Positions 1 to 33,051 of a stretch of DNA of 33,051 nucleotides are shown in pieces. The translations under genes and the position numbers were made by a program. Below the pieces are notes generated by a model. The model searched no databases and was not told where the DNA came from. It worked only from the letters and a program-made list of their open reading frames with translations. The stretch spans positions 1 to 33,051 of the forward strand of contig JAXLQJ010000072.1 of NCBI GenBank assembly GCA_046331705.1. Reading direction: 5' to 3'. Position 1 is the first letter of the stretch. Every line of letters starts with the position of its first letter. Source of the DNA: a bacterium (GTDB taxonomy: Bacteria; JADJOY01).

Positions 1-968
1 GCGGGCGTGGTCGAGAAGTCGAAGCCGTACTCGGGGCTCGGCGCGGTCCCGTTGCCGTACTTGATCAGGTCGACGTGGCTGTGACCGTCGGCGGCGATGG
101 TCACCGTCATGAAGTGGTGGAAGACGCCGTAGTCGGGCGGACTGTCCTCGACGGTGCCGATCTCCGCGCCCGCGCCACCGGTCACGACGTAATGAACGCC
201 GTTGGCGTAGGAATGCTCGAAATCGTGGATGTGGCCGAAGAACGCGATCCGCACCTGGTACGCCTCGAGCAGATTGATGAGCTCGGAGGTGCCGGGGAAC
301 GAGGAGATGCCGCTCAAGATGCCCGCGCGGTTCGGGGTGTAGACGTCATCGCCGGGGATCACGGCGCCCTCGGTCGCGGACGTCTGCACCGAGCCCGTGG
401 GCAACGTGGGCGGGACGTGCATGAACGTGTACTTGTCGGGATGCGTCGGATCGTCGAGCAGGCTCTCGAGCCACGCGAGCTGGGCGGTGGTGAGCCCGTA
501 GGAGCTGGGATTCGAGTTGTCGAGATAGATGAAGCGGCTGGGACCGTAGTCGAAGTAGAAGTCCTCGGGGCCGAACGCCGTCTGGTAGAGGCTCGACCCC
601 TCCGGCGCGTACTGCTCGTGGTTCCCGATGCCGTTGATGAACGGATACGTCACACCCACCAACGAGTCGATGTAGTTGTTGTACTCGAGCTCGAGCCCGG
701 TGAGCACGAGATCGCCGACGTTGAGGCCGAACACGGGTTGCGGCGAGAGCTGGGCGGTCTGGGCGAGCAGCGCCTTGAAGATCTCCACACCCGGGGTCCG
801 CGAGTCGCCCATCACCACGAGCTTGTACGGATACGAGAGTGGGGTGGCCTGCGCCGCGGAGATCTCGTCGGCGTTGGGGCGGGTCTTCACGGTGCAGCCG
901 CTCGCCGCGCAAACGGCGACACACGCGGCCAGCACGCCACGAAGGGGACGGACAAGACTTGGGCGCAT
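1..968 (-). CDS. Calcineurin-like metallophosphoesterase lipoprotein (3' end runs off the window)
   Basis: Hand translation from ATG at 968 with GAGAGG RBS upstream; not in the ORF track because no stop lies in the window. MRPSLVRPLRGVLAACVAVCAASGC (lipobox), then motifs MGDSR, NVGDLV, GIGNHE, FMHVPP, FFGHIH, VTGGAG. Confidence 0.88.
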   Translation of the reverse strand, partial: MRPSLVRPLRGVLAACVAVCAASGCTVKTRPNADEISAAQATPLSYPYKLVVMGDSRTPGVEIFKALLAQTAQLSPQPVFGLNVGDLVLTGLELEYNNYIDSLVGVTYPFINGIGNHEQYAPEGSSLYQTAFGPEDFYFDYGPSRFIYLDNSNPSSYGLTTAQLAWLESLLDDPTHPDKYTFMHVPPTLPTGSVQTSATEGAVIPGDDVYTPNRAGILSGISSFPGTSELINLLEAYQVRIAFFGHIHDFEHSYANGVHYVVTGGAGAEIGTVEDSPPDYGVFHHFMTVTIAADGHSHVDLIKYGNGTAPSPEYGFDFSTTP

Positions 969-1066
969 TTCGTTCCTCTCGAGCGCGTCGTGGAAACTAC
1001 GTGAGCGGACCGCGATCTGACGCGCGCGACGTTTCCGCGCGTTCGCGATCCTGTAACGATGGTGTC

Positions 1067-2263
1067 ATGTTCGCGTCCGACGGGTCAAACGCCGCGCATC
1101 GCCATCCGGGGGCCTCGCACCGCGCGCGCTTGGGTTGGATCCTGCTCGCGCTCTGGCTTCCCATCGCTGCCGTAGCGAGCGCCGAGCCCGCGAACGCCCC
1201 GGCGAGCGACGCCCCACGGCTCCTCGCCGAAGCCCGCGCCCTCGACCGCGGCGGCGCCAGCGCCGATGCGCTCACGCGCTTCGAGGAGATCACCGGGCGC
1301 TTCCCCGACGCGCCCGAGAGCGCCGAGGCGCATTACCAAGCCGCGCGTCTGCGCCAGCGCCGCCTGGGCGACCTCGAAGGCGCACTCGCGCACTATCGCG
1401 CACTCGCCCAGCAGTTCCCGACCTCGCGCTGGAGCGCGGGCGTGCCGGCGCGGGTGAGCCTGCTCGAATCGGCGCTCGCCGACGGCACCGAGGCCCTCGC
1501 GCGCTACGAGTCGATCCTGCAACGGCACACGCGCTCCGAGGCCAACGAGATCGAGACCGCCGACGCGCTCGAGGGCTGGGCGCGCGCCTACCCGGATTTT
1601 CCGCTGGTGCCGCGAGCGCTCTTGTTCGTGGCGCGGGCACGCCGCCATCACGGCGACCCGGCGCGCGCGGTCGCCTGCTACCAGCAGATCCGCGAGCGCT
1701 TCGGAGAGCGCGTCGAGGCCTTCGAGGCGGGCAAGGCGCTCGGCGAGATGCGTTTCGAGAAGTCCGACTTCCGCGGCGCCAAGACGGCCTGGGCTTCGCT
1801 CTTCCCCGTGCAGAGCGCCGATCAAGCGGTGACGCTGCAAGGGTTGATCGCGCGGGCGGAGGGCCACCTGCGGCGACAGGTCGTCGCCGCCGCGTGCGCC
1901 GCGTATCTCGCCGCCTTCGCGGGGTGCGCCTGGTGGCTCGGCGGGCGCTGGCGCCCGCTGCCTGGCGCGGCGCGGTCGGCGGGGCGAGAGCTCGCCGTGC
2001 TGCTACCGCCCCTCGGCCTGCTGCTCTGGCTCGCCTACCCCAACACGATCGTCACGTACTTCCTGGCGAGCTTCACCGCGGCCGTGATCCCCTTGCTGGT
2101 GCTGCACGTGGCGTGCGTCCAGGGTGGACGCTTGCGGCGACGCGCAGCCGTGCCCTACGCCCTGGCCGTGAGCGGGGCACTCGGCGCCCTCACGTACGTG
2201 CTGCTCTACGCGTGGGATCTCGCCTTCGTGCTCGAGCGCCCGCTGCGCTGGGTCAGCGCGTGA
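1067..2263 (+). CDS. TPR-repeat protein with signal peptide and about four C-terminal transmembrane helices
   Basis: ORF 839..2263, probable ATG at 1067. Hydrophobic N-terminal segment; TPR-like repeats (RFPDAPESAEAHYQAARL, AYPDFPLVPRALLFVAR); hydrophobic C-terminus. Stop overlaps the next GTG. Confidence 0.75.
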   Translation: MFASDGSNAAHRHPGASHRARLGWILLALWLPIAAVASAEPANAPASDAPRLLAEARALDRGGASADALTRFEEITGRFPDAPESAEAHYQAARLRQRRLGDLEGALAHYRALAQQFPTSRWSAGVPARVSLLESALADGTEALARYESILQRHTRSEANEIETADALEGWARAYPDFPLVPRALLFVARARRHHGDPARAVACYQQIRERFGERVEAFEAGKALGEMRFEKSDFRGAKTAWASLFPVQSADQAVTLQGLIARAEGHLRRQVVAAACAAYLAAFAGCAWWLGGRWRPLPGAARSAGRELAVLLPPLGLLLWLAYPNTIVTYFLASFTAAVIPLLVLHVACVQGGRLRRRAAVPYALAVSGALGALTYVLLYAWDLAFVLERPLRWVSA

Positions 2264-3545
2264 GACGTGCGCGCCGGCTCGCGGGCGCGGGGGTCGCGCT
2301 GGCGCTGGTCGCGGCGAGTGCGTGCTCGAGCGGGTCCGGCGACGGCCCGGCCGCCGAGCGCGAGACCGCGCTCCGCCGAGCGCTGGCGTCGATCTCGGCG
2401 GAGGGCCTCGCGGCCCACGTCGATGTCCTCGCGAGCGACGACGACGAGGGGCGCCAGCCGGGTAGCGGCGGCCACCGGCGCGCCCGCGACTACCTGATCG
2501 ACGCGCTTGCGCGCGCCCAAGTCGAGCGCGGCGGCATCGACGGCACGAGCTACCTCCACCTCTATTCCACCGAGCCCAATCCTCGCTACCTCTATCCCTA
2601 CCCGACCGGTCACAACCTGGTCGGGCTGCTGCGTGGGTCCGATCCGGTGCACGGCGCCGAATCGGTCATCGTGATGGCGCACTACGATCACGTGGGCCGC
2701 GACCGCTTCCGCCACGTCTTCAACGGCGCCTACGACAACGCCGCCGGCGTCGCCGCGTTGATCGAGCTGGCACGCGCCTTCCAGGACGTCGGCTACGCGC
2801 CGAAGCGCACCATCGTGTGGCTCTTCACCGACGAGGAGGAGACGGGGCTGCGCGCGCGCGCGCGTTCGCCAACGCCCCCTCCGTGCCTGCGGAGGGGATC
2901 GTGCTGGCGCTCTCGGTCGATCCGATCGGGCGGGCGCTCGTTCCCGGCTACGCCTTCACGGGGCTCTTCGGGCTGGAGCCAGCCCGGCCTTGCGCGCGCT
3001 GGTGGAGCGCAACGCCGCACGCTCGAGCCGCGGCGACGTGCTGATCACCCACCGCGACCTGATTCACTCGCCCTTCGAGAGCGACCAGGACCCGTTTCTC
3101 GCGCGGGGAATCCCGGGGGCGTGGCTCGTGAATCCCGGCTTCACCTTCTATCACCAGATCGCCGACGAGCCGGATACGGTTCAGTACGACGTCTTGCTGG
3201 ATTCGGTGCGGCTGCTGGCGCAGCTCGTCGACCAGGTCGCCAACGATGATGGCCGCTACCTGTTCGTCGAGGACGTCCCCGTGACCGCGAACGACCTGGC
3301 GCGCTTCCGACTGCCGGTCGGCGGCTTGCTTCGGGATGGCGCCGAGCTGGGCGAACGCGAGCGCGAATCGCTGGCCGCGCTGGACGCACGCCTCGCCGCC
3401 GTCGAGGGCGAGCGGTGTCGTGGATGCCGCCACGGTGGAGGATCTGAGCGTCGACGCCATCGTCACGCTCTTCGCGCTCAGCCTGACCCACCCGGGCCCG
3501 ATCCCGCCGCCCTTCCCCACGGGCGCCACCGCGGCGCTACCGTAG
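2260..3545 (+). CDS. M28 family metallopeptidase lipoprotein (about 3 apparent frameshifts near 2850, 2985, 3410)
   Basis: Lipobox-like ASAC. M28 motifs LASDDDEGR, NLVGLLRG, MAHYDH, GAYDNAAG, DEEETGL, SDQDPF, YHQIAD, spread over ORFs 1135..3249, 2817..3044, 2990..5527 and 3336..3545. Confidence 0.85.
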
Positions 3546-3560
3546 ACGCGAGGCCCCTTC

Positions 3561-5527
3561 ATGCGCGGTTTCCGCTTGTCGATCGCCTTCCTGCTCGCGG
3601 GCACGCTGACGAGCGCCGAGGTCACGGCGCAGACCCCGGCGCGGCGCCAGCGTCCGATCTTCACCCAGGATTTCCGGATGGTCGCCCACCGCGGCGGCGC
3701 CGCGCTCTTTCCCGAGAACACGCTGGAGGCGTTTCGCGCAGCGGCGGCGCGGTGGCCGACGGCGGTGATCGAGACCGACGTGCGGCTGACCGCCGACGGC
3801 GTGCCGGTGCTGATCCACGACCCAACCGTCGACCGAACCACCAACGGCAAGGGCGCCGTCGCGGCACAGCCGCTGGCCGAGCTCGCGCGGCTCGATGCGG
3901 CGTACCGATTCTCCACCGACGGCGATCGCACGTTTCCGAGCCGGGGCCGCGGGGTCCGCATTCCGACACTCGAGGAGGCGCTCACCGCGCTGCCGAACAC
4001 GCGTTTCCAGGTGGAGATCAAGGAAGGCGTCGAAGCGGTGCCCCCGACCGTCGCCGCCATCCAGGCGGCACAGGCGAGCACGCGCGTGGTGCTGGTGGCG
4101 CGGCGCGCGGACGTGCTCGAGCAGGTGCGCGCGCTCGCGCCGCTGGTCGCGACGAACTTCGACGAGAACGCGGTGCGCGAGATCGTGAAGCTCGTTCGCG
4201 GCGGCCATCCCGACGATCGCCCGCCCCCTGGCGACATGCTGACGGCCGAGCCACGCGAGCTTGCCGCGGCGGGGTTCGGCGCCACCGAGATCGCCGACCT
4301 GCGGGACGGCGGCATCCCCGTGCAGGGGTTCACGATCGACGATCCCGCGGCGATGAAGCGGTTGCTGGCCGAGGGATTCACGAGCCTCGTCACCAATCGA
4401 CCCGATTTGCTCGCCGAGGTGATCGCCGCGGCGCCGCCGAGCGCCGCAGGCGCGCCGACGACCACGGCGGCCGCCCCGGCCGCCCGGCCACGACAGCTCC
4501 CGCCGCCCCTGGGGCGACACCGACACCCGCCGCGACCCCGGCGATCAGCTTCCGCACGCTGGTCACGCTGGGAGACTCGATCGGCGATCCGCCCGCCGGC
4601 ACGAGGCCCTATTACGCCGAGCTGACCAAGCGTCTCGCAGCCGGCAGCCCGGGCGGCGCGCTGCGGGTGGTGCGCGGTGCGCGCGCCGGCGCCCGCTCGC
4701 GTGATCTCGCTGGACAAGCGCGCGCGCTCCCCGCCGATCTCCCCGGCCCGGTGGCGATCGTGATCACCATCGGCGGCAACGATTGCGCGAGGTGGCCCCG
4801 CCGCCATCGGCGGCGCGGATCAGGCGGTCCGGCAGGAGATGCGTCGCAACCTCGCCGATGCCATCGACGACCTGGTCCGACCCGGTCGGTTCGGCAGCGG
4901 CGTCGACGCCCGCGTGTACCTGGCCACGATCTACGATTCGAGCGACGGCAAGGCGGGTTCCGCGAGCGCGGCTGCCTGATCGCGATCGGCGCCGTCGCCA
5001 CGGACCCGATCTTCCAGCGCTGGAACGCCGACCTCGCCGAGCTGGCACGTAGCCGCGGCGCCGCCATCGTCGACGTCCACGGCCTCTTTCGCGGCCACGG
5101 CATCGCCTCGGATCGCCCCTGGTACCTGGACGATTGCATTCATCCCAACGACTCGGGCACCTCGCGATCGCGAGCGCCTTCGCCACCGCGATCACCGGGC
5201 TGGCGCCGGTCATACGCGGCGCCTGCGGAACCGCCGGCGGCCGCCACCACCGCACCCGCTCCCGGCCCCCAGCCGCCCGCGGTTGCGAGCGCGGGACCGA
5301 AACCTCAGCCGAGCGCCGGCCCGGTCCCCGTGGCTCCGCCAGCGCGCGAGCCGCTCGCCGGGCCCGCGATTCGCGACGGTTATTTCGAGATCCGCCTCAA
5401 GAGCGGCGCGAGCTTTCGCGTCCGGCGGTACACCGAGGGGCCGGACTCGATCGAGATCAAGCGCTCGGGCATCCCGTTCACGATTCGTCGCTCCGAGATC
5501 GCCACGATCCAGCCGGTCGACCCGTAG
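3561..5527 (+). CDS. Glycerophosphodiester phosphodiesterase (GDPD) apparently fused to an SGNH/GDSL hydrolase and a small C-terminal domain (several frameshifts)
   Basis: GDPD motifs AHRGG, PENTLEAF, ETDVRLTADG, IHD, EIK, TNRP in ORF 3561..4625. A Pro/Ala/Thr linker follows, then SGNH blocks LGDSI, ITIGGND, DCIHPN in the frame of ORF 2990..5527. No separate start or signal peptide seen for the SGNH part. Confidence 0.72.
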
Positions 5528-5788
5528 CCGCTGGCGCGAGCCACGGATTCGATGCACGCGTGTGCGAGAGCGGGAAGCAGGCCGCCCACGGCACCACGGT
5601 CCGCACGCGTCCGACGTGCGATTCGCTCGTCGCGGCGCGCGATCGAATAGGCTTCTCGCCCTCGAGGTCGGCGCGGCGGAGCCCTCCCCTGTCGCACCGC
5701 CCGCGATGACCGCGAGAGAAACATCGAGCCGGGACCGCATGGAGCGACTCACCGAATCGCCACGACCCGTGCCGGGCGAGCGCACCTC

Positions 5789-6895
5789 GTGAACGCGCCG
5801 CGCGTCACTCGGGTCGAGACGCCAGCCGAGCTCGAGCGCGCGGTGGCCCGCTGGAGCGGCGCGCCCGAGCTCGCGCTCGACACCGAGTTCGTCTTCGAGC
5901 GCACCTATTGGCCACGCCCGGGCTTGGTGCAGCTGGCGGTGGGCGACGAGATCGCGCTCGTGGATGCGGTCGCGCTCCCCGACCTCTCGGCGCTGGCCGG
6001 GCTGCTCCTGGCCGACGAGACGCAAAAGCTCGTTCACGCGGGCGGCGGGGACGCCTTGCTGCTGGAACGCACCGCCGGCGTTCGCCCGCGGCCGGTCTTC
6101 GACGTCCAAGTGGGCGCGGCGTTCTGCGGGCTGGGAATCTCGCTTCCGCTGGACGCGCTGGTGCTCGCGCTGCGCGGTGTCACGCTCGGCAAGCACCAGA
6201 CCCGCACCGACTGGACGCGGCGTCCACTCTCGGACGAGCAGGCCCGCTACGCGGCGGAGGACGTGGTGCATCCGCGCCGATCGCGGCGGAGCTGCGCGTG
6301 CGGCTCGCGGCACTCGGCCGGCTTGCGTGGGCGGAGGAGGACTCGCAAGCCGCGGTGGCCGCGGAGCCCGGCGCCGACGATCCCGCTCAGGCATGGCTTC
6401 GGCTGCGCGGCATCGAGCGCTTCCCGGCGGCTGCGCTCGCTCGGGCACGCGCCCTGGCGTTCTGGCGGGACACCGAGGCGCGCCGCCGCGACTTGCCGAA
6501 GACGTTTCTGCTGCGGGACGAGACGCTCCTCGAGCTCGCGCGGCGGCCGGTGGCCGACCCTGAGCAGCTCGCCCGCGCTCGCGGCTTCGACCCGCGCCGT
6601 CACGCGCCGTTCGCCACGGCGATCCTGGCGGTGCTCGCGACCGCCGACGCGGCTGCGCCCCATCTGGATCCACCGCGGAATCGCGCCTCCAGCCCACCGC
6701 GCCAGCTCGACGAGAAGGTCGCCGCGGCGGTCGAGATCGTCGCGCGCGATCTTGCGCTTCCGACCGAGCTGCTCTTGTCCTCGTCGCGGCCGCGTGCGGC
6801 TTGAGCGGATTGCCGGCCGGCGAACCGCCGTCCAGCCGACTCGCAGGCTGGCGCCGGGAGATCCTGGAGCGGCCATCGATCGCGCTGCCGCGTGA
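5789..6895 (+). CDS. rnd: Ribonuclease D (DEDDy exonuclease plus HRDC), frameshifted near 6270 and 6780; 3' end approximate
   Basis: LALDTEFVFERTYWP..LVQL, TDWTRRPLS...YAAEDV, HRDC WRDTEARRRDLP..LLRDE, C-terminal GWRREIL. Confidence 0.9.
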   Translation: MNAPRVTRVETPAELERAVARWSGAPELALDTEFVFERTYWPRPGLVQLAVGDEIALVDAVALPDLSALAGLLLADETQKLVHAGGGDALLLERTAGVRPRPVFDVQVGAAFCGLGISLPLDALVLALRGVTLGKHQTRTDWTRRPLSDEQARYAAEDVVHPRRSRRSCACGSRHSAGLRGRRRTRKPRWPRSPAPTIPLRHGFGCAASSASRRLRSLGHAPWRSGGTPRRAAATCRRRFCCGTRRSSSSRGGRWPTLSSSPALAASTRAVTRRSPRRSWRCSRPPTRLRPIWIHRGIAPPAHRASSTRRSPRRSRSSRAILRFRPSCSCPRRGRVRLERIAGRRTAVQPTRRLAPGDPGAAIDRAAA

Positions 6896-7027
6896 CGCGC
6901 GCGCTGGAGCGCGCTTCGCCGACGAGCGGTGCTCACCCCACGCGGCTCGGGCGATGGCGAGGACGCGCCCGCGCGGGCGTCCTGCGCGCCTGCTACGATC
7001 GGCCCAGCCGGCAGCCCGGGAGGCACG

Positions 7028-9154
7028 ATGCGCACGCGTTCACGATCGAGCTGGAAGCGACGCTGGTGCGCGGTCTTCGTGCTGGCGTTCGCGAGCTGCG
7101 GCGATTCCGGGTCCGGCGGCGGCGAGGCGCTGCCCCCGGTGGCCGACGCGGATGCGGCGGCGAAGGCGTTCCGGCTCTTCTACGCCGAGCGCGTCGAGCG
7201 CGCGACGCTCGCATACAACCGCTTCGGGATCTTCGGCGACACGGTCGCCGCCACCACCATCGGCTCGCGTGCCATCGCCAAGCGCGGCAACGAGTACGAG
7301 GTGATCCCCCGCGCCACGGACAACAACCTCATCGGCACCTCGGCGCTCGGCGCGTGGAACGCGTACCGCGTCTTTCGCTCGCGTTCGCTCGAGCTGACCC
7401 TCATCCGCATGCTCGACGGCCTCGCGTTCGCGGAGGCGGTCACCGGGATTCCCGGGCTCACGGTGCGCGAGGTGATGCCGGGCTGGACGCGGGTGGTCGA
7501 CGGCTCGAGCGGCACGGTCACCCGCACGCGCGGCGGTGTCGCGGTCGTCCACCCCGACCCGCCCGATCCCGCGCTCGAAGCGGAGGTGATCGCGACCTTC
7601 AGCGACGGGCTGCGGTTCACCTACCGCGAAGATCCCACCGACGTCTTCTTCCGCTTCGAGCCTGCCGCCGGTGTCGAGGACTACGCGAAGACGCTGAGCA
7701 TCGACGAGCGCCCGCGCTTCTTGCGCGAGAGCGACTGCTGCTCGTCGCTGATGCGCACACCCGAGGGTCATCCGTGGGTCGATGCGTGGTGGGGGAACCA
7801 CAACTCGCGCGACAACTTCCCCGACTTGGGGCTCGGCATCCTGACCGCCATGGACGTCGCCGCCGATCCCTCGGTGAGCGCCGAGCTCCGTCGTTCCGCG
7901 GAGCGGGTGGTGGCCGCGGGGCGGCGAATCGGCGACCTCGTCGAGGCGAACGGCGGCAACTTCATGACCGTCGACGAATACCACTCGTACGGAGATCTCA
8001 CCGTGGGCGGCGCGCGCCGGCCGCACGGCGATCCCGAGAATCAGGACCTGGGCTCGATGGCGGCCTGCTCGATGGCGTACCTCGCCCGAGCGATCTCCAC
8101 CCGGGCCTCGACGTCCCCTACCCGTCGCTGCCGCTGCCCGGCGAGATCGAGCAATTGCTGCTCAGCGACCTCTTCGGCGTCACCATCGATCTGCCGACCT
8201 ACCAGTGCCAGGACCTGAACCAGGCCTATTTCGGCGAGAGCTTCGACTCCATCGGCCAGGGCGAGATCTTCGGGCTGACGCTCTTCGAGCTGATCCGGGT
8301 GCTCGACGCACTCAGCCCTGGGCTCGCGGAAACCATCCTCGGCAGCTTCCAGAACGACTACGACGACGTCGTCGAGGCAACGCAGGCCGTCTACCGATAC
8401 GCACGCATCCACGGGAAAGACGGCGCTGAGCGAGTCGGCGCGCGCCGCGCTCACGTCGCAGACGCGCCTGCAGCGCACCTTCGCCGACCTGCTCTACGGC
8501 CGCAGCAATCCGGACCGCGCCGCGAGCCAGCGCTACGACGCCGCCCTCTTCGAGGCCGGCGCCGGCATCGAGACCGACACGACGCGCGCCGATCTCGGCG
8601 ACCTCGCCGAGGCGGAAGCGCGCATCGCTCAGATCGAGAGCGAGCTCGACATCGGCGACACCGAGCCCGCCGCCTTGCTCGACGACGACGCGATCCGAGC
8701 GCGCATCGAGGCGAATCTCGCTGGCGAGAAGCTCGCGAGCGTGGTCGAACGTTACCGCGCCGCCTACGGCGATACGCCTCCGATCCGTCGCACCGCCGAC
8801 GGATACGAAGCGCGCACCTCGGTGGACCCGACGTACCGGCCCGTGGAGGTCCCGCACCACCGCTTCCTGGGCGGCGCGCATTTCCTGGAAGAGCTCGCCG
8901 TGTGCGTCGAGTCGCCGGCGATACTCGATTGCACCTGGGCCAAGCTCGGCTGCGCCGCCGCCGATCTCGACGGCAACGGCGTGGTCGACGACACCGATCG
9001 CGCGCTGCACGCCAGCGCCGCGAGCGAAGCCGCCGGTCGGCGCTGCGGCACCCAGAACGGCTGGTGCAACGGCGCCGACGCCGATCACACGGGCATCGTC
9101 GACGACCTCGACACCGCCTTCCTCGCCGCCGCGCACGGCTGCCACTACCCGTGA
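7028..9154 (+). CDS. Large uncharacterised lipoprotein with C-terminal duplicated Ca-binding (dockerin/EF-hand-like) motifs; frameshifts near 8100 and 8430-8470
   Basis: ATG 7028 after GGGAGG; lipobox FASC. Coding-like sequence continues through ORFs 6929..8218, 6892..9597 (middle part) and 8675..9154. Tail has DLDGNGVVDDTD and DADHTGIVDDLD. Confidence 0.72.
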
Positions 9155-9350
9155 GCGCAGCGCCGCGGCCGCGCGACGGCGTGGGGCCGGCGTGCCCAGC
9201 CTCGTCCCCACCATGGGCTGGCGCGCAGACCGCACGGGCGAACCGTGAAGCGCGCGCTCGTTCAGTCTGGGCTGCGCGCCGCCGTTACCGGGACGCGCGA
9301 TGCGACGCGAAATCTCGATCGAGTCCGGGCCATCGCCGTGGGACCGCGGA

Positions 9351-9365
9351 TGGCATCGGCTTTGC
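9351..9365 (+). promoter_or_regulatory. Putative sigma54 (-24/-12) promoter of csbD
   Basis: TGGCATCGGCTTTGC fits TGGCAC-N5-TTGC (one mismatch) with exact GG-N10-GC spacing, about 60 bp before the start codon. Confidence 0.6.
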
Positions 9366-9427
9366 GGTGATCTCCGATCGAGTCTCGTCGAGCACGAAGC
9401 TCGCACGTGAGCGCCAGGAGGTCGGCC

Positions 9428-9592
9428 ATGGCAGGCAAACTGGATCAGGCAAAAGGACGCGTGAAAGAGGCCGTCGGCGTGCTCACCGACGACAAGAAGC
9501 TCCAGGTCGAAGGCAAGATCGATCAAGCGGTGGGCAAGGTGAAGAAGGTCGTCGAGAAGATCGTCCACACGGTGCAAGAGAAGGCTTCCTGA
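9428..9592 (+). CDS. csbD: CsbD family general stress protein
   Basis: [48 protein letters not shown] at 9416-9421. Confidence 0.93.
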
Positions 9593-10213
9593 GCTAAACA
9601 TCCCCCGCGGCACCAATCACGGCGCGTGAGCGCGTGAGTGGGCACGGGAGGAAGCGCTTCGATGCGCAGGCGTCCGCCGCGCGGTCTCGGCGGCGACCGA
9701 CGTCCGCGCGGCCACGGATGCGCGACACGTGCCCGGGCTGGTGAAGCCGGAGCCACGCGTCGGGCGACCATCCCCAACCCATCGAGCAGGCGAGATCCGC
9801 GGCGAACGCCGCGCGTTCCGTGATCTCGCCCTCGACCGGTCCTTGCGCGCTCGAGCTCGCCGGCGCTGCCGGGCTGCTGGAGTTGCTCGGTTGCGCCGAG
9901 CCATTCGCTGGAACGGCCTCCCCCGAATGGGCCGCACCGGTTCAGCTGGCCCTGCTCGTGGGTGACGACCGGCCTGCCGACACCGTCGGCGGACGAGTCG
10001 TGGCTGGGAGCCCTCGATCGATTCGAGACGCTGCGCTCGACGCCCCGAACGATCCCGTCGCCAAGTCGAGGCACACCCTCGGCGACCCCTCGAGGCGACG
10101 CGCTTCCGAGCTCAGGCGGCGACGTCGGCGCTCGCGCGGCGTGTCGGCGAAGCCGGCGGTCGCGAGCCCGATCGGCGACGCGATCACGCACGTCGCCAGC
10201 AACGGGTGAGGAC

Positions 10214-11644
10214 TCAGCTCTTCGGCGCCACACGCACGACGTGCGAAGCTCGCGTCTGGGGCGTGGTCAGGCTCAGCACCTCGCGGGTCGCGTCCCACTC
10301 GCTCGACCACGAGCCCTCGGTGTCGCTCACGATGAGATCCCAGCCATCGGGATAGAGGCGCGCTTCGGGGACGTAGATCTCGGTGGTTCCGGACGCGCCC
10401 GCGCGATCGCGGAACTCGAGCTCGAGGACGCGCGTGGCGGGATCGAACGACCACCGCAGCGGCTCGCCGGCAACGCGCTGCGGATAGGCGCGCACCAGCA
10501 GCGCCGCTTCGGTCGTCTCGCGATTCTCCCCATCGACGAGCAAGCCCGGGCGATCGTGGCTCCAGAACGTCCAGCCCGCTTGCAAGCGGTCGAACATGGC
10601 CAGCTGGTCGAAGAGGAAGTCGGCACCCGTGGCCGTGGAGGCGGCGGCACCGAACTCCCCGATGAAGATCGGATGACCGTAGGCCTCTCGGTCGGCGCGA
10701 CGGTTGGTCTCGAAGCGTTCCAGGAACGCGTCGAGACGCGCGCGATCGTCCGGGGTGTAGATCGCGGCCAGCGAGTATTCGTGGGGAAAGTAGGCGAGCC
10801 GCGGCGAGCCGGCACGCGGATCGTCGAGTCGTCCCAGGTACTGGGGCCAGCCGTCGCTCACCAGAAACGCAGTCGGCTCGTAGAAGATCCAGCCGTCGGA
10901 GTCGACGGTGCGGATCGCGTCGATGACGCGCTGGTAGAAGGGCTGCAAGCGGCCGCGATCCCACGCGTACGGATCCACCAGCCAGTGCGGCGAGAACGGC
11001 TCGTTCATGATCTCGTACCCGAGCACCGCCGGATGATCGCGAAAGCGCTCCGCGAGGTGCGCCCACATCGCGGCGTAGTGGTCCTGAAGCTCCGGATGGT
11101 CGCCGTCGTACTCGAAGAAGTTGTCGACGGCCCGTACCACCGCGGGCGACGCGTTGTTGAGCTCCCAGGTGTCGAAGTGGATGTTGGGCAAGCCGTCGGT
11201 GATGCACGCCCAGGCCGGTGCGCCATCGAGTGGCATGCCGAAGCTCAGCGACCAGCCGTCCTGGTGCATGTCGAGCACCACGAAGATGCCCGCCTCGGCG
11301 AACCAGTCGAGACGTTCCTGAATCGCATCCAGGTAGCTCTCGTCGTAGACGCCGGGCTCCGGTTCCACCCCGTCCCAGAGCACCAGGTAGCGCACGAAGT
11401 TGAATCCCCAGTCGCGGCGAATGCGCAGCACGTCGTCGCGCTCGACCCACGGCAGCCGTCGTTCGTCGTACTTGGCGCCACTCGCGACGTTCACGCCGTG
11501 CAGCACCAGCGCCCGCCCCGCGCCGTCGGTGGGAAACGCGGAGGGCTCGCTCGGCATGCCGCCAGACGACGCACAACCCGACGCAGCGAGCAGCATCATC
11601 CCCACCAGCGCAGCAACACCGACACGCCCGTGCCGTCCAGCCAC
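10214..11644 (-). CDS. GH5 endoglycoceramidase-like glycoside hydrolase lipoprotein
   Basis: Lipobox ASGC. Motifs LHGVNV, GFNFVRY..LWDGVEPEPG, LDMHQD, YEIMNEP (acid/base), IGEFG (nucleophile), plus a C-terminal RAYPQRVAGEP beta-sandwich typical of EGCase-type GH5. Confidence 0.88.
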   Translation of the reverse strand: MAGRHGRVGVAALVGMMLLAASGCASSGGMPSEPSAFPTDGAGRALVLHGVNVASGAKYDERRLPWVERDDVLRIRRDWGFNFVRYLVLWDGVEPEPGVYDESYLDAIQERLDWFAEAGIFVVLDMHQDGWSLSFGMPLDGAPAWACITDGLPNIHFDTWELNNASPAVVRAVDNFFEYDGDHPELQDHYAAMWAHLAERFRDHPAVLGYEIMNEPFSPHWLVDPYAWDRGRLQPFYQRVIDAIRTVDSDGWIFYEPTAFLVSDGWPQYLGRLDDPRAGSPRLAYFPHEYSLAAIYTPDDRARLDAFLERFETNRRADREAYGHPIFIGEFGAAASTATGADFLFDQLAMFDRLQAGWTFWSHDRPGLLVDGENRETTEAALLVRAYPQRVAGEPLRWSFDPATRVLELEFRDRAGASGTTEIYVPEARLYPDGWDLIVSDTEGSWSSEWDATREVLSLTTPQTRASHVVRVAPKS

Positions 11645-11868
11645 CGGAATGCGACCTCCTCTCGCTCGCCGTCATCGACCCGCGGCGAGGTCCGGAGGCT
11701 GGTACGAGAGTGCCGCACCGTGCAACCGCCGCCACGGAAAGCGAACGCTCGCGACTCACGAGGATCGCGCACGACGCCGATCCCATTGCGCGACCGACCC
11801 GATGGCGGTTCTACTCCCACTACCCGTCGCCGCCGAACGCGGCGCCCACTCTCGAGGGAGATCGCCAC

Positions 11869-12651
11869 GTGAGCGTTCCCGCACGTTTCGGATCGACGCG
11901 AATCGTCCTCGTCGCGCTGCTGCTGGTCGCCTTCGCGCGGAGCATGCCGGCGCGCGCTGCTGGCACGATCTTCCTCGCGCGCTGCGCGCCCTCGGGCTGC
12001 ACGTACTCACCCGGCGTGGACGACTCGACGACCAACCATTCGAGCCTCGTGAACGGCCAGAAGCAGCTCAGTGCCTTCCCACACGGCGACGCGTCGTGGA
12101 GCGAGCTCGTGGCGTGCGTCGCTCGCGCGTACGCGCCGTTCGACGTCACGGTCACCGACGTGGACCCCGGCACCAATCCGCATTGGGAGATCGCCGTCGC
12201 CGGCACGCCCGCCAACATCGGCCTGCCGTCGGGAGTGCTGGGCGTGGCGCCCTTCACGTGCAACGTCGTCGCGAACGGTGTCGCGTTCGCCTTCGCGGGA
12301 GCCACCCAGAACGTCGCACAGCTCTGCTGGACCACGGTCCAACAAGGCGGCAGCCTCTTCGGCCTCGATCACGAGTACCTGGCTGCGGACGCGATGACCT
12401 ATCTCGCCGACTCGCTGGAGAAGCGGTTCACCTCGACCGATGCACCGTGCGGAGAATTCTCGCCGCGCGCATGCACGTGCGGCGGCAGCACCCAGAGCTC
12501 GGCGACGTTGCTGCGCTCGATCCTCGGTCCCGCCGGGCCCGGCGCGGAAGTCTTCGCCGACGGATTCTCGGCACTGACCAGCGGCGAGCCCTCACCCGTC
12601 GAGTACGGCTCGACCTCCCGTTGGGACGCACAGGTTCCCGCCGCGCCTTGA
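11869..12651 (+). CDS. Secreted Cys-rich protein, metzincin-like with a degenerate zinc motif
   Basis: GTG 11869 after GAGGGAG; signal peptide. YAPFDVTVTDVDPG, QQGGSLFGLDH..DAM (compare HExxHxxGxxH plus Met-turn), C-terminal VFADGF..EYGSTSRW tail. Confidence 0.7.
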   Translation: MSVPARFGSTRIVLVALLLVAFARSMPARAAGTIFLARCAPSGCTYSPGVDDSTTNHSSLVNGQKQLSAFPHGDASWSELVACVARAYAPFDVTVTDVDPGTNPHWEIAVAGTPANIGLPSGVLGVAPFTCNVVANGVAFAFAGATQNVAQLCWTTVQQGGSLFGLDHEYLAADAMTYLADSLEKRFTSTDAPCGEFSPRACTCGGSTQSSATLLRSILGPAGPGAEVFADGFSALTSGEPSPVEYGSTSRWDAQVPAAP

Positions 12652-12694
12652 GCGCGGCGTCGCCGCGGCGCGACGACCTCGGCTCTCGTCAGGC

Positions 12695-13429
12695 TCAGCG
12701 CGTGCCGCAGAGCGCGCAATCGGGATCGCGGGCGATCGGGAAGGTGCGGAACTGCATGTTCGTGCCGTCCCACAAGAGGAGCTTGCCGTCGAGCGTGGTG
12801 CCCTGGCCGGTGAGGATCTTGAGGGTCTCCACCACCTGCAGGCAGCCGATCACCCCGGGAGTGGCGCCGACCACCGGGAAGATCTCGCGCGGCGGGGCCT
12901 CGGGAAACAGGCATTGCAGACACGCGGTGTCGGGCGGACGGAACACGGCGAGGCGGCCTTCCAATCCCCACACCGTGCCGTGGACGAGCGGGATGCGTTT
13001 GCGCATCGCGCACGCGTTGAGGACGAAGCGCGTGGGGATGTTGTCCATGCAATCGACGATCACCCGCGAATCGCCCACCAGCTCGTCGACGTTGTCGCTC
13101 TCGATGCGGGTGGTGATCGCCGTCACCTCGACGTCGGGGTTGAGACGCGCGATCGTCTCCTGACCAGAGACCGCCTTGTTCTTGCCGATGTCGGTGGGCT
13201 CGTGGAGGATCTGCCGATTCAGGTTCGACATCTCGGGGCTGTCGAAGTCGCACAGGCGAATGCGCCCCACGCCCGCCACGGCCAGGTACATCGTCACCGG
13301 CGAACCGAGCCCACCGGCGCCGGCCACGAAGACCGCCGACGACTTGAGCTGCGCCTGCGTCTCCTCGCCCCAGCCCTCGAGGAGCATCTGCCGCTTGTAG
13401 CGCTCGAGCTCGCGCTCCGAGAGTGTCAT
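12695..13429 (-). CDS. HesA/MoeB/ThiF family adenylyltransferase (no rhodanese domain)
   Basis: ERYKRQ, VAGAGGLGSP, SNLNRQILH, DCMDN, CLQCLFP, C-terminal RDPDCALCG. Confidence 0.93.
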   Translation of the reverse strand: MTLSERELERYKRQMLLEGWGEETQAQLKSSAVFVAGAGGLGSPVTMYLAVAGVGRIRLCDFDSPEMSNLNRQILHEPTDIGKNKAVSGQETIARLNPDVEVTAITTRIESDNVDELVGDSRVIVDCMDNIPTRFVLNACAMRKRIPLVHGTVWGLEGRLAVFRPPDTACLQCLFPEAPPREIFPVVGATPGVIGCLQVVETLKILTGQGTTLDGKLLLWDGTNMQFRTFPIARDPDCALCGTR

Positions 13430-13482
13430 CACGGCCCCCACGTGAGGTGTGCCTTCCGCGGACGCGCGGGTTGGCGCCGCGA

Positions 13483-13498
13483 GGCAACGCACGTGCCG
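13483..13498 (-). promoter_or_regulatory. Putative sigma54 promoter of the ThiF/MoeB gene
   Basis: The minus strand reads CGGCACGTGCGTTGCC, with GG-N10-GC spacing, about 55 bp upstream of the ATG. Confidence 0.55.
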
Positions 13499-13614
13499 TG
13501 CCACGCCGGCGTGACGAGCGCGGGCCTGGAATCAGGCCCCGATCGCTGCTGACCGTCACGCGCACGAAGCAATCGGCTGCGCGTCGGCACCGGCCGGTGA
13601 CGGCCGGCGCTCGA

Positions 13615-15150
13615 TCAGTCGCGCGAACGACGACGGCAGCGACGGCCGAGCATCAGCGCGACGAAAGCCAGCGGAGAGGCCGCAGCGCCGCCGCCGGAGA
13701 CGCGCGAGCAGCCACCCGTCGGGCCGTTCACCAGGAAGGCGCTCACCGCTCCGTTGTCGGCGCCCGGCGTGAAGGCGCCGAAGCTGGTCTTGCTGGACGC
13801 GTTGCGCGACGGCCACGCGTTCATCAGGTCGAGGGTGCCACCCTGCGGGCCGGTCTCGCCCTGCTTCGCGATGGCCTCGGTGGTGCCGTCGGGATGGTTC
13901 ACGAGAATGAGCTCGGGCCCGTTGTCGCCCAGCGAGGCCCACACGGCGACGTTGCCGGCGTTGTCCAGCGGCGTCATCGGACAGCGTGAGGCGGCCAGCC
14001 CGAGTATCTCACCGCCCGCCAGCGGGTCGAAGAACGACACCACCTTGCGGATCGCACCCTTGCTGCCGGCGAACCAACCGCCCGTGTAGCTGCCGTCGGG
14101 GAGCGCGACGTCGGCGTAGAACGCCAGCTGCCCCGAGAGATTCATCACCGGGTAGAAGAAGTCGAGATACGTGCCGCCGATCGGCGTCGCATCCGCGCTT
14201 GTCGCCACCCATTGCTTCGCGGCGCCGGTCGCGAGGATCAGCCCACGCTCGGTGGCGCCGCTCGACGTCGCGAAGTACGCGAGCTGGCCGCGATCGTTGA
14301 TCGCCGGCGCGCCGAGCGGCATCTCGGTGCCGTCGACGAAACCGAACCACTCGCGCGCCAGGTTCGTGAAGACTCCGCCGCCGGGCGCGAGTCCGCCGAC
14401 CGCGGCCTGTTGCGTGAGCACGCCGTTGGCGGCGGTGTAGACGTCCGCGGAATACGAGCCGGGGACCGTCTGGACGTAGAACGCCGCCGTGCCCTGGTTG
14501 TTGAGCGAGCCATGGCTGAGTGCGTAGATCTTCTCGCCGGACGGCAGCGGGTCGCTCACCGCGGCCACCTTCGAGATCGCATTGGTCGAACGCGTCCAGA
14601 GAAAGAGGCCACGCGGCGACGAGCCGCCGACGACATCGGCCATGAAGAGCACGTCGCCGCGCGCATTCACCGCGGGCGCGTACGCCGTCCCGTTGAAGAA
14701 TCCGCCGAAGGTCCCGCCGATCGGCGACGGATCGCCGCACGAGCCATGGGCACCGCTGCCGCCGCCCTGACCACAGCCCACCGCGATGGGCGTGAGCGTC
14801 GTCCCATCGGTCACGAAGATCGCTTGATTGCGCTCGACGCCGTCGATCCACGAGAAGAAGGCAACGCGGCCGGCGCTGTCGATCGTCGGCGGGTCCGCCC
14901 ACGGAAAGGCCGCCAGCATTCCGCCGCCGGGAACCGCCTGGCCGTACCACGCCCGAGCCTGCGTCACCATCGGCGCGGCCGCAGGCGCGAAGGTGGTGAG
15001 CGCGTTCGTCGCGGCGACGCCGGTTCCGGCGACGCGAGACTCGTCGTCGTGCAATCGCAGACGCGGGACTCCGCTCGCTGCGAAACCGAGGACGGGGGTC
15101 GCGACCAGCCACGTGCAGGCGAGAACGGCGGCGCGGATCGATCGCTTCAT
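13615..15150 (-). CDS. Exported NxxGxxAF tandem-repeat (probable beta-propeller) protein with a MYXO-CTERM-like tail
   Basis: Signal peptide. Repeats DSAGRVAF, NARGDVLF, NNQGTAAF, NDRGQLAY, NLSGQLAF, DNAGNVAV. Tail GGC..hydrophobic..RRCRRR. Confidence 0.82.
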   Translation of the reverse strand: MKRSIRAAVLACTWLVATPVLGFAASGVPRLRLHDDESRVAGTGVAATNALTTFAPAAAPMVTQARAWYGQAVPGGGMLAAFPWADPPTIDSAGRVAFFSWIDGVERNQAIFVTDGTTLTPIAVGCGQGGGSGAHGSCGDPSPIGGTFGGFFNGTAYAPAVNARGDVLFMADVVGGSSPRGLFLWTRSTNAISKVAAVSDPLPSGEKIYALSHGSLNNQGTAAFYVQTVPGSYSADVYTAANGVLTQQAAVGGLAPGGGVFTNLAREWFGFVDGTEMPLGAPAINDRGQLAYFATSSGATERGLILATGAAKQWVATSADATPIGGTYLDFFYPVMNLSGQLAFYADVALPDGSYTGGWFAGSKGAIRKVVSFFDPLAGGEILGLAASRCPMTPLDNAGNVAVWASLGDNGPELILVNHPDGTTEAIAKQGETGPQGGTLDLMNAWPSRNASSKTSFGAFTPGADNGAVSAFLVNGPTGGCSRVSGGGAAASPLAFVALMLGRRCRRRSRD

Positions 15151-15318
15151 GGATTTCCTCTCGATGCAGCCGTGGGCAGACCGTCCAGGAGATTAGGGCT
15201 CGCGACGCGCGAGGGACATCGCACGGACGTTGAACGAGACGCGGACCACGCGCGCCCGAATCCTCCGGCGCGCGTGGTCCGCGGATGCGTGACGTAGGTC
15301 ACAACGAATGCAGCACGC

Positions 15319-16515
15319 TCACTTCGATTCCGCGTACACGATGCCCTTCTTCTGCGCGTGCTCGCGGACGGTCTCGGCGACCTTGCTGTCGAAGGAATCC
15401 TTGGCACCGCTGGCTGCGGCGCGGGCTCGCTCGTCCGCCAGCAAGGCGTCCCGCTTGGCGACCAGCTCGTTCATCTGGCGCGTGAGCTCGGCGCGCTTCG
15501 CCACTTGCTGTTTCACGAAGTCGGCGCGCGCTTCCGGCTCCATCGCCTGCAACGCCGGCGGCAGGCTCGCGGCGGGGAGGTTCTCGACCCTCGCCTTTCC
15601 AGCGGCCACGTCCGCCACCAGATCGCCCTCGCCGGTCACGATCCCGCCGCTCGCGCCGCCGCGGGCGCTGAAGGTGGCCTTGTCGGCCGCCACCGCCGCG
15701 GGCGCTGCAGCGGCCACGCTCAGCTTCTCCTCGACCTCCTTGCGACGCTCGTCGCTGCCATAGCCCACCGCGGTCTTGCCGAGCTCGCGCGCCAGCGCGG
15801 CGATCTCGCCATCGACGGGCGTGGACACCGCCACCATGTCGCCGGTCTGGCCGAGCGCCACGAACTTGCCCTCGCCGAGCCGCGCGATCTCCTGCCAGAC
15901 GCGCGCCGTCTCGGTGTCCGCGCCGCACTGGATCGTGTCGATGACCAGATCCTTCTTCACCGCCGCTTCGACGATGCGCGCATAGGGCTGGTCCTGGGGG
16001 TAGTCCATGTGCGGCGGTGCATCACCCACCAGGAAGACGAGCTTGAGCGCCTTGCGGTCCTGGCTCCACGAGAGCTTGGTGACGGCGTCGGAGAGCGCTT
16101 GATTCACCGACTCGGGGCCGTCGCCGCCACCGTCCGCCTGAAAGCCGCGGAGCGTGCCGTAGACGGCGTCGATGTCCGCGCTCAAGTCGTGGACCTGAGT
16201 GACGTACGCATCGCCCCGGTCGCGATACGCCACCAACCCGATCCGGATCTCCGGCGTGGGCGTGGCGCGGATCATCTCGTTGGCGATCGACCAGATCTTC
16301 GACTTGGCGCCCTCGATGAGTCCGCCCATCGAGCCGGTGGTGTCGAGCACGAACGCCACGTCGATGCGCGGTTTGGCCGCCACCGGCGGCGCGTCGGTCG
16401 CGGCCGGCGAAGCCGCCGTCCGTGCGGTGGTGGCCAAGAGCGCCACGCTCGCGGCGCTCGCGACCAACGCCGCGCCGATCCAGCTCTTCGTGCTGCCTGT
16501 TGCCGTGGTCCGCAT
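15319..16515 (-). CDS. Secreted von Willebrand factor A domain protein
   Basis: ATG 16515 after GGAGG; signal peptide; DVAFVLDTTGSM, IGLVAYRD, GGGDGPES, LVGDAPPH. Confidence 0.9.
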   Translation of the reverse strand: MRTTATGSTKSWIGAALVASAASVALLATTARTAASPAATDAPPVAAKPRIDVAFVLDTTGSMGGLIEGAKSKIWSIANEMIRATPTPEIRIGLVAYRDRGDAYVTQVHDLSADIDAVYGTLRGFQADGGGDGPESVNQALSDAVTKLSWSQDRKALKLVFLVGDAPPHMDYPQDQPYARIVEAAVKKDLVIDTIQCGADTETARVWQEIARLGEGKFVALGQTGDMVAVSTPVDGEIAALARELGKTAVGYGSDERRKEVEEKLSVAAAAPAAVAADKATFSARGGASGGIVTGEGDLVADVAAGKARVENLPAASLPPALQAMEPEARADFVKQQVAKRAELTRQMNELVAKRDALLADERARAAASGAKDSFDSKVAETVREHAQKKGIVYAESK

Positions 16516-16591
16516 GGGTTCCTCCGTTGCTGTGGGTGAGGACGTGGAAGCGCGCCCGCACGCCGTTTGGTTCACTCGCCACCGACCCGCG

Positions 16592-18888
16592 TCACTCGAC
16601 GCGGTCGGCGGCCGGTGTGATCTCGTAGATGGTGCCGTCGACGCGCACCGTGAGCTCGCGGCCGAGCGCGAGCCAGGCGGCGGCAGCGCGCGAGCGACGC
16701 GCCAACTCGAAATACGCGGGCGATCCGAACACGAGCGGCTTGCGCGTCTCGCGCGGATGCTCCGCCACCTCGGCGTCGATCCAGCGCGTGCCGCTCGGAT
16801 AGAACACCTTCCCAGCGACGTGGCGGGGCTCGCCGTTGGCGGCGACCTGGAACGCCGCGGCCACGCCGCCGCTGCTCGCCGCGCCGGCGTCCGCCTTGGC
16901 GTCGCCCAGCACGCGGTTCACGATCGCCGCCTGCTGATCCAGCGACTCGGCGTGCTTGAGCGCATCGGTGACGCGGGCACCCGCAACCGCATCGGCGCCG
17001 GAGATCTTGCCCTCGAGCGCGCGGAACGCGGACGCCATCGCATCGCGGCTCGGCGCCTCGCGCGCCGCAGGCGGCACCGTCGCCACCGGCGCGGGGAGGT
17101 CCTTGCGGCGCTCGTCCTCCACGATCAGGTACGACGTGTACGGGGTGACGATGCCGTAGCGGCGCGCCAAGGACACGATCTCGTCGCGCAGCTCGGTCTG
17201 CTCGCCGTGGCGGCGGACCTCGTCGAGGAGCTGACCCACGCGCCGGGTTGCCCAGAGCCTGGGGATGAAGCCGTAGTCACCCGAGCCGCGCGCCGATGCG
17301 AACTCCACCGTGGCGGTCGCGGTGCGCTTCTCGCCGTTGGCCATTCCCTCCAGCACGACGCGCGCGCTTCCCGAGCCCGTGAACCGACCCAGCGCGACGA
17401 GCTGGTCGCCGTGGAAGAGATCGGGCAGCTCGCGCGGATAGACCTTGCTCGCGCGCACGTCACCCTCGACCCTGAGCGCGAGCCCCGTCAGCGCAGGCGA
17501 CGCGATGCGCTCGCAGAACGAGGACACCTCGCGCTCGATGTCCTGGCGCGAGCCCACGTACTGGGACCGACCGCGGGTCGCGTCGCTCAGGCCGTCGAGG
17601 AGGCGCGTATCGACGTCGTCGCCGACTCCGAACGAGAAGACCCGGGCGCCGGCGGCGCTCGCGCTGCCGGCGACGGAGGCGACGAGCCTCCCCGCGTCCG
17701 TCTCGCCCACCGTCGGCAAGCCGTCGGTGACGAGGACCACGACGAGGGGGCGACTCGCGTCGCGCTCGCGCGCCGCGGCGAGCCCCCGCGCCAATGCCTC
17801 GCCGATCGCGGTGCCGCCCGCTGCGTGGAAACCGGCGACGAACGAACGAGCGCGCTCGCGATTGCCGGCGTTCGCGGCGACGAGCTGCCCGAAGAACGGC
17901 TCGGCCTCGGTGCTGAAACGCACGATCTCGAAGCGGTCGCCGTCCTTCAAGGTGTCGATGGCGCGCGTGAGCGCACGCCGTAGCTGCTCGATCTTGGCGC
18001 CCGCCATCGAGCCCGACGTGTCCACCACGAACACCACGTCCTTGGCGAGCACCACCTGGCCCTCGCCCAGGGCACCCGGTGACGCGAGCAGCAAGAAGTA
18101 GCCGTCGTCCTCGGCCGAGTCGCGAAACGTGAGCACGCCGAGCCCCAGCCCCGCGCGCTCGGCGGTCGTGTAGAAGAGCCGGAACGCCGCGTCCGGGCGG
18201 GCGCGACTCTGCTCGAACCCGACCAGCGCCTCGCCCGCGCCCTTTCGCTTCACCTCGACGGTGTGGCTCGGCGACCACACGCTCTCGAGCGGCTGGCGGC
18301 TCTCGATGTGGACCTCGACGGAGACGGTGTCGATGGGCCCCGCGCTCAGCTTCTCGGTCTCGAGCGGATACGTGTACTCGATCGTCGCGCCATCGCGCGG
18401 CAGCACCTGGGTGTACGCGAGCTTGACCCGCCGCGTGGCGTGGGGCTCGATCGGGAAGACGCGCACACGGAAGGCGCCCCGATCTCCGTACTCGAGCAGC
18501 GCCGGATCGCGCATGCGGCGCACGATGTCCTCGTAGATCGTCCGCGCCCGCGCCGCGTCCACCAGCTCGGCATCCTGCTCCTTGCCGTCGATCTCGATCG
18601 AGAAGCGGCTGACGGCGGCGTTGGTGGGAGCGGAAACCAGTAGTCGCCCTCCACGCGCCGCTCGCCGGGATTGCGAAAGACCTGGTCGACCTCGGTGATC
18701 GCGACCTGGTCGCGAATCGCCACGCGCACCCGGTGCGATTGGATCTCGAGCGGCGCGAACGGCGGATGGCCGGGCGGCACCACCGCGGCCGTCTGCACCA
18801 CGATGAACCCGTCGGCGCGCGCCGCCGGCGGCAAGCACGCGAACCCGACGACCACGGCAAACGATCGCCACCAACGACGCCACGCCAT
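16592..18888 (-). CDS. VIT plus vWA domain protein (inter-alpha-trypsin-inhibitor-like), frameshift near 18630
   Basis: VIT start (EVDQVFRNP..EGDYWFPLP) in ORF 18346..18888 joins ORF 16592..18883 (YEDIVRRMRDPALLEY, DVVFVVDTSGSM, GGTAI, VTDGLPTVGE, YGIVTPYTSYL). Confidence 0.9.
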
Positions 18889-18990
18889 GACGCGCCCTCC
18901 CGAGCGAGGGCCCGCGCGATGGCTCGCGCTCCGGTTCCTCGCGCCCTGGAAGCGCGCGAGCGAACCGAAAGGTTCAGCGTCGCGACGCGA

Positions 18991-20190
18991 TCAGGAGCGG
19001 CCCTTCATGCCGTAGCGCTTCAAGATCCGCCGCGCGACCACCTCGATGTGGACCTCGTCGGCGCCGTCGTAGATCCGCGCCGCGCGTTCGTGGGCCCACC
19101 AGAACGCGAGCGGAGTGTCGTCGGTGACGCCGAGGCCGCCGAGCGTCTGGATCGCGCGATCGAGCACCCGCTGCAACGTGCGCGCGACCGTGAACTTGAT
19201 GAGCGAGATGTCCTCGCGAGCCGCGTAGACCCCTCGGTCTCGATCCGCCAGGCGGCGTGCAGCACCATGAGCCGCGCGGCGTTGATCTCGGCGCGGCTGG
19301 TGGCGATCCACTCCTGCACCATCTGCTTGGTGCCGAGCGGCTTGCCCGGGCGAGCTCGCGGGTGGCTGCGTGGCGGCACTGGATGTCGAACGCGCGCTCG
19401 CAGATCCCGATCCAGCGCATGCAGTGATGGATGCGGCCCGGCCAGGCGCATCTGCGCGATCGCGAAGCCCATCCCCTGCTCGCCCAGCAGATTCGACGCC
19501 GGCACCCGCGCGCCGTGATAGGCGACCTCACCGTGGCTGGCCCAATCGCCGCCGCGGTGACCCATCACCGACAGGTTCTCGATCAGCTCGAAGCCGGGCG
19601 TCGAGGTGGGCACGAGGATCATGCTCGCCCGGCGGTGCGGCTCCTCGGCCTCGGGATCGGTCACCGCCATGCAGATCGCGAACGCCGCACCGTCGGCCGA
19701 GGACGAGAACCACTTGTGGCCCCGGATCACCCACTCGTCGCCCTCGCGTACGGCGGTGGTGCCGAGCCAGACGGGATTCGAGCCCGCGTACTCGGGTTCG
19801 GTCATGGTGAAACAGCTGCGGATCTCGCCCCGCACCAAGGGGCCGAGGTAGCGCTCCTTCTGCGCGTCGGTGCCGAACTCCATCAGGATCTCGATGTTGC
19901 CGACATCCGGCGCCTGGCAGTTGAAGACGTAATGACCGATCGGGTCTTTCCCAGCTCTTCGCTCATGTGCGCGAACTCGGTGAGGGGAGCCCGGCGCCGC
20001 CGTGGGATTCGGGACGTACGCCGCCCAGAGCCCGGTCTCCCGGGCACGCGCGGGCCTTGGCGAGCGCTGGCAGCATCGCCTTGAAGCCCTCGTTGGCGAG
20101 GCCGCGCTCGAGCGGGAAGACCTCCCGCGCCATGAAATCGCGCAGCGTGCTGCGAATGCCCTCGATGCGTGCGGACGGCGAGAAGTCCAT
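18991..20190 (-). CDS. Acyl-CoA dehydrogenase (several apparent frameshifts)
   Basis: Starts MDFSPS after GGAGG. Motifs FNCQAPDVGN, SCFTMTEPEYAGSN, GHKWFSS, GRIHHCMRWIG, DRAIQTLGGLG, RIYDGADEVH. Confidence 0.92.
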
Positions 20191-20401
20191 GGTCGGTTCC
20201 TCCAGCGGACGATTCGTCCCGAGCATAGGCGAATCGCCCACGGAATTCCGGGGTGGCGCGAGCGGACGGCGCGCCAGCGGCACGCGCACGTCGCGCACGA
20301 TCTCGGCTCCGGTCCCGGCGCGGCGATCAGGATCGATCGCGACCGCGGGTTTTCGCTGATCGGGGATTGTCAGCACCGAAACGCTGCGCGAGGATGCACC
20401 C

Positions 20402-22301
20402 ATGACCGATTCACCGCTCGCAGCGCCAGCCACGTCCGAGCTTCATCGCGCGATTCTCGAGCGTCTCTCGGTGGGCGTGGCGGTGGTCCGGCCGAGCGAC
20501 GGCTGCATCCTCTACACCAACGCCGCCTTCGCGCGGATGTTGGGCTACGAGGGCGGCGAGCTGGCGGGGCAGCCGGTCAGCATCCTCAACGCGCCGGTGG
20601 AAACCAGCCCCGAGGCGCGCGCCCAGGAGATCATGACCGTGCTGCGCGAGCGCGGGACGTGGTCGGGCGAGGTCCCCAACCGGCACAAGAGCGGCGCCGT
20701 GGTGTGGTGCCGCGCCGCCGTCCGGACCGTGGACGATCCGGCCTGGGGGACGGTGTGGCTGAGCGAGCACGTCGACGTCTCCGAGGAACGGCGCATCGCC
20801 GACGCGTTGACCGAGAGCGAGGCGCGCCTCCAATCGATCGTCGACAACACCACCGCCGTCATCTACGTGAAGGACCTGAACGGCCGCTACGTGGTGGTGA
20901 ATCGCCGCTTCGAGGAGCTCTTCCACGTGTCGCGGGAGCTGGCCCAGGGCCGCACCGACCACGACATCTTCCCGGCGGCCGCCGCCGAGGTCTTCCGCGC
21001 CAACGACCTCGCCGTCGCGCGCTCGGGACAGCCGCTCGAGTTCGACGAGGTGGCGCCGCAGGACGATGGCGATCACAACTACATCTCGATCAAGTTCCCG
21101 CTGCTGCGCGCCACTGGCGAGGTCTACGCCACGTGCGGCATCTCGACCGACATCAGCGAGCGAACGCGCGCCCGCGAGGTCCTGCAGCGCGCCAACGAGC
21201 TCCTCGAGCAGCGCGTGGCGGATCGGACCGCCGAGCTGAGCGACGCCAACCAGCGCTTGCAGGACGAGATCGCCGAGCACCACCGCACCGAGGAGCGCAA
21301 CGCCCTGCTCATGAGCGAGCTCGACCACCGGGTGAAGAACGTGCTCGCCACGGTGGTGGCGCTCGCCGACGAAACCTTCGAGAAGACCGAGTCGCTCGAG
21401 ACCTTTCGCGCCACGTTCATGGGCCGGATTCGAACCATGGCCCGCAGCCACGAGGCGCTGGCGCGCGCCCAATGGCGCGGCGTGGACATCGCCGAGGCGG
21501 CGAGCCTGGTGCTCGCGCCGTTTCAGGCCGCGAGCCCGGGCCGGCTGCAGGTCGAGGGCGGTTCGGTGCGCCTGGAGCGCGACGGCAGCGCTGCCGATCT
21601 GCCTGGCACTCCACGAGCTCGGCACCAACGCCATCAAGTACGGCGCGCTCGGCGCGGCCAGCGGTCGGCTGCACGTCAGCTGGCGCACGGCGTCGAGCGG
21701 ACGGCTGGCGCTCGACTGGATCGAGCAAGGCGGACCGCCGGTCGCGACGCCGGCGAGCCTCGGCAGCGGACTGCAGATCGTGCGCGACCTTCTCGAGACC
21801 CAGCTCGGCGCCAGGGTGGCGATGCGATTCGCGCCCGATGGATTTCGCTGCCATCTGGAGATCCCGCTGCCCACGCAGCCGCGCAACGCGACCCCGGATC
21901 CCGGCATCAAGCTCGTGGAGCCGCCCCCGCCGGTATCGCTCGAAGGGCTCACGATCCTCGTGGTCGAGGACGATCGCCTGCAAGCCAACCTGCTGGCACG
22001 CTGGCTCAAGCGACTGGGTTGTCGCGTCGTCGGTCCCGCGCTCGGCACCGCCGACGCCATCCGCCTGGCGCGCGCGGAGCCCATCGACGCGGCGGTGCTC
22101 GACGTCGATCTCGCCGGACAATCGAGCGAGCCCGTTGCGGCGGCGCTGGAAGCAGCGCACGTGGGCTTCGTGTTCGTCACCGGCTACGGCGACGGCGGCG
22201 GGCTCGGCGCCCGCTTTCCGGCCGCGCCACGGCTGGTCAAGCCCATCGAGCCCGCAGACATCGAGGTCGCGCTGCGACGCGTGGTCCGGCGTCCCGGATG
22301 A
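20402..22301 (+). CDS. Hybrid HWE-family histidine kinase, PAS-PAS-HWE_HK-REC (frameshift near 21590)
   Basis: Two PAS/PAC domains; H box ELDHRVKN; HELGTNAIKYGAL; WIEQGGP; receiver domain VVEDD..LDVDL..VTGY..KP. Confidence 0.9.
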
Positions 22302-22627
22302 TCGCTCCCCTGCCGCCCCGCCGGCGGCGCGCACCCTCGAAACCGAAACACGCGACACGCGCGAGCGCGGCGGCGACCCCGCGGGATGAGCGACCGCGAA
22401 GCGCTACCTCGGCGCCGTTCGTGCGCTGAAGCCCGACCGCACCCCTCGGTGCGACACGACCGCACCACGTTGTCCCCGGCGGGAGCGACGCCTCGCTCGC
22501 CGGCGCTTCCTGTACGCGCTTGGAATCACAGGACTTCTTCGGCCACTGGCGCCCATGATGCGGCGCGCCAAAGCGACATGGCACAATGGTTCGATTCCCT
22601 CGTGTGCCGATGCGGCAGGAGCACTCC

Positions 22628-23725
22628 ATGGTGAGACCCAGCGCGGTGAAGTCCGTCCCCTTCGTGTTGTCGATGGTCGTCGGTGCAGGCTGCGTCGGGG
22701 CTCCCGTGAGCGGAGTCGTGTACGACGACACGAACCGAAGCTCGGTGTCGCAGTACGCGCAATCGATCGAGGCCGGGGACCTCCGGGTGGCCGGAGTCCC
22801 CGTGTCGCTGTTCGGTGCGAGCACCGAGGCAACCGCCATCTCCGACGTCAACGGCGCGGTCGCCTTCGCGCCCGCGACGGACGGCACCTATCTGCTCTCG
22901 CCAGACGTCGACGCGGGCATCGATTCCACGAGCAACAACGCGCCGAAGCGACTGCCGCAGGCGATCCGCGAGGGGCACGTCCACATGGTCCATTTCGGCG
23001 ACAGCCTCGGCGTGGTGGGCCCGTCGGAGCACTTCCCCGAGCGCCTGGCGGAACACTTGAGCGCCATCGTTCCGACCACGGTCGAGAACGTCGCCGTGGG
23101 CGGTAGCCAGACGTGGGATTGGCTGCCGGGAGGCGCGAGCGGATTCTTCGAGCACGCGCTCGCGCCGCGCCTCGCCGACGCCGACGTCGTGACCATCACG
23201 CTCGGCGGAAACGACCTGGACGTGTACCTGGGCAACCCGCCCGACTACGACCCCGCCCACATCCTGCAGCGCTTCCTCGAGAACCCCGAATACCTGCTCG
23301 AGATCTACCCGAACGTCGCGACCATCGTCGCGGCGATCCGTGACGCGAACGCGACCTGCGACATCGTCTACGTGATCTACCCGAACTACGCGAACAGCAC
23401 GGTCATGAAGGGGTACACGGGTGAGCTGCAGCCGCTCGCGTCGCTGGCGTTCGGTGCGGCGCTGTCGCTCAGCCGGCAGCTCGTCGCCGAGTACCCCGGG
23501 GTGGTCGTCGCCGACATGTATGGGGCGCTCGGCAACACCTGGCTCGACCCGTACCTGATCGACGAGGTGCACCTGAGCAGCGCCGGCCATCAGGCGTTCG
23601 CCGACGAGATCTTCCGAGCCCTCGGGGGAGTGGACGTCGTCGCCGGCGGGACGGCGCAGCGCCAGTTCGGCTTCGACGGCCTCACCGTGCCTGCCGACGA
23701 GGCGCGTAGCGCCGCGGCCGGCTGA
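22628..23725 (+). CDS. SGNH/GDSL hydrolase lipoprotein with an N-terminal SdrD-B-like beta domain
   Basis: ATG 22628 after AGGAG; lipobox GAGC; SGVVYDDTN; SGNH blocks FGDSL, NVAVGG, TLGGND, DEVH. Confidence 0.85.
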   Translation: MVRPSAVKSVPFVLSMVVGAGCVGAPVSGVVYDDTNRSSVSQYAQSIEAGDLRVAGVPVSLFGASTEATAISDVNGAVAFAPATDGTYLLSPDVDAGIDSTSNNAPKRLPQAIREGHVHMVHFGDSLGVVGPSEHFPERLAEHLSAIVPTTVENVAVGGSQTWDWLPGGASGFFEHALAPRLADADVVTITLGGNDLDVYLGNPPDYDPAHILQRFLENPEYLLEIYPNVATIVAAIRDANATCDIVYVIYPNYANSTVMKGYTGELQPLASLAFGAALSLSRQLVAEYPGVVVADMYGALGNTWLDPYLIDEVHLSSAGHQAFADEIFRALGGVDVVAGGTAQRQFGFDGLTVPADEARSAAAG

Positions 23726-23774
23726 GTCAACGCCAGCCCGGCGGGCGGGTGCGCCGAGCGGGCACCGCGGGCGA

Positions 23775-24566
23775 TCAGGGAGCCAGGCGTTCGGCGAAGA
23801 ACGCGAGCGTGCGGTCCAGCGCCGCGCGCGTCGGATGACCTTCGCGGTCGATCAGATCCTTGGTGAGCACCGAGTGAGCGATTCGCGGGATGCGGTGCGG
23901 ATTCCCCGGCCCCGAGTCGATCTCGATTCCCTCGAAGCCCGCGCCGAGCTCGCGGCGCAAGCTCGCGAAGCGCTCGCCTGGACACATGAAGTCGTGGGTG
24001 AAGCGCAGCCCGAGCACCGTGAGGCCTTCGTCGCGCACCCGGCGCTTGAGCGTCGCGAGGTTCTCGTCGCTCACGTGGAGCGCGGCGCGGTGCGAGCGTG
24101 TGAGCCCAACCGGCAGCGATGGCTGGCTCAAGACCGGCGCCATCACCCACGGATCGGCGACGAGCGTGAGCGCGAAATTGCCCGTGAGGCACATCCCCAC
24201 CGCGCCCACGCCCGGACCACCGCAGCGCTCGTGCACGTGCCGGCAGAGCGCGCGCAGCCATTCGGTGATTGGCGAAGCAGCGCGACGCGCGAGCATCGAG
24301 AACTCGGCCTGAATGCAGGCGTAACGGAGCGCGCGGCCCATGTCGCACGGCGTGTAGCGAACCCCGGGCTCGTTGAAGAGGCTCGGCAGGACGGCCGTGA
24401 AGCCGCGCGCGGCCACCCGCCGACCGAACTCCGCCACCTCGCGCGTGATCCCCGGCACCTCGTGGACGATCACGACACCCGGGCCCGACCCCTTCCAGAA
24501 GACGGGACGCGTCTTCCCCAGCGCGTCGAACTTCCGCTCCTCGAAGTCGGCAACGACCGGGTGCAT
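23775..24566 (-). CDS. Dienelactone hydrolase family alpha/beta hydrolase
   Basis: VHEVPGIT, nucleophile motif GMCLTG, RFTHD, AHSVLT. Confidence 0.88.
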   Translation of the reverse strand: MHPVVADFEERKFDALGKTRPVFWKGSGPGVVIVHEVPGITREVAEFGRRVAARGFTAVLPSLFNEPGVRYTPCDMGRALRYACIQAEFSMLARRAASPITEWLRALCRHVHERCGGPGVGAVGMCLTGNFALTLVADPWVMAPVLSQPSLPVGLTRSHRAALHVSDENLATLKRRVRDEGLTVLGLRFTHDFMCPGERFASLRRELGAGFEGIEIDSGPGNPHRIPRIAHSVLTKDLIDREGHPTRAALDRTLAFFAERLAP

Positions 24567-24887
24567 GGCTTCGGAACCCCGCATCCAAATCGAGATCGAT
24601 CCCGCCGCGACCCGCACCGGATCCCGATCCCCGCAGGCGCCGTCGAACGATCGCGCCGCACGCTATCCCGAGCGAAGACACGGAGTCGACAGGTCGGACG
24701 AGCAGGTCCGCCAGACGGATCGACGGACGGGTCCGACAGCGGATGCGGAGACGGGCGTCCGCCTGCACCGCGAAGACCCGGCCGCGTTCAACCCAGCACG
24801 GCCGCGATCGGATCCCTCGACGCTTCGGAGCCCCGGCCCAACCCACGCGCCGACGCGCTGCTAAGCGAACGATCTCCCGAAGCGACC

Positions 24888-24914
24888 TGGCGCGCGACGC
24901 GGGACTCGAACCGC
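24888..24914 (-). other. Degenerate tRNA 3'-end fragment (possible att-site relic), not a full tRNA
   Basis: The minus strand reads GCGG-TTCGAGT-CCCGC-GTCGCGC-G-CCA, i.e. T-arm, acceptor 3' strand and CCA. No D or anticodon arm upstream. Confidence 0.5.
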
Positions 24915-24959
24915 CAGCGGTGGACGCCAGAGAGCACGAAGTCAAGCGATTCCGCTATC

Positions 24960-25633
24960 CCGAGATCTCTGCCGTCGGGATCCGGGCGAGCCAGCCGAAC
25001 CAGTACTGGCACCTCGACGTCACGGTGATCCGGCTGCTCGATCGGACGCGGCTCTATCTGCACGCGGTGATCGACAACGACTCCCGCAAGATCCTTGCAT
25101 GGCGGCTCATGCCGCGGCTCGAGCCCGCCACCACATGTGAGCTACTCGTCGAGGCGGGTGCGCAACTGCCGCCCCTCGAGCCCGCGTCCTCGGACACGGC
25201 CTGTGAACCGGTCACGGTCGTCATGGACACCGGCGTCGAGAACGTGAATCGCGCCGTCGACGCCCTCATCGACACGCGCGCGCTGCGGCGCGTGCTTGCC
25301 CAGGTCGAGGTCGCCTACTCGAACTCGATGATCGAGGCGTGGTGGCGTTCCCTTCGACATCGCTGGTTGTATCTCCACGACCTCGCCACCGAAGCCGACG
25401 TCCGCCGGCTCGTCGCCTTCTACGTCACCGAGCACAACACGGTCATGCCGCACTACGCCTTCGATGGTCGCACCCCGAACGAGGCTTACCTCGGCCACGC
25501 ATCCGACCTGCCGGCCGAGCTTGCGCGGCGCCGGGCTGAGGCCCAACGCGATCGATTGCTTGCGAACCGGGCTACGCGGTGCGGTGCCTGCGAACCCGCC
25601 GCGCCCACGGCGCCCGGGCTTCCGCTTGCCTGA
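24960..25633 (+). pseudogene. 5'-truncated DDE transposase/integrase core (rve, IS3/IS481-like)
   Basis: GIRASQPNQYWHLDVT, AVIDNDSR, VMDTGVEN, NSMIEAWW, YVTEHN..PH....GRTP. No N-terminal HTH or credible start upstream. Confidence 0.8.
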
Positions 25634-26210
25634 ACCGATCCGCTTGCCACTCAGCTCCTCGTTCGCGCGTGTACGTAACGTCGTAACAGCGATGCGTCCC
25701 TGAACATCGATCGCGTGCCCCGGCAGCCCCGTGCCGTCGCCCCTGGTGGCGATCGAAGCTGCGTCTGTCTTCCCCATCCGTGGGCTGCACGAGCTGCTTC
25801 GGCCAACCCGGCCTCTCCGATAGCCGACGTGGCCACATCAATCGCCACGCGCCCTACCCCGACGAACGAGCGAACAGAAAAGTCACAGAAGTTCGTGCGC
25901 GTAGCTGGGATGCACGCCCCCGGGTCTGGGTTCCGTAGTGGGTCCAGAGGAGCTCACGAAGCCGATCCTGAGCCCCCAGACGTTCCCCAGCGCCCGTAGC
26001 GACGCACGCCAGATCGAGCGCGAGACTCGTTCAGCGCCGTGGAGTGCGGTTCGTTCGGGAGACTCGCGAGGTGGAGATCAGGACCCAGCCACCGGACGGC
26101 GGCCAGCGACGACGACAGCGCAAACGGTCATAGAAGGACTCGAATCGACCGATCGACCCGAGTGAGCGACGGCGAGTCTACTGCTGCACGGCGGAAGACG
26201 AGAGCCCGTT

Positions 26211-26624
26211 TCACCCGGAACGCTCGAACCAGTCCGCGAGCTCGAGCTTCGGAATGCGCCCAAAGTGGCGGACGTTGCGCGTGACCACGACGAGCTCGTG
26301 GGTCAGCGCCGTGGCCGCAATCAGCAAATCGAGGTCCGCCACGGTCCGCCCGGCTCTCGCCAGCTCGGAGCGAAGCGCACCGTAGCGAGACGCCACCGCC
26401 ACCTCGACCGGCAGCACGGGCACCCGTGGCAGCACGACGTCTTGGAGGTACGCGAGGTAACGCTCGCCATTGGGGATGCGCAGGGCCCCGAAGACGATTT
26501 CACCCACGCTGATTGACGAGATCGCAACCTCGGCCGCGTGTGCATCGAGCGTGCGCAGGAACCGCTCCGACGGTCGCCGCCGAACGGGCTCGCTCAGCGC
26601 ATCCGTATCGAGCAGGTACTTCAC
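26211..26624 (-). CDS. vapC: VapC PIN-domain toxin
   Basis: YLLDTDALSE, SVGEI, DLLIAATAL, VTRNVRHF. Start overlaps the antitoxin stop (ATGTGA). Confidence 0.93.
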   Translation of the reverse strand: MKYLLDTDALSEPVRRRPSERFLRTLDAHAAEVAISSISVGEIVFGALRIPNGERYLAYLQDVVLPRVPVLPVEVAVASRYGALRSELARAGRTVADLDLLIAATALTHELVVVTRNVRHFGRIPKLELADWFERSG

Positions 26625-26896
26625 ATCGGGGCGCGGCGGCGGGAGATCGTGCGGCGTTCCGGGATGAGATCGGCGAGGTCCGGTAACCCGGATGGGAGGC
26701 GCTTCGCGAACGCGCGGGCAGCGCGCACGAAGCCCGAGGCATCCTCGCCCCGCTCCACGCGAGCGAGGTCCTCGATTCCGACGATGGCCGCGATCGGCTT
26801 GCCGCGTCGGGTGATCTGGAAGCGCTCTCCCGCGTGCGCCCGACTGGCGAGCTCAGAAAGCGACGCCTTGGCTTCGGCAATGGGAACGTTCTTCAC
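26621..26896 (-). CDS. Phd/YefM family antitoxin (start GTG 26896, alternatively ATG 26923 or 26932)
   Basis: VKNVPIAEAKASLSELASRAHAGERFQITRRGKPIAAIV; GGAG about 10 nt before the GTG. Confidence 0.88.
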   Translation of the reverse strand: MKNVPIAEAKASLSELASRAHAGERFQITRRGKPIAAIVGIEDLARVERGEDASGFVRAARAFAKRLPSGLPDLADLIPERRTISRRRAPM

Positions 26897-26914
26897 GGCA
26901 ATGGGCTCCGTCGA

Positions 26915-26940
26915 ATGAGTCATTGTGACCATAACACGAT
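26915..26940 (-). promoter_or_regulatory. Putative promoter/operator of the TA operon
   Basis: AT-rich patch; the minus strand reads TGTTATGGTCACAATGACTCAT, a -10-like TATGGT overlapping the imperfect inverted repeat ATGGTCA..TGACTCAT. Confidence 0.4.
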
Positions 26941-27161
26941 GGGCTTCGTCGGGCGGGCGACGGCGTTGCGAGCGCCGACGCCACGAGGCGGCGGCGTGCT
27001 GCAACGGCGGTGACCGCCGAGCGCTTCTCGGTCGGGGGGCGGTGGGTGGGGGCGCGGCACCGCGCGGTGAAGAGAGACAGGAGTGCGTGGGTACCGGCGG
27101 GTGTCAAGATAGTTGCCGCGTGAATCGTTCTCACGGCGTGGCCGGCCTCACCCCGGCTTCC

Positions 27162-27311
27162 CCGGCACCGACCTTCGGCCGGTGCCGGTGCCCTTGCGTC
27201 CGATAAGCCGCGGCTTATCCGACGCTGCGGCGCAAGCCGGACCTCGGCCTTTGACGGAACGAACATTCCGTCAATCTGCCCCCGGTCGCTTCGGTGTTGC
27301 GACACCGAAGC
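27162..27311. repeat. Cluster of four strong palindromes/hairpins upstream of the RAYT gene (REP-like)
   Basis: 27162-27188 CCGGCACCG/CGGTGCCGG; 27196-27225 30-bp palindrome with one mismatched pair; 27251-27274 TTGACGGAA/TTCCGTCAA; 27288-27311 GCTTCGGTGT/ACACCGAAGC. Confidence 0.75.
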
Positions 27312-27630
27312 TCGGCAGCCACCTCCCGCCCACGGCTCCGCCCCGCGCGGCGCTCGCGCGAGCGAGACCATGCCGGCGGTCACCGGCGTTGCAACGCGGT
27401 GAACGGCAGACGCACCCGCAACGCCGGTGCCCGCCGGACGCTCCGCCCGCACGGTCGGGAGCCGCGCGCCCGCCGTCCGGTTCACGCGCGCTCGTCCTCT
27501 CGCCACCCGCCCCCAGCTCGGGCTCGCTTGCTGCGCCTCGGCGTTCACCCCGTGCGAACGCCGAGGCGCAGGGCGAGCTCGCGCGCAGTGAAAAGAAGAG
27601 CGATCCCGCGTCGCGCGCCACCGCGTGGCA

Positions 27631-27645
27631 CGGCACGGGCTGTGC
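27631..27645 (+). promoter_or_regulatory. Putative sigma54-type promoter of the RAYT gene
   Basis: CGGCACGGGCTGTGC with GG-N10-GC spacing, ending 16 bp before ATG 27662. No RBS, so the transcript may be near-leaderless. Confidence 0.45.
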
Positions 27646-27661
27646 CCTGCGTACTCGCGCC

Positions 27662-28585
27662 ATGCCGCGACCGATCCGTTGGCTCCAGCCGCGCACCCGC
27701 TGGTTCGTCACCTCGCGCACACTGGACGCCAAGTTCGCGTTCGTCCCCAACGTCGCCGTCAACCAATGCGTCGGATTCTGGTTCGGACGAGCGTTGAAGC
27801 GTTTTCCCGGAGTCCACGCACACGCGATCTACGTCGCTTCCAATCACCTGCACGCCTGCGTCACCGATCGAGACGGCTCGCTCTCGGCCTTCGTCGGATA
27901 CTTCCTCGGCCAGCTCGCCAAGGACGTCAACGCGCTCCGGGAGCGGCGCGGACCCATCTTCCATCGACGCTTCTCGGCCGAGCCCATCCTCGATGACGAC
28001 GCCGTCGCCGAGCGCATCGCCTACCTGGTCTGCAACCCGATTGACGATCGCTTGCTCGAAGACTGGCGCGAATGGCCAGGGATCTTGCTGTGGACGCAGT
28101 CCGACCAGCCCGAGACCTACCGGTTCCGCAGGCTCAACGAGACCGCGTACGACCTCGCCAAGGCCCACGCCGAGCGACAGGGGAAGAATATCAAGCAGGA
28201 GGACTACTTCGAGGAGGAGACCGTCACGATTTCCCCCGTCGACGATGGAGACGGAGGAGTCCTCGATCCGAACGCGATCGTGCGCGCCGTCGAGCGACGG
28301 GCGCAGGCGCTCCGCGAGCAGCATCGCGGCAAGCCGTATCTCGGAGTGAAGAAGATCCTCCGCCAGGACGCGAACGACGCACCGAAGCGATCCGACCACT
28401 CGCCGCGCCCGCTCTGCCACACGACACGGCTTGCGCTGTGGCAGGAGTTTCGGGAGCGCTGGCGCAGCCTCGTCGCCACCTACCGCGAGATCTCCGAGCG
28501 CTTCCGTCAGGGAGCGCTCCGCGCGCGGTTCCCCGCGTTCACCTTTCCGCCCTGGCGCCCCTTGATCGTGCCGTTGCAAACGTAG
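27662..28585 (+). CDS. REP-associated tyrosine transposase (RAYT-type HUH/Y1 transposase) with C-terminal extension
   Basis: MPRPIR..WFVTSRT, HUH motif SNHLH, RRGPIFHRRF, catalytic-Tyr motif AYLVCNP, EWPG; 307 aa. Confidence 0.88.
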   Translation: MPRPIRWLQPRTRWFVTSRTLDAKFAFVPNVAVNQCVGFWFGRALKRFPGVHAHAIYVASNHLHACVTDRDGSLSAFVGYFLGQLAKDVNALRERRGPIFHRRFSAEPILDDDAVAERIAYLVCNPIDDRLLEDWREWPGILLWTQSDQPETYRFRRLNETAYDLAKAHAERQGKNIKQEDYFEEETVTISPVDDGDGGVLDPNAIVRAVERRAQALREQHRGKPYLGVKKILRQDANDAPKRSDHSPRPLCHTTRLALWQEFRERWRSLVATYREISERFRQGALRARFPAFTFPPWRPLIVPLQT

Positions 28586-28588
28586 CGA

Positions 28589-28801
28589 CGTTCGCGACGT
28601 CGGATCGATCGAGCACGATCACCCCGTCGTGAACGGGAGCGGTGTGCGTCGCGTGCGCAGCGACGCTCGCCGCGATCGCTTTCGTCGGCTCGCTTGTCCG
28701 CAAACCCCTCGAAAACATGCTCACCGATGAGGTTGGCGCGGTCGGTCGAGACCGCGGGGCGCCCGTTCAACGCACGCAGTCAACAAGGTGGGTGGCACCC
28801 T
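28589..28801 (+). repeat. Direct repeat copy 1 (213 bp, structured, non-coding), starting 3 bp after the RAYT stop
   Basis: Aligns by hand with 28880-29093 at about 87% identity (about 27 differences); ends CAACAAGGTGGGTGGCACCCT. Confidence 0.92.
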
Positions 28802-28809
28802 TTCCCCGG

Positions 28810-28877
28810 GCCGAGCCCATCCTCGACGACGAGGCCGTGGCCGAACGAATCGCGTACCTCGTCTGCAATCCGATCGA
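28810..28877 (+). pseudogene. 68-bp fragment of a sister RAYT gene covering the catalytic-Tyr region
   Basis: Encodes AEPILDDEAVAERIAYLVCNPI. Matches 27977-28044 at 59/68, with all 9 differences at third codon positions. Confidence 0.9.
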
Positions 28878-28879
28878 GT

Positions 28880-29093
28880 CGTTCGCGACGTCGGCGCTTC
28901 CGAGCACGATCCCGAGGTCGTGAACGGGAAGAGGTGTGCGTCGCGTACGCAGCGACGCTCGTCGCGATCGCTTTCGTCGGCTCGCTGATCCGCGAACCCC
29001 TCGAAAACACGCTCATCGATGAGGTTGGCGCGGTCGGTCGAGACCACGCGGCACCCGTTAAACCCCCGCGTTCAACAAGGTGGATGGCACCCT
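28880..29093 (+). repeat. Direct repeat copy 2 (214 bp)
   Basis: Homologous to 28589-28801; ends CAACAAGGTGGATGGCACCCT. Confidence 0.92.
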
Positions 29094-29195
29094 GTGCTGC
29101 GCACCCGGCGCGCGTTGAATGCCCCGCTCCAACCAGGAGGGCGGTACCCCGGTCTGGGCGCGATTGCTTTTCAGATGGCGCCAAATTGCGAGCGG

Positions 29196-29636
29196 CTATT
29201 GAGGGTTATCACGGGAACCAAACCGGTTTGGTCCGGTGGTGCCCGGTGTGATGAACAAAACCAGCGGGAAAAGTAGCCAGCAAACGATGCCGAAGATGAG
29301 TGAGATGAACCGAAAGTCGGGGAACAGTAGAGCGACGGGAACCGGAAGAAGCGATACGAGACACCACGCCGCTGACTCTCCGATATCATGGAGACGCCTG
29401 CAGACGGCAGAATAGTACAGTCCAACTGACACAATCAGCCACACCGCTATCACCATGATTATGATGACGATGATGTCCGGCGGGTGTTGGATGGGTCCGG
29501 TAGTTCCCCGAAGCGGTTCGACACCAAAGTGATAGGCCAGGTAGGTGCCGGAGTTGATAAGTATCCAGCTAAATAGGAATCTTCGCCGGCCAAGCCGGCC
29601 GCGAACCGGAAAAAGATCGAAGCGTGCTGCAGGCAT
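29196..29636 (-). CDS. DUF805 (YhaH/YhaI-like) membrane protein, low GC
   Basis: GRLGRRRF, RRLHDIGES, PGTTGPNRFG, hydrophobic helices. Sampled 60-bp lines are about 45-53% GC. Confidence 0.88.
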   Translation of the reverse strand: MPAARFDLFPVRGRLGRRRFLFSWILINSGTYLAYHFGVEPLRGTTGPIQHPPDIIVIIIMVIAVWLIVSVGLYYSAVCRRLHDIGESAAWCLVSLLPVPVALLFPDFRFISLIFGIVCWLLFPLVLFITPGTTGPNRFGSRDNPQ

Positions 29637-29737
29637 ATTATCAGCCTTTCGAACTGTTACTTTGGCCCTACTTTTGAATCGCTCGCACATGTGAAGCGGC
29701 AACAATTGACTTCAGCGCAAAAAAACCGAGGAGAGGA

Positions 29738-31630
29738 TCACCTCACCCACCGTCCATACCAGTACGTGTACCGGAAGTCCACGCCGGGGATGAGGCGGCT
29801 GCCGTCGCCGCCGCCGTTGGGGTCGTAGGGGTTGGACCGCCAGTAGTAGTTGCTGGGTGGTCGGACGGCGAAGGGGATTGGCTGAACGGTGATGAGCTCG
29901 TCGTTGCGGCCGACGTAGCCGAGGACGTCGAGGTGGGTGCCGTCGTCGGCGGTGCACGAGCCGGAGGCGATCTCGGTGTCGTCGCAGTTCGTGCGGGCGA
30001 TGTCCCAGAAGGGTGGCACCGGAAATGCCTTCAGGGTGGCGATGCCCTTGGCGAGGGCTTCGGCGTCGGGGCGGCGCGGGAAGCGGGTGTAGGCGGAGGC
30101 GTCGGCGATGCCGGCGGAATACGTGAAGTCGTAAAGCGTCTGACCCTGCTCGATGGGCTGGCGGGTGCCCGGTTTCGAGTAGAACTTCCACTTGAGGCTC
30201 GTGATGAGGTCCGCTCGGGCGTCGGGATCGGTGACGTAGCGCTGCGCCAGCAGCAATCCCTGGCCGACCATGTTCACGGCGCTGAAGTTCGTCTGGTAGC
30301 CGACGTCCACGCCCACCAGGTTGGCGGCGACGATGTCGCCGAAGCGGCGGGCGCCGATGAGCTGATCGTAGAGATAGCTCTCGAGCGCGGCGTCGCCGCT
30401 CACGTACGCAAACGAGGACACGATGCCGAGGGACATGGCGGCGTAGAAGCCGTCCTTCACGGGCAGGAAGGGCAGGTAGATCCGGTCGAAGGCGTTCTCG
30501 TTCAGGTAGGCATGGAACGTGGGGCGGCCGTCGGCGTCCTGGATCTCGAGGTCGTAGCCGCTCGCTTGCACGGTCGAGAGCATGCGGCCGAGTGCGGCGG
30601 CGTCTGCCTGCAGTCGCGTGCGCACGTCGTCGCCGAAGGTGGGGTCGGCCGCGATCACCTCCCAGGCGGCGCCCATCGCGGCGGCCCAGCCGATGAACTG
30701 GTCGCGGCTACACGAGTCTTCCCAGATGTAGTTCGGAAAGAGCCCCCCCGAGTTGTCCTCGCGCCACGTGCCGTTGTTCTTCTCGGGCGGCAGCGGATTG
30801 CCGTTCTCGTCGAAGAGCGGTGTGGTGGGTTGCGTCACTCCGTCGCCCGGGATGTCGCGGCGGATGAAGCCGCGCGCGATGACGCCGTCCACACCGGTGA
30901 TCGCCACCGCGAGGTGCAGCGCGTCCAGCGCCGCCAGCAGGTGCTGTCGCGCTCGCGCGGTCTCGTCGGCGGGATAGCCCTCGTCGCGCAGCACGCCGTA
31001 GCGATACGCATCGGCGGCGATTCCCACGCCCGCGTAGAGACCGGCGGTCTTCGCCCAGCCGGTGACGGTGTCGTAGATCGATTGGCCGGCGTAGGCCTCG
31101 AAATCCCAGCCGTCGGTTTCCTGCAGGAACGAGCGGATGAGCTCACGATCGACGACGCGATCGTTCGCGACGGTGAGGTCCGCGTTGATGGCCATCGGAG
31201 CGGCGTTGAAGACGTGGAACTGGCGGTCGTACTTTCGCGCCAGGGCTTCGAGGTCGGCGTCGTAGCCGTACTCGGTGGGACCGGGAATCATCGAGCCGCG
31301 GCAGGCCAGCGCACCGCTGGTCACCACGAAGTCGTCCGCGGAGCTCTGTGTCTCGCCGAGGGCGACGACGCGAACCGGTGCCGTCACCGCACCGGCGGGA
31401 ACCACCACGTCGATCGCGGTTTGCGACCAGCCGCGGACCTCGGTCGCCTCGACGTCGCCGAAGAAGACCTGGCTCGCATCCTGGGTGAACCCGAAGTTCT
31501 CGCCGCGGATGCGTACCACGTTGCCGACACAGCTCTGCGGCGGCTCGATGGAGCCGATGGTGTGGCAGCCGGCGAGCACGGCGAGCAGCAGCGTGGCGAG
31601 GACGGGGCGGAGGGGACGAGAAGAGCGCAT
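29738..31630 (-). CDS. Uncharacterised lipoprotein with an N-terminal IPT/TIG domain and a large helical domain
   Basis: ATG 31630 after AGGAG; lipobox LAGC; IPT signature VRIRGENFG..VFFG..WSQTAIDVVVP. Downstream domain has ITGVDGVIARG and SRDQ. Confidence 0.82.
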   Translation of the reverse strand: MRSSRPLRPVLATLLLAVLAGCHTIGSIEPPQSCVGNVVRIRGENFGFTQDASQVFFGDVEATEVRGWSQTAIDVVVPAGAVTAPVRVVALGETQSSADDFVVTSGALACRGSMIPGPTEYGYDADLEALARKYDRQFHVFNAAPMAINADLTVANDRVVDRELIRSFLQETDGWDFEAYAGQSIYDTVTGWAKTAGLYAGVGIAADAYRYGVLRDEGYPADETARARQHLLAALDALHLAVAITGVDGVIARGFIRRDIPGDGVTQPTTPLFDENGNPLPPEKNNGTWREDNSGGLFPNYIWEDSCSRDQFIGWAAAMGAAWEVIAADPTFGDDVRTRLQADAAALGRMLSTVQASGYDLEIQDADGRPTFHAYLNENAFDRIYLPFLPVKDGFYAAMSLGIVSSFAYVSGDAALESYLYDQLIGARRFGDIVAANLVGVDVGYQTNFSAVNMVGQGLLLAQRYVTDPDARADLITSLKWKFYSKPGTRQPIEQGQTLYDFTYSAGIADASAYTRFPRRPDAEALAKGIATLKAFPVPPFWDIARTNCDDTEIASGSCTADDGTHLDVLGYVGRNDELITVQPIPFAVRPPSNYYWRSNPYDPNGGGDGSRLIPGVDFRYTYWYGRWVR

Positions 31631-31713
31631 CGGTGTGCTCCTGGGAGGTCGTTCCGCGCGCGAAGGTCGCGCGCACGGCGGTCGGGCGGAAACTCGCCCG
31701 GAGGGAGTCGGGT

Positions 31714-32889
31714 TCATTCCGCGTGTGAGCGCCACGGTGCGCGGGCGTGGAGCGTCCGGCGACGGCAACGGCCCACTCGAAGGAGCGCGATCGATACGAA
31801 CGCCACCGTGCTGAGCGCGGCGCCGGCTCCGAGTGGCGACTCGGACGAGCGGCTCGCGGGCGCGATGGTGCCGCCGCAGCCGGTGCAGTTCGGGATGCAC
31901 GGGTCGACGAGTGCCGGCGCCGCGCGCCGCGCCGGCGAATCCTCCGCGCCGCCGGCGAGGGCGTCGGGCACGGTGAACGTCGCGCTCACGGGGAAGTGGT
32001 CGGACGGATAGCCGCACGAGAAACCCGTGTGCACGATCGCGGCGCTCGCGGGAGCGAATTCCGCCGTGTGCAGCACGAAATCGATTCGCGAGCCCGCGGT
32101 CTCACCGGTGTAGTCGTGGAACGTGGCTTCGTTCGCGCCCACGGACGGGAACACCTCGCGGTAGCTGTCGCCGAGCTGAAACCCACCGGGATCGTTCGCA
32201 CCGCGCAGCGTGGTCACGGCCAGGCTGCTCTCGCCCGCGTTCAGGTCGCCCATGACGACGAGCGGCAGCCCGCCCGAGAGCTCGTCGATCTTCTGACGCA
32301 CGAGCGCGGCGGATTGCTCGCGCGAGCTCTGACACGCGTTGTCCCAGTGGGTGTCGAGCACGAAGTAATCGAGGCCGCTCTGGGCATCGTGGAGCTTCAT
32401 CCAGCTCGCGATGCGGATCGAGCCCGAGCACGGGAACACGGTGCCGGGAACGTCGGGCGTGTTGCTGAGCCAGAAGGTGCCTTGATCGAGCCGCGTGAAG
32501 CGGTCCGCGCGGTAGAACATCCCCGAGAACTCGCCCAGGTTGTGGCCGTCGTTACGCCCGACGCCGTAGAAGTCGTAGCCGGGCAGGCGCGCTTGCAGGT
32601 CGAAGACCTGGTTGTAGAGCGCTTCTTGCACGCCGACGATGTCCGGCGCCTGGTCGAGGATCGTGTTCGCGACGCGATCGCGGCGCGGCCCGCAGGTGTA
32701 GAGCCAGCCGGTCGGATCGGTGAGGCTCGAGAGGCCGCCTCCGTCGTAGCGGATGTTGAAGCTCATGACCTCGAGCGTGGCCGCACGCGCCGCGGTTGCT
32801 GCGCCCAGCGTTGCCAGCGCGAGGCTGACGAGCGTGCGGAGTCGTCGCGCGCGGTGGGGCGATCGTCCGCCGTATCCCGGGGATTGCAT
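31714..32889 (-). CDS. Endonuclease/exonuclease/phosphatase (EEP) family protein with a Cys/TM/Arg C-terminal tail
   Basis: ATG 32889 after AGGAG; signal peptide; MSFNIRY, GVQEA, THWD, MGDLNA, RIDFV, SDHFPV; tail CTGCGG..hydrophobic..RCRRR. Confidence 0.9.
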   Translation of the reverse strand: MQSPGYGGRSPHRARRLRTLVSLALATLGAATAARAATLEVMSFNIRYDGGGLSSLTDPTGWLYTCGPRRDRVANTILDQAPDIVGVQEALYNQVFDLQARLPGYDFYGVGRNDGHNLGEFSGMFYRADRFTRLDQGTFWLSNTPDVPGTVFPCSGSIRIASWMKLHDAQSGLDYFVLDTHWDNACQSSREQSAALVRQKIDELSGGLPLVVMGDLNAGESSLAVTTLRGANDPGGFQLGDSYREVFPSVGANEATFHDYTGETAGSRIDFVLHTAEFAPASAAIVHTGFSCGYPSDHFPVSATFTVPDALAGGAEDSPARRAAPALVDPCIPNCTGCGGTIAPASRSSESPLGAGAALSTVAFVSIALLRVGRCRRRTLHARAPWRSHAE

Positions 32890-33051
32890 CGGGTGGTCTC
32901 TCCTGGAATCCGAGTGATGGAGGGAGCCGGTGGCGCGCGTCCTCGCTGCTTCGCTGCGCGAGGTCGCCACGCGGCCGCCGTCGATTGTCCCATCCGGCCG
33001 GCGTGGGTCGCAACGCGCCCCACTCGGCGCGAATCCAGCCGGCGTGCGAGC

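Follow-up and report, generated by a model that had tools for sequence, protein, structure and literature searches.

Repeat-spacer-repeat structure behind a TIRYT-type HUH/Y1 gene as a probable relic of stacked mobile elements

A RAYT-like gene in a bacterial contig of 33,051 nucleotides (the window) is followed by two long direct repeats that enclose a diverged copy of part of the gene itself. Is this structure a scaffold with a guide, or is it debris of a mobile element? Here, we describe the anatomy of the locus, its family context, the decay of the second repeat, and a comparable stacked remnant in a relative. The structure probably combines the conserved non-coding tail of an intact cassette with what is left of a second copy's tail, broken and in decay. 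On this reading, we are dealing with an ordinary relic of stacked mobile elements, not with a guide-RNA system.

Anatomy of the repeat-spacer-repeat structure

BLASTN joins the two repeats to 213/214 nt with 87.4% identity, in agreement with the direct repeats of ~213 bp seen in the first-pass annotation. A repeat search returns them as two segments, 28635-28801/28927-29093 (167 nt, 89%) and 28589-28638/28880-28929 (50 nt, 82%). The units proper, unit 1 and unit 2, run from the stop codon to GGCACC (Table 1).

Table 1 Features of the cassette and of the remnant behind it
Feature	Positions	Strand	Details	Basis
Degenerate left tip CTCGCCACCCGCC	27499..27511	+	9/13 letters match the family left tip GGTGCCACCCACC	7-copy alignment
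Left-end hairpin	27531..27571	+	Perfect 16-bp stem, TGCGCC...GGCGCA	Inverted repeat
Intact HUH/Y1 gene (RAYT-like, TIRYT-type)	27662..28585	+	307 aa	ORF
Unit 1, right end of the intact cassette	28586..28799	+	214 nt, non-coding; tip GGTGGGTGGCACC at 28787-28799	
Post-tip stretch CTTTCCCCG	28800..28808	+	Other copies show a similar GGCACC-N6-8-GGGG	
Fragment of putative sister gene	28809..28878	+	Gene nucleotides 315-384, residues AEPILDDEAVAERIAYLVCNPIE	Sequence match
Unit 2, putative right end of the sister copy, decaying	28879..29091	+	Tip reads GGTGGATGGCACC	

The spacer is a piece of the gene, as had been proposed. Positions 28809-28877 match gene positions 27976-28044 at 60 of 69 nucleotides, and the codon of the catalytic Tyr121 (28022-28024) falls inside the matched stretch. 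All nine differences from the resident gene lie at third codon positions, again as first reported, and one of them alters a residue (D to E); E is the consensus residue of the family. The fragment lacks all gene sequence 5' of it and the 541 nt 3' of it.

For the joint between the fragment and unit 2, a microhomology had been suggested. The two short sequences are present (GACGATCGC at 28043 and GACGTTCGC at 28587), but the real joint, ...CCGATCGAG followed by TCGTTCGC, is two letters longer than a clean join of the window's own sequences. Therefore, the microhomology is plausible but inexact, as judged on the window's own two sequences; the sister's sequence at the joint may differ.

A third, strongly degenerate copy of the tip, corresponding to the final ~42 nt of the right end, follows unit 2 at 29109-29150 on the + strand. 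It shows 28 matches over 42 positions, a score that none of 5000 random genomic windows reaches. A genome-wide nhmmer search with the tip profile (E<=10) misses this stub, so that its support comes from the local test only.

In an assembly artefact, the tip motif common to two loci or strains would have been the place where they were joined. The assembly is a metagenome bin of 118 contigs, and contig breaks occur at other copies (C52 stops within the gene). Among the Logan contigs listed from four public runs, no piece bridges the joint between unit 1 and the fragment (28799-28809), and two contigs along unit 1 diverge after about 28805-28807; the diverging contig, where listed, has eight differences and therefore derives from relatives. 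However, the exact sequence common to the tips is only ~13-17 nt, too short to mislead an assembler, and the units differ by 13%. In addition, a contig of run X2 reproduces 28815-28977 without differences, bridging the joint between the fragment and unit 2, and the contig of a relative (G002:C207) is stacked likewise. We regard a chimeric assembly as extremely improbable.

The resident protein and its cassette

The 307-aa protein carries the HUH motif NHLH (residues 61-64) and a single catalytic tyrosine, Y121, in the Y-x3-NP motif YLVCNP, on an IS200-like fold. Residues N61, H62, H64, and Y121 are invariant in 16 of 16 aligned relatives, and N125 and P126 are invariant among the 10 closer ones. 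In a Foldseek search with the AF2 model (pLDDT 89), the top PDB match is E. coli RAYT (4ER8; E 2.8e-5, TM 0.66 on the target, 144 columns, 16% identity), which covers the N-terminal ~140 residues; the Y1 HUH structures of IS608 and ISDra2 come after it (ranks 2-11 and beyond). The NCBIfam profile REP_Tyr_transpos (NF047646) matches the protein with an E-value of 4.5e-11 and 42.8 bits, under its cut-off of 80. Pfam gives no match even at E<=10, Y1_Tnp (PF01797) included; PF01797 is found in distant relatives only (P0015 and P0017-P0020). The C-terminal half is conserved and matches no known Pfam family; no HTH or DnaA_C domain is detected by Pfam. The protein is a divergent HUH/Y1 enzyme, with the E. 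coli RAYT as its nearest solved fold.

Copies of the cassette are bounded by the inverse tips GGTGCCACCCAC and GTGGGTGGCACC. In paralogs, GGTGCCACCCAC(C) precedes the ATG by ~165 nt, and the inverse tip lies 214-217 nt past the stop codon; for six close members, the stretch from the stop codon to the tip GGTGGGTGGCACC measures 214-217 nt. In 8.17 Mb, the 13-letter tip is found 20 times, ten of them at cassette ends. In the window, the left tip is the approximate left border of the cassette, and host-side homology to G003:C6 fades at ~27480-27515. The left-end hairpin is found beside gene copies only. Its motif is present in 22 of 22 aligned left ends, the stem shows paired changes, and the left end folded as ssDNA has a z-score of -3.52.

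The right end holds a hairpin as well (28646-28666 in unit 1), with GC-to-AU double changes. No frame is open in all 13 right ends in six-frame translation, and the substitutions show no 3-base periodicity. A 93-aa ORF at 28642-28923 reads through the fragment; it was dismissed because the right end shows no coding signal. Right ends diverge by 15-20%, compared with 25-30% at third codon positions, which points to constraint on the right end itself.

The unit belongs to the gene cassette; it is no free-standing repeat. In this genome (G000), it is confined to positions behind the stop codon, on C72 (two copies), C6, and C31, apart from a 45-nt tip on C34. It also lies 3' of the stop codon on G002:C320 and G001:C975, and in genus-mates the unit is again joined to gene 3' ends. 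Chance is excluded by its position behind the paralogous genes on C6 and C31.

At least seven close and four distant copies of the cassette are present in this genome, and more in four genus-mates. The closest copies share at most 86.5% nucleotide identity. Copies in the genome are separated by 13% or more throughout, so that nothing points to recent movement. A search with a narrow alignment finds six loci in genome contigs, all in the genus-mates already found, and two in metagenome contigs. The family is genus-restricted, multi-copy, and TIR-flanked, with 11 diverged copies in one genome.

Known systems and the guide-RNA reading

TIRtrons consist of a RAYT-like HUH/Y1 gene (TIRYT) flanked by TIRs instead of REP hairpins (Di Nocera et al. 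2013, PMC3733652, in the part of the text available). The gene studied here is likewise flanked by TIRs unrelated to REPs, the window's own left tip being degenerate (9/13). Of what marks a RAYT in the strict sense, the catalytic motifs on an IS200-like fold are present and the rest is lacking: the NF047646 cut-off is not reached, PF01797 does not match, and the genome contains no dispersed, abundant REP hairpin family accompanying the gene, nor were GTAG-tagged REP hairpins found in it. Judged by its sequence and by the available text of PMC3733652 and PMC6006769, the gene matches the TIR-flanked branch, the TIRtron/TIRYT class. The earlier premise of RAYTs without long ends is thus not relevant here: the 214 nt are simply the distance from the stop codon to the right terminal repeat.

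As in the TIRtrons described in that part of PMC3733652, the repeats lie at set distances from the gene, copies are few, and dimers or clusters sometimes occur. Distant paralogs (L018, L023) contain GGGGTCAC in their end repeats, which would correspond to the TIR motif GGGGWSAS given there. The tip of the window's subfamily, GGGTGGCAC/GGGGGCAC, would be one letter off GGGGWSAS as this motif is written in the papers' text. Unlike the TIRtrons in the text available, the cassette here encodes 307 aa with a C-terminal half outside any Pfam family, exists in 11 diverged copies, and has a tandem tip with a copy-specific spacer.

Quentin et al. 2018 (PMC6006769; statements limited to the accessible part of the paper) define a TnpAY1 class 2 with Y-x3-NP. 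Shared with this class are NHxH, Y-x3-NP, no REP nearby, a long C-terminal extension, and several diverged copies. The authors equate subclass 2.1, prevalent in delta-proteobacteria, with TIRYT; subclass 2.3 has a mean of 3.9 copies and a median of 325 aa. Compared by description, NHLH and YLVCNP stand against NHVH/NH[YF]H with YIELNP/Y[IV]HLNP in subclass 2.1 and NHYH with YVDLNP in subclass 2.3. E. coli TnpA-REP (RAYT, 4ER8) has the catalytic motifs in common with the protein here, which is twice as long.

IS200/IS605 elements (IS608, ISDra2) have the same Y1 HUH fold and, as here, a structured left end with a hairpin. According to Table 1 of PMC6006769, in the same accessible part, their TnpA has ~150 aa and Y-x3-Q, the ends carry subterminal hairpins but no TIRs, and copies within a genome are near-identical (99.4%). 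In contrast, the element here has 307 aa, Y-x3-NP, inverted tips, and copies at most 86.5% identical, and thus lacks the features of the class. It also differs from the guide-RNA systems at IS200/IS605 right ends (TnpB/IscB omega-RNA) in having neither an adjacent nuclease nor a conserved structured scaffold.

The first-pass annotation had raised, as a more speculative option, a scaffold-plus-guide arrangement aimed at RAYT sequence. This is not supported. No TnpB/IscB-type gene is nearby in the ORF list or among the four neighbours assigned by Pfam (PIN, PhdYeFM, DUF805, and TIG-domain proteins), and with no tnpB or iscB gene present there is nothing to use a guide. Rfam at E<=1 gives chance miRNA matches on upstream hairpins only. 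Folded as RNA, the right end is about as stable as its shuffles (z -0.27), and in an alifold of eight sequences (covariation term +2.55) one 7-bp hairpin is supported. RNA-library contigs cover 27584-27825 and 28277-28453 only; the uncovered parts, the units included, are uninformative on transcription.

A broader version would treat the locus as a functional non-coding module, in which unit 1 is an RNA or DNA scaffold and the 69-nt fragment a guide or decoy against sister transposase genes, or in which unit 2 is an alternative right end. The fragment does still read perfectly through the Tyr helix, free of non-synonymous changes, and right ends are constrained. However, no effector gene of any kind is found among the neighbours, no promoter-like site was found, structural support is limited to the 7-bp hairpin, and the tip of unit 2 is mutated. 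Moreover, G002:C207 keeps another part of the gene, the last 34 codons, in a visibly decayed state. We consider a functional module very unlikely, and a guide or decoy role of the fragment itself hardly credible. The tempting guide-RNA reading is thereby removed, and we file the structure as a decayed tandem copy.

Origin of the remnant

The fragment shares 92.8% identity with C6, 91.3% with C31, C52, and G002:C320, and 87% with the resident gene. When translated, it shows no difference from the C31 and C44 proteins. No intact gene matching it exactly was found in this genome or in genus-mates, the best being the one at 92.8%; changes private to the fragment lie in GAA CGA at 28842-28847. Polarisation against the paralogs places three of the nine differences on the resident side and three on the fragment side, with three ambiguous. 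Thus, only three to six changes test the fragment (p about 0.04 to 0.001), which is weaker than "9 of 9" implies. With that reduction to three to six test sites, the restriction of differences to third positions still supports the earlier proposal that the spacer derives from a sister gene under protein-level selection and is not a fresh local duplicate.

Unit 2 is decaying. It carries 16 derived changes, compared with four in unit 1 (11 are ambiguous), and its tip core has a G-to-A change at a position unchanged in 12 of 13 aligned right ends. The fourfold excess in unit 2, which suggests long relaxation, against a fragment with no non-synonymous change points to slightly different ages. An earlier reading of the remnant as a non-autonomous deletion derivative stands in one part only: the internal deletion is upheld, whereas "non-autonomous" is not supported, because a right end is present without a left end and its tip core is mutated.

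Could the remnant have arisen on the spot? In this case, an old tandem duplication would have copied the resident cassette's 3' part in place, starting at about gene nucleotide 315 and reaching the tip, through the process that also produces the short tandem tip stutter of the family. Neutral drift of the copy and a loss of 541 nt would have followed. In accordance, unit 2 is nearest to unit 1 (86.6%, against 75.6-78.3% for other right ends). Tip duplications, which span 14-40 nt in the family, are common, so that a continuum of lengths is conceivable, and the three differences on the resident side arose in a gene where only silent changes survive. On the other hand, a neutral 69-nt fragment would be expected to show ~3.4-4.6 changes at first and second positions, given the unit 2 rate of 16-22 derived changes per 217 nt, and none is seen (Poisson p about 0.03-0.01). 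The fragment is also closer to C6, C31, and G002:C320 than to the resident gene. A local duplication is therefore rather unlikely.

Descent among the copies may be blurred by gene conversion, since the paralogs are mosaic: C6 and C31 are 77% identical at the 5' end and 96-97% identical at the 3' end. As a counterpoint, the separate-sister origin rests on few sites, the three to six fragment-side changes, all of them synonymous.

The stacked-copy reading, which we consider probable, runs as follows. One intact TIRtron comprises the left tip, the left-end hairpin, the 307-aa HUH/Y1 tyrosine-recombinase-like gene, the 214-nt right end, and the inverse right tip. Directly behind this tip and in the same orientation would lie a second, sister cassette, whose left end and first 314 gene nucleotides are gone and whose gene nucleotides 385-924 would have been lost by internal deletion at a short microhomology. 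Its surviving part would be 69-70 nt from the active-site region, joined directly to the right end of this same copy (unit 2). The 42-nt stub behind unit 2 would be a third and still older right tip. The copies may have piled up at one site by insertion beside an existing end or by recombination between copies, and the older one may then have been trimmed from the side abutting the intact right tip, as in transposon-adjacent deletions. The remnant presumably has no function of its own.

A second stacked case is found on G002:C207, where the order is a full gene, its right end, a further copy of the gene's final 34 codons, and one more right end. Over 330 nt, the two stretches share 77.6% identity; coding differences number 6/6/11 at the three codon positions, with the stop codon gone. 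Here, the gene-derived piece is the gene 3' end and not the active-site region. Among ends of the close subfamily with downstream sequence read, only unit 1 of the window and the first end of G002:C207 have gene-derived sequence 3' of them. Solo tips additionally lie behind a distant paralog on C34 and on G003:C13.

Only one feature, a stutter of the end motif in tandem across the family, is mildly unusual. In 12 of 19 assessable right ends (TRF arrays) and in several left ends, the tip motif stands in tandem with a copy-specific spacer. The stacked remnants (about 1.3 kb intact, 283 nt, and 42 nt) and the stutter might be footprints of one enzyme activity, in which the tip would be nicked and then re-copied or re-joined, leaving variable end-proximal duplications and 5'-truncated tandem copies. 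Such an activity would resemble one-ended or rolling-circle HUH elements. We think this improbable, if conceivable. If true, these loci would be the first mechanistic handle on the activity of TIRYT proteins; the available text of PMC3733652 and PMC6006769 describes no demonstrated activity of TIRYT/TIRtron proteins. Loci with piled-up, stuttering ends are natural substrates for a first binding or cleavage assay. The family adds several features to the HUH/Y1 field: a right end of conserved length, a left-end hairpin with covariation, recurrent duplications of the ends, and a new domain at the C terminus.

G003:C6 matches the upstream flank (27135-27479) at 80% and shows no adjacent cassette, but downstream synteny sits on another contig, so that no clean empty site can be defined. 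Nor does an orthologous locus set the borders. The end tip and stutter of the G002:C320 cassette overlap the start of C607, which runs into an ortholog of the window's 759-aa gene, and the upstream flank of G002:C320 matches G000:C52, not C72.

Layout of the locus and its representation in public runs

Genome G000, of which the window is contig C72, comprises 118 contigs (8.17 Mb, 70% G+C). In the window, an intact gene for a 307-aa HUH/Y1 protein (resident gene) is followed by two direct repeats (units 1 and 2) with a gene-derived fragment between them. The repeat–spacer–repeat arrangement with a RAYT-derived spacer, described in the first-pass annotation, is confirmed by a repeat search and BLASTN: the units are 87.4% identical, and the fragment matches the resident gene at 60 of 69 positions. 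All nine differences fall at third codon positions, as had been reported, and the single changed residue (Asp to Glu) carries the family consensus, Glu, in the fragment. A third element beyond unit 2 matches at 28 of 42 positions, a score that none of 5000 equally sized random windows of the genome attained; it is absent from the listing of the genome-wide profile search.

Coordinates of features at the window locus (contig C72) and of stutter arrays on other contigs of G000
Feature	Contig	Positions	Remark
PIN (VapC-type) toxin and Phd/YefM antitoxin pair	C72	26211-27004	directly upstream of cassette
Hairpin-rich intergenic stretch	C72	27135-27479	several stems, including 27196-27225 and 27373-27437
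Resident gene, ORF of 307 aa	C72	27662-28585	
Unit 1, 214 nt	C72	28586-28799	directly 3' of stop codon; terminates in GGTGGGTGGCACC
Small hairpin of consensus fold	C72	28646-28666	GC-to-AU double changes
Nine-letter stretch after unit 1	C72	28800-28808	
Fragment, 69-70 nt	C72	28809-28878	resident gene nucleotides 315-384 (repeat search, BLASTN)
Unit 2	C72	28879-29091	second copy of 214-nt stretch
Third element	C72	29109-29150	degenerate copy of last 42 nt of unit
Lower-G+C segment	C72	29165-29738	between right-end stack and TIG-domain gene
DUF805 ORF	C72	29196-29705	minus strand, inside lower-G+C segment
Stutter array	C29	18438-18518	
Stutter arrays	C6	226079-226178; 227546-227656	
Stutter arrays	C44	30498-30533; 31864-31917	

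Public runs from sludge and wastewater (13 studies) contain parts of the stretch, compared here as pre-assembled contigs. A contig from one run (X2) covers 28815-28977 with zero differences and spans the joint between the fragment and unit 2; no piece bridging the joint between unit 1 and the fragment is among the public-run contigs listed. An assembly chimera is unlikely, since the tips share just a short run of exact identity and unit 2 has diverged from unit 1 by 13%. Pre-assembled contigs from RNA libraries fall only inside the gene and its leader.

The cassette family and its ends

BLASTN of the whole genome finds full gene copies at 86.5% nucleotide identity on C6 and C31, at 79% on C44, at 78% on C20, and at 72% on C29, as well as a copy on C52 cut by the contig end. 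Four distant copies (C3, C34, C8, and C1) show 35–42% protein identity. The unit also lies 3' of the stop codon on C6 and C31, and its sole occurrence in G000 without a gene end is a 45-nt tip on C34. When the copies are aligned with their flanks, they share one order: ~165 nt before the ATG comes the left tip, GGTGCCACCCAC(C), and after it a conserved hairpin (TGCGCC...GGCGCA), the gene, a non-coding stretch, and the inverse tip. The stop codon and the tip are 214–217 nt apart in six close members, 228 nt on C20, and 246 nt on C31, which carries a 32-nt internal duplication. The family is narrow; it is present in 5 of 41 genomes searched (G000 and all four genus-mates, G001–G004), and the locus search gave six loci in genome_contigs and two in metagenome_contigs. 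Database proteins at E≤0.001 number 20, with PF01797 or the name RayT only on the most distant ones.

In two relatives of 54% identity (loci L004, G003:C23, and L005, G004:C41), the stop codon and the right tip are separated by ~950 nt instead of 214 nt, and the extra DNA includes an extended open frame, which in L004 encodes 309 aa. In locus L003 (G001:C148), the left tip GGTGCCACCC falls within the last codons of an upstream open frame; the matching place of the orthologous G002:C207 has five tandem GCATGCGGTGCC units instead of such a tip.

No frame is open in all copies of the right end and its substitutions lack 3-base periodicity, indicating that the right end is non-coding. Its divergence is 15–20%, versus 25–30% at third codon positions of the gene, so it is probably constrained as a cis element. 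A consensus fold of eight right ends supports a single small hairpin, with an overall covariation term of +2.55; an RNA fold of the unit gains no stability over shuffles (z −0.27). The left end folded as single-stranded DNA is far more stable than shuffles (z −3.52), and its hairpin, with paired changes in the stem, is found in 22 of 22 aligned left ends.

A tandem "stutter", built of the tip motif and a copy-specific spacer, is present at most ends and in nearly all family copies, as on C29, where GGCACCGTTCGGGG occurs ~six times. Right ends could be assessed in 19 cases, and TRF detects arrays in 12 of them, including those of distant paralogs with GTGTCACC-type tips; four left tips have arrays at or beside them (L006, L007, L010, and L013). 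The motif is GGCACC or GTCACC plus a spacer that stays constant within one array; other copies, and the opposite end of the same copy, have different spacers. Letters directly following GGCACC are non-random, often C-T-N-T, so the true cassette end may lie beyond the arrays.

Identity and history of the fragment and unit 2

Fragment and unit 2 together are best read as what is left of a second cassette, oriented like the intact one. As a true coding piece, the fragment has a translation identical to the C31 and C44 proteins. It matches C6 at 64 of 69 positions and C31, C52, and G002:C320 at 63 of 69 or 63 of 68, and so is closer to these copies than to the resident gene (60 of 69). BLASTN of this genome and of relatives found no donor with an exact match. 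Polarised by eye against the listed paralogs, three of the differences from the resident gene arose in that gene, three arose in the fragment, and three are ambiguous. Therefore, the earlier argument for selection on the fragment's lineage rests on three to six silent third-position changes (p ~0.04 to 0.001), not nine.

Compared with four outgroup right ends, unit 2 has 16 derived changes and unit 1 has four, with 11 ambiguous; one of the changes in unit 2 is a G-to-A change in the tip core, and that core is unaltered in 12 of 13 aligned right ends. Unit 2 is thus decaying. Were the stack a simple old local duplication of the resident cassette, a neutral fragment changing at the rate of unit 2 would be expected to show 3–5 changes at first and second codon positions, but none is observed, which argues against such a duplication. 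The mild age tension between the fragment and unit 2 could be explained by gene conversion, because the paralogous genes are mosaics. In particular, the C6 and C31 genes (G000:C6:226351-227274 and C31:28218-29141) share 77% identity over their first 264 nt, against 96–97% over the last 264 nt, a pattern suggestive of gene conversion between copies.

We infer that copies came to sit head-to-tail at one site, that the older copy was trimmed from the side abutting the right tip of the intact copy, and that a 541-nt internal deletion fused the Tyr-helix region to the right end. The two 9-mers on which a microhomology at the deletion joint had been based lie at the coordinates first reported; the microhomology is plausible but not exact, because the joint holds two letters beyond a clean join. 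The proposed deletion derivative is retained as a dead, one-ended remnant and not as a non-autonomous element. The stack may have arisen either by insertion beside a resident end or by rearrangement between copies. Relatives vary at the site next to the 3' end of the 759-aa TIG-domain gene; G002 also has a cassette there, and the upstream flank of that cassette matches G000 contig C52, not C72.

On G002:C207, a full gene, its right end, and short tip repeats are followed by the last 34 codons and a second right end, this second stretch being 77.6% identical to the first over 330 nt. The coding remnant differs at 6/6/11 sites by codon position, has altered conserved residues and a lost stop codon, and is visibly dead. 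Behind the distant paralog on C34 there is a single isolated tip of the main subfamily, and G003:C13 has a pair of tips separated by 80 nt. The window stack (full copy, 283-nt remnant, 42-nt stub) resembles a long, old extreme of the stutter spectrum. All copies differ by at least 13%, and cassettes and host genes, where flanks are comparable, have diverged equally (84–85% against 83–86%); on both counts the family looks old and largely immobile.

Class of the protein, the guide-RNA reading, and neighbouring DNA

The locus belongs to an already known kind, the TIRtron/TIRYT. Pfam has no match to the 307-aa protein, and the NCBIfam model for REP-associated tyrosine transposases matches residues 6–139 (E 4.5e-11) with 42.8 bits, under its cut-off of 80. 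The AlphaFold2 model (pLDDT 89) has as its best structural match the E. coli RAYT–REP complex (4ER8; E 2.8e-5, TM 0.66 on target), followed by IS608, ISDra2, and IS200 transposases. N61-H62-x-H64 and Y121 are invariant in all 16 aligned relatives, and N125-P126 in the 10 closer ones; the C-terminal half (~residues 141–307; conserved SPRPLCH and FPxFTFPPWRP) matches nothing. The 13-letter tip occurs 20 times in G000, 10 of them at cassette ends. No dispersed REP family accompanies these genes in G000; therefore, the strict RAYT definition fails on that feature.

As outlined by Di Nocera et al. (PMC3733652), TIRYTs are RAYT homologues, often in REP-less species, with terminal inverted repeats on either side whose distance from the gene is fixed; some repeats have the motif GGGGWSAS, and some occur as dimers or clusters. 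Among published classes, the TIRtron so described fits this cassette. In the scheme summarized by Quentin et al. (PMC6006769), most TIRYTs are assigned to TnpAY1 subclass 2.1, and members of subclass 2.3 are long (median 325 aa), occur in several copies, and lack REPs. The class-2 signature of that scheme (NHxH, Y-x3-NP) is present in the protein described here, but its exact motifs differ from those of both subclasses; we therefore assign it only as far as class 2, as TIRYT-type. The 11 diverged copies in G000 are on the high side, because RAYT groups have 1.3–1.8 copies per replicon in the figures of Bertels et al. (PMC5581495).

A scaffold-plus-guide RNA arrangement, also raised at first, is not supported. 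No TnpB/IscB-type gene lies near the cassette, whose neighbours are the PIN/Phd toxin–antitoxin pair, a DUF805 membrane protein, and the TIG-domain protein; the unit has no Rfam family, promoter-like site, or excess structure, and almost no covariation. In addition, the right ends of other copies precede tip stutter and unrelated DNA, and the only other gene-derived "spacer" (G002:C207) is a different, decayed part of the gene. The guide-RNA reading fails on these grounds.

The hairpin-rich stretch upstream of the gene is single-copy in G000, has no Rfam match, and is 80% conserved over 350 nt on G003:C6, with no cassette beside that match; a structured RNA or a leader is a possible identity. 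The lower-G+C segment has no counterpart in the five relatives searched. Among relatives with the flank read, G002 has an AT-rich stretch and the cassette behind the 3' end of the TIG-domain gene, and G003 has neither. For the PIN/Phd pair, G003 has a 77% match that is not on the contig with the downstream synteny.
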